This document shows positions 1 through 64,000 of a stretch of 64,000 nucleotides of DNA, piece after piece; within the stretch, counting starts at the first letter, position 1, and the number at the start of each line of letters is the position of its first letter. Below the pieces are notes generated by a model that made no database searches, was not told the origin of the DNA, and saw nothing but the letters and a program-made list of their open reading frames with translations. Both the position numbers and the translations under genes were made by a program. Source of the DNA: a plasmid. Location: the sequence record NZ_CP154590.1. One strand, 5' to 3'.

Positions 1-2
1 AG

Positions 3-770
<768 letters not shown>

Positions 771-771
771 C

Positions 772-1829
772 TGGTTTTGTTGAATAAATCGAACTTTTGC
801 TGAGTTGAAGGATCAGATCACGTATCTTCCCGACAACGCAGACCGTTCCGTGGCAAAGCAAAAGTTCAAAATCACCAACTGGCCCACCTACAATAAAGCC
901 CTCATCAACCGTGGCTCCATAACTTTCTGGCTGGATGATGAAGCTATTCAGGACTGGTATGAGTCAGCAACACCTTCTTCACGAGGCAGACCTCAGCGCT
1001 ATTCTGACCTTGCCATCACGACTGTGCTGGTCATTAAACGCGTATTCAGGCTGACCCTGCGCGCTGCGCAGGGCTTTATTGATTCCATTTTTTCTCTGAT
1101 GAACGTTCCGCTACGCTGCCCGGATTACAGCTGTGTCAGCAGGCGGGCAAAGTCGGTTAATATCAGTTTCAAAACGCCCACCCGGGGTGAAATCGCACAC
1201 CTGGTAATTGATTCCACCGGGCTGAAGGTCTTCGGTGAAGGCGAGTGGAAAGTCAAAAAGCATGGCCAGGAACGCCGTCGTATATGGCGTAAGCTGCATC
1301 TGGCAGTTGACAGTAAAACACATGAAATCATCTGCGCTGACCTGTCGCTGAACAACGTTACGGACTCAGAGGCCTTCCCCGGGTTAATCCGGCAAACCCA
1401 CCGGAAAATCAGGTCAGCCGCCGCCGATGGAGCTTACGATACCCGGCTCTGTCACGATGAACTGCGGCGTAAGAAAATCAGCGCGCTTATCCCGCCCCGA
1501 AAAGGTGCGGGTTACTGGCCCGGTGAATATGCAGACCGTAACCGTGCAGTGGCTAATCAGCGAATGACCGGGAGTAATGCGCGGTGGAAATGGACAACAG
1601 ATTACAACCGTCGCTCGATAGCGGAAACGGCGATGTACCGGGTAAAACAGCTGTTCGGGGGTTCACTGACGCTGCGTGACTACGATGGTCAGGTTGCGGA
1701 GGCTATGGCCCTGGTACGAGCGCTGAACAAAATGACGAAAGCAGGTATGCCTGAAAGCGTGCGTATTGCCTGAAAACACAACCCGCTACGGGGGAGACTT
1801 ACCCGAAATCTGATTTATTCAACAAAGCC
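772..1829 (+). mobile_element. IS903: IS903-type insertion sequence (IS5 family), about 1058 bp.
   Basis: Terminal inverted repeats GGTTTTGTTGAATAAATCG at 772 and its complement ending at 1829. The internal transposase is 322 aa. Confidence 0.9.
805..1773 (+). CDS. tnpA_IS903: IS903 transposase (IS5 family DDE).
   Basis: 322-aa ORF, MKDQITYLPDNADRSVAKQKFKITNWPTYNKALINRGS..., the classic IS903 Tnp. Confidence 0.9.
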   Translation: MKDQITYLPDNADRSVAKQKFKITNWPTYNKALINRGSITFWLDDEAIQDWYESATPSSRGRPQRYSDLAITTVLVIKRVFRLTLRAAQGFIDSIFSLMNVPLRCPDYSCVSRRAKSVNISFKTPTRGEIAHLVIDSTGLKVFGEGEWKVKKHGQERRRIWRKLHLAVDSKTHEIICADLSLNNVTDSEAFPGLIRQTHRKIRSAAADGAYDTRLCHDELRRKKISALIPPRKGAGYWPGEYADRNRAVANQRMTGSNARWKWTTDYNRRSIAETAMYRVKQLFGGSLTLRDYDGQVAEAMALVRALNKMTKAGMPESVRIA

Positions 1830-2927
1830 ACGCGCTGGACACACCACGATGACAGCGGTTTTATCCCTTACGCCATCACCACCGGCCTTGATTACGAGGC
1901 GATGACCGAACAGCGCAAAGGCTATGAGAACTTTGTTTATCAGAACGGCGTTTACGATCTCGGCACCAAAGGTGATATGCGACGTAACGAACGTAACCTG
2001 ATGTGGAACCTCGATCCCTACATTCAAACGCACTGGCAGCTCACCTCAGCCCTGGGGCTGGACGCCGGGGCGCGCTATAGCTCGGTATGGTTTGATTCCA
2101 ACGATCGTTATGTTGTAGGTAAAAATGGTGATGATAGCGGCGAAGCGAGCTATCACAAGTGGCTTCCGGCGGCAGCGCTGAAGTATGCCATGACGCCGCA
2201 GTGGAACGTTTACCTCTCTGCCGGGAGGGGATTTGAAACGCCGACCATTAACGAGCTGTCCTATCGTCCCGATGGTCAGTCCGGGCTTAACTTTGCTCTG
2301 CAACCGGCCACTAACACCACCGTTGAAGCAGGCAGTAAATGGCAGGTGGGCACCGGGATGGCGAGCCTGAGCGTCTTCAATACGGACACGAAAAATGAAA
2401 TTGTCGTTGCCGCCAGCGACAATGGCCGTACGTCCTATCAGAACGCGGGCAAGACGCGCCGCCGCGGGGTCGAACTGGGATGGGATCAGCAATTTGCGCC
2501 CGCCTGGCGCGCCAAACTGGCGTGGACGCTGCTGGATGCGACCTACCGTGAAAACGCCGGCGATGCTATTCAGAGCGGCAATCGGATCCCGGGGATTGCA
2601 CGTAATAGCGCCTATGCCTCCTTTGGCTGGGTGCCGGAAGAGGGATGGTACGCTGGCGCTGAAGTCCGCTATATGAGCGATATTCAGGTCAACGATGCCA
2701 ATAGCGAGCAGGCTCCAGCCTATACGGTGACGGCACTGAATACCGGCTATAAATATGTGCTAGATAACTGGACCGTCGACCTCTATACGCGCGTTGATAA
2801 CCTGTTTGATAAGCGCTACGTCGGCTCTGTTATCGTCAACGAGAGCAACGGACGCTATTATGAACCGGCGCCGGGCCGTAACTATGGCGTTGGGCTATCG
2901 GTCAGCTATCAGTTTGATTCGCTGTAA
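1830..2927 (+). pseudogene. iroN: 5'-truncated salmochelin/TonB-dependent siderophore receptor (C-terminal beta-barrel part, ends ...SYQFDSL).
   Basis: The frame is open from the IS903 end through the ORF at 1902..2927. The C-terminal TonB-box-less barrel has a terminal aromatic residue. The IS903 plus truncated iroN arrangement is the known tail of ISEcp1-blaCTX-M-14 transposition units. Confidence 0.75.
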
Positions 2928-2929
2928 CA

Positions 2930-3531
2930 ATACGGCTGCCGGAGAGTGCTATTGAGGTGAGGCTCCGGCAGCGGGTAAAGGCGTTGATTCCTGGTAACAA
3001 TAAGCTGCTTATTGATGTATCAGTAAGCATGCCGGCAGCCATTGCGCTTGATATAATACTACCCCATATGAGCAAGAGTATTTTCACGGAAAAGCTAGCA
3101 GCCAATTTCGGCCTCGCGGCCTTCCCGCTTCTCAATTGAGCATATAATTTTTCCGCAGCCAAAACCTGCTCAGGTTCAGGCTTGGTCCTTACAGACTGGT
3201 ATTCAACAATCGAACCATTCTTAGCTATTGGCGTTACATAAGCACTTACCCAATAGTGGTCGCCATTTTTACAGCGATTTTTTACTAGCCCCATCCATGA
3301 GCGGCCAGATTTTAATGTACTCCACATATGCTCAAATGCAGCAGGCGGCATATCTGGGTGTCTTACGATGTTGTGAGGCTGGCCTAATAGTTCTTCCTCA
3401 GTGAAACCACTGATTTTAATGAAGTCAGGATTAACGTACGTGATATGGCTTTGAGGGGAGGTAGTCGAAAGAATATTGGCATCTTTTGGGAGTTCTAAGT
3501 TTCGACCCGTCACTGGTAAATTCTGGCGCAT
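2930..3531 (-). pseudogene. N-terminal PAS-domain part of an aerotaxis/MCP-like gene (Tn1721 orfI-like), truncated distally by the CTX-M-14/IS903/iroN unit.
   Basis: On the minus strand, a PAS-like N-terminus is followed by a hydrophobic helix. It diverges from res/tnpR as in Tn1721. The tail of the ORF overlaps the iroN end and looks like read-through. Confidence 0.45.
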
Positions 3532-3639
3532 AAGAACCTCAAGGGTTGGCTGTTTTATTTTATTGTTTTCGGCATTAAGCCCAATTTCTTGAGCGTTACG
3601 ATAAAGCTAGCATGGAAACGATAGGTGCAAGCAAGTTAA

Positions 3640-3790
3640 GGGTTGCATCGCGCATGTCAATCTAGGCTATACCCTAACTTGGCGTCAGACCATCCGGCGC
3701 TAAATCGTCAGAATAGAGTTGCCTTCCGAATTGATTGACATACGCCGTCAAGGGTCATAGATTTCTTCCTGACACATTTCCCTCAGGAGG
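3640..3790. promoter_or_regulatory. res: Tn1721/Tn21-type res (resolution) site region upstream of tnpR.
   Basis: GCTATACCCTAACT-type subsites similar to the Tn21-family res fragment also seen at 19820-19958. Sits directly 5' of tnpR. Confidence 0.4.
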
Positions 3791-3795
3791 ATACC

Positions 3796-4356
3796 TTGCA
3801 CGGTCAGCGCATCGGTTACGTCCGCGTCAGCAGCTTCGACCAGAACCCAGAACGGCAGCTCGAACAGATCCAGGTGGATAAAGTGTTCACCGACAAGGCG
3901 TCGGGCAAGGACACACGGCGGCCCGAACTGGAACGGCTGCTCGCCTTCGTGCGCGAAGGCGACACGGTCGTGGTGCACAGCATGGATCGTCTGGCGCGCA
4001 ACCTCGACGACCTGCGCCGCCTGGTGCAGGGCCTCACCCAGCGCGGCGTACGCATCGAGTTCCTTAAGGAGCATTTGACCTTCACCGGCGAGGACTCGCC
4101 GATGGCGAACCTGATGCTGTCGGTAATGGGCGCGTTCGCCGAGTTCGAACGCGCCTTGATCCGCGAGCGGCAGCGCGAGGGCATCGCGCTCGCCAAGCAG
4201 CGCGGGGCCTACCGTGGCAGGAAGAAATCCCTGTCGTCTGAGCGTATTGCCGAACTGCGCCAACGTGTCGAGGCTGGCGAGCAAAAGACCAAGCTGGCTC
4301 GTGAATTCGGAATCAGTCGCGAAACCCTGTATCAATACTTGAGAACGGATCAGTAA
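3796..4356 (+). CDS. tnpR: Tn3-family serine resolvase, Tn1721/Tn21 subgroup.
   Basis: 186 aa, [24 protein letters not shown]...[15 protein letters not shown]. Confidence 0.92.
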
Positions 4357-4358
4357 AT

Positions 4359-4460
4359 ATGCCACGTCGTTCAATCCTGTCCGCCGCCGAGCGCGAAAGC
4401 CTGCTGGCGTTGCCGGACACCAAGGATGAGTTGATCCGTCACTACACGTTCAGCGAAACC
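4359..4460 (+). pseudogene. tnpA: First 34 codons of a Tn1721-like tnpA ([33 protein letters not shown]), cut by IS26.
   Basis: The N-terminus matches Tn21/Tn1721 TnpA. The IS26 inverted repeat GGCACTGTTGCAAA begins at 4461. Confidence 0.85.
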
Positions 4461-5280
4461 GGCACTGTTGCAAAGTTAGCGATGAGGCAGCCTTTTGTCT
4501 TATTCAAAGGCCTTACATTTCAAAAACTCTGCTTACCAGGCGCATTTCGCCCAGGGGATCACCATAATAAAATGCTGAGGCCTGGCCTTTGCGTAGTGCA
4601 CGCATCACCTCAATACCTTTGATGGTGGCGTAAGCCGTCTTCATGGATTTAAATCCCAGCGTGGCGCCGATTATCCGTTTCAGTTTGCCATGATCGCATT
4701 CAATCACGTTGTTCCGGTACTTAATCTGTCGGTGTTCAACGTCAGACGGGCACCGGCCTTCGCGTTTGAGCAGAGCAAGCGCGCGACCATAGGCGGGCGC
4801 TTTATCCGTGTTGATGAATCGCGGGATCTGCCACTTCTTCACGTTGTTGAGGATTTTACCCAGAAACCGGTATGCAGCTTTGCTGTTACGACGGGAGGAG
4901 AGATAAAAATCGACAGTGCGGCCCCGGCTGTCGACGGCCCGGTACAGATACGCCCAGCGGCCATTGACCTTCACGTAGGTTTCATCCATGTGCCACGGGC
5001 AAAGATCGGAAGGGTTACGCCAGTACCAGCGCAGCCGTTTTTCCATTTCAGGCGCATAACGCTGAACCCAGCGGTAAATCGTGGAGTGATCGACATTCAC
5101 TCCGCGTTCAGCCAGCATCTCCTGCAGCTCACGGTAACTGATGCCGTATTTGCAGTACCAGCGTACGGCCCACAGAATGATGTCACGCTGAAAATGCCGG
5201 CCTTTGAATGGGTTCATGTGCAGCTCCATCAGCAAAAGGGGATGATAAGTTTATCACCACCGACTATTTGCAACAGTGCC
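4461..5280 (-). mobile_element. IS26: IS26 (copy 1, 820 bp).
   Basis: 14-bp terminal inverted repeats GGCACTGTTGCAAA and TTTGCAACAGTGCC at exactly 820 bp spacing. Identical to copies 2 and 3. Confidence 0.95.
4513..5217 (-). CDS. tnp26: IS26 transposase Tnp26 (234 aa from [10 protein letters not shown]).
   Basis: Exact IS6-family Tnp26 sequence. Confidence 0.95.
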
Positions 5281-5962
5281 GCCAGGAATGCCCGGCGCGC
5301 GGATACTTCCGCTCAAGGGCGTCGGGAAGCGCAACGCCGCTGCGGCCCTCGGCCTGGTCCTTCAGCCACCATGCCCGTGCACGCGACAGCTGCTCGCGCA
5401 GGCTGGGTGCCAAGCTCTCGGGTAACATCAAGGCCCGATCCTTGGAGCCCTTGCCCTCCCGCACGATGATCGTGCCGTGATCGAAATCCAGATCCTTGAC
5501 CCGCAGTTGCAAACCCTCACTGATCCGCATGCCCGTTCCATACAGAAGCTGGGCGAACAAACGATGCTCGCCTTCCAGAAAACCGAGGATGCGAACCACT
5601 TCATCCGGGGTCAGCACCACCGGCAAGCGCCGCGACGGCCGAGGTCTTCCGATCTCCTGAAGCCAGGGCAGATCCGTGCACAGCACCTTGCCGTAGAAGA
5701 ACAGCAAGGCCGCCAATGCCTGACGATGCGTGGAGACCGAAACCTTGCGCTCGTTCGCCAGCCAGGACAGAAATGCCTCGACTTCGCTGCTGCCCAAGGT
5801 TGCCGGGTGACGCACACCGTGGAAACGGATGAAGGCACGAACCCAGTGGACATAAGCCTGTTCGGTTCGTAAACTGTAATGCAAGTAGCGTATGCGCTCA
5901 CGCAACTGGTCCAGAACCTTGACCGAACGCAGCGGTGGTAACGGCGCAGTGGCGGTTTTCAT
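5281..5962 (-). pseudogene. intI1: Class 1 integron integrase intI1, lacking its 3' end (about 225 of 337 codons kept), truncated by IS26.
   Basis: [49 protein letters not shown]... The ORF then runs into IS26. Confidence 0.9.
5847..5875 (+). promoter_or_regulatory. Pc: Integron cassette promoter Pc, hybrid PcH1 type (-35 TGGACA, 17-bp spacer, -10 TAAACT). P2 is inactive (TTGTTA-14 bp-TACAGT).
   Basis: Read directly in the intI1 5' region on the cassette strand. Confidence 0.6.
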
Positions 5963-6211
5963 GGCTTGTTATGACTGTTTTTTTGTACAGTCTATGCCTC
6001 GGGCATCCAAGCAGCAAGCGCGTTACGCCGTGGGTCGATGTTTGATGTTATGGAGCAGCAACGATGTTACGCAGCAGGGCAGTCGCCCTAAAACAAAGTT
6101 AGATGCACTAAGCACATAATTGCTCACAGCCAAACTATCAGGTCAAGTCTGCTTTTATTATTTTTAAGCGTGCATAATAAGCCCTACACAAATTGGGAGT
6201 TAGACATCATG

Positions 6212-6808
6212 AGCAACGCAAAAACAAAGTTAGGCATCACAAAGTACAGCATCGTGACCAACAGCAACGATTCCGTCACACTGCGCCTCATGACTGAGCA
6301 TGACCTTGCGATGCTCTATGAGTGGCTAAATCGATCTCATATCGTCGAGTGGTGGGGCGGAGAAGAAGCACGCCCGACACTTGCTGACGTACAGGAACAG
6401 TACTTGCCAAGCGTTTTAGCGCAAGAGTCCGTCACTCCATACATTGCAATGCTGAATGGAGAGCCGATTGGGTATGCCCAGTCGTACGTTGCTCTTGGAA
6501 GCGGGGACGGACGGTGGGAAGAAGAAACCGATCCAGGAGTACGCGGAATAGACCAGTTACTGGCGAATGCATCACAACTGGGCAAAGGCTTGGGAACCAA
6601 GCTGGTTCGAGCTCTGGTTGAGTTGCTGTTCAATGATCCCGAGGTCACCAAGATCCAAACGGACCCGTCGCCGAGCAACTTGCGAGCGATCCGATGCTAC
6701 GAGAAAGCGGGGTTTGAGAGGCAAGGTACCGTAACCACCCCATATGGTCCAGCCGTGTACATGGTTCAAACACGCCAGGCATTCGAGCGAACACGCAGTG
6801 ATGCCTAA
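6212..6808 (+). CDS. aac(6')-Ib-cr: Aminoglycoside 6'-N-acetyltransferase, cr variant (Trp102Arg: ...[10 protein letters not shown]; Asp179Tyr: ...[10 protein letters not shown]).
   Basis: Cassette 1 of the array. The longest ORF starts at 6170 and the conventional start is MSNAKTKLG. Both cr-defining substitutions are present. Confidence 0.88.
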
Positions 6809-6938
6809 CCCTTCCATCGAGGGGGACGTCCAAGGGCTGGCGCCCTTGGCCGCCCCTCATGTCAAACGTTGGGCGAACCCGGAGCCTCATTAATTGTTAG
6901 CCGTTAAAATTAAGCCCTTTACCAAACCAATACTTATT

Positions 6939-7769
6939 ATGAAAAACACAATACATATCAACTTCGCTATTTTTTTAATAATTGCAAATATTATCTACAG
7001 CAGCGCCAGTGCATCAACAGATATCTCTACTGTTGCATCTCCATTATTTGAAGGAACTGAAGGTTGTTTTTTACTTTACGATGCATCCACAAACGCTGAA
7101 ATTGCTCAATTCAATAAAGCAAAGTGTGCAACGCAAATGGCACCAGATTCAACTTTCAAGATCGCATTATCACTTATGGCATTTGATGCGGAAATAATAG
7201 ATCAGAAAACCATATTCAAATGGGATAAAACCCCCAAAGGAATGGAGATCTGGAACAGCAATCATACACCAAAGACGTGGATGCAATTTTCTGTTGTTTG
7301 GGTTTCGCAAGAAATAACCCAAAAAATTGGATTAAATAAAATCAAGAATTATCTCAAAGATTTTGATTATGGAAATCAAGACTTCTCTGGAGATAAAGAA
7401 AGAAACAACGGATTAACAGAAGCATGGCTCGAAAGTAGCTTAAAAATTTCACCAGAAGAACAAATTCAATTCCTGCGTAAAATTATTAATCACAATCTCC
7501 CAGTTAAAAACTCAGCCATAGAAAACACCATAGAGAACATGTATCTACAAGATCTGGATAATAGTACAAAACTGTATGGGAAAACTGGTGCAGGATTCAC
7601 AGCAAATAGAACCTTACAAAACGGATGGTTTGAAGGGTTTATTATAAGCAAATCAGGACATAAATATGTTTTTGTGTCCGCACTTACAGGAAACTTGGGG
7701 TCGAATTTAACATCAAGCATAAAAGCCAAGAAAAATGCGATCACCATTCTAAACACACTAAATTTATAA
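6939..7769 (+). CDS. blaOXA-1: OXA-1 class D beta-lactamase (276 aa, MKNTIHINFAIF...).
   Basis: Exact OXA-1-like sequence. Cassette 2. Confidence 0.95.
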   Translation: MKNTIHINFAIFLIIANIIYSSASASTDISTVASPLFEGTEGCFLLYDASTNAEIAQFNKAKCATQMAPDSTFKIALSLMAFDAEIIDQKTIFKWDKTPKGMEIWNSNHTPKTWMQFSVVWVSQEITQKIGLNKIKNYLKDFDYGNQDFSGDKERNNGLTEAWLESSLKISPEEQIQFLRKIINHNLPVKNSAIENTIENMYLQDLDNSTKLYGKTGAGFTANRTLQNGWFEGFIISKSGHKYVFVSALTGNLGSNLTSSIKAKKNAITILNTLNL

Positions 7770-7906
7770 AAAATCTAATGGCAAAATCGCCCAACCCTTC
7801 AATCAAGTCGGGACGGCCAAAAGCAAGCTTTTGGCTCCCCTCGCTGGCGCTCGGCGCCCCTTATTTCAAACGTTAGACGGCAAAGTCACAGACCGCGGGA
7901 TCTCTT

Positions 7907-8539
7907 ATGACCAACTACTTTGATAGCCCCTTCAAAGGCAAGCTGCTTTCTGAGCAAGTGAAGAACCCCAATATCAAAGTTGGGCGGTACAGCTATTACT
8001 CTGGCTACTATCATGGGCACTCATTCGATGACTGCGCACGGTATCTGTTTCCGGACCGTGATGACGTTGATAAGTTGATCATCGGTAGTTTCTGCTCTAT
8101 CGGGAGTGGGGCTTCCTTTATCATGGCTGGCAATCAGGGGCATCGGTACGACTGGGCATCATCTTTCCCGTTCTTTTATATGCAGGAAGAACCTGCATTC
8201 TCAAGCGCACTCGATGCCTTCCAAAAAGCAGGTAATACTGTCATTGGCAATGACGTTTGGATCGGCTCTGAGGCAATGGTCATGCCCGGAATCAAGATCG
8301 GGCACGGTGCGGTGATAGGCAGCCGCTCGTTGGTGACAAAAGATGTGGAGCCTTACGCTATCGTTGGCGGCAATCCCGCTAAGAAGATTAAGAAACGCTT
8401 CACCGATGAGGAAATTTCATTGCTTCTGGAGATGGAGTGGTGGAATTGGTCACTGGAGAAGATCAAAGCGGCAATGCCCATGCTGTGCTCGTCTAATATT
8501 GTTGGCCTGCACAAGTATTGGCTCGAGTTTGCCGTCTAA
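7907..8539 (+). CDS. catB3: Xenobiotic (hexapeptide) chloramphenicol acetyltransferase CatB3, full length (210 aa).
   Basis: [46 protein letters not shown]... Cassette 3. Confidence 0.9.
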
Positions 8540-8623
8540 CAATTCAATCAAGCCGATGCCGCTTCGCGGCACGGCTTATTTCAGGCGTTATGCAGCCAAA
8601 TCCCAACAATTAAGGGTCTTAAA

Positions 8624-9076
8624 ATGGTAAAAGATTGGATTCCCATCTCTCATGATAATTACAAGCAGGTGCAAGGACCGTTCTATCATGGAACCAAAGC
8701 CAATTTGGCGATTGGTGACTTGCTAACCACAGGGTTCATCTCTCATTTCGAGGACGGTCGTATTCTTAAGCACATCTACTTTTCAGCCTTGATGGAGCCA
8801 GCAGTTTGGGGAGCTGAACTTGCTATGTCACTGTCTGGCCTCGAGGGTCGCGGCTACATATACATAGTTGAGCCAACAGGACCGTTCGAAGACGATCCGA
8901 ATCTTACGAACAAAAGATTTCCCGGTAATCCAACACAGTCCTATAGAACCTGCGAACCCTTGAGAATTGTTGGCGTTGTTGAAGACTGGGAGGGGCATCC
9001 TGTTGAATTAATAAGGGGAATGTTGGATTCGTTGGAGGACTTAAAGCGCCGTGGTTTACACGTCATTGAAGACTAG
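8624..9076 (+). CDS. arr-3: Rifampin ADP-ribosyltransferase Arr-3 (150 aa).
   Basis: MVKDWIPISHDNYKQVQGPFYHGTKANLAIGDLLTTGF... Cassette 4, followed by attC and the 3'-CS core GTTAGAT at about 9186. Confidence 0.9.
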   Translation: MVKDWIPISHDNYKQVQGPFYHGTKANLAIGDLLTTGFISHFEDGRILKHIYFSALMEPAVWGAELAMSLSGLEGRGYIYIVEPTGPFEDDPNLTNKRFPGNPTQSYRTCEPLRIVGVVEDWEGHPVELIRGMLDSLEDLKRRGLHVIED

Positions 9077-9298
9077 TCCTTTGCATAACAAAGCCATCAA
9101 ACCGGACGCCAGAGATTCCGCGCCTGTTGCGCATGGCTTCGCCATTTTATGCGCAATAGGCGCGCCACCCTGTCGCCGTTTATGGCGGCGTTAGATGCAC
9201 TAAGCACATAATTGCTCACAGCCAAACTATCAGGTCAAGTCTGCTTTTATTATTTTTAAGCGTGCATAATAAGCCCTACACAAATTGGGAGATATATC

Positions 9299-9646
9299 AT
9301 GAAAGGCTGGCTTTTTCTTGTTATCGCAATAGTTGGCGAAGTAATCGCAACATCCGCATTAAAATCTAGCGAGGGCTTTACTAAGCTTGCCCCTTCCGCC
9401 GTTGTCATAATCGGTTATGGCATCGCATTTTATTTTCTTTCTCTGGTTCTGAAATCCATCCCTGTCGGTGTTGCTTATGCAGTCTGGTCGGGACTCGGCG
9501 TCGTCATAATTACAGCCATTGCCTGGTTGCTTCATGGGCAAAAGCTTGATGCGTGGGGCTTTGTAGGTATGGGGCTCATAATTGCTGCCTTTTTGCTCGC
9601 CCGATCCCCATCGTGGAAGTCGCTGCGGAGGCCGACGCCATGGTGA
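9299..9646 (+). CDS. qacEdelta1: Truncated small multidrug resistance efflux protein of the integron 3'-conserved segment (3'-CS).
   Basis: 115 aa, [30 protein letters not shown]... It overlaps the sul1 start. Confidence 0.92.
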
Positions 9647-10501
9647 CGGTGTTCGGCATTCTGAATCTCACCGAGGACTCCTTCTTCGATGAGAGCCGGC
9701 GGCTAGACCCCGCCGGCGCTGTCACCGCGGCGATCGAAATGCTGCGAGTCGGATCAGACGTCGTGGATGTCGGACCGGCCGCCAGCCATCCGGACGCGAG
9801 GCCTGTATCGCCGGCCGATGAGATCAGACGTATTGCGCCGCTCTTAGACGCCCTGTCCGATCAGATGCACCGTGTTTCAATCGACAGCTTCCAACCGGAA
9901 ACCCAGCGCTATGCGCTCAAGCGCGGCGTGGGCTACCTGAACGATATCCAAGGATTTCCTGACCCTGCGCTCTATCCCGATATTGCTGAGGCGGACTGCA
10001 GGCTGGTGGTTATGCACTCAGCGCAGCGGGATGGCATCGCCACCCGCACCGGTCACCTTCGACCCGAAGACGCGCTCGACGAGATTGTGCGGTTCTTCGA
10101 GGCGCGGGTTTCCGCCTTGCGACGGAGCGGGGTCGCTGCCGACCGGCTCATCCTCGATCCGGGGATGGGATTTTTCTTGAGCCCCGCACCGGAAACATCG
10201 CTGCACGTGCTGTCGAACCTTCAAAAGCTGAAGTCGGCGTTGGGGCTTCCGCTATTGGTCTCGGTGTCGCGGAAATCCTTCTTGGGCGCCACCGTTGGCC
10301 TTCCTGTAAAGGATCTGGGTCCAGCGAGCCTTGCGGCGGAACTTCACGCGATCGGCAATGGCGCTGACTACGTCCGCACCCACGCGCCTGGAGATCTGCG
10401 AAGCGCAATCACCTTCTCGGAAACCCTCGCGAAATTTCGCAGTCGCGACGCCAGAGACCGAGGGTTAGATCATGCCTAGCATTCACCTTCCGGCCGCCCG
10501 C
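9368..10501 (+). repeat. Direct duplication of the 3'-CS (partial qacEdelta1 plus sul1). The second copy is at 15361-16494, flanking the ISCR1 region.
   Basis: The two stretches read identically, including embedded spurious ORFs. Confidence 0.9.
9640..10479 (+). CDS. sul1: Sulfonamide-resistant dihydropteroate synthase Sul1 (279 aa from [10 protein letters not shown]).
   Basis: Exact sul1. Copy 1. Confidence 0.95.
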
Positions 10502-12655
10502 TAAATATCTCCTTTTGGGTTGTTAATAAAACATCCAATAAGTTGACTGTGCGTGAAAAAGAAAGTTTTGTGTGATGGCGTTGAAGATCGCACCGTTAAG
10601 CTCTTATGTGGGATGGTGCAGAGCTCGACGACTACCGATAAAACGCAACCGCCGCAAACAGACAAGAAAAAGCCCCAACTGATAACAGTTGGGGCTTCAG
10701 TATTGTGATTGGTGGAGCAATAGCACCCTGAACCCAAAACCTTCTCGCTCAACCGGTAGTGGCTGATAACAACTCGTGAGGGCTATTGCGGGTTAAGCAT
10801 TTAGCGATGTCTAGGGCCAGACTGGACGTCTGAACGCAAGCCGCTGATACTGTACATAACCACAGTATCAGCGGAGGATACCCATGTCGCTGGCAAGGAA
10901 CGCCACGGCGAGTCAATCGCCCACTCAAACAAACGGTTACGAACGCCACCAACCCGACCAGACGCTGCTCTACCAGCTGGTTGAGCAGCACTACCCAGCC
11001 TTCAAAGCCTCACTCGAAGCCCAAGGTCAACACCTGCCTCGCTACATCCAACAAGAATTCAACGACCTCCTCCAATGTGGCCGTCTGGAGTATGGTTTCA
11101 TGCGGGTTCGCTGCGAGGATTGTCATCACGAGCGTCTGGTCGCCTTCAGCTGTAAACGACGCGGCTTTTGCCCTAGCTGCGGTGCCCGCCGGATGGCCGA
11201 GAGTGCGGCGCTGCTGATAGACGAAGTCTTCCCCAAGGAGCCCATTCGCCAGTGGGTGCTCAGCTTTCCTTTCCAGCTACGCTTTTTGCTGGCTCGCCAT
11301 CCCCAGCTGATGGGCCAGGTCTTGAGTATCGTCTATCGTACACTCTCAACTCATCTGATCAAAAAAGCCGGTTACACCAAAGCCTCTGCACAAACTGGCT
11401 CAGTGACTCTTATCCAACGCTTTGGCTCCGCGCTAAATCTCAATGTCCACTACCACATGCTGTTTCTCGATGGTGTCTATGCCGAAGATGACTATGGCAA
11501 GCAACGCTTCCATCGTGTCAAGGCACCCACTTACGATGAGCTGAATACGCTCGCTCACACCCTCAGCCATCGCATCGCTCGCTGCATGGAAAAGCGTGGG
11601 ATTTTGGAGCGTGATGCCGAGAATACGTGGTTGACACTGGAAGAGGGCGAAGACGATACGCTGACTCAATTACATGGTGCTTCGGTTACGTATCGCATTG
11701 CCGTCGGCCCCCAGCAAGGGCGCAAAGTCTTCACCCTGCAAACCTTGCCAGGGCGTGAGGATAAAGCCGACTCAAGCAGTCGAGTAGCCAACCATGCTGG
11801 TTTCTCGCTACACGCCGGTGTGATGGCCGAAGCGCATCAGCGGGATAAGCTTGAGCGCTTGTGTCGCTACATTAGTCGGCCAGCGGTTTCAGAAAAACGT
11901 CTGGCATTAACCGCCAATGGGCAGGTGCGTTACGAGCTCAAAACTCCGTACCGCAATGGCACCACCCATGTGATCTTCGAGCCGCTGGACTTCATCGCCA
12001 AACTCGCTGCGTTGGTACCTAAGCCGCGAGTCAACCTCACACGCTTCCACGGCGTCTTTGCACCGAACAGCAAACACCGAGTTCAAGTAACACCCGCCAA
12101 GCGGGGCAAGAAGCCCGACAAATCGGAAGGTCTCGATACTAACTGGCGTGACAAGAGTCCTGCAGAGCGCCACCGCGCCATGACCTGGATGCAACGCCTC
12201 AAGCGAGTCTTCAATATTGATATTGAAGTCTGCGAACACTGCGGCGGTCACGTCAAAGTGATTGCCAGCATCGAAGATCCGAAGGTCATTGAGCAGATTC
12301 TCAAGCATCTGAAACAGAAAACAGCCAAGGCGAATGCCGCCAAGCAGCGTGAGCTGCCACCAGAACGAGCGCCGCCACTGACTCCCAGCCTGTTCGATCC
12401 ATCACAGAGTCGTCTCTTTGACTGACGACCCCAAATCCAACACTGCTCAACACTGCCAACTTTTAAACGGGGCGGTGGGGCAGTTTGTATCTCTCGAGCT
12501 ATCAGGCTAGAGATTTTACCGCCAAATCGAACCTTATTAGAGCGGTTTAGGCTGGACCGGCAGTTAAAATTGGGGCTTGAGCGGTAAACGAGTGAGGGAA
12601 TTTCAGGTAAGATACTTCGGATGAGGAGCAAAAAGGTGGTTTATACTTCCTATAC
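10502..12655 (+). mobile_element. ISCR1: ISCR1 (IS91-like rolling-circle element). The boundaries are approximate: 2154 bp assumed from the point where sequence diverges from the 3'-CS.
   Basis: The sequence after sul1 diverges from the second 3'-CS copy at about 10502. It contains orf513. oriIS is expected about 230 bp past the orf513 stop. Confidence 0.6.
10884..12425 (+). CDS. orf513: ISCR1 transposase Orf513 (513 aa, HUH rolling-circle).
   Basis: MSLARNATASQSPTQTNGYERHQPDQTLLYQLVEQHYPAFK..., 513 aa. Confidence 0.95.
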   Translation: MSLARNATASQSPTQTNGYERHQPDQTLLYQLVEQHYPAFKASLEAQGQHLPRYIQQEFNDLLQCGRLEYGFMRVRCEDCHHERLVAFSCKRRGFCPSCGARRMAESAALLIDEVFPKEPIRQWVLSFPFQLRFLLARHPQLMGQVLSIVYRTLSTHLIKKAGYTKASAQTGSVTLIQRFGSALNLNVHYHMLFLDGVYAEDDYGKQRFHRVKAPTYDELNTLAHTLSHRIARCMEKRGILERDAENTWLTLEEGEDDTLTQLHGASVTYRIAVGPQQGRKVFTLQTLPGREDKADSSSRVANHAGFSLHAGVMAEAHQRDKLERLCRYISRPAVSEKRLALTANGQVRYELKTPYRNGTTHVIFEPLDFIAKLAALVPKPRVNLTRFHGVFAPNSKHRVQVTPAKRGKKPDKSEGLDTNWRDKSPAERHRAMTWMQRLKRVFNIDIEVCEHCGGHVKVIASIEDPKVIEQILKHLKQKTAKANAAKQRELPPERAPPLTPSLFDPSQSRLFD

Positions 12656-12726
12656 CCTCTGCCGGGCTGGTATGGCGGAGAGCTGCGCCGACACTGCGTA
12701 TCCGTGACCCACACAAAGAAGAAAAA

Positions 12727-13278
12727 ATGGTCGCTCTCCATGAGGCACTGGCGAAATGCAGTGCGGAAAACCCAGTGTTTTACGAAGATGAAGTGGATAT
12801 TCATCTCAACCCGAAAATCGGAGCTGACTGGCAGTTACGCGGGCAGCAAAAACGCGTTGTCACACCGGGCCAGAATGAAAAGTACTATCTTGCCGGTGCG
12901 CTGCACAGCGGTACGGGAAAAGTCAGCTACGTGGGCGGTAACAGCAAAAGCTCAGCCTTATTTATCAGTCTGTTAAAGCATCTTAAAGCGACATACCGGC
13001 GGGCAAAAACGATTACGCTCATTGTCGATAACTACATCATCCACAAAAGCCGTGAAACGTTGCGCTGGCTGAAAGCAAACCCAAAGTTCAGGGTCATTTA
13101 CCAGCCGGTTTACTCGCCGTGGGTCAATCATGTCGAACGGTTGTGGCAGGCACTTCATGAGACAATAACCCGAAATCACCAGTGCCGTTCAATGTGGCAA
13201 CTGTTGAAAAAGGTCCATCACTTTATGAATACCGTCAGCCCATTCCCCGGGGGAAAACATGGGCTGGCTAATGTGTAG
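12727..13278 (+). pseudogene. C-terminal DDE part of an IS630-family-like transposase (no N-terminal HTH), in the ISCR1-captured DNA.
   Basis: 183-aa ORF with a DDE_3-like C-terminus (...IVDNYIIHKS...YQPVYSPWVNHVERLW...). It lacks an N-terminal DNA-binding part. Confidence 0.45.
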
Positions 13279-13503
13279 CGGTATTAGGATCAGTTATTTA
13301 GATAATGAATGTAAGTAGGAAAATAATGACCCATAATATAAAAAAGCGAGCTCCAATACAGGCAGCTCGCAAAAGTCACTCAAGGAAAAACAGAGGGACA
13401 TACCTACTATGTAGATATGGTACTGCTGCGACATGCTACATTCTTTGATTACTGTGATAGCGTTAAATTTTCAATAAGGAGAAAATTTACAAATAGTTTG
13501 GTT

Positions 13504-13764
13504 CTATTTATATACGACAGCGGTAGCGTATGAATTATCTTGAACTCTAAGTGATGAAATTACGAAATGAGTTCCACCAATCATATCTGCTTTTTTAGAT
13601 AGCGAATTAATAATCTCCGATTGGGTTGCACTACCGGTTTTAAAGAAATTAATCTCTCCGACACGAATTGCGTTTATCGGAGTTGGTTCGTTATAAGTAA
13701 TTTCTGTCGCCGCGTAACTACTGAAAATGGGGAATAGCAATGCTAATACAAGTATACTTTTCAT
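13504..13764 (-). CDS. Small exported DUF1471 (YdgH/BhsA/McbA-like) protein.
   Basis: Signal peptide MKSILVLALLFPIFSSYA followed by the typical ~60-aa DUF1471 core. The longest ORF starts at 13806. Confidence 0.5.
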   Translation of the reverse strand: MKSILVLALLFPIFSSYAATEITYNEPTPINAIRVGEINFFKTGSATQSEIINSLSKKADMIGGTHFVISSLRVQDNSYATAVVYK

Positions 13765-13864
13765 GAACACCTCTTTAACTAAATAGTGGGTATAATAATA
13801 ACTCAAAATTTATAGAATGGATTAACTTAAAAAGACAATAGATAAACAAAAACAGACAAAGTTA

Positions 13865-14095
<231 letters not shown>

Positions 14096-14163
14096 TCAGA
14101 TTCACCGGACAGAACAAACGGTTATTTATAACAAGAGCCTAAAGAAAAACTTACAGGTGGATT

Positions 14164-15039
14164 ATGGTCAGACGTTATCTCCCCCTTAACCCGCTGCGCG
14201 CCTTTGAGGCCGCCGCCCGTCATCTCAGTTTTACCCGCGCGGCGATTGAGCTGAATGTCACCCATGCCGCCGTCAGCCAGCAGGTCAGGGCGCTGGAAGA
14301 ACAACTCGGCTGTGTGCTGTTTACCCGCGTCTCGCGCGGGCTGGTGCTGACCCATGAAGGTGAGGGATTACTGCCGGTGCTCAATGAGGCGTTTGACCGG
14401 ATTGCGGATACTCTGGAGTGTTTTTCTCACGGGCAGTTCCGTGAGCGGGTGAAAGTCGGTGCGGTGGGAACATTTGCCGCAGGCTGGCTGCTGCCGCGTC
14501 TGGCCGGATTCTATGACAGCCATCCGCATATTGATCTGCATATCTCCACCCATAACAATCATGTGGACCCGGCGGCGGAAGGGCATGATTATACGATCCG
14601 TTTCGGTAACGGCGCGTGGCATGAGTCAGATGCGGAACTGATTTTCAGTGCACCACACGCTCCGCTGTGCTCACCGGCCATTGCAGAACAGTTACAGCAG
14701 CCGGATGATGTTCACCGCTTTACCCTGCTGCGCTCATTCCGCCGGGATGAATGGAGCCGCTGGCTGGATTGTGCGGGCGGCACACCGCCTTCCCCGTCAC
14801 AGCCGGTAATGGTGTTCGATACCTCACTGGCCATGGCCGAGGCGGCACAACTGGGTGCCGGGGTAGCGATCGCACCGGTATGTATGTTCAGCCGCCTGTT
14901 ACAGTCAGGCGCACTGGTACAGCCGTTTGCCGCAGAAATCACCCTCGGCGGCTACTGGCTGACGCGGTTACAGTCCCGTACGGAAACCCCGGCCATGCAG
15001 CAATTCGCCCGCTGGCTGCTGAATACGGCGGCGGCGTAA
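14164..15039 (+). CDS. ampR: LysR-family AmpC regulator AmpR (291 aa).
   Basis: MVRRYLPLNPLRAFEAAARHLSFTRAAIELNVTHAAVSQQVRALE... Confidence 0.9.
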   Translation: MVRRYLPLNPLRAFEAAARHLSFTRAAIELNVTHAAVSQQVRALEEQLGCVLFTRVSRGLVLTHEGEGLLPVLNEAFDRIADTLECFSHGQFRERVKVGAVGTFAAGWLLPRLAGFYDSHPHIDLHISTHNNHVDPAAEGHDYTIRFGNGAWHESDAELIFSAPHAPLCSPAIAEQLQQPDDVHRFTLLRSFRRDEWSRWLDCAGGTPPSPSQPVMVFDTSLAMAEAAQLGAGVAIAPVCMFSRLLQSGALVQPFAAEITLGGYWLTRLQSRTETPAMQQFARWLLNTAAA

Positions 15040-15042
15040 AAC

Positions 15043-15360
15043 TCACTCACCTTCCAGGCTTTTTACCCGCAAATCATCACCTTCACTGATGCGCAGCCGT
15101 TCACTGCCGCAGTGCGGACAGCATCCGGCGTGCTGCATGATTTCGGCCTCACGGCTGCAATCCCAGCACCATGCCTGTGCCGGGATAACATCAATATGCA
15201 GTGTGCAGCCCTGCGCCACGGTATCACGGCAGGCGATATCAAAACAGAAATGCAGTGCACTCTCCTCAACATCCGCCAGTGCGCCGACTTCCAGCCAGAC
15301 ATCCGTTACCCGCGCAATGCCGTGCTGTTCAGCCTGTTCGCGGATAATGTCCGCCGCACC
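15043..15360 (-). pseudogene. hybF: Hydrogenase nickel-insertion protein HypA/HybF lacking its first ~10 codons. Fused to antisense of qacEdelta1.
   Basis: ...[69 protein letters not shown] carries CxxC...CxxC zinc motifs. The N-terminal part of the ORF is antisense 3'-CS sequence. Confidence 0.7.
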
Positions 15361-15636
15361 GAGGGCTTTACTAAGCTTGCCCCTTCCGCCGTTGTCATAA
15401 TCGGTTATGGCATCGCATTTTATTTTCTTTCTCTGGTTCTGAAATCCATCCCTGTCGGTGTTGCTTATGCAGTCTGGTCGGGACTCGGCGTCGTCATAAT
15501 TACAGCCATTGCCTGGTTGCTTCATGGGCAAAAGCTTGATGCGTGGGGCTTTGTAGGTATGGGGCTCATAATTGCTGCCTTTTTGCTCGCCCGATCCCCA
15601 TCGTGGAAGTCGCTGCGGAGGCCGACGCCATGGTGA
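15361..15636 (+). pseudogene. qacEdelta1: Second, 5'-truncated copy of qacEdelta1 (starts at ...EGFTKLAPS), typical of the downstream 3'-CS copy of complex class 1 integrons.
   Basis: Identical to 9368-9646. Confidence 0.85.
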
Positions 15637-16469
15637 CGGTGTTCGGCATTCTGAATCTCACCGAGGACTCCTTCTTCGATGAGAGCCGGCGGCTAGACCC
15701 CGCCGGCGCTGTCACCGCGGCGATCGAAATGCTGCGAGTCGGATCAGACGTCGTGGATGTCGGACCGGCCGCCAGCCATCCGGACGCGAGGCCTGTATCG
15801 CCGGCCGATGAGATCAGACGTATTGCGCCGCTCTTAGACGCCCTGTCCGATCAGATGCACCGTGTTTCAATCGACAGCTTCCAACCGGAAACCCAGCGCT
15901 ATGCGCTCAAGCGCGGCGTGGGCTACCTGAACGATATCCAAGGATTTCCTGACCCTGCGCTCTATCCCGATATTGCTGAGGCGGACTGCAGGCTGGTGGT
16001 TATGCACTCAGCGCAGCGGGATGGCATCGCCACCCGCACCGGTCACCTTCGACCCGAAGACGCGCTCGACGAGATTGTGCGGTTCTTCGAGGCGCGGGTT
16101 TCCGCCTTGCGACGGAGCGGGGTCGCTGCCGACCGGCTCATCCTCGATCCGGGGATGGGATTTTTCTTGAGCCCCGCACCGGAAACATCGCTGCACGTGC
16201 TGTCGAACCTTCAAAAGCTGAAGTCGGCGTTGGGGCTTCCGCTATTGGTCTCGGTGTCGCGGAAATCCTTCTTGGGCGCCACCGTTGGCCTTCCTGTAAA
16301 GGATCTGGGTCCAGCGAGCCTTGCGGCGGAACTTCACGCGATCGGCAATGGCGCTGACTACGTCCGCACCCACGCGCCTGGAGATCTGCGAAGCGCAATC
16401 ACCTTCTCGGAAACCCTCGCGAAATTTCGCAGTCGCGACGCCAGAGACCGAGGGTTAGATCATGCCTAG
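15630..16469 (+). CDS. sul1: sul1 copy 2.
   Basis: Identical to copy 1. Confidence 0.95.
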
Positions 16470-16596
16470 CATTCACCTTCCGGCCGCCCGCTAGCGGACC
16501 CTGGTCAGGTTCCGCGAAGGTGGGCGCAGACATGCTGGGCTCGTCAGGATCAAACTGCACTATGAGGCGGCGGTTCATACCGCGCCAGGGGAGCGA

Positions 16597-16780
16597 ATGG
16601 ACAGCGAGGAGCCTCCGAACGTTCGGGTCGCCTGCTCGGGTGATATCGACGAGGTTGTGCGGCTGATGCACGACGCTGCGGCGTGGATGTCCGCCAAGGG
16701 AACGCCCGCCTGGGACGTCGCGCGGATCGACCGGACATTCGCGGAGACCTTCGTCCTGAGATCCGAGCTCCTAGGGATCG
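16597..16780 (+). pseudogene. orf5: orf5 (GNAT acetyltransferase of the 3'-CS), 3'-truncated.
   Basis: MDSEEPPNVRVACSGDIDEVVRLMHDAAAWMSAKGTPAWDVARIDRTFAETFVLRSELL, then divergent sequence. Confidence 0.7.
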
Positions 16781-16795
16781 CCTCAGAAAACGGAA

Positions 16796-18121
16796 TCTAT
16801 GGTCACTCCCGTTTTTGCAACACCGATTTTGACGACAAGTTGGCTTGCTTGAATCTATCCGGCGTCTGAATGGGATTTTATTCCCGCGCCTTGATGAGTT
16901 CCGCGCCTGATGAACCTCCAGAAAATATACGGCTTCAATGAGCCTTTCCGTTTTACAGGTTCCTCAACAGGCCGGTGGGCCGTTAGTATCATCAATATCA
17001 GTATTCGCAAAACCAGATCAGTAATTCTTTAAACCGGTGTATTTCTGCCGTTATGCTACATAAGTTTGCTGTCGTGCCGTTAGGGCCCAGGCTATTCTGG
17101 CCAGCTTGTTTGCCAGAGCACAAGTGACGACAAAGTTGCTTTTCCGGCACAGTAAATCCCTGACCCAATCGGCCAATTTGCCAGACTGGTGTTCCAGTTT
17201 TTGTATGAATACCCTGGCACATTGAACCAACAAAGTTCGGATCTTTTTATTACCTCGCTTACTAATTCCCAGCAATGTCGTCCTACCTCCCGTGCTGTAC
17301 TGCCGAGGTACAAGCCCTGTTGCCGCCGCAAAGTCACGGCTGCTGGCGTACTGCTTCCCGTCGCCAATCTCAGTTGAAATAGTACTCGCTGTCAGTGTTC
17401 CGACGCAGGGAATGCTCAGCAAGCGCTGTCCAACCTCATCTTCGTCCAACTTTCGTTTCAACTGGGATTCCAAATCTTTAATCTGCTCAACAAGATAGTG
17501 ATAATGCTGTTGTAATTTCAGCAATAACTGGCTGAGGTAAAGAGGCAAACTATTATCCTCAAGAATGGTACTCAGTCGGCTAATAACGGCAGCTCCTCGG
17601 GGAACGCTAATGCCAAATTCCAGCAGAAAAGCATGCATTTGATTGGTTGTTTTTACCTTATCCTGAACCAGGGATTCACGGACACGATGCAGAGCCCGCA
17701 TTGCCTGCTGAGATTCCGTTCTGGGCTGCACAAAACGCATAGACGGACGCGATGCAGCTTCACAAATAGCTTCGGCGTCGACAAAGTCGTTTTTATTGCT
17801 TTTAACGAACGGGCGGACAAATTGTGGTGATATCAGCTTTGGGGAATGCCCCAACTCTTCCAACTTGCGTGCCATAAAGTGAGAACCGCCACAGGCTTCC
17901 ATTGCGATGGTTGTAGCGGGGCATGTCGCCAAAAATTCGATCAACTTTGGCCGGGTAAATTTTTTACGGTAAACAGCCTTCCCGCGACGATCCTGGCAAT
18001 GAATATGGAAAGAGTTTTTACCCAGATCGATACCAATGAGCGCAATGTTTTCCATGATAGTTCTCCGAATGAAAGCCTGTCCTCAGCATAGTACCGGGAA
18101 GGAGGGAGTGACCATCTCATT
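16796..18121 (-). mobile_element. IS5075: IS5075/IS4321-like (IS110 family, IS1111 group) element inserted in a Tn21-subfamily 38-bp inverted repeat.
   Basis: The inverted repeat is split: GGGATCGCCTCAGAAAACGGAA at 16774-16795 and AAATAAAGCACGCTAAG at 18121-18137. The element is about 1.33 kb. This is the site-specific target of IS4321/IS5075. Confidence 0.78.
17051..18055 (-). CDS. IS110-family transposase (334 aa, MENIALIGIDLGKNSFHIHCQ...).
   Basis: DEDD transposase signature N-terminus. Confidence 0.9.
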   Translation of the reverse strand: MENIALIGIDLGKNSFHIHCQDRRGKAVYRKKFTRPKLIEFLATCPATTIAMEACGGSHFMARKLEELGHSPKLISPQFVRPFVKSNKNDFVDAEAICEAASRPSMRFVQPRTESQQAMRALHRVRESLVQDKVKTTNQMHAFLLEFGISVPRGAAVISRLSTILEDNSLPLYLSQLLLKLQQHYHYLVEQIKDLESQLKRKLDEDEVGQRLLSIPCVGTLTASTISTEIGDGKQYASSRDFAAATGLVPRQYSTGGRTTLLGISKRGNKKIRTLLVQCARVFIQKLEHQSGKLADWVRDLLCRKSNFVVTCALANKLARIAWALTARQQTYVA

Positions 18122-18282
18122 AAATAAAGCACGCTAAGCCGTAAGTAAGCGTGCTCCTGTGAAAGCCACAGCTAAAACTGCGTAGTACACATAGAGGTAT
18201 TTTTTTCTAGATTTATATCGAATTTCGTTATCGAATTTCGCTTATTATTGATCAACTCGTTGCAGATCATGAAGGCGAAAGT

Positions 18283-19488
18283 ATGACGAATAACCCTACC
18301 GATGACAGCAGACCATGGTCGGTCTTTCTTATTTTTCTGCGGCTTGGATTGACATCTTTTGGCGGCCCCATTGCGCACTTGGGCTACTTCCGCGCCGAAT
18401 TTGTCACACGGCGGCGCTGGCTCTCCGAACGGAGCTATGCTGACTTGGTCGCGCTTTGTCAGTTCTTGCCAGGGCCTGCAAGCAGCCAGGTCGGCATAGC
18501 GGTAGGACTGTCTCGGGCTGGATACAGCGGGGCGCTGGCTGCTTGGGCTGGCTTCACGCTGCCGTCTGCCATAGCCTTGATCCTTTTTGCGCTCGGCATC
18601 TCCAGCTATGGCGATTACGTCTCGCAGGGCGCGTTGCATGGCTTAAAAGTGGTGGCTGTGGCCGTGGTCGCTCAAGCAGTATGGGGCATGGCGCGTAACC
18701 TATGCACGGATGGGCTGCGAGTCACCATCATGGCAATTGCTACCTGCGTCGTTTTACTTGTGCCGTCCGCGTGGGGACAGGTTGGCGTGATTGCTATCGC
18801 AGGCATCGCAGGCCGGTTATTGTTCAAGCCAGCGAAAGTTGTTGAGCATGACCCCCTACCTATCACGGTCAGTCACCGGGCCGGCGTGCTTTGGCTCTCG
18901 CTGTTCTTTGTCTTGCTGATTGGCCTGCCGGTGTTGGCCGAACTGATGCCAAGTCAAACCATGGCAATGGTGGATTCCTTCTATCGTGTCGGATCACTGG
19001 TGTTCGGCGGTGGTCACGTTGTGCTGCCATTACTGCAAGCCGAAGTGGTGCCCTCCGGCTGGGTCAACAATGAATCCTTTCTCGCGGGGTACGGGGCAGC
19101 TCAAGCGGTGCCCGGCCCTTTGTTCACGTTCGCCGCGTTTCTTGGTGCCTCGATGAACACCGCCCCGTCGGGCTGGATCGGCGGCATTGTGTGTCTGCTG
19201 GCTATCTTCGCGCCCTCGTTCTTGCTGGTCGTCGGATCAATGCCATTTTGGGAGCGTTTGCGCCGCAATACAGGCATCCAAGCTGCGCTGGCCGGGATCA
19301 ATGCCGCTGTAGTCGGCTTGCTGCTGGCCGCGCTGTATCAGCCTGTATGGACTAGCGCCATCTTTCAGCCGCAAGACTTCGGCTTGGCATTAGTTGCCCT
19401 TGTCGCACTTATGTTCTGGAAGCTCCCGCCGTGGCTGGTTGTCCTCGGTAGCGGTGCAGCTGGGTGGCTGTTGAGCGTCGCTCTGTGA
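18283..19488 (+). CDS. chrA: Chromate ion transporter ChrA (401 aa).
   Basis: Two CHR domains (...GGPIAHLGYFRAEFV..., ...GGGHVVLPLLQAEVV...). Confidence 0.9.
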   Translation: MTNNPTDDSRPWSVFLIFLRLGLTSFGGPIAHLGYFRAEFVTRRRWLSERSYADLVALCQFLPGPASSQVGIAVGLSRAGYSGALAAWAGFTLPSAIALILFALGISSYGDYVSQGALHGLKVVAVAVVAQAVWGMARNLCTDGLRVTIMAIATCVVLLVPSAWGQVGVIAIAGIAGRLLFKPAKVVEHDPLPITVSHRAGVLWLSLFFVLLIGLPVLAELMPSQTMAMVDSFYRVGSLVFGGGHVVLPLLQAEVVPSGWVNNESFLAGYGAAQAVPGPLFTFAAFLGASMNTAPSGWIGGIVCLLAIFAPSFLLVVGSMPFWERLRRNTGIQAALAGINAAVVGLLLAALYQPVWTSAIFQPQDFGLALVALVALMFWKLPPWLVVLGSGAAGWLLSVAL

Positions 19489-19498
19489 GGCACAAAAA

Positions 19499-19804
19499 AT
19501 GACTGACAAAGACCTCTACGGCGGTTTGATCCGCCTGCACATCCTTCACCATGCAGCCGAGGAACCTGTCTTTGGGCTGGGGATCATCGAAGAGCTACGC
19601 CGACACGGCTACGAGATGAGCGCTGGCACCGTGTACCCGATGCTGCACGGCCTGGAAAAAAAAGGCTATCTGACCTCACGCCACGAACGCACCGGGCGAC
19701 GTGAACGGCGTGTTTATGACATCACTGAACAAGGCAGAACTGCACTTGCTGATGCGAAAACAAAGGTCAAGGAGCTGTTCGGAGAGTTGGTAGAAGGTGG
19801 TTGA
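19499..19804 (+). CDS. padR: PadR-family transcriptional regulator (orf98-like).
   Basis: 101 aa with a winged-helix PadR signature. The chrA-padR-IS6100 module is standard. Confidence 0.82.
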   Translation: MTDKDLYGGLIRLHILHHAAEEPVFGLGIIEELRRHGYEMSAGTVYPMLHGLEKKGYLTSRHERTGRRERRVYDITEQGRTALADAKTKVKELFGELVEGG

Positions 19805-19958
19805 GTTTTTGCTTCTATGTCAGGTTGAGCTATACCCTAACTGGATTGTCATTTTCAGAAGACGACTGCACCAGTTGATTGGGCGTAATGGCTGTTGTGC
19901 AGCCAGCTCCTGACAGTTCAATATCAGAAGTGATCTGCACCAATCTCGACTATGCTCA

Positions 19959-20849
19959 ATACTCGTGTGGGCTCTGTTGCAAAAATCGTGAAGCTTGAGC
20001 ATGCTTGGCGGAGATTGGACGGACGGAACGATGACGGATTTCAAGTGGCGCCATTTCCAGGGTGATGTGATCCTGTGGGCGGTGCGCTGGTATTGTCGCT
20101 ATCCGATCAGCTATCGCGACCTTGAGGAAATGCTGGCGGAACGCGGCATTTCGGTCGACCATACGACGATCTATCGCTGGGTCCAGTGCTACGCCCCGGA
20201 GATGGAGAAGCGGCTGCGCTGGTTCTGGCGGCGTGGCTTTGATCCGAGCTGGCGCCTGGATGAAACCTACGTCAAGGTGCGGGGCAAGTGGACCTACCTG
20301 TACCGGGCAGTCGACAAGCGGGGCGACACGATCGATTTCTACCTGTCGCCGACCCGCAGCGCCAAGGCAGCGAAGCGGTTCCTGGGCAAGGCCCTGCGAG
20401 GCCTGAAGCACTGGGAAAAGCCTGCCACGCTCAATACCGACAAAGCGCCGAGCTATGGTGCAGCGATCACCGAATTGAAGCGCGAAGGAAAGCTGGACCG
20501 GGAGACGGCCCACCGGCAGGTGAAGTATCTCAATAACGTGATCGAGGCCGATCACGGAAAGCTCAAGATACTGATCAAGCCGGTGCGCGGTTTCAAATCG
20601 ATCCCCACGGCCTATGCCACGATCAAGGGATTCGAAGTCATGCGAGCCCTGCGCAAAGGACAGGCTCGCCCCTGGTGCCTGCAGCCCGGCATCAGGGGCG
20701 AGGTGCGCCTTGTGGAGAGAGCTTTTGGCATTGGGCCCTCGGCGCTGACGGAGGCCATGGGCATGCTCAACCACCATTTCGCAGCAGCCGCCTGATCGGC
20801 GCAGAGCGACAGCCTACCTCTGACTGCCGCCAATCTTTGCAACAGAGCC
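19959..20849 (+). mobile_element. IS6100: IS6100 (IS6 family). By direct count the inverted repeats are 891 bp apart. Ends are approximate to within ~10 bp.
   Basis: GGCTCTGTTGCAAAAATCGTG at 19959 and TTTGCAACAGAGCC ending at 20849. Confidence 0.8.
20031..20795 (+). CDS. IS6100 transposase (254 aa from [35 protein letters not shown]).
   Basis: IS6-family Tnp. Confidence 0.9.
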   Translation: MTDFKWRHFQGDVILWAVRWYCRYPISYRDLEEMLAERGISVDHTTIYRWVQCYAPEMEKRLRWFWRRGFDPSWRLDETYVKVRGKWTYLYRAVDKRGDTIDFYLSPTRSAKAAKRFLGKALRGLKHWEKPATLNTDKAPSYGAAITELKREGKLDRETAHRQVKYLNNVIEADHGKLKILIKPVRGFKSIPTAYATIKGFEVMRALRKGQARPWCLQPGIRGEVRLVERAFGIGPSALTEAMGMLNHHFAAAA

Positions 20850-21287
20850 CGCCGTGCTAGTCTGCTCGGTGATGGTGGAGTGAAGCCAACCCGCAATCGG
20901 GTTATGAATCTGCATCGCGATTCGCAATCAGCTGTCTCTTGAGCATGTCGAACTCCTGCGATGTTATCTCGCCGTGCTCGTGCTGCTACACCAACTTGTC
21001 CAACTCATCCGCCACACCGCTCCCCACCACCTGCGATGGCCAGGTTGTTTGCTGGGCGCATTGGCGGAGTATCGTCTCGACCCGGGACACCCACACCGGC
21101 ACAACCTTACGGGAGTGATTCACTGTCAAAGAATCGGCCCGGTGCTCTGACGCAAGTATCGGGATGGTCACCATTTGTAAGCCGTAGACCTGAGTGGTGA
21201 TCAAGACTTCGATACCACCGACCGTACCGGTACTAATCGACGACGGTCGTGTTCGTCGCCTGCCGCAGGGACTCTGCACACCTCCGT

Positions 21288-21872
21288 TTACGCATGTGCC
21301 TGGAGGAGTTGGAAATCGTCGTGTTCGGGAAACATTAAACACAGGATGGCAGCGATCTGAGCCAGCACATGATCAGCTAGCTCACCATCCGGATCGACGG
21401 CCCACTGCATCGTCGCGCCAGCGATGACCGAGTGCAGGAGCAACTCAGCTGCCGCAGGAGCACCTGGGGGCAGTCGCTTGCGGATCCCCTCCACCACCGC
21501 GCGGTTCCGCTGGATCGCAAGCGTGCGTAGCTCCGGCACCTGGAGCTCGTACCAGGAGATGAGATAGTTCACCGAGAAGTCGTTGCGAGTGTTCATGCTC
21601 CGAACGAGCACCTGCAAAAATTCCCAGAGCCCTTGCGGCCCTGCGCCTATCGGTATCGCATTCAGGTAATGCCGCACCTGCTCGACGCCGCGCTCCATCA
21701 TCCTCACCAGCAGCGTATCGCGGTTGGTGAAGCGCTGGATTAACGCTGCGCGGGAGAGCCCCACCTCCTTTGCTACTCCGCTGAGCGTGAACTCTATGGG
21801 ACCGCAACGCTTCAGCACTACGGTGGCGGCCTCGAGTACCTCGTCATCGGACTTGAGCTTGGGGCGGGGCAT
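21288..21872 (-). CDS. mphR(A): TetR-family repressor of the macrolide phosphotransferase operon.
   Basis: 194 aa, MPRPKLKSDDEVLEAATVVLKRCGPIEFTLSGVAKEVGLSRAALIQRF... Confidence 0.82.
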   Translation of the reverse strand: MPRPKLKSDDEVLEAATVVLKRCGPIEFTLSGVAKEVGLSRAALIQRFTNRDTLLVRMMERGVEQVRHYLNAIPIGAGPQGLWEFLQVLVRSMNTRNDFSVNYLISWYELQVPELRTLAIQRNRAVVEGIRKRLPPGAPAAAELLLHSVIAGATMQWAVDPDGELADHVLAQIAAILCLMFPEHDDFQLLQAHA

Positions 21873-23096
21873 CAGTGTTCACCTTCTGTATGGGTTGGGG
21901 CGGAGGCTGTGGCTGCCGCCGCCATTGTAGCAAATTGAAGACGGAGCGAGAGTAGAGCCACGAGCCCCGCAAACACGGCCGATACAACGAGGCCAGGGAG
22001 CGGACCAGCAAGGTCGACAAACGCGCCGGCCGCAAGCATAACCATGGGCGAGGCTGACAGCATCACCGCCGAGACCGTGCCGAGTACCCGGCCGAGAAGT
22101 TCTGGCGGCGTGCGGTTGTAGATGGCAGCGTTGAGAATGGGAGAGACTGAGCCGGTCAGCAGTCCCACGAGCGCGCCCAACAACATCAGCACCGGCACGC
22201 CTGGCAACTGTGAAAGCAGAAGCGAGCCCACCGCAGAGCCACAAAATGCCACCGCCAGCCAGTTCTGCGCTGATATCCGGGCGCCGACCGACGCATGAAT
22301 GGCAATGCCAAGGAGACCACCAGCCCCCATCATTGAGGAGAACAGCCCGAGCTCTGCTACTTGGCGTCCTGCATCTACAAACAGCGCAGGCATGATGACG
22401 CTGCCGTTGGCGCCAACGATGCCCACGAAGATCATCACTATACCAAAGAGAGGGCGCAGCAGGGGTTCGCTCCAGAGAAAAGCGACGCCGGCGCGCATGG
22501 AGAGAGTCGCCGTCGTGGTCATCGTCCGAGCGGCACGCGCGGGAAGCACCCACGCGCCGAGCAGACCTGCAAGGACGGAGCAGAACGCCGTCAGCCCGAG
22601 CGTTGGCGCAGCGCCAAGCAGGCCGATTGCGGCCCCCCCAAGGGCCGGGCCACCTAGAATCGCGACGTTCCCGATCACCGCTTTCAGTGACGAGACGCGC
22701 TCAACGGAGAGCCCGGCGACGTGGCCGAGTTTGGGCAGCTCACTGTCCTGCGCGGCCATACCGGGTGCGTCGAACGCGGCACCGAGCACCACGCAAGCGA
22801 TCAGCCCAGTGTTCGAGAGGGCGCCAACGGCATCGAGCAGTGGGATGCTCGCCATGGCCACGCCGCCCACCACACCCGAGATCAATGCGACGGGCGCGCG
22901 CCCGAACCGATCGACGAGGCCACCACCAACCCACGCGCCGATGATGGTCGCGATGACGCTGCTAGCGGCCGTGGCGCCCGCCCAGGCCGCGCTCTTTGTA
23001 TGAGACAGGACGAACCATGGAAGCGCGAGGGCCGCCACCGCGTTGCCGATCCGGAAGAGAAAGGTCGCCGCGAACAGCGTCGCGAGCGGGCTATAT
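21872..23096 (-). pseudogene. mrx: MFS transporter Mrx of the mph(A) operon with its 5' end replaced by the IS26 end. mph(A) itself is absent.
   Basis: A 12-TM MFS-like ORF whose first ~16 codons are encoded by the IS26 inverted repeat. No mph(A)-like ORF between mrx and IS26. Confidence 0.75.
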
Positions 23097-23916
23097 GGCA
23101 CTGTTGCAAAGTTAGCGATGAGGCAGCCTTTTGTCTTATTCAAAGGCCTTACATTTCAAAAACTCTGCTTACCAGGCGCATTTCGCCCAGGGGATCACCA
23201 TAATAAAATGCTGAGGCCTGGCCTTTGCGTAGTGCACGCATCACCTCAATACCTTTGATGGTGGCGTAAGCCGTCTTCATGGATTTAAATCCCAGCGTGG
23301 CGCCGATTATCCGTTTCAGTTTGCCATGATCGCATTCAATCACGTTGTTCCGGTACTTAATCTGTCGGTGTTCAACGTCAGACGGGCACCGGCCTTCGCG
23401 TTTGAGCAGAGCAAGCGCGCGACCATAGGCGGGCGCTTTATCCGTGTTGATGAATCGCGGGATCTGCCACTTCTTCACGTTGTTGAGGATTTTACCCAGA
23501 AACCGGTATGCAGCTTTGCTGTTACGACGGGAGGAGAGATAAAAATCGACAGTGCGGCCCCGGCTGTCGACGGCCCGGTACAGATACGCCCAGCGGCCAT
23601 TGACCTTCACGTAGGTTTCATCCATGTGCCACGGGCAAAGATCGGAAGGGTTACGCCAGTACCAGCGCAGCCGTTTTTCCATTTCAGGCGCATAACGCTG
23701 AACCCAGCGGTAAATCGTGGAGTGATCGACATTCACTCCGCGTTCAGCCAGCATCTCCTGCAGCTCACGGTAACTGATGCCGTATTTGCAGTACCAGCGT
23801 ACGGCCCACAGAATGATGTCACGCTGAAAATGCCGGCCTTTGAATGGGTTCATGTGCAGCTCCATCAGCAAAAGGGGATGATAAGTTTATCACCACCGAC
23901 TATTTGCAACAGTGCC
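23097..23916 (-). mobile_element. IS26: IS26 (copy 2).
   Basis: Exact inverted repeats 820 bp apart. Same orientation as copies 1 and 3. Confidence 0.95.
23149..23853 (-). CDS. tnp26: Tnp26.
   Basis: Identical to copy 1. Confidence 0.95.
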   Translation of the reverse strand: MNPFKGRHFQRDIILWAVRWYCKYGISYRELQEMLAERGVNVDHSTIYRWVQRYAPEMEKRLRWYWRNPSDLCPWHMDETYVKVNGRWAYLYRAVDSRGRTVDFYLSSRRNSKAAYRFLGKILNNVKKWQIPRFINTDKAPAYGRALALLKREGRCPSDVEHRQIKYRNNVIECDHGKLKRIIGATLGFKSMKTAYATIKGIEVMRALRKGQASAFYYGDPLGEMRLVSRVFEM

Positions 23917-24238
23917 GTAATTATTTAGGATATAGCTCTGTGATTTAGTCTTTTTAGGGCGTTTATTTATGTCTTTATGCTGTAATGTCGGTGCTGATTT
24001 GGTCTTCAATAAGGCGATTTTTAGCCCGCTTTTTCCGGGGGGATGAAATGTTATTGGATTGCTAAATGATTTCAAAAAAGGGGTAACATAGAGCGGGGAT
24101 TAGTGTGGCGAGGCGCAGGTTTCCGATGGCAGGCTAAACGCAAAAAATGCGCTTTTTAGCCGGTGATGAGGTGAGGCCGGGAGGGGATGCGTCGCCGATC
24201 ACAGTTTACAACAGGGTTTGATAACGGGAGGAAAAGTC

Positions 24239-24655
24239 ATGCTGCAGGGATTGAATCATCTGACGCTGGCGGTCAGCGATCTGGCGTCAAGCCTGGCATT
24301 TTATCAGCAGTTACCTGGAATGCGCCTGCACGCCAGCTGGGATAGCGGAGCCTATCTCTCCTGTGGGGCGCTGTGGCTGTGCTTGTCGCTGGATGAGCAG
24401 CGGCGTAAAACGCCCCCTCAGGAAAGCGACTATACCCACTACGCCTTCAGCGTGGCGGAAGAAGAGTTTGCCGGGGTGGTGGCTCTGCTGGCGCAGGCGG
24501 GGGCTGAGGTATGGAAAGATAACCGCAGTGAAGGGGCGTCTTACTATTTTCTCGACCCTGACGGCCATAAGCTGGAGCTGCATGTGGGGAATCTGGCGCA
24601 GCGGCTGGCCGCCTGTCGCGAACGCCCCTACAAGGGGATGGTCTTTTTTGATTGA
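24239..24655 (+). CDS. fosA3: Fosfomycin glutathione S-transferase FosA family, FosA3-like (138 aa, [25 protein letters not shown]...).
   Basis: VOC/glyoxalase fold with the FosA motif. Flanked by IS26 with a 322 bp upstream spacer and a 1758 bp downstream spacer, as I recall for published IS26-fosA3 modules. Confidence 0.78.
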
Positions 24656-24659
24656 CGGG

Positions 24660-25178
24660 TTAGTTCAGCTTACTGCCGGATTTCAACGTGCAGATCCACA
24701 GCGGTGAATTGATAGAGCTGAGCAAGATAGCCTTTTCGTTGAGCTTCTGAGCGTTGAGAAACAGCCCGTCGTGGCTGTCGGACATCTCGCGCATAAAGTA
24801 GTCGAAAATCACGTTCGGCGATTCATCAATCGAGGAGGCGCTCGATTCCCACTGATTGATGCGGTAATGACGCTCGGTGGCCGAGATGCGTTTGCTGCTG
24901 TAGGTAAACTTCACGTAGCGTTGCAGGTAGAGCCAGCCGGCGGCGGAGTCGGTGTAACCTTCGACCACCATCGAGCCTTTACCCTGCGCGCCAAAATTGA
25001 AGTGAATATTGCCGTTAACGTTCTCTTTGTCCATGTTCTCAAAGCGCATGATGCCCTTAGTGGAACAGCTCATGACACCCGCGTTGTCGGCAGGCAGCAG
25101 CCGCCAGGCGCTAAACGCGGCGGCGGCAATAAATACCAGAACGCAGAGGGCAAAGAACGGACGCGGCGCGAGTCTCAT
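24660..25178 (-). CDS. Hypothetical exported protein (orf1 of the fosA3 module).
   Basis: 172 aa with an N-terminal signal/TM segment. Co-mobilised chromosomal fragment. Confidence 0.5.
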   Translation of the reverse strand: MRLAPRPFFALCVLVFIAAAAFSAWRLLPADNAGVMSCSTKGIMRFENMDKENVNGNIHFNFGAQGKGSMVVEGYTDSAAGWLYLQRYVKFTYSSKRISATERHYRINQWESSASSIDESPNVIFDYFMREMSDSHDGLFLNAQKLNEKAILLSSINSPLWICTLKSGSKLN

Positions 25179-25966
25179 TACGGCTTCCAGGAGTAGTAAA
25201 AGTAGTTATCGCAATAGCTGAACGGGTTATCTTCATGCATGGCGCAGTGGGCAAGGAACACGCGCCCCAGCCCGTTGGTTTCGAGCCGATCGCCGTAGAA
25301 GAAAAGAAAACGTTCACCGGGTTTACAGGCAATATTCAGCCGCTGGCGTACCTCATCGAAGTTTTTGCCGTAGGACTCTTCACTGACCGAACGTCGCATT
25401 TCATCGCTGGCCAGCAGTTCGCACTGGCTATGGCTGAGGCGGGTCAGCGCGATAGGCTGGGATTCACTGATGCCGACCAGACTGAAGGCAACCAGAAGCA
25501 GGGCAATGGTGAGCAAGCAGGCTCCGGCCATGTACCAGCACATCCCGCGAGCATGTGCGGAGCGCGGTGCGTCTGGCGTTGTCGTAACGGGCGGCGGTTC
25601 GGCAGGCGTCTGTTGTGGTGAAACCGGCGGCGCGTCGTCCAGCGCTTCGATAATGACCTCGGGATTAAGCTGCAAATAGCCGCGCGAGACGGTGACGATG
25701 ATGTTATCGACGCCGTAATGGCGAAAGGTCTTCCGCAGCATGCTGAGATACTGATTCAGATTGCTGTTGGATGAGGTTAATCCATTGTCATCCCAGACTT
25801 TTTTCAGAACATCTTCCCGGCTGACAATCTCGGTATGGCGCAGAAAATAGTTAAACAGGGCGCTGGCGGTGAGGGATAGCTGGCTGTCCGGTTCATCGCT
25901 TTGCGGCAGCGTCAGGGTTCCGTCGGTGGCGTCGTAGATAAAACGGGCATTGATGTTGTAGCGCAT
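25178..25966 (-). CDS. CadC/ToxR-like membrane-anchored winged-helix transcriptional regulator (orf2 of the fosA3 module).
   Basis: N-terminal OmpR/PhoB-type wHTH (...LNQYLSMLRKTFRHYGVDNIIVTVSRGYLQ), a Pro-rich linker, then one TM segment. Confidence 0.55.
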   Translation of the reverse strand: MRYNINARFIYDATDGTLTLPQSDEPDSQLSLTASALFNYFLRHTEIVSREDVLKKVWDDNGLTSSNSNLNQYLSMLRKTFRHYGVDNIIVTVSRGYLQLNPEVIIEALDDAPPVSPQQTPAEPPPVTTTPDAPRSAHARGMCWYMAGACLLTIALLLVAFSLVGISESQPIALTRLSHSQCELLASDEMRRSVSEESYGKNFDEVRQRLNIACKPGERFLFFYGDRLETNGLGRVFLAHCAMHEDNPFSYCDNYFYYSWKP

Positions 25967-25985
25967 CGCGGCCTCAGTCTGTGCT

Positions 25986-26413
25986 TCACGCGGGAAGCGT
26001 CATTTTATTCAGGGAGTCAACCAGCGCGCGACGGTGGTCGGCGCTCATGGTGATCCCTTCCGTCAACTCCGAAAGCCAGATGCCGTCAGCGGCGTAGCGC
26101 ACCAGCGTGCCGGTTGGGCTGTTATCCAGCTCATCGCCCTGCGCCAGTTTCTCCAGCATCCAGTCGCGCCAGCATTTGCGCAGCACCGGTTCATCGGGCA
26201 TTGCCAGCGACAAAACCATAAGCTGGCGGCTTTCATGGGTGTCCGTGAGATCCGCCAGATAGTTCAGATAGGCGCGGGTAAACCGGCCATAGCTCACGCC
26301 ATCCTGTTGCATCAGCGCGGTAATCGCTTCTTCCATGATTGCCAGCAGACGCGCGAACAGGGCGAATATTAGCGCCTGCTTGTTCGGGAAATGGTGGATA
26401 AGGCCGCCTTTAC
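25986..26413 (-). pseudogene. TetR-family regulator fragment (orf3 truncated). Its N-terminus is replaced by the IS26 end.
   Basis: The ORF starts inside the IS26 inverted repeat. TetR_C-like remainder. Confidence 0.5.
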
Positions 26414-27233
26414 GGCACTGTTGCAAAGTTAGCGATGAGGCAGCCTTTTGTCTTATTCAAAGGCCTTACATTTCAAAAACTCTGCTTACCAGGCGCATTT
26501 CGCCCAGGGGATCACCATAATAAAATGCTGAGGCCTGGCCTTTGCGTAGTGCACGCATCACCTCAATACCTTTGATGGTGGCGTAAGCCGTCTTCATGGA
26601 TTTAAATCCCAGCGTGGCGCCGATTATCCGTTTCAGTTTGCCATGATCGCATTCAATCACGTTGTTCCGGTACTTAATCTGTCGGTGTTCAACGTCAGAC
26701 GGGCACCGGCCTTCGCGTTTGAGCAGAGCAAGCGCGCGACCATAGGCGGGCGCTTTATCCGTGTTGATGAATCGCGGGATCTGCCACTTCTTCACGTTGT
26801 TGAGGATTTTACCCAGAAACCGGTATGCAGCTTTGCTGTTACGACGGGAGGAGAGATAAAAATCGACAGTGCGGCCCCGGCTGTCGACGGCCCGGTACAG
26901 ATACGCCCAGCGGCCATTGACCTTCACGTAGGTTTCATCCATGTGCCACGGGCAAAGATCGGAAGGGTTACGCCAGTACCAGCGCAGCCGTTTTTCCATT
27001 TCAGGCGCATAACGCTGAACCCAGCGGTAAATCGTGGAGTGATCGACATTCACTCCGCGTTCAGCCAGCATCTCCTGCAGCTCACGGTAACTGATGCCGT
27101 ATTTGCAGTACCAGCGTACGGCCCACAGAATGATGTCACGCTGAAAATGCCGGCCTTTGAATGGGTTCATGTGCAGCTCCATCAGCAAAAGGGGATGATA
27201 AGTTTATCACCACCGACTATTTGCAACAGTGCC
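26414..27233 (-). mobile_element. IS26: IS26 (copy 3).
   Basis: Exact inverted repeats 820 bp apart. Confidence 0.95.
26466..27170 (-). CDS. tnp26: Tnp26.
   Basis: Identical to copy 1. Confidence 0.95.
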
Positions 27234-28750
27234 ACTTCGACGACTACCTGCTGCCGGCCGAGAAGTTCGCCGCACTCAAGCGCGAGCAGGCCCTGCCCCT
27301 GGCGATCAACCCGAACAGCGACCAGTACCTGGAAGAGCGTTTGCAGCTGCTGGACGAGCAGTTGGCCACCGTCACCCGCCTGGCCAAGGACAACGAGCTG
27401 CCCGATGCCATCCTCACCGAGTCAGGGCTGAAAATCACCCCGCTGGATGCGGCGGTGCCGGATCGGGCGCAGGCGCTGATCGACCAAACCAGCCAGTTAC
27501 TGCCGCGCATCAAGATCACCGAACTGCTGATGGACGTGGACGACTGGACGGGCTTCAGCCGCCACTTCACCCACTTGAAGGACGGGGCCGAGGCCAAAGA
27601 CAGGACGTTGCTGCTGTCCGCAATCCTCGGTGATGCGATCAACCTCGGGCTGACCAAGATGGCCGAGTCGAGCCCCGGCCTGACCTACGCCAAGCTGTCC
27701 TGGCTGCAAGCCTGGCACATCCGCGACGAAACCTATTCGGCGGCCTTGGCCGAGCTGGTCAACCACCAGTATCGCCACGCCTTTGCCGCCCACTGGGGCG
27801 ACGGCACGACCTCATCCTCCGATGGCCAGCGCTTCCGCGCGGGTGGCCGGGGCGAGAGCACCGGGCACGTCAACCCGAAGTACGGTAGCGAGCCGGGACG
27901 GCTGTTCTATACCCATATCTCCGACCAGTACGCGCCGTTCAGCACCCGCGTGGTGAATGTCGGCGTCCGCGATTCCACCTATGTGCTCGACGGCCTGCTG
28001 TACCACGAGTCCGACCTGCGGATCGAGGAGCACTACACCGACACGGCCGGCTTCACCGATCACGTCTTTGCCCTGATGCACCTGCTAGGCTTCCGCTTCG
28101 CGCCGCGCATCCGCGACCTCGGCGAAACCAAGCTGTACGTGCCGCAGGGCGTGCAAGCCTACCCGACGTTGCGCCCGCTGATCGGCGGCACCCTGAACAT
28201 CAAGCACGTGCGTGCCCACTGGGACGACATCCTGCGCCTGGCCAGCTCGATCAAGCAGGGCACCGTCACCGCCTCGCTGATGCTGCGCAAGCTCGGCAGC
28301 TACCCGCGCCAGAACGGACTGGCCGTGGCCCTGCGCGAGCTGGGCCGGATCGAGCGCACGCTGTTCATCCTGGACTGGCTGCAAAGTGTTGAACTGCGCC
28401 GCCGCGTGCATGCCGGCCTGAACAAAGGTGAGGCGCGCAACTCGCTGGCCAGGGCGGTGTTCTTCAACCGCCTTGGGGAAATCAGGGATCGGAGCTTCGA
28501 GCAGCAGCGCTACCGGGCCAGCGGCCTCAACCTGGTGACGGCGGCTATCGTGCTGTGGAACACGGTGTACCTGGAACGCGCCACCCAGGGGTTGGTCGAG
28601 GCCGGCAAGCCGGTGGACGGCGAGCTGCTGCAATTCCTGTCGCCGCTGGGCTGGGAGCACATCAACCTAACCGGCGATTACGTCTGGCGGCAGAGCCGCA
28701 GACTGGAAGACGGGAAGTTTCGGCCCTTACGGATGCCCGGAAAACCTTAG
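27234..28750 (+). pseudogene. tnpA: C-terminal ~505 codons of a Tn1721-like Tn3-family transposase (ends ...[12 protein letters not shown]). Roughly 450 codons are missing between this and the 5' fragment at 4359.
   Basis: Tn3-family DDE C-terminus. The stop codon lies inside the terminal inverted repeat. Confidence 0.85.
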
Positions 28751-28783
28751 CGTACGATTTTTTCCGAATTCTGCGGGCTCCCC
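28746..28783. repeat. IR: 38-bp terminal inverted repeat of Tn1721 (complement of GGGGAGCCCGCAGAATTCGGAAAAAATCGTACGCTAAG). Right boundary of the resistance island.
   Basis: Read directly as CTTAGCGTACGATTTTTTCCGAATTCTGCGGGCTCCCC. Confidence 0.8.
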
Positions 28784-29339
28784 ATTATGCCGCGTGGCGG
28801 CATAAAGGCGCCAACAGATGTTAAATATTACACTGAAAGTGAGTGGCGCCGTTGCCCGGCGTAGCCGGTTACAGTTCTGATAGGTTCCACCAATCCATCC
28901 CTTCCCCCTGTTAAGCCATAATCCGCAAACAGGCTGTACAGAAAGCTATGTGCGCCGTCGGAGTGGTCACGACAAGGCTTAGCCGCAGTCGGGGCGTATC
29001 TCCGCGTTAGCGGGCCGTTAGGACCGCTTACGGGCGTGTTATCCTGGACCTGTCGACAGTATAAATTAAAGCAGCTCAGAATCTAGTTACAACATCCATC
29101 ATTAAAAGCGATGTCTTCCGGCCCTTTGGGCCGGGTGGCGGCGCTTTTCAGTGGTGAGTTTGTGTGATGAGTTGAAGATTTGGAAGGTTAGTTACCAGAT
29201 GTTGGCAGTTTATAAAGTTTTGCACCCTGCCCGCCATTTTTGGCGGGAGCTACTTTAAGGCGCAAAGCGCCTGAACCGAACCGGCGCGGACAGCGTCCGC
29301 TGCAAGGGCGGGCGTTATACACATGTCCACAGGACAGGT

Positions 29340-29560
29340 GCTGAATAGGTTTTATTTTTAAAAGTAAGTAATAACTGAAGTTTAAAAGAAAGAAGATCGG
29401 GTGTTTAAAAGGATCATCGTAGTTTGTAAAGAAACCATTTAGTGGTTTGAACGATATCCTTCCAGTGGATTGAAGCAATAGCCTCTTGTAGTTTGTGTGG
29501 ATAAGTAGAAGAACAACGAAAAGCGGCGAAACATTGGGCGATCGGTCACAGAAATGTGTG
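29340..29560 (-). promoter_or_regulatory. ori: Candidate vegetative origin (oriR) downstream of repA: an AT-rich stretch plus a DnaA box TGTGGATAA at about 29498-29506.
   Basis: Position relative to repA matches IncFII-type oriR. The DnaA box is read directly. Confidence 0.4.
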
Positions 29561-29739
29561 ACCAACCAAGGTCGGATTTTGTTTAAGTTTATTCACCCCG
29601 AGGTCTACAGGACGAGTATGTCATTCAGAGACCTGAAACAGGGACTTGGACAGGTGAAAACTGCAATACAAGCTGTAAAGCAGGCAGGCGTAAACCGGCG
29701 CCAGGGCACCAGGTCATATAGATTGTGTATTAGCAGGCG

Positions 29740-30606
29740 TTAAGTTGTGACGAGCAAGGCATCACCGAGTCGAGCATAATGGCCACGCGAGAGCTTCATT
29801 CGCTCAGTGACACGACGTTCTATCTCGTCGCGCACCGAATCAAGAGTACCGAAGAAGCGGCCCTTACTGATTTCTTTCTGGAGCTGCAGACGAACCAGTT
29901 GCTCAATCTCTTTACGCGTTCGGGGAGCATCCTTACGCGCCCTGTGCCGTTTCATGCCGTGTTCATAACGTGACTTATGATACTGTCGGAAGCGTTCACG
30001 CACGAATGACCAGGCTGCACTGATAAGTTCATCTGCACCGGCGCGAGGTAGCCCTTTCTTCTCACGTTGCTTGTTCTCCCACTCGATACGGCTGCGACGG
30101 GCTGCAGCAACTGCTTCCTCAGACACTCCCAGTACCTGCCACATCAGCGGCGTGAAAGTTATGTCTGTGGGGATATTGCAGCCAATTTCTTTGTCGTATT
30201 CGGTGTTATAGGTAATGAGATTGAGCTGAGCGAGAAACTTCAGAGCCCCCGTCAGGCGGGTGATCGACAGACGTTTTTTTTCCGTGGCCAGCCCGCAGCG
30301 AATGCTCATGGTAGTAAGCGATGAACCAACGCGATTAGCCAGGGGATTAAAATAATGGCACATTGCCTGAACAGCTGCTTCCAGAGCCCGTATGCGCAAC
30401 ACTGGAGGGCGCTTTTTGCGCTCACCACGGGCGATCAGCATAGCAACCAGAGCCTGAAACTCTGCACGCTGAGTGAAGCCAACAGCTTTCTCGCGAATTT
30501 TTTCACAGAATGGCAGGGTTTTCTTTCCCTTTTCAGGAATGAACTCTGGATTCGGATTTTTTACCTGGCGGTAAAGTGTAGTAGCTTCAGAATTCTGCTT
30601 ACTCAC
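29740..30606 (-). CDS. repA: IncFII-family replication initiator RepA (RepA1-like, 288 aa, GTG start).
   Basis: ...YRQVKNPNP.F.P..G..TL.FCEK..EKAVGFT.R..F...PPVLR.RA..A.....C..Y.PLANRV..S.TT..I.CGLATE...LSITR..RAL.FL..L.LITY.TEYD...GC.IPTDITFT... closely parallels R100/R1 RepA1. Confidence 0.85.
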   Translation of the reverse strand: MSKQNSEATTLYRQVKNPNPEFIPEKGKKTLPFCEKIREKAVGFTQRAEFQALVAMLIARGERKKRPPVLRIRALEAAVQAMCHYFNPLANRVGSSLTTMSIRCGLATEKKRLSITRLTGALKFLAQLNLITYNTEYDKEIGCNIPTDITFTPLMWQVLGVSEEAVAAARRSRIEWENKQREKKGLPRAGADELISAAWSFVRERFRQYHKSRYEHGMKRHRARKDAPRTRKEIEQLVRLQLQKEISKGRFFGTLDSVRDEIERRVTERMKLSRGHYARLGDALLVTT

Positions 30607-30707
30607 TACTTCCTGCGCTTATGTTGCACAGAAGGAGTAAGCACGGAATCTCTTGTCTTTTTTCGCGCACGGGTTATACTCCCATACAGAAGCAACAACT
30701 TCTGCAT
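30606..30707 (-). CDS. Leader peptide (tap/repA6/RepY-like, 33 aa). Its stop overlaps the repA GTG start (TAGTG), indicating translational coupling.
   Basis: ATGCAGAAGTTGTTGCTTCTGTATGGG...AGGAAGTAG followed by GTGAGTAAGCAG. This arrangement is characteristic of antisense-RNA-controlled IncFII/IncB/IncI replicons. Confidence 0.6.
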   Translation of the reverse strand: MQKLLLLYGSITRARKKTRDSVLTPSVQHKRRK

Positions 30708-30776
30708 GATTTGTTAAGGACCCCGTTAATCTCGCGATGCCGCCAAGTATCTAAGATTATCGGGGTTTTTGCTTTT
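30687..30776 (+). ncRNA. copA: CopA/Inc-like antisense RNA countertranscribed to the repA leader. It has a terminal stem-loop with CGCCAA in the loop (target loop UUGGCG in the mRNA) and a U-tract.
   Basis: Promoter TTGTCT-16 bp-TATACT at 30653-30680. Stem CCCCGTTAATCT...AGATTATCGGGG followed by TTTTT at 30721-30770. The hexanucleotide loop is conserved in this replicon family. Confidence 0.55.
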
Positions 30777-30918
30777 CTGGGCTTAGTTAACTAACCTGCC
30801 AGAACCTGTCACCTTCTAAGGCGTGACAACCTAATAAATTCATTTATAACAATAAGTTCACCGACTTTATCACCACAACAATGCAGGATCAATTTTTAGG
30901 ATCTCTCCAGCACCAGGA

Positions 30919-31119
30919 TTAAGCTTCACTTCTGGAACGATGCGCTTCTGCGTCTCGTTTTAAGCTCTCGAAAAGCTCTAGTGGTACAAGATAAAACGCC
31001 GGCGCGCTACGATTCAGAATAGCAATAGCATCACCCTCTGCTGACTCGACAGTCCCTAACGGATCCCTTTTGAACTCCGTGATACCAGCGACTTTCGTGC
31101 AATGTATCGGATGTGCCAT
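30919..31119 (-). CDS. 66-aa protein with Phd/YefM-antitoxin-like sequence pattern, occupying the copB (repA2) position upstream of the repA leader.
   Basis: ...ITEFKRDPLGTVESAEGDAIAILNRSAPAFYLVPLELFESL... resembles the Phd/YefM beta-alpha-beta DNA-binding core. No toxin ORF follows. Confidence 0.45.
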   Translation of the reverse strand: MAHPIHCTKVAGITEFKRDPLGTVESAEGDAIAILNRSAPAFYLVPLELFESLKRDAEAHRSRSEA

Positions 31120-31389
31120 AACTCCTCCTGGTTTACAGATAGCACCTACGAATTATTGTATCGTAGCATACAATCAGACACTTAAAAGCATCATTAACTA
31201 ATATTATGATCGCTGATCAAACTCAGTTAAGTGTAGTTTTACATGATATAGTACATCCGCACACAGAATATACCTCTAAAATTCAAATAGATACGGCCAT
31301 TAGCGGATGATGTCTAAAATCAGTTCTTCAAAAAAAAATTCCAACTTGCTCCTCAGGTCTTAAACCTGATTTCCAACAGCAGGGAACCT

Positions 31390-32052
31390 ATGACAATCAA
31401 GAATGGTAGCCTGCAGTATGTAGCAGTAAACCAAGCCTTTCTTAGGTTATTAAAACTCCCTTATGATTATCCTATTGTAGGTAAAACATTAGACCAACTT
31501 CCTACATCCTTAGCTTACCTTTCACAGCGAATACACAATCAGGAAGAACTTGTTATGGAGCATGAAGACCAGTTCTCTTCAATCGTTACGCATCCAATAG
31601 GTGAGAGCAACTCTATACATGCTTTGTACTTCGAGTCCCGGCCCTATTATGACGATGAAGGGATCTGTTCCGGTACTATGCTTCAGGTAAGACCTGTTGA
31701 TATTTTTGGACCAGATAGCTTACTGTCGGGAGACGTTCCCAAATCGTTGGTATATAGGGTACCGTCCGAGATATTTACTAATGCTGAATGGGAAGTCATT
31801 TTTTTAATATCTCTTAAATACAGCAGGAAAATTATGTCTCGGATATTAGGGACTTCTTTAAAAGCGGTAGAACACAGAATCAGCAGATGTCTGCAGAAAA
31901 CCGGGACCGCGTCAGGGGCCGAGCTAATAGAAGTTTGCAAGAAGAATAACTGGGATGCCTATATCCCCCCTCGATTTTTAAAGCCGAGATTTCGATTATT
32001 CAGAGCTGATCCTGATGCGTATCTAGTTGACTCATCACTAAGCAAACAGTAG
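31390..32052 (+). CDS. LuxR-family transcriptional regulator with an N-terminal PAS-like sensory domain (220 aa).
   Basis: The C-terminus ...EWEVIFLISLKYSRKIMSRILGTSLKAVEHRISRCLQK... is a GerE/LuxR HTH. The N-terminus has PAS-like periodicity. Confidence 0.55.
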   Translation: MTIKNGSLQYVAVNQAFLRLLKLPYDYPIVGKTLDQLPTSLAYLSQRIHNQEELVMEHEDQFSSIVTHPIGESNSIHALYFESRPYYDDEGICSGTMLQVRPVDIFGPDSLLSGDVPKSLVYRVPSEIFTNAEWEVIFLISLKYSRKIMSRILGTSLKAVEHRISRCLQKTGTASGAELIEVCKKNNWDAYIPPRFLKPRFRLFRADPDAYLVDSSLSKQ

Positions 32053-32503
32053 TCTTCAACAGTCATAGTAAATCCTGTGACCGGGCGTGAGAACCCGTAT
32101 CTACACGTGCACATAGACACGCATAGCGTGTTTTTTTGTGTACTGAACCAGCACATCTGTGTAATGGCGGTTCAGGTAGGGCAACCGTAAGGTTGGCCGG
32201 TACCGTGTAGGCCGGTTTCTCACCCCTGCCTGGGCTGCCACCAGAGCGTGAGAACTCCGTGGTAGCCGATATCATATCTACACGGGAGCTTCATCTACAA
32301 TGCTCAAGAACTTATCAAAGAATTCTCAATCCCCCTTAGCAAATAAACTTGGCTTTCAATGCCTTGTAGCTGATGTGTTCTCTAAACAGAACGCCCTAAT
32401 CCATACCACATATCACAACATGTTCAATGGGGTTTCTCCCCATTAAGGGAGATGCATTTTACGCGTAAATTTATTACGTACTGATTTGCCAGGGGACTTC
32501 ACA

Positions 32504-32764
32504 ATGATTAATGAGAACACTATTAACGCCCTGCATAGCGTTTTTCCTGAACTTTCCAAAAAACAGTTAGAAATTGTGACTCTGTATGCACACGGAAATA
32601 CATATGAATCCATTGCTGACATTTGCAATATCTCTGTTGAAACGGTCCGATCACATCTTAAGCGAAGCACTAAGGCTCTGAACTTAAAAAGCAACGATGC
32701 AATGCGGGCAGTAATATTGTCACGCTCATATTTTTTTATGATTTCATTAATGATCACAAATTAA
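32504..32764 (+). CDS. Small LuxR/GerE-type HTH protein (86 aa from MINENT).
   Basis: ...LSKKQLEIVTLYAHGNTYESIADICNISVETVRSHLKRSTKALN... Confidence 0.5.
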   Translation: MINENTINALHSVFPELSKKQLEIVTLYAHGNTYESIADICNISVETVRSHLKRSTKALNLKSNDAMRAVILSRSYFFMISLMITN

Positions 32765-32766
32765 TC

Positions 32767-32796
32767 AAAAAATGCACCCCTTAAGGGTGCATTTTT
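32767..32796 (+). terminator. Hairpin AAAATGCACCC-TTAA-GGGTGCATTTT, terminator-like on both strands.
   Basis: Perfect 11-bp stem flanked by A-runs and T-runs. Confidence 0.5.
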
Positions 32797-33047
32797 AAGA
32801 CTTGGACTATTTACACTTTACTTTGGTTTACTGGGATAGAATTATACGCGCAGACCTTTAAGTATTGCCGCCAATTTTACTTGAGGGTCTACCCTACAAG
32901 AGCATTCTGAGCTATGAGACCCCCAATACAGCAGGCAAACTTAAGTGTTTGTTAGTAAGACTGTTAGTCGTCATGGTTGAGTATGTTCGTCCCCGTTGAA
33001 CATTGAATTATCCCGTCATGGATCAATTCTGCGCGAAGCGTTCAAAA

Positions 33048-33557
33048 ATGAATATTGAGACTGTATGTAACCAACAATGGTATCTTGCTCTCTATATTAC
33101 GGGGGGCAAAAATCGCGAGAAATTATTCGGCTGGCTACACGACAGGAGAATTACTCCCTGGACGCCATTATCCTTAACGAAAATACGTCGTGCTGATGCA
33201 CCGCATGTTTTCAGAAAAAGGGTATCTGCAGTTTTTCCTGGATATTTTTTCCTAAAAGCCAATTTTGATGTTCAAAAGATAGATACTATTAGGGCGCACT
33301 CAGCCTTCTGCGATTTTGTGAAGTTCGGTAGCCAAATCACCCCAGTGAACACAAGGGTGGTTGAAGCATTAATGAAAAAATATCCCGACCCTACCCATCA
33401 CCCTGCAGCAAGGGATGAACTGGAAGTTGCATCAAATATTTGGCTTACAAAAAGTCAGTACAAACGCCTGACACAGCTAGAAAAAATGGAACACCCAATA
33501 TCCAGGACAGCGATGTTGTTCGATATGATCACCCATGCTGATGCATGGGGGTTTTGA
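33048..33557 (+). CDS. NusG/RfaH-family specialised transcription antiterminator paralogue (ActX/TraB-like) of the conjugation regulon.
   Basis: ...QQWYLALYITGGKNREKLFGWLHDRRITPWTPLSL...VFPGYFFLKANFDVQKIDTIRAHSAFCDFVKFGSQITPV... parallels the RfaH NGN domain (WYLLYCK...PLFPNYLFVEF...TRGVSHFVRFG). Confidence 0.6.
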   Translation: MNIETVCNQQWYLALYITGGKNREKLFGWLHDRRITPWTPLSLTKIRRADAPHVFRKRVSAVFPGYFFLKANFDVQKIDTIRAHSAFCDFVKFGSQITPVNTRVVEALMKKYPDPTHHPAARDELEVASNIWLTKSQYKRLTQLEKMEHPISRTAMLFDMITHADAWGF

Positions 33558-33611
33558 AATGTAATTTACCGTAGCCTCTTAAACTGGCCTTAACCAGTTA
33601 TCACTCCATCC

Positions 33612-33637
33612 CTTTTAGTTTCCCCCGTCTATGGGGG
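33612..33637 (+). terminator. Rho-independent terminator CCCCC-GTCTAT-GGGGG followed by a T9 run.
   Basis: Read directly. Confidence 0.6.
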
Positions 33638-33796
33638 CTTTTTTTTGCACCGTTTTCCGGCAATGACGTCTGGGCTGGTCCTACCCGATGAACAACCTCT
33701 GTTCCTTTAACCAGCCAGCACTCAGGCTTCCTTCATTCTGGCGGAATGAAGGTACAGACGTCATTGCCAGAAACCGGAACCTAAGAGAGACAAACC

Positions 33797-34477
33797 ATGC
33801 AATCCACCCAGGAACAGGTCAGCCATCTCTTGTGGTGCATTCTCGTTGCCTTACGTACGGCAGTCGAAAACCATCACATAACCTCAGAGCGTGGCAAACG
33901 TAGATTCATCACTGAATGGTTAAGCGGAGCAAGAAGAATACCGACATTCAAAGGAATGGGAAGCGAGTTCATGACTATCCGGCAGTTACTCGAAACCGAA
34001 AAAAAACGCTCCATTGATGCCGTACTGACTACGCTCTGGACGAACTCTGTATCAACCGGGAACTGCGATCTTTTTCGATTCCGGGCAGTACTTAATTCAC
34101 TTCTAGGACTTGGTTGGAAACACTGCCTCTGCCCCTGGCCTGAACAAGTTGTCACCGAAATCATGGAGCGCCAGCGCACTCGGAAGAATCACATCCTGCA
34201 GCTCACTCGTATGGAAGAAGCATTTACCGCAACAGGCTCAATGATTTCACCTGTCACATTTCAACTCCTGCTGAAAAAAAACGAGGACGAAGAAGTTGAA
34301 AAGTCTTTCTATCTCGATCGTTTCTCTGTTGTTCGAGGCCGGGACACCTCGTTGTCTAAAGCTACTTTACGCACTCTCTATATCGGACATAGTACCCTGC
34401 CGGAAACCGCATGGGGAGCATGGGGAGATCGAGAAAATGTCGGCAGCGGTAATCTCTGGCGGCCAGACCTTCACTGA
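33797..34477 (+). CDS. Hypothetical protein in the position of pilK (226 aa).
   Basis: Codirectional and immediately upstream of pilL. No recognisable motif. Confidence 0.45.
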   Translation: MQSTQEQVSHLLWCILVALRTAVENHHITSERGKRRFITEWLSGARRIPTFKGMGSEFMTIRQLLETEKKRSIDAVLTTLWTNSVSTGNCDLFRFRAVLNSLLGLGWKHCLCPWPEQVVTEIMERQRTRKNHILQLTRMEEAFTATGSMISPVTFQLLLKKNEDEEVEKSFYLDRFSVVRGRDTSLSKATLRTLYIGHSTLPETAWGAWGDRENVGSGNLWRPDLH

Positions 34478-34499
34478 CCGATAACAAAAGGAACAAACC

Positions 34500-35624
34500 A
34501 TGAAGTTTCGACCATTCACCCGGGACGTCAGCGTGCATAAAATTGCCCTGCCCCTGTTAATACCGTCACTGTTGAGCAGCTGCACGGGATTTCAAAACCG
34601 TAATGTCGCACCAGACACCCCTGCACTCGTGTTTGTAGACGGTCAGATCAGCGACAGCGCTGATATAATCAAACAAACACAACGACGGATAGCGCCTCCG
34701 GCCGCTACACCTGTTCCCGTACGACAGTCGGCAACTGCAGCGCAGTTATCGAAGACCTCGCCTTTACCTCAACCAACAATGCTGGCTTCCTCCACAAGTA
34801 AATCCAGCGCACCTGGTTCAGTCGCGAACCCATCACTGTCAACACTTACATTTATCGGCACACCGGGTCCCGTTGAAGTTCTGTCATTATCACCGGCGCG
34901 CAACCTCACACTCGAACAGTGGGTCAAACGTATCATTCCCACTGGCTGGGCACTCAACTACGAGAATGCACTGCGCCCTGTCCTGAATACCCGTATCGTC
35001 TCGGTATACACCAATGACCAGTGGACTAGGGTGCTCAACCGTTTGCTGGAAGAGCAATCAATCCAGGCGCAGGTGGACTGGAATCGTCATGCCGTCACAC
35101 TGCAGCGAAAGGGTCAATCTGCTCAGTTAAAAACCTCTGCGTCGTCCACTGAAAACCGAACAACTCCTGCCCAGGCAGCCGGCGTACCGAAAAACCCATT
35201 CAGCGGCCCGGATTCAGCCCAACCAGTAACGCAGGCAACTGTTAAATCTCCGGCCCCTGTAACGACAAAATCGGCGCAGACACCGGTAGCGGTGAAACCG
35301 CAGCCAGTCACAGGACAACCGATCGCACCTGTGATTCAGGGCAAAACCTGGACGGCACCGGCTGGTACAACTCTGCGGGAAATGCTGATGAAATGGGCAC
35401 AGGACACCCGCTGTGAATCTGGCGCTTCACCACACTGGACGGTTATATGGCCTGTCGCCGTGACGGATTATCGGCTTGATGCTCCGCTGACATTCCGCGG
35501 TTCATTTGAAACCATGCTCGGCCAAATGTTCGACCTTTACCGTACCGCACAGAAACCGCTTTATGCAGAAGCTTCCCGCATGCAGTGCGTGGTATCAGTC
35601 ACAGACACTCCGGCAGGTCGATGA
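34500..35624 (+). CDS. pilL: Thin-pilus lipoprotein PilL (lipobox LLSSC, TcpQ-like C-terminal domain).
   Basis: Signal peptide plus lipobox, Pro/Ser/Thr-rich middle, conserved C-terminus. First gene of a pilL-pilV set. Confidence 0.7.
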   Translation: MKFRPFTRDVSVHKIALPLLIPSLLSSCTGFQNRNVAPDTPALVFVDGQISDSADIIKQTQRRIAPPAATPVPVRQSATAAQLSKTSPLPQPTMLASSTSKSSAPGSVANPSLSTLTFIGTPGPVEVLSLSPARNLTLEQWVKRIIPTGWALNYENALRPVLNTRIVSVYTNDQWTRVLNRLLEEQSIQAQVDWNRHAVTLQRKGQSAQLKTSASSTENRTTPAQAAGVPKNPFSGPDSAQPVTQATVKSPAPVTTKSAQTPVAVKPQPVTGQPIAPVIQGKTWTAPAGTTLREMLMKWAQDTRCESGASPHWTVIWPVAVTDYRLDAPLTFRGSFETMLGQMFDLYRTAQKPLYAEASRMQCVVSVTDTPAGR

Positions 35625-36061
35625 TGGGCTGGGTCATACTGGCCATCGGTATGATATTTTTCCTTATCGCCGGTGATATAGATTCCCAGCGCAATCAGAA
35701 CAGTCGGACAGCTATACAAACACAGAGCGGCCAGTTTTATGCATCCCAGTTCCTGACCATCGCTAATCGTGTTAATGACTGGCGTTACAAGACAGGTCAG
35801 AAGGAGGGCGCCATTCCAACCGATCAACTGGGTCTTCCCTTCACGCCCGACAGCCGAATCCAGTACCGGTTACTTCAGAGCAGATTGTGGATCTGGATGC
35901 CGGAACAACCTGGGCTCGTTGATGCATTACGGGCACAGAGTCGCGGTTCGGCACTTATCGGCACCATGAGAAGTGGCCAGCTAATCTGGCTCTCCGGTCT
36001 TGCCACCGGACTCACGGCACCACAGGGCGTTTCTGAAGGCGCCGTGGTTTACCTCAACTAA
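35621..36061 (+). CDS. pilM: PilM (small inner-membrane pilus assembly protein).
   Basis: Start MMGWVILAIGMIFFL overlaps the pilL stop (ATGA). Confidence 0.65.
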   Translation: MMGWVILAIGMIFFLIAGDIDSQRNQNSRTAIQTQSGQFYASQFLTIANRVNDWRYKTGQKEGAIPTDQLGLPFTPDSRIQYRLLQSRLWIWMPEQPGLVDALRAQSRGSALIGTMRSGQLIWLSGLATGLTAPQGVSEGAVVYLN

Positions 36062-36075
36062 TCCGGATTTTCCCC

Positions 36076-37752
36076 ATGAAGAAAACCCTTTTGCGGCGCC
36101 TGCTGATGGCGTCCTGCTTTGCCATGCTCGCAGGCTGTACCTTCTCTGAAATCAACAAAATGCAGACGAAGGCTCAATCTGATGCCACGGTAGCCCGCGC
36201 GCAGGCGCAGCTGCCACGAACCCAACACCAACAACCACTGACCTGGACGGACCGGCAGTGGATTAACCCCAGCCCCATTCCTGTCGCCGTACGGGAAAGA
36301 AACCGCCAGGCTCCGTCCTGTAACATAACTCAGGCAAAAAAGAACATTACGCTGCAGGAACTGGCACAACGCATCACAGCTTTGTGCGGCACACCAGTCA
36401 TATTTACTCCTGATGCCATTGATATCAGCCAGAGTAGCGTCAGCACCGGCGTCACACGCCAGATGAGTGGCTCACTCCCCCCCCCTGATGACAGTGGGCG
36501 GACACCACTGGCAAGCCTGGGTGGCGTAACCTCTCCGGCAACAGGCGGAACCAGCCAGCCCCTGAATCTCACCGGATTGATGTGGCAGGGCGATCTGGGC
36601 GGGCTTCTGGATCTGATGGCCAGCCGTAGCGGTCTCTACTGGCGAATGGATAATGGCACCATCGTTTTCTACCTGATGGAAACCCGGACCTATTCGTTGG
36701 CCATGCTGAATACCAAAACGTCCAGCACGTCGAGCGTCAGTTCAGGAACGACCAGCAGTATGGGGGCCACCAGTGGCACGGATAACTCCGCATCCGGGGA
36801 ATCCACCACCTCCCAGAGCACAACTACCGGTCAGGAATACGATCTGTATGCTGATCTGCGCAAAGCTGTTGAGTCCATGCTGACTCCAAATAAAGGCCGC
36901 TACTGGCTGTCCTCGTCCAGCTCATCACTGATTGTGACGGATACACCTTCAGTACAGGCTGCCGTGGCCCGTTACGTGAACGAGCAGAATCTCATCATGA
37001 ACCGGCAGGTAGCGCTGAATGTTGAAGTACTGAGCGTCGGTAATTCACGAAATGAAGATTTCCGGATTGACTGGAATCTGGTCTACAAGTCACTGCATTC
37101 AGCTGGCGCAACGCTTAATAACGCTACCGGGGATCTCTCTGGCGGTATATCTGCCGGCGCATCCATTCTTGATACCGCTACCGGTAATGCCGCGAAGTTT
37201 GCTGGCTCCAGCCTGCTGCTAAAAGCACTGTCCGAACAGGGTGATGTCAGCGTCGTCACCTCTCAGTCCAGCACCGTGACAAACCTGACGCCCGTGCCTA
37301 TCCAGATGGCAGATCAGACGGTTTATGTGGCACAGTCGGCTACAACAACCACCACTGATGTTGGCGCCACCACAACTCTGACTCCGGGGATGATCACTAC
37401 CGGGTTCAACATGACCCTCCTGCCGTTAATTCAGGAAACAGGTAATGTTCAGCTGCAGGTGAACTTCAATCTGTCTGATCCACCTACTATTCGTAACTTC
37501 ACGTCAAAAGACGGCAACTCCTATATAGAGATGCCATATACCAAACTGCGCTCCCTGAGCCAGAAGGCAAACCTCCGGGCCGGGCAGTCGCTGATCCTCA
37601 CCGGCTTTGATCAGAACAATACCTCCGTCAATAAGTCCGGTACCTTCACGCCAGGGAATCCGCTCCTGGGTGGAAGTCAGTCAGGTAAAAACGAGCGAAC
37701 CACTTTGGTCATAGTGATCACGCCGACGTTCCCGCAGAACTCCGGAGGCTGA
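36076..37752 (+). CDS. pilN: PilN secretin-family outer membrane lipoprotein (558 aa).
   Basis: Lipobox LAGC, Ser/Thr-rich linkers, C-terminal secretin domain. Confidence 0.78.
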   Translation: MKKTLLRRLLMASCFAMLAGCTFSEINKMQTKAQSDATVARAQAQLPRTQHQQPLTWTDRQWINPSPIPVAVRERNRQAPSCNITQAKKNITLQELAQRITALCGTPVIFTPDAIDISQSSVSTGVTRQMSGSLPPPDDSGRTPLASLGGVTSPATGGTSQPLNLTGLMWQGDLGGLLDLMASRSGLYWRMDNGTIVFYLMETRTYSLAMLNTKTSSTSSVSSGTTSSMGATSGTDNSASGESTTSQSTTTGQEYDLYADLRKAVESMLTPNKGRYWLSSSSSSLIVTDTPSVQAAVARYVNEQNLIMNRQVALNVEVLSVGNSRNEDFRIDWNLVYKSLHSAGATLNNATGDLSGGISAGASILDTATGNAAKFAGSSLLLKALSEQGDVSVVTSQSSTVTNLTPVPIQMADQTVYVAQSATTTTTDVGATTTLTPGMITTGFNMTLLPLIQETGNVQLQVNFNLSDPPTIRNFTSKDGNSYIEMPYTKLRSLSQKANLRAGQSLILTGFDQNNTSVNKSGTFTPGNPLLGGSQSGKNERTTLVIVITPTFPQNSGG

Positions 37753-37753
37753 A

Positions 37754-39058
37754 ATGAATGATGAGGCTTACCTGTTTACAATCCGGGATGGAAAATCTCG
37801 CAGCCGTTACTGGCTGGCGGGAATGGACTGGGCACCAAAGGAAAGGCAGAAATTCCGGCTACCGTCATTTCAACTGAGAAAAGCACGGCCCGCCAGTACA
37901 GCAGGTATCGGTGTTAATGCTTCCAGTGAACGAATAAATGGACGGGACAGGCAGCAACAGGTAGTTGGGGGCGGCCGATTGCCAGCCCGTCATCGCCGGC
38001 ATCAGCTTTACTCACTGGCGCTCGCTTTTTGTGCCAGTACACGAAACGGATATGGTATTTACCGACTGAATAGTACTGATTTCGTGTTTCTGGCCAGCAT
38101 CAATGGTTTGCCTGCCGTCACCGCCGATAAAACGGGGGGCGCAGACAAAATGCAAACGCTGCTGACACTGTTCCTGAGCATGAATGAACCGCCGTCAGAA
38201 GGATGGAAGTGTCTGGCCACAGTGGACACCCCGCTTGAAGCCAACAGTCTCTTTACCGGACTCTCTGCGCGTAGACGACAGCAATGCCGTGTACATGTTG
38301 ATGGACTGCAAAGACAACGCTGGTTTTTAGCCAGCGCGATATTGCTGATGGGTACATTTGGCATTACCTGGTGGCAGGCTGCCACACCACCAGAGGAGCC
38401 GACGCTCACCGCCGAGGAAATCCAGGCCAGGGCCCGCGCGATGTTTGCCACCCAGGTAAAACCTCAATCTCTGCCTCACCCCTGGGCACACGAAGTCACG
38501 GCTACGGATCTTCTCAACGATTGTCAGAGACGGACCGATCCGGCGAAGTATGTTCTGGAAAGCTGGAAGCTGACATCCGGAACCTGTTCACCTGATGGGA
38601 TAACACTTCTGTACCAGATTATGCCGGGCGGTACAGTAGAGGGATTCCTGGCCCGCGCCCGGGAAGTTTTCGGTGTCACACCTGTATTCAATCTGAAAGA
38701 GGGGGGGCGGGAAGCCAGGGTTACACTGGCTCCCCCTGACAGCCCACTCAAAGATGAAGCCGTGCCGAGCAGCTCAACGCAGTTCATCCGTATCCTCTCC
38801 TGGTTCCAGCGACAGCAGGTCATGCTCAACATCACTGATGTAGCTGCACCTCCAGTCCTGCCAGGGGCGAACGGAGAGCCGCCTCCCGTGCAGGACTGGC
38901 AGGAATACGTGTTTAGTTTCTCCGCTCCCCTCCCCTCCATCATGTTATTCGACGGTCTGGATGAAACTGGTATCCGACTAACCCGAATCTCTTTCGAGCT
39001 GAATGGCAGTGCGTTCAGCTATACCACTGAAGGTAAAATTTATGCGTCAGCAAAGTAA
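37754..39058 (+). CDS. pilO: PilO (434 aa).
   Basis: Position and size match R64 PilO. Confidence 0.65.
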   Translation: MNDEAYLFTIRDGKSRSRYWLAGMDWAPKERQKFRLPSFQLRKARPASTAGIGVNASSERINGRDRQQQVVGGGRLPARHRRHQLYSLALAFCASTRNGYGIYRLNSTDFVFLASINGLPAVTADKTGGADKMQTLLTLFLSMNEPPSEGWKCLATVDTPLEANSLFTGLSARRRQQCRVHVDGLQRQRWFLASAILLMGTFGITWWQAATPPEEPTLTAEEIQARARAMFATQVKPQSLPHPWAHEVTATDLLNDCQRRTDPAKYVLESWKLTSGTCSPDGITLLYQIMPGGTVEGFLARAREVFGVTPVFNLKEGGREARVTLAPPDSPLKDEAVPSSSTQFIRILSWFQRQQVMLNITDVAAPPVLPGANGEPPPVQDWQEYVFSFSAPLPSIMLFDGLDETGIRLTRISFELNGSAFSYTTEGKIYASAK

Positions 39059-39542
39059 CTTTCTGCGACAGGCGACACTCTGGCTCCTGCTGCCAGTATT
39101 CAGTCCATTACCTGTTCAGGCCTCTCAGTCAACTAACCAGCAGGTATCACAACCAGCCGAAGTGACAAAAGGTCAGCTTGAGCAACTGCATATCCGAAAC
39201 ATCATCCTCCAGGCAGAAGTGCAGGGGGCGCAACTTCAGCGCCAGCTGGAGGAAAACCAAGCCGGTGCCGGTACCGTCGCCCCTTCCCTTCCTGGAGCTA
39301 TCGTCGGTGAGACTTCACTGCCCGGCCAACCTGCACGCACAGTTCCCGCAAATAATCGTCCTGTCGTGCTGGAAATCAACGGTCGCGACCAAAAACTCCG
39401 CGCCACACTACAACTACCATCAGGACAGTCACTGGTTGTATCGCCGGGGAGCCGTATTCCTGGTCTGGAGAGCACTGTCAGGAGTATTACGCTTGCCGGT
39501 GTCACACTCAGCGATGGCACTCTGCTTGCTTTCGGAGACTAA
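39042..39542 (+). CDS. pilP: PilP (periplasmic, signal peptide).
   Basis: Start at MRQQSNFLRQATLWLLLPVFS. Confidence 0.6.
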   Translation: MRQQSNFLRQATLWLLLPVFSPLPVQASQSTNQQVSQPAEVTKGQLEQLHIRNIILQAEVQGAQLQRQLEENQAGAGTVAPSLPGAIVGETSLPGQPARTVPANNRPVVLEINGRDQKLRATLQLPSGQSLVVSPGSRIPGLESTVRSITLAGVTLSDGTLLAFGD

Positions 39543-39544
39543 CC

Positions 39545-41104
39545 ATGAACGCTATTACTGCAGAATCCCTCCTGCTGTTTGATGACGGAGAAAAGAAAGA
39601 AATCCTTATCGACACCAACCAGCGAGGCGACCCAAGTGTACAGGCCGCGCTGATGGATTTAATGAATAAGCATCCAGGGATCAAACATCGTTTTGTTACT
39701 CTCTCGGACTTACGTGAGGCGAAAAAAAACCAGGCTGCTCAACCTCAGGCCAGCGATAAGGCTGGTTTGACGCTGGCAGATCTGGGTGGCGACAGCAGCC
39801 ACAGTGAGCAACGGATCCTGAACTATTTCTCAGTGGCCAGAAAGCTCGGCTCCTCAGATATTCACTTCCTGATTTCAGACTCGCTCTTCCAGGTCAAAAT
39901 GCGGGTTCACGGCTATTTACATGTGGTGGATGAACGTCAGAGAGAGGAAGGAATGTCCCTCTGTGCCACCTGTATTCTCTCTATGTCGGATGTGTCAGAA
40001 ACCAGTTTCTACCCACACCGTGAGCAGGATGCACGACTCTCTCCAGCCATGATGCGGAAAATAGGCCTGTTTGGTGCCCGCTACAGCCACCGTCCAACTG
40101 GCGATGGTCTGATTGCGGTAATGCGCCTTATCCCGGATGACGGCAATAACGTACCTGACTTTCTACAACTGGGGTATTTGCCCGAACAAATCAAGCTACT
40201 GATACGCATGATTGACCGCCCTGAAGGGAAAATCATTCTCTCGGGACCTACCGGTTCTGGTAAGTCCACTACGCTGCGTACCGCCTGTCGGGTATACCTC
40301 GATACCAACCCCGGGCAACACCTTCTGACCATTGAAGATCCGCTTGAGGGACAGGTCGTGGGTGCTGTTCAGACCCCGATCATCTGCGACAAATCTGATG
40401 AAGAAGCAGTACATATCGCCTGGGGAAAAGCCATCTCGTCAGCTTTGCGACTGGACCCTGACTCAATCATGATGCAGGAAATGCGCGACCTTATCTCGAT
40501 GCTGGCCACCATTTATGCCGCCCAGACCGGACACCTGGTGATGACTACGCTACACACAAACTCTGCACTCGGTATCCCGGAACGCATGGTTACGCTCGGC
40601 ATTAACGAAAATCTGCTGTGTGATGCCCAGTTATTGATTGGACTTATCAGCCAGCGCCTGGTGCCCACGCTATGTCCTGAATGTCGTATATCCTGGCAGG
40701 ATAAGGTCGCCAGCCTGACTCTCGAGGAAAAGGACTGGCTGGAGAAATACTGCAACATTGAAGGTATCTGTTCGACCGATAAGCTCTATTTCCACAACCC
40801 AGAGGGATGTGAAGCATGTACACAAGTGGTGGAGATAAACGGTCAGGTTCGCGGTAAAGTCGGTCAGGGGATCAGGGGGCGTACCGTCATTGCCGAGGTT
40901 ATCGAGACCAATAACCGTCTTTTTAAGCTGCTGAAAACAGACGGCAAAGTCGCGGCGCGCCAATACTGGATAAATCACATGCAGGGGATCAGCCGTGTCC
41001 GGCACGTCCTGCATAAAATCAACGAAGGACTGGTCGACCCGCTGATGGCCAACCGTATCATTCCGCTCGATGAAGATGAACGTCTGGAGGTGGATGATGC
41101 GTGA
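39545..41104 (+). CDS. pilQ: PilQ, GspE/PilB-family type IV pilus assembly ATPase (519 aa).
   Basis: Walker A GPTGSGKST, Asp box, His box, tetracysteine motif CPEC...C..C. Confidence 0.85.
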   Translation: MNAITAESLLLFDDGEKKEILIDTNQRGDPSVQAALMDLMNKHPGIKHRFVTLSDLREAKKNQAAQPQASDKAGLTLADLGGDSSHSEQRILNYFSVARKLGSSDIHFLISDSLFQVKMRVHGYLHVVDERQREEGMSLCATCILSMSDVSETSFYPHREQDARLSPAMMRKIGLFGARYSHRPTGDGLIAVMRLIPDDGNNVPDFLQLGYLPEQIKLLIRMIDRPEGKIILSGPTGSGKSTTLRTACRVYLDTNPGQHLLTIEDPLEGQVVGAVQTPIICDKSDEEAVHIAWGKAISSALRLDPDSIMMQEMRDLISMLATIYAAQTGHLVMTTLHTNSALGIPERMVTLGINENLLCDAQLLIGLISQRLVPTLCPECRISWQDKVASLTLEEKDWLEKYCNIEGICSTDKLYFHNPEGCEACTQVVEINGQVRGKVGQGIRGRTVIAEVIETNNRLFKLLKTDGKVAARQYWINHMQGISRVRHVLHKINEGLVDPLMANRIIPLDEDERLEVDDA

Positions 41105-42191
41105 AATGCACGTCCTGAAACGACTCCGATATACCCTGGTTCGCAAGACGTTCAGCGGTCGATACCGTGTTCAGTTCTATGATGCCCTGCGATTTCTGAT
41201 TGAAAACCAGCAACAACTTAAGCCTTCACTGGAGAAAATGCGCAATGCTTGGACAAACTTCGGCCAGAACTGGCATCCCTACGTTGAGCTGACGGATGAC
41301 TGTGTTGATGCCTTAAGGGAAAACAGCGGGGAAAAAACGCTGGAGCGTACGCTCTCCCGATGGCTACCGGCCGCAGAAGCGTCCGTCATAAGCGCAGGCA
41401 TACGCAGTGAGTCACTACCACGCGCGCTAAGATACGCCTGTGCTCTGACCAGCGCCGGTAAGCGTATTCGTGCTGCAGTATGGCAGATGGCCATCTATCC
41501 GATCGGCTTTGCCATCATGATGGCCAGCACCATTTATGTGCTGAATACTGAGTTACTTCCCACGTTGACAGAAATCAGCCCGCCAGAGAACTGGACCGGT
41601 GCACTCGGCTTTCTTTATGGTATCTCGCTGTATTTCAGTGAATATGGCGTAATAACTGCCATCGCTACTATCGCATCAACTATCTGGACTATCTGGTCAC
41701 TCCCCCGCTGGCACCGCCCCGACAAACTTCGCCGTGCATTCGACGGTCTGATGCCATGGTCGGTTTATAAGGATATTCAGGGTGCAACTTTCCTGTTGAA
41801 CATCGGTGCACTACTGCAGTCCGGTGTCAAAACTAAAGACGCGCTGGAGATTCTGCAGGAAACGGCATCCCCCTGGCTTGCTGTGCGTATCGAAGCAATT
41901 ACCGAACACGTTCGTGAAGGTAAACATTTCGGGCTGGCCCTGAAAGATTGCGGTTATGACTTTCCGTCGCAGGAAGCTGCCAACTTTCTCTCCCTTCTAC
42001 AGGGGGACGGCGATGATGAAATCATAATTAACTACGGCCAGCGCTGGCTTGAACAAACTCTGGAGCGAGTAGCAAAACGTGCAGTCGTTATCCGCGGTCT
42101 CATGTTCCTGGCAATGATCCTGATGCTTTTGCTTCTGGTCCTTGTCGTTATGGATATCAATGCCCTTAACAGCTCGTCGGGCGCTTTTTAA
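41094..42191 (+). CDS. pilR: PilR, GspF/PilC-family inner membrane platform protein.
   Basis: Two T2SF-like repeats. The start is ambiguous (41070, 41094 or 41106). It overlaps the pilQ stop. Confidence 0.78.
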   Translation: MMREMHVLKRLRYTLVRKTFSGRYRVQFYDALRFLIENQQQLKPSLEKMRNAWTNFGQNWHPYVELTDDCVDALRENSGEKTLERTLSRWLPAAEASVISAGIRSESLPRALRYACALTSAGKRIRAAVWQMAIYPIGFAIMMASTIYVLNTELLPTLTEISPPENWTGALGFLYGISLYFSEYGVITAIATIASTIWTIWSLPRWHRPDKLRRAFDGLMPWSVYKDIQGATFLLNIGALLQSGVKTKDALEILQETASPWLAVRIEAITEHVREGKHFGLALKDCGYDFPSQEAANFLSLLQGDGDDEIIINYGQRWLEQTLERVAKRAVVIRGLMFLAMILMLLLLVLVVMDINALNSSSGAF

Positions 42192-42204
42192 ACGAGGAAA
42201 AATC

Positions 42205-42819
42205 ATGCAATTTAATTCCGAATCAACTTCTCAGACATACAAACCGGTTAAGACAGTGTTGCACCATCGAGGCTGGGGGTTTCTGGAACAGGGGAGTATT
42301 GCCCTGATCGTCCTGGTCGTCATCGGCCTTGTGCTGGCGGGATACTTCGCCCTCAAAAATAACGTCAACGTGGGTAAGGAATCATCGAATATTCAATCTC
42401 TCATCACCAGTACACAAAACCTGCTGAAAGGGGGAGATGGTTACACATTCACTTCCGGAGCCAAAATGATGGGCGCGCTTATCCAGATGAAAGTCCAGCC
42501 TAAAAGTATGACTGTACGGGGTACAGCCTCTTCAGGGACTGCCACACTTTACAATGGATGGGGTGGTGCAGTGACACTGTCACCTGTAACCGTGTCTGGA
42601 TTCTCAAACGGATTCTCATTGACCTACGAAATGGTTCCTCAGGATGCCTGCGTCTCGCTCGCCACACAGCTCAGCCGAGCCAAAATTGCTGATGCCATTA
42701 CCGTCAACTCCACGGCACACAGTGATGGAATCGTGACAACCGAAGAAGCCAGCGCACAATGCACAGCTGACAATGGGAGTACCGGTACTAACAAGCTGAT
42801 CTTCACGCTTAACAGCTAA
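42205..42819 (+). CDS. pilS: PilS type IV prepilin (major thin-pilus pilin).
   Basis: Short leader, then G/hydrophobic N-terminal helix ...GWGFLEQGSIALIVLVVIGLVLAGYFA. Confidence 0.72.
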   Translation: MQFNSESTSQTYKPVKTVLHHRGWGFLEQGSIALIVLVVIGLVLAGYFALKNNVNVGKESSNIQSLITSTQNLLKGGDGYTFTSGAKMMGALIQMKVQPKSMTVRGTASSGTATLYNGWGGAVTLSPVTVSGFSNGFSLTYEMVPQDACVSLATQLSRAKIADAITVNSTAHSDGIVTTEEASAQCTADNGSTGTNKLIFTLNS

Positions 42820-42828
42820 GGAGACGAT

Positions 42829-43386
42829 ATGCGGAGGGAACGCATTCTCTCCTGCTACCTGGCAATGATGCTGCTCATTTTTTCCCTTTCCCCAGGTCCA
42901 TTGATGGCCAGTTCGAACTCCCCTCCTGATACGTTTGATGCCTGCTTTAATAGTGCCGGTGCCCGATACCAGATAGAGCCACTGCTGCTTAAGGCAATGG
43001 CCAAAGGGGAGTCCTGGCTCCGACCATGGGTCACAAACACTAACAGGGATAAAAAGGGCAATCCGGTCAGCACGGACTATGGGTTGATGCAGATAAATTC
43101 AACCCATGTGCCAAAGCTCATCCGAATGGGCATCATCCAGAGTGCAGAAGACCTGCTGAAACGACCCTGTCTGAATATTCAGATCGGGGCGTGGATACTG
43201 GCCAGCCACTTTCAGGTATGTGGTGTGACATGGAATTGCCTCGGGTCTTACAACGCTGGATTTCGTAAGGACAGGCACGAAACTCGCGAACAGTATGCCA
43301 ACCGTATCTGGGGGTTCTATCTGGAACTGAAAGGCCTTCGAGTCTGTCGGCAGGAGAAAGGAAAGCGAATATGCGAACCATCATAG
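42829..43386 (+). CDS. pilT: PilT lytic transglycosylase (SLT domain).
   Basis: ...GESWLRPWVTNTN...YGLMQINS... is an SLT catalytic motif with a signal peptide. Confidence 0.75.
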   Translation: MRRERILSCYLAMMLLIFSLSPGPLMASSNSPPDTFDACFNSAGARYQIEPLLLKAMAKGESWLRPWVTNTNRDKKGNPVSTDYGLMQINSTHVPKLIRMGIIQSAEDLLKRPCLNIQIGAWILASHFQVCGVTWNCLGSYNAGFRKDRHETREQYANRIWGFYLELKGLRVCRQEKGKRICEPS

Positions 43387-44045
43387 TCACCAGCCTGGCA
43401 ACAGCATGGAGCCTGCCGTTACTGCTGGGTTTTGCGCTAATTGGCAGATGCCTGATGTGGAGAGTACTCGACTTTCTGGAAGATACCACTGCTCATAGTA
43501 AGGAGCGGAACTCGCTTCTAACTGCTGGGATTTGGCTTTTCGCCACGTTCAGTATGATCGCTGCCCTGTCACCGACTCCAATTGCCGATCGGGCTGCTGC
43601 CATCATGATGATGGGCTTCCTGCTTCAGTCCGGTATCACCGACGCAGTCAGTGGATATTTGCCACGTACTTTCACAGCACGTCTGTTACTTGGAGGACTT
43701 ATTTGGGGAGTAACAAAAGACGTTTCGATTGCAGGTGTATATACGCAATTGGTGGAAATCGCTGTGGTGGGCGGCCTGATGACGTTGCTGAGTATCCTGA
43801 TAAACCGGGGCGATCAGCGTCTTGGTCGGGGAGATTTATGGCTGATAACAGGTCTGACGGCCTGGATGGGGGGGAAAGATGCAGCACTGGCCACTCTGTT
43901 TGGTGCTGCAGCCTTTATGCTCTGGCTGCTAACCTGGCATTTGTCCGGAAAAAAAGAGGGGCCCCTTGGCCCCTGGTTGTGTCTTAGCGGGAGTCTCTTC
44001 CAGTTATCCAATCTGTATCAACCTGTATGGATATCAATCTTATGA
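43371..44045 (+). CDS. pilU: PilU prepilin peptidase (A24 family).
   Basis: Polytopic membrane protein with conserved Asp residues. Position after pilT. Confidence 0.75.
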
Positions 44046-45424
44046 AAAAGCACGATCGTGGCTGGGCGAATCTTGATGTTGCTCTGGCGCTCATAGTTGT
44101 GATGGCAATGACCGTCTTTGGACTCACTAAATACAAAGACTGGCAGCAGGAGAAAAACTGGCAGGTTGAAGCCTCCCATATCAGTACATACGCAGCTGCT
44201 GCACGGGGATACGTCGGTCGTAACTACGCCACTTTGTTAAGCGCAACCAGTACCACCGCGCCGACAGTGATAACTACGGCCATGCTTAAAAACACGGGTT
44301 TCCTGCCGTCCGGTTTCACCGAAACAAACAGTCAGGGTCAGCGTTTGAACACTTATCTGGTCAGGAATGGGCAAAACACGGAGTTACTACAGGGCATGGT
44401 AGTATCCAGCGGTGGCAGTGTATACCCGGACAAGGCATTGAGGCTGATATCAAGGGATATCAAAACCGGTTTCGGGGGCTACATTGATGATGGTAAAACC
44501 GCCACAGGTGCCCTGCGTTCTTGGAAAATCCTGCTGAGCAGTTACGGTGCCACCTCTGGTAATGGACATATTGCAGTACTCCTCTCAACAGATGAGCTGT
44601 CTGGTGCGCAGGAGGACAACGACAGGCTGTACCGTTTTCAGGTAAATGGGCGTCCCGATCTGAATAAAATGCACACTGCTATCGACATGGGTGGTAACAA
44701 CCTGAACAGTGTCGGCACCATTAATGGCCAGACTGGAACATTTAGCGGAAACGTCAGTGGGTCAAACGGTATTTTTACCAGTAATGTCAGCGGTGCAAAC
44801 GGTAGTTTCACCCAAAACATTACAGCCGGAGCACAGGTAAAAGGAGCAACGGTCCGTGCCGACAGCGACATTAGCGCCGGACGCAATATTACGGCAACTA
44901 ACGAGGTTTCTGGTGCCACAGTCAAAGCAACAGGCAACTTGTCAGCAGGTGGGGTTTTGCAGTTGGATCGGATCAATGTTGCAGGCATCGCTTGTTACCC
45001 GAATGGGCAGATAAGCCGCGATGCCAATGGCGGCGTACTTTCCTGTCAATCCGGCGTGTGGGGCGGATCTGACAGCTACCCTGTTGGTAGCCCTATTCCG
45101 TGGCCTTCCACAACACCCCCACCAGGTTTCTTTTTAATGGCAGGGCAGAGCTTTTCATGCGGTTCTAACCCTAAACTGGCTATTGTTTATCCTGGATGTG
45201 TATTACCCGATCTACGCGGCACATTTATACGTGGTTGGGATAATGGGCGCGGCCTCGACAATGGACGAGCTATTCTCAGTTACCAAAAAGACCAAAGTAA
45301 TATGATCCTTAATACTGGTGGTAGGCTCGAAGGCCATCATAACGGTATGGATCATTACTACTCAAATGGTAGTGAAGTACGCCCTAAGAACGTTGCGTTT
45401 AACTACATAGTCAAAGCCGGTTGA
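44027..45424 (+). CDS. pilV: PilV tip adhesin/minor pilin. The constant region runs to about 45043, and the currently fused variable C-terminal segment is 45063-45424.
   Basis: The prepilin-like N-terminus (start probably MKKHDRGW at 44042) and an in-frame 19-bp sfx repeat at 45044 show that a shufflon-selected C-terminus is fused. Confidence 0.8.
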
Positions 45425-47424
45425 GGAAACTGTCAATCCGGTGCCTGGCGTTCCCCCTCTCCATCTGATGGTATTTACACCTCTCTCGGAGCGTTTAAAG
45501 GCTTTTTTAGTAGCAGCAACACAACTGGAAAGCAGTTTAAAATATATGCCTGGGGAGGCAATCCCCCCCCCAAAAAAATCAACTTTGGTAACTCAGATAA
45601 CTGTGCCAATACGTTTTCACTGACAGCTACAGTTGGCGGCCTTACTGTTGCACACTCAATCGATGGTAACTCTCAGTGGCAGAAATCTGGAAGTTTTTCA
45701 TTTGATGTTCCTGATGGCCAATCGTTCTCGATTACATCAAATGGAATGATGGCTTATGGGTGCGATTACGGCAGTTTTAATGTGTTTCGTTTCCAGTAAC
45801 CCATATCATATGTTGCGTTTAAAAACAGCAGGAGAACCTGCGTACAACGTATTTTCTGGTACATCCGAACGTACTACGCTGTTTGCCGCTATAACGCTGT
45901 TATTGCCAATTGTAACGCCCGGTAAAACGACGACGCCTGCTCCTAGCCATACCTTATGGCCAATACTGATTGGAGCCTGAGTAACGCCACTACATCTCAA
46001 TTCAGGCGAAGTTTCATGGCTGGCTGTCGTCAGTGTGACATTCGGTCCAATCAGGGTATTGTCGCCTATCGAAATTGACGCATGATCGAGGAAGACACAT
46101 CCAGTGTTGATGTAGACACCTTGACCGATCGTTATGCGACCATATTCATAAAAAAATGGGGGGGTTACTGCGCTTTCGCCAGTTATGACAACCCCTGATT
46201 TTTTGAGCAACTTGTTGCGTGATTTTCTTCGAAGATTTGTTGTGTTGAAGAGGTTTCTGGCAGTCGGTACTTTCAACCTGTTTCTTAATGTACTGAAGAG
46301 ATACGTAAGCATTATTAGCGGCTTCCTTTGCTTGTGCTTGAGGATTTATCCAAGTTTATCATTCAGTTAATTTTTAGCACACCACGCTATTGCGCGCATA
46401 CACGTTCCACCCGTAACACCACCTCCAGTAACAAGTTGCCAGGCATTATCTGATGGTGATGGCATTGAGGAATCTGGGGCGTTCCACCCGTTACCACCTG
46501 TCCAGTTTGAGAGAACCCAGCCACCCGAAATCAATTGTTTTCCGGCAGGACAGTAGGCTTTTGAGTAGACGTATTTGCCACAAGCATCATTTCCTTGAAT
46601 CATTTCAAATGCTGATACCTTGCCGCTGGACGTCCACGCACCGGATTGACAGTCACACTGACTCTGTTGAGTTCATTTTTATGAGCAGCTAATTATGAAG
46701 CTGCATTTCCCTGTTAAATCCGTTCGGTTAGTGCCTGGGTGAAAGACATATTCATCATAGTAGCCGCATGTAACCACTCGGTTTGCATCTACGGCAGCAA
46801 CTTGACCGGCGAAGTAATTTGGTTTCCATCCATGTGGATTTTCGCTATTGCTGACACTCCAGGTGCATTGGTTTTGGCTAAAACCTGTGGGCAGCGGAAT
46901 CTGTTGCCCGTTGCCGATTAAACCCGTTAAAACTGTACTCCCTATGTTCCTGCGCCAGACACCGGATTGACAGTTAGAAACAGTTGATCATAACAGCACC
47001 GCCTAATGTATTAGTTTGCCAGAGGTACTTACCTTCACCATCCGGCCCGGCTACTGGGTAGATCTGCGATCCACCACCTTGTCCGTAATGCCCTAAAGCA
47101 CAATATCTGGCCCATGTAATATTGTTGACACCAACTGGAGAAGCGACAGAAAAAAAACCGATTTTCAAACCACTATTCCACACGCCGGATTGACAGATTA
47201 ATTAATTCAGTCTGACTGCAAAACATCTAACGTTATCTATAGTGCAAGTTTGGTTATCTTCTGTACAAGCATCAGATCCAGTGGCGACCCAACCTTGTGC
47301 CGTTAACCCGCTCGAATTCAAGGAAGTCTGGCAAATATCGCCGTAGTTATTCCCTGAATTTACTGACCATGTGTAACGCTGTATTTTTTTTTCCCCAGAA
47401 TTAGCCCAGGCACCGGATTGACAG
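45044..47424. repeat. shufflon: Shufflon multiple-inversion region with six 19-bp sfx repeats (CTGTCAATCCGGnnnnTGG core). The segments encode alternative PilV C-termini on both strands.
   Basis: Direct sfx repeats at 45044-45062 and 45430-45448. Inverted sfx repeats at 46634-46652, 46956-46974, 47178-47196 and 47406-47424. Confidence 0.8.
45806..46312 (-). CDS. Hexapeptide-repeat (left-handed beta-helix) sugar O-acetyltransferase of the maltose/galactoside acetyltransferase (Maa/LacA) family, located inside a shufflon segment. Its N-terminal ~50 aa are atypical and possibly frameshifted.
   Basis: ...YGRITIGQGVYINTGCVFLDHASISIGDNTLIGPNVTLTTASHETSPELRCSGVTQAPISIGHKVWLGAGVVVLPGVTIGNNSVIAANSVVRSDVPENTLYAGSPAVFKRNI aligns motif-for-motif with E. 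coli Maa, including the catalytic His. Confidence 0.6.
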   Translation of the reverse strand: MLTYLFSTLRNRLKVPTARNLFNTTNLRRKSRNKLLKKSGVVITGESAVTPPFFYEYGRITIGQGVYINTGCVFLDHASISIGDNTLIGPNVTLTTASHETSPELRCSGVTQAPISIGHKVWLGAGVVVLPGVTIGNNSVIAANSVVRSDVPENTLYAGSPAVFKRNI

Positions 47425-47476
47425 AATTATTGCATTTTTCTCTTAAGGCTTTATTTTCTTCACCTTTTTAGGAGTA

Positions 47477-48640
47477 ATGATGTCTTCCGTTGCGCGTATT
47501 AGAAAAATGCCCCTCAGTCGTGGCCTCGATAAATATTACGAATCAGTATCTGTTCATAAAAAGGGCCACCTTCAGGAGTTTTACCGAACCAACGTCATTA
47601 AGCGCCACCCACTGGCCAGCAGGAATATGGACGAAATCACCACGGTTGATATTGCCGCCTACCGTGATGAAAGACTGACCCAGCGCAACCCCAGGACGGG
47701 GAACCCTATCACCGGTAATACAGTAAGACTTGAGCTGGCGCTATTGTCATCACTTTTCGGTATTGCGCGTGTGGAATGGGGAACCTGCCGTAGCAATCCG
47801 GTCGAATTAGTGCGTAAACCGAAAGTATCAAAAGGTCGTGATCGCCGCCTGACATCCACTGAAGAGCGCAGACTGTCCCGGTATTTCCGCGAGCGAAACT
47901 TAATGCTGTATATAATCTTTCATCTCGCGCTGGAGACAGCCATGCGTCAGGGTGAAATCCTTAACCTGCAATGGGAATATATTGATCTGCAGCACGGTGT
48001 GGCGCACCTGCCAGACACCAAGAATGGGTCATCGCGTGACGTTCCCCTCTCACGCAAAGCACGTAATCTGCTTCAGATGTTGCCGGCCCAACTAAAAGGT
48101 AAAGTATTTTCCTATACGTCATCCGGTTTCAAAAGCGCCTGGCGGCTCGCCCTCAAGGCCCTCACTATCGAAAATCTGCATTTTCATGATCTTCGGCACG
48201 AGGCCATCAGTCGCTTTTTCGAGCTCGGTACACTGAACGTTATGGAGGTCGCTGCAATTTCGGGTCATCGGTCGATGAATATGCTTAAACGCTACACCCA
48301 TCTGAGAGCTTACCAACTGGTCAGCAAGCTGGACGCGCGACGGCGCCAGACTCAAAAGATTGCCCCCTACTTCGTACCTTATCCCGCACTGGTAGAACAG
48401 GATTGCGGAAGTACTGGTGACATAAGAGTGATGCTATGCGACTTCGAAAACTTGATGGTGTCGGCGCCGACCCGCGAACTTGCCCTGACCCGCGCCAGCG
48501 AACTGCTACTACGCACTCTGGCACTTGCTGCCCAGCGCGGCGAACGAGTCCCTGCACCAGGGGAACTCCCCATCAAAACAAACGACCACATCATGATTTG
48601 TCCGCTTAACCCCGACCAGGCTCTCTCGGCCCGGGCGTAA
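47477..48640 (+). CDS. rci: Shufflon-specific tyrosine recombinase Rci.
   Basis: 387 aa with a phage-integrase-family catalytic domain (...[11 protein letters not shown]...RY). Immediately follows the last sfx repeat. Confidence 0.85.
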
Positions 48641-48659
48641 CCTTTATCCTGGAGGGACT

Positions 48660-49136
48660 GTGTATCTGATTATCCTTTCAGCAGTACCGCTGACATTACT
48701 GCTGTATTGCCCGGTAATGACAATCGTTAGTGCCGTGACGCCCTGGACAGGGTTTCGCACGGCCTCGGTTAGTCATCGAAAGAAGCATTACACTACCCTG
48801 CACCTTTCGACATTTGACCGGGTTGGTCATCTTAATCTTCATCGTGCAGCGCGCTTTCACCGTAGTTTTCTTGCCACGTTGCAACTGGCGTTACAAAGGG
48901 ACAGCGCCCCAGTGTACTTCACATCCCATTTGATGCGCCCGGCACACATGAAAAGCATGACCCTCCTGATGGGAAAAATGGACGATACACACCGCTGGCG
49001 CTGGATCACAGTATCGATTCCTCCTGCCGTCAGGAACGGGATACGGCTACAAACACTGGTACAGGAATGGCGCTGGATTACCGTACCGGAAACCGGCGTG
49101 CTTGTACTCATTCGACCGCGCCGGAGAATGCGTTAA
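48660..49136 (+). CDS. Hypothetical protein (158 aa), first ORF after rci, in the traE position.
   Basis: Only ORF in this 0.5 kb. Contains an internal repeat, WRWITVSIPPAV and WRWITVPETGV. Confidence 0.3.
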   Translation: MYLIILSAVPLTLLLYCPVMTIVSAVTPWTGFRTASVSHRKKHYTTLHLSTFDRVGHLNLHRAARFHRSFLATLQLALQRDSAPVYFTSHLMRPAHMKSMTLLMGKMDDTHRWRWITVSIPPAVRNGIRLQTLVQEWRWITVPETGVLVLIRPRRRMR

Positions 49137-49281
49137 AACGACAATACACAAACGCAATTAAAACGCACACGTAAACGCAGTCGATCTACACGATCGAATT
49201 AACTCGTTATACATGCGCGTCACGATTAATTATTCTTTAACTCACTGAACCGCAAGATGTAATTTTACTTAAGGGGGCCAC

Positions 49282-50118
49282 GTGGCAAACAGTCTTACCG
49301 CAATTTTCACCTCGCTTCTGGCGCTCCCCGACCTTGATCGGAACAGGATTGCAGAACTGCTTCAGCGCAATGAAAAGAAGCCTATGCAGACCACGTCACT
49401 CCGAATGAGACCCGGCACCCGCCAGCTGATTGATGAGTTATCCGGCAAGATTGGGATATCTCAATCGGAGCTACTGAATCTGGTTATAGAAGGTTCTCTG
49501 CGCGATATTTTCCTGCCGTTCAGCAATACCGCGCTTAGTATCATCGATCGCTTTGAGGTGCTAATGCAGGCACATGAGCTTGACCCGACTGATATCGCAG
49601 AGTTGCTTTCGTCATGGAATGTTCGGGTGAGCGTACTGCAGGACAGGGAACGAACGATGGACTATCTGTCCACTCCGCTCCTGCAGGCGCTCGCTCAGTG
49701 GTTTTTCGTTTCACAGGACTGGTTGTTAGGCAGGAATGTTCCAACGGTCGACACCACCCTGGCTCGACATCAATGGCCACAAACAGAAGATGCCTTACGG
49801 AAGATGATAATTCCTTCAGATGAGAATAATAATGACAGCGTTATTTTCTGGACGACCGAACATACAGGTGAGGATGAATATCAGGAACAAACCGGCATAT
49901 TAATTAAGAAGAAAATTTCTTCATCCCTGCTGACATATTTCCCGGTGTTATCCATTATTCCGCTCGTTCTGAATAAAGAGCAAAAATACTGGAAAGAACG
50001 CCTCCTCAGAGAACATGCCGCAACAGGCACTCTGCGCACCGTAACGGTCAGCAAGGGACTATCCACAGCGCTTGAACAGGGAATAACACTACCCGCACTT
50101 ATATTCAGACAGCTTTAA
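49282..50118 (+). CDS. Hypothetical protein with a probable N-terminal ribbon-helix-helix DNA-binding motif (278 aa, GTG start).
   Basis: ...TTSLRMRPGTRQLIDELSGKIGISQSELLNLVIEGSL... has an RHH-like beta-alpha-alpha pattern. Confidence 0.4.
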   Translation: MANSLTAIFTSLLALPDLDRNRIAELLQRNEKKPMQTTSLRMRPGTRQLIDELSGKIGISQSELLNLVIEGSLRDIFLPFSNTALSIIDRFEVLMQAHELDPTDIAELLSSWNVRVSVLQDRERTMDYLSTPLLQALAQWFFVSQDWLLGRNVPTVDTTLARHQWPQTEDALRKMIIPSDENNNDSVIFWTTEHTGEDEYQEQTGILIKKKISSSLLTYFPVLSIIPLVLNKEQKYWKERLLREHAATGTLRTVTVSKGLSTALEQGITLPALIFRQL

Positions 50119-50220
50119 ACCACGCAGAAATATTGAATTAAAAAAGAAAAAGAAATTTTTGATGCTGCCGCATCAAGACCTTCTTTTGCCCAAAATCCAG
50201 ACTTGACTACAGGAAATTTA

Positions 50221-51429
50221 ATGATGAAAAAGACTTACATTGCAAAAACACTGATTTCTTCCGCCGTCATGATGGCTTTTCATGCAGGTGCAGCAACCTC
50301 CTACATGGAAGCCCGCAGCGATGCCATGGGGGGGACCGGCGTGGCCTCTGCACACTACGGCACTGCTGCCTTATCCAACCCGGCACTCCTGACAAAGTTT
50401 GGCGCGAATGATGACTTCAGTCTGGTGCTGCCGTCCGTGGGTGTCCAGGTGGCAGACCCCGATAAGGCCATAGATACTGCCGATGACGTGAAAGATCTGT
50501 GGAACAAATTTGACAATGCTGTCGACAGCCAAAGCGGTGTTAGCGAAAGCGCTGCCGCGTTACGAAATAAGCTGGAAGATTTGAAAGATGTGAAGGCAAA
50601 CGGGCAGGTCGGGGCATCTGTTATTGCCACCACCCCAAATAAAGTACTCCCATTTGCTGTTGTCGTGAAATCCTGGGGCACCGTTTCCGTAAATGGCACG
50701 GTCAGCGACCACGATCTGCAATATCTCGACAAAATCGCCAGCGGGGCCATACCGGCGGATGCGGTAGACAAAGATGCACTAACGTCCCGAGCCTATGGTC
50801 GGGCGGCCGTCATCACCGACGTAGGTGTGGCTATGGCGCATGAATTTGAAACGGCAGGACACAGCTGGTCACTGGGCATTACACCCAAGTATCAGCGAAT
50901 CGATCTTTTCAATTACAGCGCAACGGTAAACGACTTCGACAAAAATGACGTGAACTCAGACGATTACCACAACACCAAAACCGGATTTAACGCCGACATC
51001 GGTCTGGCCACAAACCTCGGAGATAACTGGATGCTGGGTCTGGCGGTACAGAACATCATTGCCCGCAGTGTTGACACTAAAGAAGTGAACGGCGAGAAAG
51101 AAACGTTCAAAGTGAAACCTCAAGCCACTGCCGGCGTCGCATGGAGCAACAACGTCCTGACTACCGCACTCGATGTGGATCTGACCGAAGCCAGCCGTTT
51201 TGAGCGAGATGACAAACGCCAGTTCGCCAGTGTAGGGGCTGAGTTGAACGCCTGGAGCTGGATGCAGGTTCGTGCTGGTTATCGCCAGAACATGGTCTCC
51301 AGCGAGGGTAACGCCTTCACCGCGGGTCTGGGCTTCTCACCGTTTGATGTAGTACACCTGGACCTTACCGGTATAGCCGGAACTGATCGTACCTACGGCG
51401 CGGTTGCGCAGTTGCAGTTCACGTTCTGA
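50221..51429 (+). CDS. FadL/OmpP1/TodX-family outer membrane beta-barrel protein (402 aa from MMKKTY).
   Basis: Signal peptide. N-terminal hatch motif ...GGTGVASAHYGTAALSNPALL (the NPA motif of FadL). C-terminal ...QLQFTF. Confidence 0.55.
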   Translation: MMKKTYIAKTLISSAVMMAFHAGAATSYMEARSDAMGGTGVASAHYGTAALSNPALLTKFGANDDFSLVLPSVGVQVADPDKAIDTADDVKDLWNKFDNAVDSQSGVSESAAALRNKLEDLKDVKANGQVGASVIATTPNKVLPFAVVVKSWGTVSVNGTVSDHDLQYLDKIASGAIPADAVDKDALTSRAYGRAAVITDVGVAMAHEFETAGHSWSLGITPKYQRIDLFNYSATVNDFDKNDVNSDDYHNTKTGFNADIGLATNLGDNWMLGLAVQNIIARSVDTKEVNGEKETFKVKPQATAGVAWSNNVLTTALDVDLTEASRFERDDKRQFASVGAELNAWSWMQVRAGYRQNMVSSEGNAFTAGLGFSPFDVVHLDLTGIAGTDRTYGAVAQLQFTF

Positions 51430-51561
51430 TAATCATAGGGAAGCCCGCAATGGGCTTCCTCTGCCGTTTACTTCCGATCAATATCTCTACCGTCTGCAAA
51501 ACTCCGTCTCCTTGAATCTTCTGGCTTTAACCTCAGTCGCCCTCCCGGCAAGGTAACTACT

Positions 51562-52035
51562 ATGAACTACTTAATTCTTCCCGGCGTGCTGGCTATCTCT
51601 CTTCTTGCCGGCTGCCAGCCCTGGATTCCGCCATCGACGCCTCCAGCTTCTGTTTCTCCTGACCGCTACGGCGCAGCATCATCCGTCGCCGTTGCCCGTC
51701 ACACGCAATATCAGATGTGGAATAACGGTCTTTGGTCCGGTTCGAAAATTGCACCATCGCCCATGGAAATCATACGTACCAACAGTGCTGACGTTTCCTT
51801 CGACTGGGAAGGTGATGCTGTGGAGTTGCTGGCTGAACTGGCGCGTGCACGCGGCCTGCAGTTCAACTACAGCGGCGTGCGTCTGCCCTTACCCGTAACG
51901 CTACACGTTCGGGGTATGACGTTCAGCAACGTGCTGCGTGTGATTGAAGCGCAGACAGCATGGCGAGCTACCCTGAATCAGTATCCGGGACTGCTGCAGC
52001 TCAATTTCATGCAACCGGAGACAAGTAAGAAATGA
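51562..52035 (+). CDS. traH: DotD-like lipoprotein (IncI TraH homologue).
   Basis: Lipobox LLAGC, about 157 aa. Order and size match DotD/TraH. Confidence 0.55.
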   Translation: MNYLILPGVLAISLLAGCQPWIPPSTPPASVSPDRYGAASSVAVARHTQYQMWNNGLWSGSKIAPSPMEIIRTNSADVSFDWEGDAVELLAELARARGLQFNYSGVRLPLPVTLHVRGMTFSNVLRVIEAQTAWRATLNQYPGLLQLNFMQPETSKK

Positions 52036-52838
52036 AATATTTTCTCTTATTACTTTTCCCTGCGCTACTCCTGACCGGTTGTGCCGCCGAGCATCCTGCG
52101 CCAACAACTGATGCGAGTGTGCCTCCACCGGATATGCAGGCCTGGCTCAATCCGGAGCGACAAAGACCAGACAGTATTTCCGAAACTCGCTGGCAGATGC
52201 TTACTGATGCCGGCAGAACACTGGGATTTCGGGGGGGTAAATCTCAGCGTGCATGGGAGTTGACCCAGGCGCTAAATGCCCGCGAGTCCACCCTCAATGC
52301 CCTTTACGATTTCCGGCCGCTTATCAGCCCTGAGGGCTGGCTGCCGCCGGTTATCGATGAAGCGCAGGACGTTGCACACATCACTCCTAATCAAATCCGC
52401 ACCGCCTCAAAGGTTTGGACCATTATCCGACCGGAGAGATTTGTCAGTAACCCGCCCAGTTGGCGCAGTTGGTTACTTCGCGGGCTGGCCACCACGGCAA
52501 CCCCGGGCACAGAAGGACTGGTCGTGCCGGAAGACAGCTCTCAGAGAAAGGTATGGGAAGACGCGCTGAAAAAAGGCTGGCAGGAAGGTCGCGCAAATGC
52601 TGACCTGACCCTTGAAGCCAGTATGAATCAGCTCACCCGTGATTATCGGGGCATGATGCTTTACTCCCTGCTCTGGCGTCGGGGCATGATTTCCCGACCG
52701 GAAGTTACCGAACAACAACAGACTGTGACCGGCAGTGGGCAGAAACTCGTTACTGGCGATCGCGTACGCCGACTCAAATCACATGCGTCGTTTGAACTCC
52801 AGAAGTCCCGCTGGCGCCCGTCTGTTACCATTCAGTAA
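52032..52838 (+). CDS. traI: DotC-like lipoprotein (IncI TraI homologue).
   Basis: Lipobox LLTGC, 268 aa, follows the DotD-like gene. Confidence 0.55.
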   Translation: MKYFLLLLFPALLLTGCAAEHPAPTTDASVPPPDMQAWLNPERQRPDSISETRWQMLTDAGRTLGFRGGKSQRAWELTQALNARESTLNALYDFRPLISPEGWLPPVIDEAQDVAHITPNQIRTASKVWTIIRPERFVSNPPSWRSWLLRGLATTATPGTEGLVVPEDSSQRKVWEDALKKGWQEGRANADLTLEASMNQLTRDYRGMMLYSLLWRRGMISRPEVTEQQQTVTGSGQKLVTGDRVRRLKSHASFELQKSRWRPSVTIQ

Positions 52839-52849
52839 GGAGTTTTCTC

Positions 52850-54010
52850 GTGAACACATCTCTTATCCCAGATAAGTTCGGGATTTTTCCATTCAGTGGA
52901 GCCTTCACCGCCGACGAGTTCAGGGCATTTTTTGCCTGGTGCTCAGCACAGGCCGTTAGTGACGTGGACCTGGTCGGTGGCTCTCCAGTTTCTGTTAGTC
53001 GTTATGGTCGGCGTGAGAGAGTCTCCGACACCGTACTGCCGAATACCATGCTCGGCAATATGCTTGATGACCTGCTGGGACCAGAAGTGCGCCCTAGAGT
53101 GCAGGGAGGTAAACCGTCGGACAGAGCCATCCAGATCGACGGTGATATGCACGGGCGTCATGGCCTGAAGCGGGGTGAACGCGTGCGACTGCGCGCACAC
53201 ATTATTCAGGGAACCTCTGCCCGGGAAGAAAAGGCATTATCCGTCACTCTGCGCGTTATCCCACATATCATCCCCGACTTTCTGAAGATGGGTATAGAGC
53301 CTGAACTGGCAGCCTCCATGTTGCCAAAAACAGGGCTGGGTCTCATCTGCGGCGAAACAGGTTCCGGAAAATCAACGCTTCAGGCGGCGTTGTATCGACA
53401 CTGTCAGAACACTCAACCTGACCGCAAGATAGTGACCTACGAAGATCCGGTTGAGTACATTCTTGGCCGTCCCGATGACCTTCTGCCACCGCATCAGGCT
53501 CAGGTAGGCCGTGACGTGGCGAGTTTTGCAGATGGGCTTCGCTCCGCCATGCGCCGTAACCCGGAGGTCATCGGTATCGGGGAGATCCGCGATACTGAAA
53601 CAGCAGAAGCCGCTGTTCAGGCCGGGGAAAGCGGGCACATGACTATCGGGACTCTGCACTCTAAGTCGCCAGGTGAAACCCTGAACCGATTACTTGGTTT
53701 GTTCCCGCCTCAAATTCGAGATGCGCGTGCGTGGGAGCTACTTGGTATGTTGCGTTTCATCGCAGTCCAGGTACTTGTCAAAACGACTGACGGCAAACGT
53801 CGTGCCCTTCGGGAATACATCGTATTCGACGATGACTTACGCGATGCGCTTCAGAATATCCCTTCAGAAAAGTGGCCGGCGTACATCGACACCATTCTGA
53901 GGATGGAAAAACGGCGTATTGTCGATCAGGTGCGGGAAGGTTTCGTAACAGGTGACATAGACAGAGATGAAGCAGCGCTCTATCTGTCAGGTAAGGAACT
54001 CACGCAATGA
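52850..54010 (+). CDS. traJ: DotB/PilT/VirB11-family secretion ATPase (IncI TraJ homologue).
   Basis: Walker A GETGSGKST, Asp box, His box ...GHMTIGTLHS... Confidence 0.8.
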   Translation: MNTSLIPDKFGIFPFSGAFTADEFRAFFAWCSAQAVSDVDLVGGSPVSVSRYGRRERVSDTVLPNTMLGNMLDDLLGPEVRPRVQGGKPSDRAIQIDGDMHGRHGLKRGERVRLRAHIIQGTSAREEKALSVTLRVIPHIIPDFLKMGIEPELAASMLPKTGLGLICGETGSGKSTLQAALYRHCQNTQPDRKIVTYEDPVEYILGRPDDLLPPHQAQVGRDVASFADGLRSAMRRNPEVIGIGEIRDTETAEAAVQAGESGHMTIGTLHSKSPGETLNRLLGLFPPQIRDARAWELLGMLRFIAVQVLVKTTDGKRRALREYIVFDDDLRDALQNIPSEKWPAYIDTILRMEKRRIVDQVREGFVTGDIDRDEAALYLSGKELTQ

Positions 54011-54294
54011 AACGAGAAGGATTCTGGCGTTATGCCACTCCGCCGGTCAGCTTTTTTGGTATTCCGCTGCCGTTCCTGCTGCTGTATCTGATCTGGTTTC
54101 GCTGGCCATCCATGAACACGCTGTATATCTGTTCCGCCATTCTGGGATTCTTTGTTGCACTGAATTTCTTTGGCTGGAGTGTACGTGCCATCTGCCTGCG
54201 CGTGATTAGTACCTTCAGGGGAAAGATTGCCTCCGGTCGCCCCTGGTGGTACCGACACTTCATCGAAACGCCGCGAGACTGGACCGGTCTCTGA
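54007..54294 (+). CDS. traK: IcmT-like small membrane protein (IncI TraK homologue).
   Basis: 95 aa, two TM segments. Overlaps the traJ stop. Confidence 0.5.
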   Translation: MKREGFWRYATPPVSFFGIPLPFLLLYLIWFRWPSMNTLYICSAILGFFVALNFFGWSVRAICLRVISTFRGKIASGRPWWYRHFIETPRDWTGL

Positions 54295-54359
54295 GCCCAG
54301 TCTGACACGCCAGTTCTCCACAGCGCTTACGCGCTTCCCCCTCTATATCTTCCAGGATT

Positions 54360-57300
54360 GTGACCATGCAAAAAAGTCACCGTATATGGCTTGCCGTACC
54401 TCACGAAGAGAAGGACGACGCCATCAATGCCCATCCACGTTTGGATAATGGCCAGAAAGCACTTGAATGGGACAATGAACACCGGCTCTGGTATGCCCGA
54501 CCAGGTGCCGACCTGAACAAGTTCGAACGATGGATGCCCCGACCACACGAACTGTCGATGAATGCAGAAGACCCGGTAACAGAGTTTGCACAAAAACTCG
54601 AAGAAGCAGGGCTGATGGTTAAAGGGCTGCCCGTAATGGATGGCAGCCTTCAGCGTGTACCGACGAAACAGGACAGGAAGGGTTCCAAAAGCGGAGCTTA
54701 CAAAGCATACCTGGACGGGCGCCCTGCCGGATGGTATCGCGATTATCGCAGCGCCGACGCTAAACCAACGCAGTGGGTGTTTTCAGGTGGTGGCGAGATG
54801 GACCCGCTTGCGCGCCTACATCTCCGGGCTCATGCCCAGCAAACCCGTGAAGACAATGCACGTGCTCTTGAGCTGCAGTATAACCGTCAGGCGGAATATG
54901 CCGCCCGATACGTTGACCGGTACCCGCAGGCTACAACAAGCACCTATCTGACCCGCAAGGGAGTAGAGGCCGCTCCGGGTATAAGAATCAACGAAAAACA
55001 AGAGCTTGTTATCCCCTTCAGCAACGCGCATGGCGACATTCGTTCTTACCAGCGTATTCCACTTACCGGTGGGAAAGACGCCCGGATCCTTAAAGACAGT
55101 GAGAAAACAGGTAACTGGTTTGCTCTCGGGACCCCGCAGAATGGCAAGCCGCTGTTGTTTGCTGAAGGATATGCCACAGCAGCCTCCATACATGAGGCAT
55201 CAGGCCTGCCGGTACTGATGACTATTGATGCGGGAAACATGATTGCCGTTGGTCAGAACGCCCGTGCCGTCTGGCCAGACAGTCAATTTATCTTCTGCGC
55301 TGACAACGACCATCAATTAAAAAACCCGCAGACTGGTGAGCCAGAGAATAAGGGCATCCTAAGTGCCACCAAGGCCGCCGAACTGACGAACGGAGAGGTA
55401 ATAGCACCAGCATTTACACCGACGGAGCTTGAACAAAACCTTACTGACTTCAACGATTTAATCCTCAGCAGAGGAAAAGACCTCGCCAGGCATCTCATCA
55501 ATGTTCAGCTTCACGCTATGGGGATAGAAACCCCATTCAACACAAACTCACAAACCCGTAACGCCTTTGTAGAGGGCGGTCTCGTCTTCACCCCTGTTCA
55601 GGAAACTGCTATGGATAATCATGAATCTCCGGATATCGCACATATATCCGATAATGACATCGCCCGTGAACATACCGTCAGTGAGTTGGCCGAGGCCACT
55701 GCAGCAGAAAAACCAGCGACGGGGGCACCAGTGCAGCCTCCGGAAAACCAGGCGTCACATAAAGCCGGGCGTGAAACGATAACTTTGTTTCATGGTTCAC
55801 CTGCAGCCTTCAGTGCCATTGATTCTGAAAAAATAGGATTAGGTCAAAACCTCGTGGGGAGAGGTTTTTATACTGATACGTCTGTTTTAGGCGTGCACTA
55901 TGTAATGGAGGAAATAAATCATAAGGACTATCACGTATATGAATTAGAGATCCCTTCTGAGTCTGTTATTTTAGACCGTTGGGATAATTCCACATTAACA
56001 GAAGAACTGCGGGCACGAATCAGAGAAGCTGGAAATTCGGGGCATCAGCAACTCAATGAAAACGAGAGCATTTCTCGCTCCGAGCTTGGAAATAAACTCG
56101 CTGACAGCAAGGCGATAGATGACACCTTTCTTAACTTCGCCAGCAGCCCTCAGGGGATGAGCATTCTGAAAGAAGCAGGCGTTGATGCATTAAAAGACAA
56201 TAGTTATGTCGCTATTATCAATACGGATTTAATTGATAATATTCGTTTGCGCTCTGCAGGTGGAAATATAAAAGCAGAAATGACGAAATATATAGATAAG
56301 GCATTAAGTAACGTTGCTCAGGATGCATCAAGATTGTCAAATATATTGCAAAAGGAACAGAATCTTTCAATACATTATGAAGCCATCCGTTCTGAACTAA
56401 TAAATCTTACAGTGGCTCAAAACCGGCCCGAAGAAGCTGAAAGATTGACAGCTCTACTTACACATACATTCGTTGAAACTATTGATAGTCCCCCTGATAG
56501 AAAAACAAATATTACCCCCTTAAACCGACTATATGCGGAGGCAATAAGAAGCCTTGACCTGAATCACGATGATAGCGCTGCGCAACTGGGTCGCATTATT
56601 GATAGTGCTGTTGTAAACATAAACCCTGACCAGAAATTCGTTGCTGAACCCAATAAACCAGAGCCGGCAATTCCTGCTAACGAACAGAATCCCGCGCCGA
56701 CTGAGCCGGAACAACCTCAACCTGCAGATGTACGCGATGAGCCATCCCCCATGCCCCCAATAGAATCTGACGTTTTAATTCCTGATACGCAGAGCAACCC
56801 GGATGGGACGCTCGTGACATCTCCCGATGATATCGGTCAGAGTAGCCAGAGCGTCGCCGAAGCAGGATCGTATGCACCGTTACCTGACCTGGATGATTAT
56901 GCAGACATACGCGCGCAAATGGACGACCCACAGTTTGGTGAATGGATGCACAGTCAGTCTGACGACTTACCCCATAAGCCTGCTCAGGAACAATTTACAG
57001 CCCACGAACTGCAGGAAACGGATGAACAGGCTGTAAAACCTGAGGCTGCATTGCATGATAAAAACGCTGAGCCCACGGCGCCGGTCTCGTCTGAATTACC
57101 AATCCCTCCACAGTCCCCCGGAGCACCATTAACCGGGAAAAAACAGGAACAGGCACAGACAGCCAACGCAGATGCAGACATGCCAGAGCTGAATCCAAAC
57201 TGGACGAAAACTGCAGAGAATGAGGTGAATGAAGCGGATGGGCTTGTCTATGGACCGCGAAGACCGGAACCGCTGCAGCGGGAAGATCTGGATAAAATCA

Positions 57301-58853
57301 TCAAAGCCTTGTCAACAGAAGAGCAGCGCGACAACACGGTGCTCTACCGCCTCGACGGGGAAGATGCCTTTCGCGATCTCGGCAACCGCCTCGAAATGTG
57401 TAACGGTGCAAGTCAGGACAAACGAAGGGTACTCGCCGCGCTGGCGGTTGCATCACGCTTTTACGGCGGCGTGGTGGAGCTAACCGGCAGTATGGAGTTT
57501 AAAGAGCAGGCTATGCGGCTCATTATCGAAAATGACCTCGATATCCGCATGAAGTTGCCTGCACAGCGCGCTCAACTTGAGGCACTTCGGCAACAGATGG
57601 GGACGACCAGTGATTCAATCACAACGCATATACCTACGCCAGACCTGAATCGGCAGACACCATCACCTGATGCCGCACCACCACAGTCATCGGCAACAGC
57701 CGCACCTGAAGCTGTTTCCTCTAACGCGCCAGGTACACCAACACCCCCTGCATCACCGAACCCGGTATCACAGGCACAAGAACCCGGCGCGCCTCAGCCG
57801 GCGTTTTCATCCTCTACTGAGGCTGTCGCGTCAAAGGCTGCCGACAGTATCCGGGTCCCGGAAATGCCCGCTGAACCAGCGCCCTCCGCACTGAAGCCAG
57901 GACAAAGCATCACGGCGGTATTGAAAAACTTTGGCGAGGCGACCTACGAAAATAAAGAGAAAAAGGGTGGGAGCTTCTTTATCGAGCTACAGAACCGTGG
58001 AGGGAGTCATACCTACTGGGGGCAGGATTTAAGAGAACTTATCGAAAACCACAAAACCGGTGATGTGGTTACACTGACGCTTAACTCCCGTGACAGCTGG
58101 CATGTACCAGGAGAGGAAAATGGACGCGTAAAAAATAACTGGTCATTGACATCCGCCTCGACGGGCCTTGCCGTGGCGCACGATCGGCCAGAGCAGGGGC
58201 AACCCCTGCAAGTTTTTCCGGTCGATACGTTTGGCCGTCTCACTCAGCAAATCCGTCAGGCCTGGCCCGAGTACACCACAGACCTGAAGTTGCCACCTCG
58301 CCTGGAAGAACGGCAGTTTTATCTGGGTGAAGACAGGCACCCGGTGAAGTCACCGGTAGCTGCAGCAAGCATTTTGCCACCATCCACAGACGCCCCAGAC
58401 AGGTTGATACCCGTTATGGCCTCCATGGACACACAGTCAAACCAGTTAGACCTGCTGCTTGTACAGTCAGCGGGGGAACACCTGCAGGGTATGGTGCGAC
58501 TGGATGGCACACTGTATCCGGCACTGGCCACACCAACTACCGACAATAGTCAGTTGGTTATCAATGCCATCACCGACGACGGCCCCCGCTTTGCGGGTTA
58601 CGGGCAGGCGGTGAATTTCGAACCCGACGGCACCACCCGTGCCGCACCTCAGCTGATGAAGTTCCACCTGAAAGGTCGGGAAGAGGATACACCGCTTCCT
58701 GCCCGACTCTACACACCGGAAAAACAGGCAGACACCCTGTTCCAGCGTCTGGGTTTTGAACAGACCTGGAAACAATGGGATGACGCACGAAAGCCGGAGG
58801 GCAGACAGGAAAAGGCGCTTCATCAGGAACACTCCCACAGCCCCGGCCGCTAA
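54360..58853 (+). CDS. sog: Sog-like conjugative DNA primase (1497 aa) with N-terminal zinc-binding/TOPRIM primase domains, a compositionally foreign central insert, and a long acidic Pro/Ser/Thr-rich disordered C-terminal region.
   Basis: TOPRIM signature ...LLFAEGYATAASIHEASGLPVLMTIDAGNM...FIFCADNDH... Located between traK and traL, exactly as sogL is in IncI1. Confidence 0.8.
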   Translation: MTMQKSHRIWLAVPHEEKDDAINAHPRLDNGQKALEWDNEHRLWYARPGADLNKFERWMPRPHELSMNAEDPVTEFAQKLEEAGLMVKGLPVMDGSLQRVPTKQDRKGSKSGAYKAYLDGRPAGWYRDYRSADAKPTQWVFSGGGEMDPLARLHLRAHAQQTREDNARALELQYNRQAEYAARYVDRYPQATTSTYLTRKGVEAAPGIRINEKQELVIPFSNAHGDIRSYQRIPLTGGKDARILKDSEKTGNWFALGTPQNGKPLLFAEGYATAASIHEASGLPVLMTIDAGNMIAVGQNARAVWPDSQFIFCADNDHQLKNPQTGEPENKGILSATKAAELTNGEVIAPAFTPTELEQNLTDFNDLILSRGKDLARHLINVQLHAMGIETPFNTNSQTRNAFVEGGLVFTPVQETAMDNHESPDIAHISDNDIAREHTVSELAEATAAEKPATGAPVQPPENQASHKAGRETITLFHGSPAAFSAIDSEKIGLGQNLVGRGFYTDTSVLGVHYVMEEINHKDYHVYELEIPSESVILDRWDNSTLTEELRARIREAGNSGHQQLNENESISRSELGNKLADSKAIDDTFLNFASSPQGMSILKEAGVDALKDNSYVAIINTDLIDNIRLRSAGGNIKAEMTKYIDKALSNVAQDASRLSNILQKEQNLSIHYEAIRSELINLTVAQNRPEEAERLTALLTHTFVETIDSPPDRKTNITPLNRLYAEAIRSLDLNHDDSAAQLGRIIDSAVVNINPDQKFVAEPNKPEPAIPANEQNPAPTEPEQPQPADVRDEPSPMPPIESDVLIPDTQSNPDGTLVTSPDDIGQSSQSVAEAGSYAPLPDLDDYADIRAQMDDPQFGEWMHSQSDDLPHKPAQEQFTAHELQETDEQAVKPEAALHDKNAEPTAPVSSELPIPPQSPGAPLTGKKQEQAQTANADADMPELNPNWTKTAENEVNEADGLVYGPRRPEPLQREDLDKIIKALSTEEQRDNTVLYRLDGEDAFRDLGNRLEMCNGASQDKRRVLAALAVASRFYGGVVELTGSMEFKEQAMRLIIENDLDIRMKLPAQRAQLEALRQQMGTTSDSITTHIPTPDLNRQTPSPDAAPPQSSATAAPEAVSSNAPGTPTPPASPNPVSQAQEPGAPQPAFSSSTEAVASKAADSIRVPEMPAEPAPSALKPGQSITAVLKNFGEATYENKEKKGGSFFIELQNRGGSHTYWGQDLRELIENHKTGDVVTLTLNSRDSWHVPGEENGRVKNNWSLTSASTGLAVAHDRPEQGQPLQVFPVDTFGRLTQQIRQAWPEYTTDLKLPPRLEERQFYLGEDRHPVKSPVAAASILPPSTDAPDRLIPVMASMDTQSNQLDLLLVQSAGEHLQGMVRLDGTLYPALATPTTDNSQLVINAITDDGPRFAGYGQAVNFEPDGTTRAAPQLMKFHLKGREEDTPLPARLYTPEKQADTLFQRLGFEQTWKQWDDARKPEGRQEKALHQEHSHSPGR

Positions 58854-58870
58854 GCCGATAAGGAGAGAGA

Positions 58871-59221
58871 ATGCGATATCACATGCTTAAAGCCGGACTC
58901 CTGTCCGGCTTCTTGCTTTTTTCTACCACCGCTGCGGCGGCGACCTGCCGAGCAGGAAGTGCCGCTGAAGCGGGTAGTCAGGCTGGTTATGAGCGAGCCA
59001 GGGCGGCCGCAACAGCCTGGGAACAACGCGAAAGCAATGTCTCATCCTCCCTGCAGTCCTGTCTGTCCCGTATCAAGAGCGTCAAAGTGAGCCTGCCGCA
59101 ATTCCCCGGGCTCGATGACATCATTTCTCAACTGGAAAATAAGGTCTGCGAAGCTGCCCTTGATAAGGTCAACGAACAGATTCCAGACAACATCGATCCC
59201 TGGAAAAACTTCAACTCCTGA
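58871..59221 (+). CDS. traL: Small exported protein (IncI TraL position).
   Basis: Signal peptide, 116 aa. Confidence 0.4.
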   Translation: MRYHMLKAGLLSGFLLFSTTAAAATCRAGSAAEAGSQAGYERARAAATAWEQRESNVSSSLQSCLSRIKSVKVSLPQFPGLDDIISQLENKVCEAALDKVNEQIPDNIDPWKNFNS

Positions 59222-59226
59222 AACCT

Positions 59227-59928
59227 ATGACAAAACTGACTCAACCGGCCCCCCCTGCAAAGGGGCGGGCCTCCTCCCCTGCGGAGGATCCACTGAACGA
59301 TGCTGTGAAAATGATGATCACGGCAGAAAAACGCCAGAAAATGGCACCAGAGCTGATGAAAAGTAATCTCCGGCTGGGGACTGGTCTACTTATCAGCATA
59401 ATCCTCAACGCCGGTTTAACCTGGGCTCTGATACAACAGCCACGAGATTACTTTGCCACCGACAGCGGACGCCTGATTCGCCTGGCTCCCACATCCGAAC
59501 CAGCATGGAGCCAGGACGATGCAATCGCCTTTGGCAGCAAGGCTCTGATGCGGGCCTTTAACCTGGACTTCGTTCACTATCGTGAGCAGGTATCTTCTAC
59601 GGCCTCGCTGTTCTCTGAAGAAGGGCACGCCAGTTACATCCAGGCACTCACTAACTCCAATATCTATGATGCCCTGAAGCGTGAACGTATGAACCTTACC
59701 GGCTCCGTTGGGGCTGGTGTCGTCATCCGGCGTGGACGCCTGTCTGATGGAACCTGGTTCTGGACTATGCAATATCCGGTACGTCTGCGTCTGGTTGGTC
59801 AGACAACCAGCAAGCCCGAACAACCTTTTGTTTTCGAAATCACCATCCAGCGCGTAGATCCACGACAGAAACCTGTCGGGATGGAAATCCGCCAGATGAT
59901 CTCACGCAACGCCCCCCGCAACCTCTGA
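59227..59928 (+). CDS. traM: DotI/IcmL-like protein (IncI TraM homologue).
   Basis: Single N-terminal TM segment, about 230 aa. Order matches R64 traM. Confidence 0.55.
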   Translation: MTKLTQPAPPAKGRASSPAEDPLNDAVKMMITAEKRQKMAPELMKSNLRLGTGLLISIILNAGLTWALIQQPRDYFATDSGRLIRLAPTSEPAWSQDDAIAFGSKALMRAFNLDFVHYREQVSSTASLFSEEGHASYIQALTNSNIYDALKRERMNLTGSVGAGVVIRRGRLSDGTWFWTMQYPVRLRLVGQTTSKPEQPFVFEITIQRVDPRQKPVGMEIRQMISRNAPRNL

Positions 59929-59938
59929 GGCTCCCGCC

Positions 59939-60922
59939 ATGAAACTTCGTTATCTCATGACCACGCTACTGCTGTGTGGTCCGGCTCTCGCAGTCGCTGC
60001 TGACAATACTGGCTGGCAGAACGCCAGGACACCTGGCGCAACAAGTGCAGCTCCAGCCCAGCAAGGTGCTGAACCACATACAACGGACGTACCCGCAACC
60101 CGGATTAGTGGGGAGTTACCGGCACCAGGACAAAGCTCACCGCTGGTAGACGAAGCGGCAAGCATGGACTCGCCTCTGTCAGCGGATGAGATACGCGAAC
60201 TGCGTCTGCGACTGACAGACAACGAGCGGTCGGTAAATGCTCCAATGATAAGCGTGGTTCCGCGCATCAGTTCGTTAACCCTTAATCTTTCACCAGGAGC
60301 CAGTATCCCGTTGGTACGTACGGCCATGAACAACCAGAGCGTCGTTACCCTGACAGACATCAGTGGTGCGCCGTGGCCACAGTCGGATCCGCCAATTAAT
60401 GCCAGTCCGAAAAATTTTGATGTGAAGTTCAATGCTGGTAGCAACATGCTAACTATCACCCCACTGCGTCCGTGGGCGGCAGGAAACATATCCGTCTATC
60501 TTAAAGGACTCGATGTACCGGTCATGATTAACGTGACAAGTGGTGAGACAGACACCCGTACAGCCAGCCAGGAGATCGACAGCCGACTGGATTTACGCGT
60601 CCCACGCCTGGGTCCCGGCACCATGGCCCCAGGCGCGCCAGTCGATAAAATCGCACTCCATAGTGCCACTTTGCAGGCCTTTCTGGATGGCACTCCACCA
60701 GAAGATGCACACCGCCTCAAATTCCAGGGCAACGTTCCTGACACTGTTATATGGCAAAGCGGTGATGATCTGATGGTCCGTTCCCGGGCAATGCTTCGCG
60801 ATGAGTTTGAACAGACACTCTCTTCAGCGGACGGCACACATCTCTGGAAACTCCCCCTCACCCCGTTACTGACCTTCTCAGTGAACGGGAAATCCGTTCA
60901 CGTCACGCCGGAGCTTCAGTAA
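59939..60922 (+). CDS. traN: DotH/IcmK-like secreted core-complex protein (IncI TraN homologue).
   Basis: Signal peptide, 327 aa. Confidence 0.55.
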   Translation: MKLRYLMTTLLLCGPALAVAADNTGWQNARTPGATSAAPAQQGAEPHTTDVPATRISGELPAPGQSSPLVDEAASMDSPLSADEIRELRLRLTDNERSVNAPMISVVPRISSLTLNLSPGASIPLVRTAMNNQSVVTLTDISGAPWPQSDPPINASPKNFDVKFNAGSNMLTITPLRPWAAGNISVYLKGLDVPVMINVTSGETDTRTASQEIDSRLDLRVPRLGPGTMAPGAPVDKIALHSATLQAFLDGTPPEDAHRLKFQGNVPDTVIWQSGDDLMVRSRAMLRDEFEQTLSSADGTHLWKLPLTPLLTFSVNGKSVHVTPELQ

Positions 60923-62238
60923 TGAGCGCAGAACAGGATGCCGGAAATAACGGCAAAAAACTTATTTCAATAATCGGATTTGGAGCCCTGGTTTTACTGA
61001 CTGCCGGTTACTGGTTAGTGTCATGGCTGGCACATGACCCTTCAGGAAAGGATTCTGCCGTCAATCTTAACGGCACTGCCTCAAGTGCCGTAACCACCAC
61101 AACAGAAAGCCCGCGATACCGTGAGCTACTGAAAGCCTCAAACGACTTAGGTGCGCAAGAAGCCGCACGAACTGATTCATCTTTTATCGCCAGCCTCCCG
61201 GTAGGCCTTGAAGTCACGGAACCCCCGCCTGATAAGCCGCCGGTAACAAAGCCGGCATCACAAGACTCGCCATCTCCACAGTCGGGAAAATCGTCACGAC
61301 GCACGGAAAACACGGCCGGAGAAGAGCAGGCAAACGAGAAGCGCCAGGCTCAACTCCAGAAACTGCTCACGAGAATCAGTGCCGCGCAGGCGGGCGGTGA
61401 CGCACCGGTTCTGGCCACTGCACTGGCCAGCGTTACGCGGACTTCACCAGAGTCTGGTGCTGGCCGCCAGGCAGAATCCACAGCTAAAACAGAAAGCGCA
61501 CAGGTCTTCGTCCCTGCACTCACTCGTGCGTCCGGTTATATGGAGACTGCCGTGGATTCGGATAACCCCAACTCAGAGGTGGTTGCGGTCATACCTGCAG
61601 GGCCGCTGGCTGGCGCCAGACTCCATAGCCCTTCAGTAAAACTTGCCGGAAATGGACTCGATATCAAATTCACCAGTATGAGCTGGAAAGGAATGGAACT
61701 GAACGTAAAAGCAAGCGCACAGAGCGAGAAAAACCTGATGTCTTCAATAGCTTCCGATGTCAACCATCGATGGGGGACACACATCGTTCTACCAGCTGTA
61801 TTAGGTGGTCTTGGAGATCTGGGGGGGCTGTACAAGGATGCTAATACTCAAGTCATGCAGTCCAGCGTCGGAACAGTCACCGGACGCGTAGGGAAACCTG
61901 ACGGCAGCACAGTAGCTGGCGTAATGGTCGGTGGCACAGCACAGACAGGTGCGGAAGTCATCAAACAGGAGATGGCCCGCGAGCCGTTCCGCCAGGTAAC
62001 AGTTAAGCAGAAAGAGGTTATCTCCATTCTCTTCGTTGAATCAGTAACTTCAGACGACATTATCAGTAATAAGAAGGCCGCACTCTCCGCTGCCAGTACA
62101 TCAGCACCAACACCTGTTGCAGCAGAGCAGCAAACTGAATCCCGCCTGCAGGAAGCTATAGCGCGCCGCCAGGCTGAAATCCGTCGTCAATATGGCGACA
62201 CCGTACCCGTGAGGAACAATGATGAATCAGCAAATTGA
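60922..62238 (+). CDS. traO: DotG/IcmE-like core protein (IncI TraO homologue).
   Basis: N-terminal TM segment, disordered Pro-rich linker, conserved C-terminal domain. 438 aa. Confidence 0.55.
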   Translation: MSAEQDAGNNGKKLISIIGFGALVLLTAGYWLVSWLAHDPSGKDSAVNLNGTASSAVTTTTESPRYRELLKASNDLGAQEAARTDSSFIASLPVGLEVTEPPPDKPPVTKPASQDSPSPQSGKSSRRTENTAGEEQANEKRQAQLQKLLTRISAAQAGGDAPVLATALASVTRTSPESGAGRQAESTAKTESAQVFVPALTRASGYMETAVDSDNPNSEVVAVIPAGPLAGARLHSPSVKLAGNGLDIKFTSMSWKGMELNVKASAQSEKNLMSSIASDVNHRWGTHIVLPAVLGGLGDLGGLYKDANTQVMQSSVGTVTGRVGKPDGSTVAGVMVGGTAQTGAEVIKQEMAREPFRQVTVKQKEVISILFVESVTSDDIISNKKAALSAASTSAPTPVAAEQQTESRLQEAIARRQAEIRRQYGDTVPVRNNDESAN

Positions 62239-62992
62239 CATACCTGAAGAAGATACGCTGGAAAACGAGGATGATTTTGGCGCGCCAGACCCCCGTCAGA
62301 AACCACCTTTATGGAAACGGGAGCTGCTGTTTGGCTATTCTCTACCGTGGCTTCTCGGGATAACTCTTCTGGCAGTGGCCAGCCTCTGGTATCTGTTCGG
62401 TCCGTCACTGTCATTTACAAATAACACACCGTCTGAAAGCAGCTTCAGTGAGGTTGAAAGTACGCTCGACGGTGCACCGCAAAATGCAGTTGAGACTATC
62501 CAGCACACGAGGGCTTCGATCCCCGTAGCGCAGCCAGCGACACAAATTGCACCTCCGATGCTCCAGGGCGATACGGCGAGCATGATGACGGATATTCGTG
62601 ACGAGCTGAACGACCGTGATCGAAAGATAAATGACTCTATGACGTCACTGAAAGACAGCGTCACCCGTCTGTCTGATGCTATCAAGAGGGATGAGGCATA
62701 CGCGGTAGAAACGCGTGCCCAGCTTAATGACCTGATACAAAAGCTGGCAGTACTGGAAGCCCGGGCAAGCGTCACTGATACCTCAAAACCCGCTTCCAGG
62801 TCCCAAAAACGGCAGGTAGCCAGTGCTATTTCAGGCATGAAAATCATGTCACTGGAGTCGGGAATGGCCTGGATTAAATGGCAGGGCAGTACCTGGTCCG
62901 TCCGGGAGGGGGATACGCTGGGTAAAGTCACTATTCGTCAGATTGATCCCGCCACACGCTCTGTGGTGACAACAGGAGGAACCCTGCGCTAA
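62219..62992 (+). CDS. traP: DotF/IcmG-like protein (IncI TraP homologue).
   Basis: Single TM segment plus coiled coil. 257 aa. Confidence 0.5.
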   Translation: MMNQQIDIPEEDTLENEDDFGAPDPRQKPPLWKRELLFGYSLPWLLGITLLAVASLWYLFGPSLSFTNNTPSESSFSEVESTLDGAPQNAVETIQHTRASIPVAQPATQIAPPMLQGDTASMMTDIRDELNDRDRKINDSMTSLKDSVTRLSDAIKRDEAYAVETRAQLNDLIQKLAVLEARASVTDTSKPASRSQKRQVASAISGMKIMSLESGMAWIKWQGSTWSVREGDTLGKVTIRQIDPATRSVVTTGGTLR

Positions 62993-63516
62993 TGGCACTG
63001 GATGCCATTACGCTAATAGAGAACCTGGCTTCGGGCATCTTCACCGCTGGACTGGATTTACTGTTCAGTTGGTCTGAGATGATTGGTTTTTTTGGCCTCA
63101 TCGCCCTACTGGTCCGGCAACGTTCCAGTCGTGGTCCCTTATCCCCGGGCAGGTTCGCTATTGGCCTTTTTTCCTGCGCCGCACTGGTATCCCTTCCCTC
63201 CATAATTAATGCCAGTGGTGCTCAGCTTGGTTTTGGCGCTACATCCTTTGATGCAATCGCTTATGTGCAGCCCGCCACCTACGGCGTTGCTGCAGGGGCC
63301 GCTAACGCCGTGCTTTCCCTGGTTCGGCTCGCAGGTGTGGGATTTGTCTATGCAGCACTAGATATGTTTCGACGTTCAGAACTTGAAGGGCATACCGCGC
63401 TCAGTTCAAGCGAAAGCATTCGTGCCGCGACCGTAAAACTGATGGCCGGAACCGCGATGGTCTTTTCACCTCAGCTCATCGATGCCGCGCTCGCCACCTT
63501 CGGACTCGCTTTTTAA
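62992..63516 (+). CDS. traQ: IcmC/DotE-like polytopic membrane protein (IncI TraQ homologue).
   Basis: 174 aa, multiple TM segments. Confidence 0.45.
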   Translation: MALDAITLIENLASGIFTAGLDLLFSWSEMIGFFGLIALLVRQRSSRGPLSPGRFAIGLFSCAALVSLPSIINASGAQLGFGATSFDAIAYVQPATYGVAAGAANAVLSLVRLAGVGFVYAALDMFRRSELEGHTALSSSESIRAATVKLMAGTAMVFSPQLIDAALATFGLAF

Positions 63517-63550
63517 CACCATTCGTTTTTTTATAACCCAAGGAGACACC

Positions 63551-63955
63551 ATGTCACTTTTCCGTGCTATTTCCGCGCGTATTTATGCCGTTGTTATTTT
63601 CTGTCAGCTGACCATGATGAAGTGCCGTGAGCGAATGATTCAGGGGTTGTGTGCCCTGGCCACGTTCCTGTTACCCGGCATGGCCTTCGCCGAAGGCGAT
63701 CTTGCTGACATGCTTAGCAGCGCCGCTGCCGGTGCTAAAAGTGGTAAAACTTCTGGCCTGGAAATTGCCCAGGCGATCGGAGTATTCATCTTCATCGGTT
63801 CCCTGCTGGCTTTCAAAAAAGTTGGTACCAACCCGCAGATCACCGTGGGCCGCTGCTGTGCAGGTCTGGCTATTGGCGGTCTGCTGGCCGTTGTCCCTGA
63901 AGTTATGAGTCGTACCCAGAAACAGCTTGGTACCAGCTCCGTCAATATCAGCTAA
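63551..63955 (+). CDS. traR: IcmD/DotP-like small membrane protein (IncI TraR homologue).
   Basis: RBS AAGGAGA precedes ATG at 63551. Signal/TM segments. Confidence 0.45.
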   Translation: MSLFRAISARIYAVVIFCQLTMMKCRERMIQGLCALATFLLPGMAFAEGDLADMLSSAAAGAKSGKTSGLEIAQAIGVFIFIGSLLAFKKVGTNPQITVGRCCAGLAIGGLLAVVPEVMSRTQKQLGTSSVNIS

Positions 63956-64000
63956 GCACAGGAAAGGGTCGGTGTTTACCGACCCTTTCAGGAGAAAACG

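What the first reader, a model, noticed from the sequence alone, without database searches (positions are those of the whole stretch)
45806..46312. Maa/LacA-type hexapeptide acetyltransferase gene embedded inside an invertible shufflon segment
**Seen in sequence.** The segment bounded by sfx repeat 2 (45430, direct) and sfx repeat 3 (46634, inverted) carries two convergent alternative PilV C-terminal coding segments (45449-45800 on plus; 46367-46633 on minus). Between them lies a 168-aa minus-strand ORF whose C-terminal 120 aa align motif-for-motif with maltose/galactoside O-acetyltransferases, including the catalytic His.

**Context.** Shufflon segments of R64-type plasmids, as far as I recall, encode only PilV C-termini.

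**Inference.** In the current orientation the gene is antisense to pil/rci transcription. After Rci inversion between sfx1 and sfx3 it would lie directly downstream of, and co-directional with, the newly fused pilV variant. Expression of the acetyltransferase could therefore be coupled to one specific adhesin variant, giving an inversion-gated accessory gene.

**Possible function.** PilV variants recognise recipient LPS, so a sugar O-acetyltransferase here could modify a surface glycan or the pilin/adhesin.
Basis: partly seen in the sequence, partly recalled or inferred. Interest (0 to 1): 0.78.

Follow-up and report, generated by a model that had tools for sequence, protein, structure and literature searches.

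The report
Acetyltransferase gene inside a shufflon segment
A conjugative-plasmid DNA-shuffling switch that normally swaps only the tip of a mating-pilus adhesin also carries a complete, well-conserved sugar acetyltransferase gene next to one adhesin variant, an unreported arrangement that may tie a cell-surface sugar modification to adhesin choice.

Summary
Window 44027-48640 is a pilV-shufflon-rci locus with six sfx cores and five invertible segments. One 1.2-kb segment (45444-46638) holds two convergent PilV C-termini (B, B') and, between them, an intact 168-aa left-handed beta-helix (LbH) acetyltransferase gene ("Act", 45806-46312, minus strand).

- **Active shufflon.** Fourteen near-identical copies (the window plus 13 public plasmids) show the same segments permuted and inverted.
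- **Selected gene.** dN/dS is 0.07-0.19.
- **Fold.** The closest fold and sequence matches are LacA and Maa, with the catalytic His conserved. It is not an equivalog of either and has its own N-terminus.
- **Conserved pairing.** The B'-Act pair recurs in other shufflon lineages. It also recurs in Rci-less pilV loci of Erwinia, Pantoea, Serratia and Hafnia, where Act is convergent to pilV and has its own promoter.
- **Phage relatives.** Deeper relatives sit beside phage tail-fibre genes, sometimes with an LPS glycosyltransferase.

Best reading: an accessory surface-glycan O-acetyltransferase linked to a receptor-binding protein, read through from pilV in the B' state. Strict inversion gating and the substrate are unproven. 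I found no literature on it. I rate it a new variant of a known kind.

The parts
44027..45042 (+). pilV constant region (N-terminal ~339 codons), ending at sfx1
   Evidence: Pfam Shufflon_N 7.7e-118. It is 100% identical in 13 plasmids whatever follows it.
45043..45056 (+). sfx1 core (CTGTCAATCCGGCG). It encodes CQSG at the constant/variable junction of PilV.
45057..45429 (+). Segment A. This is the PilV C-terminus currently fused to pilV, with a phage tail-collar domain (coding to 45424).
   Evidence: Pfam Collar 4.6e-08; PHROG tail fibre families 4e-40
45430..45443 (+). sfx2 core, the left boundary of the B/Act/B' segment
45431..45799 (+). Alternative PilV C-terminus B (122 aa plus stop), convergent with Act. 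It contains a C9A7 homopolymer at 45563-45578.
   Evidence: It is fused to pilV in plasmid CP069803 (L094).
45806..46312 (-). Act: a 168-aa LbH (hexapeptide-repeat) sugar O-acetyltransferase-like gene. Catalytic His99 is conserved and the N-terminus is specific to its clade.
   Evidence: dN/dS 0.07-0.19; annotated WP_077223963.1 'sugar O-acetyltransferase' in public records
46313..46366 (-). 54-nt spacer between the B' stop codon and the Act start codon. It holds a Shine-Dalgarno-like AGGAAG (46328-46323) and an extended -10-like TGATAAACT (46361-46353). No terminator-like site lies in it.
   Evidence: TG plus hexamer conserved in 7 diverged shufflon copies
46367..46651 (-). Alternative PilV C-terminus B' (94 aa plus stop), directly upstream of Act on the same strand
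   Evidence: It is fused to pilV in 9 of 14 near-identical shufflons.
46639..46652 (-). sfx3 core, the right boundary of the B/Act/B' segment, inverted relative to sfx1 and sfx2
46653..46959 (-). Segment C (C' C-terminus, 97 aa, coding 46972-46682)
46960..46973 (-). sfx4 core
46974..47182 (-). Segment D (D' C-terminus, 73 aa)
   Evidence: annotated 'shufflon protein D'' in CP035635
47183..47196 (-). sfx5 core (one mismatch)
47197..47410 (-). Segment E (E' C-terminus, 73 aa)
47411..47424 (-). sfx6 core
47477..48640 (+). rci-like shufflon tyrosine recombinase
   Evidence: Pfam Phage_integrase 5.6e-24. It is 54-77% identical to the recombinases next to other pilV shufflons.

Best explanation
The ORF is a functional accessory gene of a conjugative type IV pilus adhesin locus. 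It encodes a cytoplasmic, trimeric-type LbH sugar O-acetyltransferase ("Act") and travels as a two-gene module with one particular PilV C-terminal variant (B').

In this plasmid lineage the module lies inside an Rci-invertible shufflon segment. When Rci recombines sfx1 with sfx3, B' is fused to pilV and Act comes to lie 54 nt downstream on the same strand. Read-through from the pil operon then transcribes it. In the window's present state it is antisense to that transcription, and any expression would depend on a weak promoter of its own.

By analogy with its relatives beside phage tail-fibre genes, its most likely job is to O-acetylate a sugar of the carrier cell's own LPS or another surface polysaccharide. 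That would change how the cell is recognised by the cognate adhesin, for example by stopping donor-donor binding or redundant mating. This is the same logic as prophage seroconversion.

- **Shown:** the gene, its fold, its selection, the inversions, the ON arrangement and the conserved B'-Act linkage.
- **Inferred:** co-transcription with pilV, the substrate and the purpose.
For: 1. **Active shufflon.** The window plus 13 plasmids that are >=99% identical carry the same five segments in 14 different orders and orientations. An in-silico sfx1 x sfx3 inversion equals LR890182 exactly over 2,626 bp.
2. **ON state is common.** It occurs in 9 of 14 of these copies, and in 4 of 6 diverged shufflons (CP076094, CP074634, CP019193, CP060445). 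No terminator-like site lies between B' and Act.
3. **Purifying selection.** dN/dS is 0.07-0.19 at dS up to >1.5. The 168-aa length and the start are conserved across a clade of 44-90% identity.
4. **Enzyme core is intact.** His99 is invariant and aligns to LacA His115. The model has pLDDT 94 and TM 0.86 to Maa/LacA.
5. **The module outlasts its host locus.** In six other Rci+ shufflons the PilV constant part is only 27-49% identical, but B' is 84-94% and Act 80-93% identical. In six Rci-less pilV loci (Hafnia ICE; Erwinia, Pantoea and Serratia MPF_I plasmids) B' (53-63%) and Act (58-61%) are again adjacent.
6. **Phage relatives.** Deeper relatives sit immediately next to tail-fibre or tail-fibre-assembly genes in prophages and in P1-like and N15-like phage-plasmids. 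In three fetched loci (a Salmonella prophage, L091, and E. coli P1-like elements, L113 and L020) a GT4 glycosyltransferase follows Act; in the L113 record it is annotated as LPS GlcNAc-transferase.
7. **Literature context.** PilV variants of R64 bind LPS core sugars. The reference list of PMC9045228 also cites a paper on PilV-specific cell aggregates (title only).
Against: - There are no expression data in either orientation.
- A conserved extended -10-like motif directly upstream of Act argues that expression need not depend on pilV read-through. So does the convergent, self-promoted arrangement in Rci-less loci.
- The B'-Act link is not absolute. CP053333 has B' (78%) without Act, with a group II intron ORF in that place. 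pS39-2, whose rci is 99% identical to the window's, has B and B'-like (57-58%) segments but no Act.
- Many clade members in Pseudomonas and Cedecea are stand-alone chromosomal genes.
- Placement next to receptor-binding genes could reflect a permissive insertion site rather than a shared function.
- The excess of the ON isoform could come from Rci site bias or from assembly consensus.
- The substrate is unknown. The closest characterised enzymes (LacA, Maa) act on free sugars.
Confidence: 0.55

Rival explanations
1. Act is an orientation-independent cargo gene (a 'moron'). It is expressed from its own promoter whatever the shufflon state. It benefits the host, for example through serotype change or phage resistance by acetylating a surface glycan, or by detoxifying sugars as Maa/LacA do. 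It sits in the segment only because the 3' side of receptor-binding genes tolerates insertions.
For: - An extended -10-like TGnTAAAAT is conserved upstream of Act in 7 shufflon copies.
- Rci-less loci have Act convergent to pilV, with sigma-70-like -35/-10 elements and a good SD of its own.
- Relatives are typical morons at the ends of tail modules, and some are stand-alone chromosomal genes.
- A sibling plasmid lineage does without it.
Against: - The window's motif is weak (TAAACT, with no -35). The consensus scan found no promoter on that strand.
- The spacer to pilV-B' is only 54 nt, with no terminator, so read-through in the ON state is hard to avoid.
- Act is next to the same B'-type C-terminus in all 12 diverged pilV loci examined, although the PilV constant regions are only 27-49% identical.
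Confidence: 0.3
2. Act is a maturation or modification factor for the pilus itself. It acetylates a glycan on the pilin or adhesin, or is otherwise needed for B'-type PilV to work. It would hold the place that tail-fibre assembly genes U/U' hold in the invertible G and C segments of phages Mu and P1.
For: - B' and Act are tightly adjacent.
- The layout 'variable C-terminus followed by a complete accessory ORF inside the invertible segment' matches Mu G / P1 C (established knowledge).
- In prophages the gene sits beside tail-fibre assembly genes.
Against: - The protein is a canonical sugar-acetyltransferase core with the catalytic His, no signal peptide and no chaperone-like feature.
- I know of no glycosylation of IncI-type PilS or PilV.
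- B'-like C-termini work in shufflons that lack Act: E. coli IncI types at 42% identity, pS39-2 at 57-58% and CP053333 at 78%.
Confidence: 0.08
3. Act is a decaying remnant or a chance ORF with no function, carried along by the segment.
For: - One copy (pK218-KPC, OL988823) is frameshifted.
- Some related shufflons lack the gene.
Against: - dN/dS is 0.07-0.19 over dS 0.2 to >1.5.
- The length is conserved at 168 aa.
- The catalytic and CoA-binding positions are invariant.
- The model has pLDDT 94.
- 12 of 13 near-identical copies are intact.
Confidence: 0.02

Closest known systems
R64/R721-type shufflons (Rci, sfx repeats, pilV C-terminal segments) of IncI1/I2/K/B-O plasmids
   Same: - A pilV constant region ends at an sfx site that encodes CQSG.
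- Multiple 14-19-bp sfx repeats are present in both orientations.
- An Rci-type tyrosine recombinase lies downstream.
- Segments carry one or two partial pilV C-termini.
- Extensive isomer diversity exists among otherwise identical plasmids.
   Different: - One segment holds a complete, independent 168-aa enzyme gene between its two C-termini. Published segment descriptions list only partial pilV ORFs (PMC5430464).
- The sfx core is TGTCAATCCGG rather than TGCCAATCCGG.
- One C-terminus is a phage tail-collar domain.
- The backbone is a Citrobacter/Enterobacter plasmid group (rep_cluster_1444), not IncI.
Invertible tail-fibre segments of phages Mu (G/Gin) and P1 (C/Cin), and the Min system of p15B
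   Same: An invertible segment selects one of two receptor-binding C-termini. It also carries a complete accessory ORF downstream of the variable part, which is expressed only with its partner (established knowledge).
   Different: - The recombinase there is a serine invertase, and the accessory gene is a tail-fibre assembly chaperone.
- Here the recombinase is a tyrosine recombinase, the accessory gene is an acetyltransferase, and only one of the six variants has a partner.
Prophage seroconversion acetyltransferases, especially NeuO of E. coli K1 prophage CUS-3 (an LbH O-acetyltransferase, phase-variable, encoded next to the tailspike gene; from my own knowledge)
   Same: - A mobile-element-encoded LbH acetyltransferase is placed beside the receptor-binding protein gene.
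- Expression can be switched on and off.
- Relatives of Act occupy exactly such positions in prophages and phage-plasmids.
   Different: - The sequence relation to NeuO is only at superfamily level (3jqy, 1.1e-14, against 1.8e-41 for LacA).
- Switching here would be by DNA inversion, not by repeat slippage.
- The host element is a conjugative pilus locus.
- The substrate is unknown.
LacA / Maa (galactoside and maltose O-acetyltransferases)
   Same: - It has the LbH fold, and the catalytic His and surrounding motifs align.
- These are the best PDB sequence hits (1e-37 to 1e-41) and the best fold hits (TM 0.85-0.87).
   Different: - It scores 109 and 102 bits against equivalog cut-offs of 347 and 314.
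- No Mac domain (PF12464) is detected. It is replaced by a basic N-terminus specific to the clade.
- Identity is 34-41%.
- The gene sits on mobile elements beside adhesin or tail-fibre genes.

Membership tests
Shufflon (Rci/sfx multiple inversion system acting on pilV) | Tyrosine recombinase (Rci type) encoded next to the invertible cluster | tested here: met
   47477-48640 scores Phage_integrase 5.6e-24. It is 54-77% identical to the recombinases flanking other pilV shufflons. No direct comparison with R64 Rci was made.
Shufflon (Rci/sfx multiple inversion system acting on pilV) | Several short conserved sfx repeats bound the segments, in both orientations, one of them inside pilV | tested here: met
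   Six cores are present (2 on +, 4 on -), against 0.4 matches expected by chance.
Shufflon (Rci/sfx multiple inversion system acting on pilV) | Alternative in-frame PilV C-termini start at each sfx | tested here: met
   Six open C-termini (A, B, B', C', D', E'; 73-126 aa) all start with CQSG(A/V)W.
Shufflon (Rci/sfx multiple inversion system acting on pilV) | Segments actually invert and permute | tested here: met
   There are 14 different arrangements among 14 copies that are >=99% identical. One of them is reproduced exactly in silico.
Shufflon (Rci/sfx multiple inversion system acting on pilV) | Segments contain only partial pilV ORFs (typical of described shufflons, not strictly defining) | tested here: not met
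   Segment 45444-46638 also contains the complete Act gene. The description of known segments is in PMC5430464.
LacA/Maa sugar O-acetyltransferases (NCBIfam NF007076 / NF007499 equivalogs) | Left-handed beta-helix with hexapeptide repeats and a catalytic His | tested here: met
   Hexapep 2.3e-17. H99 is invariant and aligns to LacA H115. TM is 0.86 and rmsd 1.5 A to 2p2o, 1kqa and 4isx.
LacA/Maa sugar O-acetyltransferases (NCBIfam NF007076 / NF007499 equivalogs) | Score above the curated equivalog cut-off | tested here: not met
   109.5 bits against a cut-off of 347 (LacA), and 102.3 against 314 (Maa).
LacA/Maa sugar O-acetyltransferases (NCBIfam NF007076 / NF007499 equivalogs) | N-terminal Mac domain (PF12464) | tested here: not met
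   There is no PF12464 hit for the window protein or for clade members. The outgroup proteins P0113, P0115 and P0119 do have it. The model does show three N-terminal helices.
LacA/Maa sugar O-acetyltransferases (NCBIfam NF007076 / NF007499 equivalogs) | Acetyl-CoA-dependent acetylation of galactosides or maltose | not testable with these tools
   This needs an enzyme assay.
Mobile-element receptor-modifying (seroconversion-type) acetyltransferases | Encoded on a mobile element next to the gene for its receptor-binding protein | tested here: met
   It lies beside pilV C-termini in 12 diverged pilV loci. It lies beside tail-fibre or assembly genes in 9 or more prophage and phage-plasmid loci.
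Mobile-element receptor-modifying (seroconversion-type) acetyltransferases | Modifies the surface glycan that the element's own receptor-binding protein recognises | not testable with these tools
   This needs LPS/capsule chemistry and binding or mating assays.
Invertible receptor-binding segments with an embedded accessory gene (Mu G / P1 C type) | The invertible segment carries a variable C-terminus plus a complete accessory ORF downstream on the same strand | tested here: met
   B' (46651-46367) is followed by Act (46312-45806) on the same strand inside one sfx-bounded segment.
Invertible receptor-binding segments with an embedded accessory gene (Mu G / P1 C type) | Serine invertase (Gin/Cin/Pin) and a tail-fibre assembly chaperone as the accessory gene | tested here: not met
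   The recombinase is a tyrosine recombinase (PF00589) and the accessory gene is an LbH acetyltransferase.

The most novel reading that the evidence does not exclude
The acetyltransferase is the conjugative-pilus counterpart of phage seroconversion. A plasmid couples display of one LPS-binding adhesin variant (B') with O-acetylation of the same receptor glycan on its own host. Donors in that state then do not bind each other, and cells that already carry the plasmid become poor targets. This would be an adhesion-level self/non-self or exclusion mechanism, switched by DNA inversion. It would have been inherited from phage tail-fibre modules.
Probability: 0.3. Interest if true: 0.85.

Novelty: new variant of a known kind. 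Interest (0 to 1): 0.64.

Why it matters
Shufflons are the textbook example of programmed inversions that set the recipient range of conjugative plasmids. They are thought to shuffle adhesin tips only.

A conserved enzyme gene that flips together with one adhesin tip, and that is also kept beside fixed pilV genes and phage tail fibres, points to an unstudied accessory function in mating-pair recognition. That function may be masking of the donor's own receptor.

These plasmids carry KPC and other resistance genes in Citrobacter and Enterobacter, so factors that shape their transfer specificity are of practical interest. The hypothesis can be tested directly with locked ON and OFF plasmids.

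Tried and rejected
- **Consensus promoter scan.** It found no sigma-70-type promoter on the Act strand upstream of the gene. Aligning the diverged copies then revealed a conserved extended -10-like motif. 'No own promoter' therefore cannot be claimed.
- **Strict B'-Act co-occurrence.** It held in 12 diverged loci. A plasmid-wide tblastn then found exceptions: CP053333 (a group II intron ORF in place of Act) and pS39-2. The claim was softened.
- **Search for B' in phage tail fibres.** B, B', C', D' and E' have no PHROG or Pfam hit, and B' gave no tblastn match to the tail fibres next to phage-borne Acts. Only segment A is tail-fibre-like.
- **E. coli complete genomes.** There is no nucleotide match to the segment.
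- **Literature.** Searches combined 'shufflon' with 'acetyltransferase', 'pilV', 'tail fiber' and the name of the plasmid p112298-KPC. None returned a paper that describes this gene. The library is limited to open-access papers.
- **Pseudogene idea.** Rejected on dN/dS.
- **Homopolymer phase variation in B (C9A7).** Only one deviating record was found (C8 in CP024681). This could be a sequencing error, and I did not pursue it.
- **Mini-ORF in the B'-Act spacer.** A 15-codon ORF is present but is not conserved in the Salmonella copies, so I dropped it.
Full report
**1. What is in the window.**

Positions 44027-48640 hold a pilV gene, a cluster of invertible segments and a tyrosine recombinase gene.
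- PilV (44027-45424) matches Shufflon_N at 7.7e-118 and ends in a phage tail-collar domain.
- The ORF at 47477-48640 is a Phage_integrase-family protein.
- The 14-nt core CTGTCAATCCGG(T/C)G occurs six times in 2.4 kb. It is on the + strand at 45043 (inside pilV) and 45430. It is on the - strand at 46639, 46960, 47183 and 47411. Chance would give 0.4 matches in the whole window.
- Each core encodes CQSG(A/V)W and opens an in-frame C-terminus. These are A (126 aa, the one now fused), B (122 aa), B' (94 aa), C' (97 aa), D' (73 aa) and E' (73 aa).

**2. The embedded ORF ("Act").**

The ORF 45806-46312 (-) encodes 168 aa.
- **Sequence matches.** Pfam Hexapep scores 2.3e-17. The NCBIfam best hits are LacA (1.4e-31) and Maa (2.6e-29). 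Both are far below the equivalog cut-offs: 109 against 347 bits and 102 against 314.
- **Solved structures.** A profile of 29 clade members finds LacA 1kqa at 1.8e-41 and the Maa structures next. NeuO (3jqy) comes only at 1.1e-14.
- **Catalytic residue.** The clade's invariant His99 aligns with LacA His115, the catalytic base by established knowledge.
- **Model.** The AlphaFold model has pLDDT 94. It superposes on Maa/LacA structures with TM 0.85-0.87 and rmsd about 1.5 A.
- **N-terminus.** The Mac domain PF12464 is not detected. The clade has its own basic N-terminus, MLxY...ARxLFN..LSxKxRNxLLxKSGV.

In short, it has the LacA/Maa fold and catalytic core but is not an equivalog of either.

**3. 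The shufflon is active and the predicted isoform exists.**

The 1.3-kb segment is >=99% identical in 13 PLSDB plasmids of Citrobacter and Enterobacter (rep_cluster_1444, MOBP; several carry KPC). It is absent from 5,426 complete E. coli genomes at the nucleotide level.

Mapping the window's segments onto these records gave 14 different orders and orientations among 14 copies. Two records have also lost segments but keep B/Act/B'.

Nine of the 14 read const-B'-Act. The annotated pilV then ends in B', and the 'sugar O-acetyltransferase' WP_077223963.1 follows 54 nt later on the same strand.

Inverting the window in silico between sfx1 and sfx3 reproduces LR890182 base for base over 2,626 bp.

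Nine of 14 is more than equal use of six C-termini predicts (binomial P = 9e-5). Rci site preferences and assembly consensus could explain the excess, so I record it as an observation only.

**4. The gene is under selection.**

Copies from other shufflons (93 to 80% amino-acid identity) and from Hafnia (61%) give dN/dS of 0.07-0.19, with dS from 0.2 to above 1.5. One record (pK218-KPC) has a frameshift.

**5. A conserved B'-Act module.**

| Locus type | Loci | PilV constant identity | B' identity | Act identity | Act relative to B' |
|---|---|---|---|---|---|
| Rci+ shufflons on other backbones | Salmonella IncFIB/MOBP plasmids including pATCC10717; a Salmonella shufflon locus found through P0014 (L107); Klebsiella p447-IMP; Citrobacter MPF_I plasmids | 27-49% | 84-94% | 80-93% | directly downstream, same strand |
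| Rci-less pilV loci | MPF_I plasmids of Erwinia amylovora, Pantoea and Serratia; a Hafnia ICE | 35-42% | 53-63% | 58-61% | convergent to pilV, 7-70 nt from its stop |

The sources are for the first row, and for the second. The sfx cores differ between lineages. The Rci-less loci have sigma-70-like -35/-10 elements and a Shine-Dalgarno sequence upstream of Act.

The link is not absolute:
- CP053333 has B' at 78% identity but a group II intron reverse-transcriptase ORF where Act would be.
- pS39-2 has an rci 99% identical to the window's and 19 sfx cores. It carries B and B'-like segments at 57-58% identity but no Act.
- E. coli IncI-type segments are about 42% identical to B' and have no Act.

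**6. Wider relatives.**

The clade (about 168 aa, >=44% identity) also occurs immediately beside tail-fibre and tail-fibre-assembly genes:
- in Serratia and Salmonella prophages;
- in a C. freundii phage-like contig;
- in P1-like phage-plasmids of E. coli and E. albertii;
- in an N15-like linear plasmid-prophage.

In the Salmonella prophage (L091) and the E. coli P1-like elements (L113, L020) a GT4 glycosyltransferase follows Act; in the L113 record it is annotated as LPS N-acetylglucosaminyltransferase.

Other members are stand-alone chromosomal genes in Cedecea and Pseudomonas.

A rough NJ tree without support values groups the pilV-linked copies together. Tail-fibre-linked copies lie on deeper branches. 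This is compatible with capture from a phage tail-fibre module. Segment A of the same shufflon is itself a tail-fibre collar domain (PHROG 4e-40).

**7. How it probably works.**

*Shown.* The gene is intact and selected, encodes an LbH acetyltransferase, and flips with its segment. In the commonest state it lies 54 nt behind pilV-B', with no terminator-like structure between them.

*Inferred.* In that state the pil operon transcribes it. In the window's state it is antisense to pil transcription.

*Caveat.* An extended -10-like motif lies just after the B' stop codon. It reads TGnTAAAAT in five of the seven diverged shufflon copies, TGATAAACT at 46361-46353 in the window and TGATAGTAT in pB72C (L104). 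The TG dinucleotide is conserved in all seven. Some orientation-independent expression is therefore possible, and the Rci-less loci show that the gene can run from its own promoter.

*Function.* Three lines point to modification of the carrier cell's own surface glycan, as in prophage seroconversion:
- R64 PilV variants bind defined LPS core sugars. A paper on PilV-specific cell aggregates is also listed (PMC9045228).
- Relatives of Act pair with LPS glycosyltransferases.
- Relatives of Act sit next to phage receptor-binding genes.

The likeliest purpose is to reduce self-binding or redundant mating in the B' state. I put 0.55 on this composite. The rivals are an orientation-independent cargo gene (0.30), a pilus modification or maturation factor (0.08) and a non-functional remnant (0.02).

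**8. Novelty.**

The gene is auto-annotated in GenBank. I found no paper that mentions an acetyltransferase, or any complete non-pilV gene, inside a shufflon. Published descriptions list only partial pilV ORFs in the segments (PMC5430464).

The layout resembles the Mu G and P1 C segments, where a variable tail-fibre end sits beside an accessory gene. Here the recombinase class and the accessory function both differ. I therefore rate it a new variant of a known kind, with interest 0.64.

Noticed in passing
window 45044-45424 (segment A): The PilV C-terminus currently expressed is a phage tail-collar / tail-fibre domain (Pfam Collar; PHROG tail fibre families at 4e-40). It is 50% identical to a Collar protein next to an Act homologue in a Salmonella prophage (L091). 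One PilV-Collar fusion was reported as a novelty in PMC9881135.
   Followed up: partly
window 45563-45578 (B), 47385-47393 (E'), 47150-47157 (D'): Long homopolymers lie inside the coding C-terminal segments: C9A7, T9 and A8. CP024681 (L102) has C8 in B, which would shift the frame. CP069804 (L104) has C8A8, which stays in frame. CP029733 (L103) has T8C5 in E'. These could be slipped-strand switches or sequencing errors.
   Followed up: partly
L102 (CP024681) and L103 (CP029733): Two otherwise identical plasmids have lost shufflon segments: A, C, D and E in one, A and C in the other. Both keep the B/Act/B' segment in the const-B'-Act state.
   Followed up: partly
14 near-identical shufflons (window, L001-L003, L094-L103): The const-B'-Act isoform is the assembled state in 9 of 14 records (P = 9e-5 against equal use of six C-termini). 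The cause is unknown. It could be selection, Rci site bias or assembly consensus.
   Followed up: partly
L121 (pS39-2, CP045557 81895-89173): A sibling plasmid with a 99% identical rci has 19 sfx cores (13 in one orientation, 6 in the other) within about 5.3 kb. R64 is described with seven. It has many B-like and B'-like segments and no acetyltransferase.
   Followed up: no
L120 (CP053333) 4099-5760: A group II intron-type reverse transcriptase/maturase ORF (553 aa) lies between a B'-type segment and rci in a Salmonella diarizonae plasmid shufflon, where Act lies in related plasmids. I identified it from its sequence motifs only. No family search was run.
   Followed up: no
L113, L114, L020 (P1-like phage-plasmids of E. 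coli / E. albertii); L091 (Salmonella prophage): An Act homologue (about 50% identity) sits convergent to the tail-fibre assembly and tail-fibre genes. In L113, L020 and L091 a GT4 glycosyltransferase directly follows it, annotated as LPS N-acetylglucosaminyltransferase in L113. In L114 no gene is annotated in that 1.2-kb stretch. This is probably an LPS-modifying cassette next to the receptor-binding module.
   Followed up: partly
L101 (pK218-KPC, OL988823) ~4950-5450: The acetyltransferase gene is frameshifted here (two tblastn pieces, no CDS annotated). It is the only disrupted copy among the 13 near-identical plasmids.
   Followed up: partly
window 45828-45841 and 45549-45574 (- strand): There are two terminator-like hairpins with T-runs on the Act strand. 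One is inside the last 35 nt of Act. The other is a stronger one (10-bp stem) about 230 nt downstream, antisense to B. Either could end transcripts that read through B' and Act.
   Followed up: no

Follow-up and report, generated by a model that had tools for sequence, protein, structure and literature searches.

A predicted effector cassette of divergent ADP-ribosyltransferase type within the Sog-type primase of an IncI-type plasmid

Introduction

Sog is among the few proteins known to leave the donor for the recipient in bulk during conjugation. We know of no enzymatic cargo assigned to Sog so far. The sog-like gene of the plasmid DNA studied here (sequence record NZ_CP154590.1; the whole stretch of 64,000 nucleotides that was analysed is referred to as the window) contains an AT-rich segment in frame with the primase. 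The locus raises the question of what this segment encodes, and whether it might act in the cell that receives the plasmid.

Results and discussion

A Sog-type primase with an additional module

Domain composition, gene order and alignment show that the host protein is a true primase of the Sog type, encoded in an IncI-type transfer region. The gene and its backbone domains are:
54360..58853, plus strand: sog-like polyvalent primase gene, a continuous open reading frame of 1497 codons from GTG.
55158..55481, plus strand: Toprim primase catalytic domain, residues 267–374 (Toprim_3, 25.6 bits, slightly below the gathering score of 27.2).
57327..57593, plus strand: LPD7 domain of the Sog backbone, residues 990–1078, downstream of the cassette slot (Pfam, 47 bits against a gathering score of 27).

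Re-reading of the sequence showed the 1497-codon frame to be unbroken, as described in an earlier reading made without database searches (the sequence-only reading). The annotated start of an identical GenBank gene is the ATG at 54366, which results in a product of 1495 residues. SogL has a length of 1255 residues (PMC6112013); the frame is 242 codons longer, in agreement with the excess of about 240 residues over SogL noted previously. Besides Toprim_3 and LPD7, Pfam detects DUF5710 at residues 8–60 of the product. The product matches a PHROG DNA primase at 1e-56, and its residues 142–386 are covered by PHROG primase families. The gene is flanked by traK and traL within a tra/pil region of the IncI type (MPF_I), and the IncI-type tra/pil set is complete in the window. 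The primase domain is 66–69% identical to those of IncI1/K Sog proteins, and the product aligns along its full length with a 1255-residue IncI Sog (L008). The previous designation of the protein as a Sog-like primase thus agrees with its domains, its traK–traL position and its primase-domain identity. The order traK–sog–traL and the architecture DUF5710–Toprim ... LPD7–C-terminal part are shared with SogL/SogS of the IncI1 plasmids R64 and ColIb-P9. However, the classical Sog of 1255 residues has a low-complexity acidic, proline-rich linker, which is replaced in the protein studied here by a 300-residue module.

The module is an in-frame cassette

Comparisons with insert-less relatives identify the low-GC stretch as a real in-frame cassette comprising residues ~466–770. 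At the nucleotide level, the replaced block is:
55423..56728, plus strand: block without nucleotide homology to the insert-less relative L001, 1306 nucleotides replacing 369 nucleotides of L001.

In a blastn comparison with L001, the gene aligned solely at gene positions 1–1063 and 2370–4494, and the protein alignment with an insert-less relative contains a gap at the cassette. Residues ~466–770 are missing from close relatives encoded by Enterobacter and Leclercia plasmids (L001 and L002) and from the 1255-residue IncI Sog (L008), and the flanks of the cassette are 79–87% identical in nucleotide sequence to the insert-less genes. The sequence-only reading had proposed that the segment is a laterally acquired in-frame domain and that it should be aligned with SogL; its absence from both the nearest insert-less relatives and the IncI Sog bears this out.

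The sharp AT-rich drop reported for positions ~55780–56690 was also recovered. In 200-nucleotide windows the GC content of the flanks is 0.49–0.58, whereas it is 0.33–0.43 at 55800–56600, a fall from ~0.53. The interval 55780–56690 has a GC content of 0.408 versus a window mean of 0.528 (standard deviation 0.053, z = −2.2), and 2.9% of 900-nucleotide windows are as low. At third codon positions, the GC content is 0.33 in the module and 0.54 in the rest of the gene. The trough is real and distinct inside the gene, yet the window contains a second stretch of about equally low GC content, the repA/regulatory region at 30.3–33.8 kb.

Twenty-one independent complete plasmid records, which come from several species and countries, carry the cassette intact and in frame at 91–100% identity, and it was likewise detected in a draft genome of Citrobacter pasteurii and in metagenomes. 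Its distribution is narrow: a set of 1.84 billion representative proteins contains five clusters of the module, which occurs in 25 of the 4325 plasmids with this primase. A scan of viral contigs and a search of complete Escherichia coli genomes detected no module, and a word-indexed homologue search returned only fragments. No direct or inverted repeats were found flanking the cassette. Insertion of a transposon or IS element is excluded, because terminal repeats and a target duplication are absent and the segment is in frame. An intein is excluded as well, because splice-junction residues are absent and the module is located at protein N-termini elsewhere.

Both Sog products would carry the module into the recipient

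An internal translation start is predicted upstream of the cassette:
55600..55613, plus strand: putative in-frame internal start of a SogS-like product, with the Shine–Dalgarno sequence AGGAA at 55600–55604 and ATG (M418) at 55611–55613.

A methionine following an AGGA-like motif is kept at the position of M418 in all six homologues inspected. M418 aligns with Met412 of the 1255-residue IncI Sog, which fits the 844-residue SogS produced by internal reinitiation (PMC6112013). M418 would thus serve as a start in the sog-like gene. Because the cassette is located just downstream of M418, the long and short products would both carry the module. Recipients receive hundreds of copies of both SogL and SogS (PMC6112013, PMC8406263). 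Since IncI Sog is exported in such numbers, the module is likely delivered into the new host.

The module is a divergent relative of ADP-ribosyltransferases

The module is composed of two parts:
55767..56279, plus strand: ART-PolyVal-like core, residues 470–640 (sub-threshold Pfam matches, hhalign, dN/dS).
56280..56669, plus strand: C-terminal helical extension, residues 641–770, always found together with the core.

The core contains TLFHGS (H478), GRGFY (Y504), Y514, the strand HVYELEI, a helical insertion (residues ~537–605), AGVDALK, S615–Y616 and the strand SYVAIIN. Scans of the window sequence against Pfam, NCBIfam, PHROGs and PADLOC gave no match for the module; ART-PolyVal (PF18760) in particular had no Pfam match at E ≤ 1. 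Among nine module members, sub-threshold Pfam matches were obtained to DUF3990 in seven and to ART-PolyVal in six, the best E value for ART-PolyVal being 0.015. The best module scores were 17.2 bits for DUF3990 against a gathering score of 32.2, and 16.5 bits for ART-PolyVal against 31.2, so that all module sequences stay below the Pfam gathering scores. The DUF3990 (PF13151) match is confined to HMM positions 1–61.

Comparison by hhalign aligned the module with DUF3990 over the N-terminal ~40 columns (96.7%, E 4e-10) and with bona fide ART-PolyVal proteins of phages over 76 columns (95.1%, E 3.3e-8). These phage reference proteins score above the Pfam threshold, for example L014 with 39.8 bits on PF18760. 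In relaxed and global hhalign runs, the alignment with ART-PolyVal is collinear over 149–150 columns to the last strand and includes the helical insert and the GVDxLK motif; its C-terminal half alone has an E value of 0.12, which is not significant. DUF3990 and ART-PolyVal both belong to the Pfam ART clan (PMC7955679). Profile comparison thus places the module as a highly divergent homologue of ADP-ribosyltransferase (ART)-clan families. The profile searches against ART families that the sequence-only reading had suggested uphold its proposal of ART kinship; however, the nearest families are not those of PARP or diphtheria toxin. Searches of the PDB with phmmer and with profiles of the module gave no relevant match, and the DUF3990 profile had a weak macro-domain match that is probably due to chance. 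A single-sequence structure model of the module (pLDDT 46) is unusable, and an AF2 model from eight sequences has a core pLDDT below 50 and is confident in the helical parts only.

By these alignments, the nearest relatives of the module are ART-PolyVal and DUF3990, of the H-Y-D clade of polyvalent proteins. In polyvalent proteins of phages and conjugative elements, the ADP-ribosyltransferase domain is known as ART-PolyVal (Iyer et al. 2017, PMC5512222), and among the protein-modifying domains predicted in such proteins of conjugative elements, ARTs are the most frequent (PMC5512222). Like the module, ART-PolyVal is part of multidomain proteins that are co-transferred with DNA, and it has the strand-1 His (YHG[ST]), the strand-2 G-x-G-x-Y, a helical insertion, G[VF]DxL and a final x-Y-[VI]-x-[IF] strand. 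Unlike ART-PolyVal, the module has an additional invariant Tyr (Y514), an obligatory C-terminal extension of ~130 residues that is helical, and a very narrow distribution. A literature search found no characterised member of ART-PolyVal. The N-terminal ~40–60 residues of DUF3990 are clearly homologous to the module (TLYHG[ST]..F..ID ... GRGFYT ... Y.YE), but the C-terminal DUF3990 signature (H.YD.V.GPTANDDT + LP.Q.YF) is missing from it. DUF3990 proteins are small and stand-alone, with ~180 residues, and are mainly from Firmicutes and metagenomes; DUF3990 also occurs as the tip of Rhs/T6SS toxins (PMC4524185). Alt of phage T4, which enters with the DNA and modifies host proteins before expression, has been proposed as a functional analogue of polyvalent-protein ARTs (PMC5512222). 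By contrast with the module, T4 Alt is a virion-packaged member of the R-S-E clade, and no sequence relationship between the two was detected.

The NAD-site motifs are kept and the acid column is occupied by serine

The residues corresponding to the NAD site are:
55791..55799, plus strand: H478-G479-S480, strand-1 NAD-site motif, with H and S invariant in all module sequences.
55869..55901, plus strand: Y504 (strand 2, GRGFY) to the second tyrosine Y514, Y-x9-Y, both invariant in the module family.
56202..56207, plus strand: S615-Y616, with Ser at the ART-PolyVal catalytic Asp/Glu column; S and Y invariant in all module sequences.

The two peptides quoted in the sequence-only reading are present, TLFHGS at residues 475–480 and NSYVAIINTDLID at residues 614–626. 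In the joint alignment of the module with ART-PolyVal, H478 is invariant and Y504 of the G-x-G-x-Y motif nearly so, and ART-clan homology is thus accompanied by retention of the NAD-site motifs. The acid differs. ART-PolyVal has Asp or Glu before the strand-5 Tyr, whereas the module has Ser in every sequence, as placed by the alignment half with E 0.12. Both MAFFT and relaxed or global hhalign positioned the Ser-Tyr of the module on the Asp-Tyr of L014, L016 and L018 and on the Glu-Tyr of L023, a domain that scores 60 bits on PF18760 and has Glu at the catalytic column. Because the catalytic acid column is occupied by an invariant Ser, classical ART catalysis may have been lost. The alignments thus make the module a new and divergent variation, of the H-Y-S type, on the known theme of ARTs in polyvalent proteins.

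The module moves between backbones under purifying selection

The module of the window is 66–75% identical in amino acid sequence to those of genes from Rahnella, Erwinia and IncU, whereas the primase and C-terminal parts of the same proteins are merely 25–42% identical. This difference indicates that the module moves horizontally between Sog/TraC-type primases. Its carriers include both MPF_I and MPF_T plasmids, and the order primase–module–LPD7 is constant in all primase-linked homologues. Proteins other than primases also carry the module, at their N-terminus. One of the corresponding genes adjoins an IcmW gene and the gene of a bona fide ART-PolyVal+LPD1 polyvalent protein, and another, in an alphaproteobacterial metagenome-assembled genome, adjoins an ankyrin-repeat gene. 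The dN/dS of the module core is 0.06–0.28, and the module is under purifying selection. About 35 residues are invariant among module sequences that span 32–100% identity.

Proposed function and alternatives

The module is a plausible injected effector, as predicted from the features described above. We propose, with a probability of roughly 50%, that residues ~466–770 form a mobile in-frame effector cassette: a divergent domain of the ART-PolyVal/DUF3990 type with an ART fold (residues 470–640, including the helical insertion of the family), followed by the ~130-residue helical extension. The cassette is located in the variable stretch that links the Toprim primase to LPD7. Translocated on the exported Sog, the module would reach the new host before any plasmid gene is expressed. 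There it would bind NAD+ through the intact His / Gly-Ser / Tyr-Tyr pocket and act on a target of the recipient, which would favour plasmid establishment or counter-defence. The preferred mode of action is mono-ADP-ribosylation without a catalytic acid of its own, which may resemble that of PARPs without Glu.

It is possible, although somewhat unlikely, that the module is instead an ART-derived pseudo-enzyme, which has kept the fold and perhaps an NAD+/ADP-ribose pocket and has lost the transfer reaction. It could serve in binding, or as a decoy or scaffold, in the recipient or the donor, and might for instance trap a host protein or a nucleotide signal. The Ser at the acid column of all module sequences and the lack of conservation of D623 as an alternative acid are consistent with this explanation; strong purifying selection indicates that the domain is still needed, and the constant helical extension could provide an interaction surface. 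However, the invariance of H, G/S, Y and Y of the NAD site would be unusual for fully degenerate pseudo-ARTs, and that of the Ser suggests a specific chemical role over drift. Furthermore, eukaryotic PARPs without Glu are still mono-ADP-ribosyltransferases.

The invariant Ser might also define a new functional class of ART-fold domain, with other NAD+-dependent chemistry or stoichiometric binding of NAD+ or ADP-ribose-derived signals, which would enter the recipient on Sog in hundreds of copies and disarm its NAD+-linked immunity before plasmid expression. We consider this unlikely. If it were true, defences such as Thoeris, SIR2-type or ART-type systems would be disarmed, and Sog would be a vehicle for swappable anti-defence cassettes.

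Sog homologues differ greatly in the length and sequence of the linker, and the majority of Sog primases function without the module, as might be expected if it were a structural spacer in a loosely constrained linker, with ART-like motifs as remnants and no activity of its own. Such a role is very unlikely given the low dN/dS, the ~35 invariant residues, the repeated exchange between backbones and the occurrence outside primases; between distant carriers, conservation of the module also far exceeds that of the catalytic primase domain.

The sequence-only reading had suggested an H-Y-Y-E/D enzyme of the PARP/diphtheria-toxin type, with D623 or D626 at the end of the strand NSYVAIINTD as the acid. 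The order and spacing of the motifs match that description: H478 and Y504 are separated by 26 residues and H478 and D623 by 145, as had been stated, although the tyrosines are arranged as Y-x9-Y rather than Y-x10-Y. Judged by eye rather than by a tool, GRGFYTDTSVLGVHY looks like the Tyr-Tyr region of PARPs. However, D623 is not conserved, since the IncU homologue has DTS (IIDTS), and D626 is replaced by E or G in others. In the ART-PolyVal alignments, the catalytic column falls on S615, upstream of the NSYVAIINTD strand, and PARP or toxin families gave no Pfam match at E ≤ 10 and no PDB match. D623 and D626 were therefore dropped as the catalytic acid, and an enzyme of this type is extremely unlikely.

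The chance that the segment is an assembly chimera or sequencing artefact, for which the abrupt composition shift is the sole support, is negligible, as the 21 independent plasmid records and the Citrobacter pasteurii draft refute it and metagenomes also carry the segment.

Implications

The module reveals an annotation gap, in that a real domain family is invisible to Pfam, NCBIfam and PADLOC, and the H-Y-S variant of the active site is itself of interest for ART enzymology. The cassette would offer an experimental handle on the prediction from 2017 that ARTs of polyvalent proteins act on the new host. Closely related plasmids with and without the cassette represent a natural experiment on the nature and purpose of the protein effectors that conjugative plasmids inject. 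Should the module modify a target in the recipient or block a defence, the host range and establishment of resistance plasmids in Citrobacter and Enterobacter would be affected.

The sog-like gene and its product

The sog open reading frame of 1497 codons, described as continuous in the sequence-only reading, is uninterrupted at 54360–58853 on the + strand, counted from its GTG. The same gene in GenBank record CP057321.1 (99.9% identical) starts at the ATG at 54366 and is labelled "DNA primase". The gene order is traK – sog-like – traL, and the surrounding IncI-type transfer region is complete, with a pil operon (thin pilus), a shufflon PilV with recombinase, traE-Y, excA, and trbABC.

Domains of the Sog-like protein
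aa 8–60, + strand, DUF5710 (Pfam)
aa 142–386, + strand, PHROG primase families (match at 1e-56)
aa 267–374, + strand, Toprim_3 (Pfam, slightly below threshold)
aa 990–1078, + strand, LPD7 (Pfam)

Of the 4325 plasmid records containing the primase domain, about 1800 represent E. coli and Salmonella plasmids of IncI1/K/B/O type, in which it is 66–69% identical. The 1255-residue Sog of an IncI-gamma/K1 plasmid aligns with the window protein from end to end, except for the linker. The window gene encodes a primase of the Sog type. In RefSeq-derived plasmid tables (NZ_CP030079.1, NZ_OM506550.1, and others; hits H1–H9 and H41–H61), the intact 4.5-kb frame often has no CDS, and some tables annotate just the LPD7 portion downstream; in those annotations, the gene is apparently absent, split, or flagged as a pseudogene.

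An in-frame cassette in the Sog linker

Residues ~466–770 (the module) are missing from the same gene in plasmids of Enterobacter (L001, 81% amino acid identity) and Leclercia (L002, 70%). DNA homology to L001 ends at gene position 1063 and restarts at 2370, with 1306 nt in the window (55423–56728) versus 369 nt in L001. Alignment to the SogL-type protein of 1255 residues shows that the segment is not there in IncI Sog, where an acidic, Pro-rich linker alone occupies this position. The proposal of an in-frame acquired domain is upheld by these absences and by backbones that differ more than the module does. The segment is in frame in 21 plasmid records of 91–100% nucleotide identity (19 from Citrobacter, two from Enterobacter) and is also found in a Citrobacter pasteurii draft genome; therefore, an assembly artefact is excluded. 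No repeats were found flanking the segment, which rules out a transposon-like insertion.

The region surrounding the cassette is mosaic. Window positions 55455–55613 (aa 366–418, …GLVFTPV…) are closer to the distant IncI Sog than to the nearer relative L001, which has a deletion at the matching stretch. A resolvase-type HTH_7 domain lies just upstream of the module in two other Sog-like proteins; the primase–LPD7 linker thus acts as a slot gathering several cassettes.

HTH_7 domains upstream of the module
aa 415–457, Erwinia amylovora LA637P2 (L004)
aa 419–460, module-bearing protein P0004

An extra gene of ~540 nt separates traK and sog in module-bearing Citrobacter relatives and in the IncI-gamma/K1 plasmid; the corresponding space in the window is merely a short intergenic gap (54322–54359).

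Extra gene between traK and sog
726–1265, module-bearing Citrobacter relative L006
726–1265, module-bearing Citrobacter relative L007
3860–4411, IncI-gamma/K1 plasmid L008, annotated phospholipase D family

The sharp drop in base composition noted at first sight is confirmed, with a 200-nt GC content of 0.33–0.43 at ~55800–56600 versus 0.49–0.58 on either side. The GC content of 55780–56690 is 0.408, compared to a window mean of 0.528 (sd 0.053; z = −2.2); an equally low value occurs in 2.9% of 900-nt windows. At third codon positions, the GC content of the module is 0.33 and that of the remaining gene 0.54; in three different hosts, the module is 0.11–0.14 lower in GC than the rest of the gene. 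The trough is genuine and distinct inside the gene; similar lows exist in the window, for example in the repA/regulatory region. A second low-GC stretch (29740–33557) has a GC content of about 0.43.

Features of the second low-GC stretch
29740–30606, − strand, IncFII_RepA-family rep gene
31390–32052, PAS-domain ORF
33003–33557, NusG-like ORF

Relationship to ART-PolyVal

The module sequence of the window alone has no family match. Scanned singly, seven of the nine available homologues matched DUF3990 below threshold, the best with E 0.003; six gave sub-threshold matches to ART-PolyVal, with E 0.015 at best. Every one of these matches falls within the first ~60 profile positions. Both families belong to the ADP-ribosyltransferase clan of Pfam (PMC7955679). 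In profile–profile comparisons, the module alignment matched 40 DUF3990 proteins (96.7%, E 4.4e-10, 40 columns, TLYHG[ST]..F..ID...GRGFYT) and the phage-type protein L014 with its IMG/VR relatives (95.1%, E 3.3e-8, 76 columns). L014, recovered from metagenomes in a scan that used the module alignment as seed, passes the Pfam ART-PolyVal threshold (39.8 versus 31.2 bits). Under relaxed or global settings, the module and the L014 group are collinear up to the C-terminus, and an independent MAFFT alignment that included the 60-bit ART-PolyVal domain of contig L023 gave the same register. The common elements are, in order, strand 1 with YHG[ST], G-x-G-x-Y, a strand Y.YE..L, a helical insertion, a G[VF]D.L motif, and the last strands x-Y-[VI]-x-[IF]. 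Collinearity by two methods and these shared elements argue that the module is a very divergent, full-length homologue of ART-PolyVal. After the core comes a helical extension of ~130 residues, constant in module sequences.

Positions 119–165 of the DUF3990 alignment profile, its C-terminal region, weakly match (E 0.13) macro-domain O-acetyl-ADP-ribose deacetylases (1spv, 5cb3) in their C-terminal half; this is probably due to chance, though curious for an ART-clan family.

A putative H-Y-S active site

The sequence-only reading had proposed a catalytic site of the PARP/diphtheria-toxin type with D623 as the acid. Its peptides and its spacings of 26 residues for H478–Y504 and 145 for H478–D623 are correct, the tyrosines are arranged Y-x9-Y instead of Y-x10-Y, and ART-clan homology stands through DUF3990 and ART-PolyVal. 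D623 (NTD) is rejected as the acid, because it is not conserved: the IncU homologue has DTS. D626 also varies.

The ART-PolyVal triad consists of H from strand 1, Y from strand 2, and D from strand 5 (PMC5512222, Iyer et al.). The module keeps the strand-1 His (H478) and strand-2 Tyr (Y504), which are invariant together with S480 and the second tyrosine, Y514. By contrast, the acidic column preceding the invariant strand-5 Tyr, D in three phage proteins and E in the L023 domain of the joint alignment, is Ser in every module sequence (S615–Y616). The module family would thus be an H-Y-S variant; because the alignment's C-terminal half is insignificant alone (E 0.12), this assignment rests on collinearity and two-method agreement.

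A phage-type polyvalent protein of 1083 residues (L015, 4297–7548) has a sub-threshold ART-PolyVal-like N-terminal half (residues 569–615; 23.2 bits versus a gathering score of 31.2), which appears to be ~420 residues apart from the likely last strand (THNYVIYDD). What we take to be the corresponding point, read by eye outside the joint alignment, is N-Y, with Asn and not Asp/Glu.

Distribution and exchange between backbones

The module is rare: five clusters were recovered when 1.84 billion representative proteins were screened in full with HMMER, and tblastn against all PLSDB plasmids yielded 25 records. Neither the IMG/VR viral contigs nor the 5,426 complete E. coli genomes searched contained a match. 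Other carriers are Sog-like genes on MPF_I plasmids of Pectobacterium, Rahnella, and Erwinia amylovora, and a TraC-like primase of an IncU MPF_T plasmid; the order primase–module–LPD7 is kept in every primase-linked case. Compared to the Rahnella, Erwinia, and IncU proteins, the window module has 66–75% amino acid identity and the primase and C-terminal parts 25–42%; the helical part of the IncU module is 44% identical. Together with core dN/dS values of 0.06–0.28, these identities indicate that purifying selection acts on the module and that it has been swapped between backbones.

Two proteins have an N-terminal module without a primase. One (P0006, 798 residues) is encoded two genes from a 1265-residue ART-PolyVal+LPD1 polyvalent protein (L023, 10818–14615), with an IcmW-like gene (1522–2082) and an M23 peptidase gene on the same contig. 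A protein like the other (P0007), from an alphaproteobacterial MAG, adjoins an ankyrin-repeat gene.

Proposed delivery and function

SogL has 1255 residues and SogS, which results from internal reinitiation, 844; the recipient receives both (PMC6112013), and transfer amounts to hundreds of Sog copies (PMC8406263). From these lengths, SogS starts at Met412 of IncI Sog, which aligns to M418 of the window protein (ATG 55611), with AGGAA 7 nt upstream (site 55600–55613). All six homologues inspected share a Met and an AGGA-like motif at this position, in a linker that is otherwise weakly conserved. Since M418 lies upstream of the module, a short product would include it ~57 residues after its N-terminus.

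The general theme is already known. Within the limited literature collection searched, no paper reporting a Sog primase with an ART-like domain and no characterised ART-PolyVal member were found. New within that literature are a divergent module family that current family libraries miss, its putative H-Y-S site and obligatory helical extension, and its behaviour as a swappable cassette of the Sog linker, for which plasmids with and without it occur naturally.

Enzyme activity of the module is uncertain, because the acid is missing. Intact NAD-site residues, the invariant Ser, purifying selection, and effector-like contexts favour a specific function. We infer use of the internal start as well as the module's translocation, NAD+ binding, and biological role; the module is most likely a Sog-borne, NAD+-binding effector cassette acting on a host target. 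Entering the recipient with Sog, it would hold NAD+ in its conserved pocket and may be either a mono-ADP-ribosyltransferase that works without the acid or a binder with no catalytic activity.
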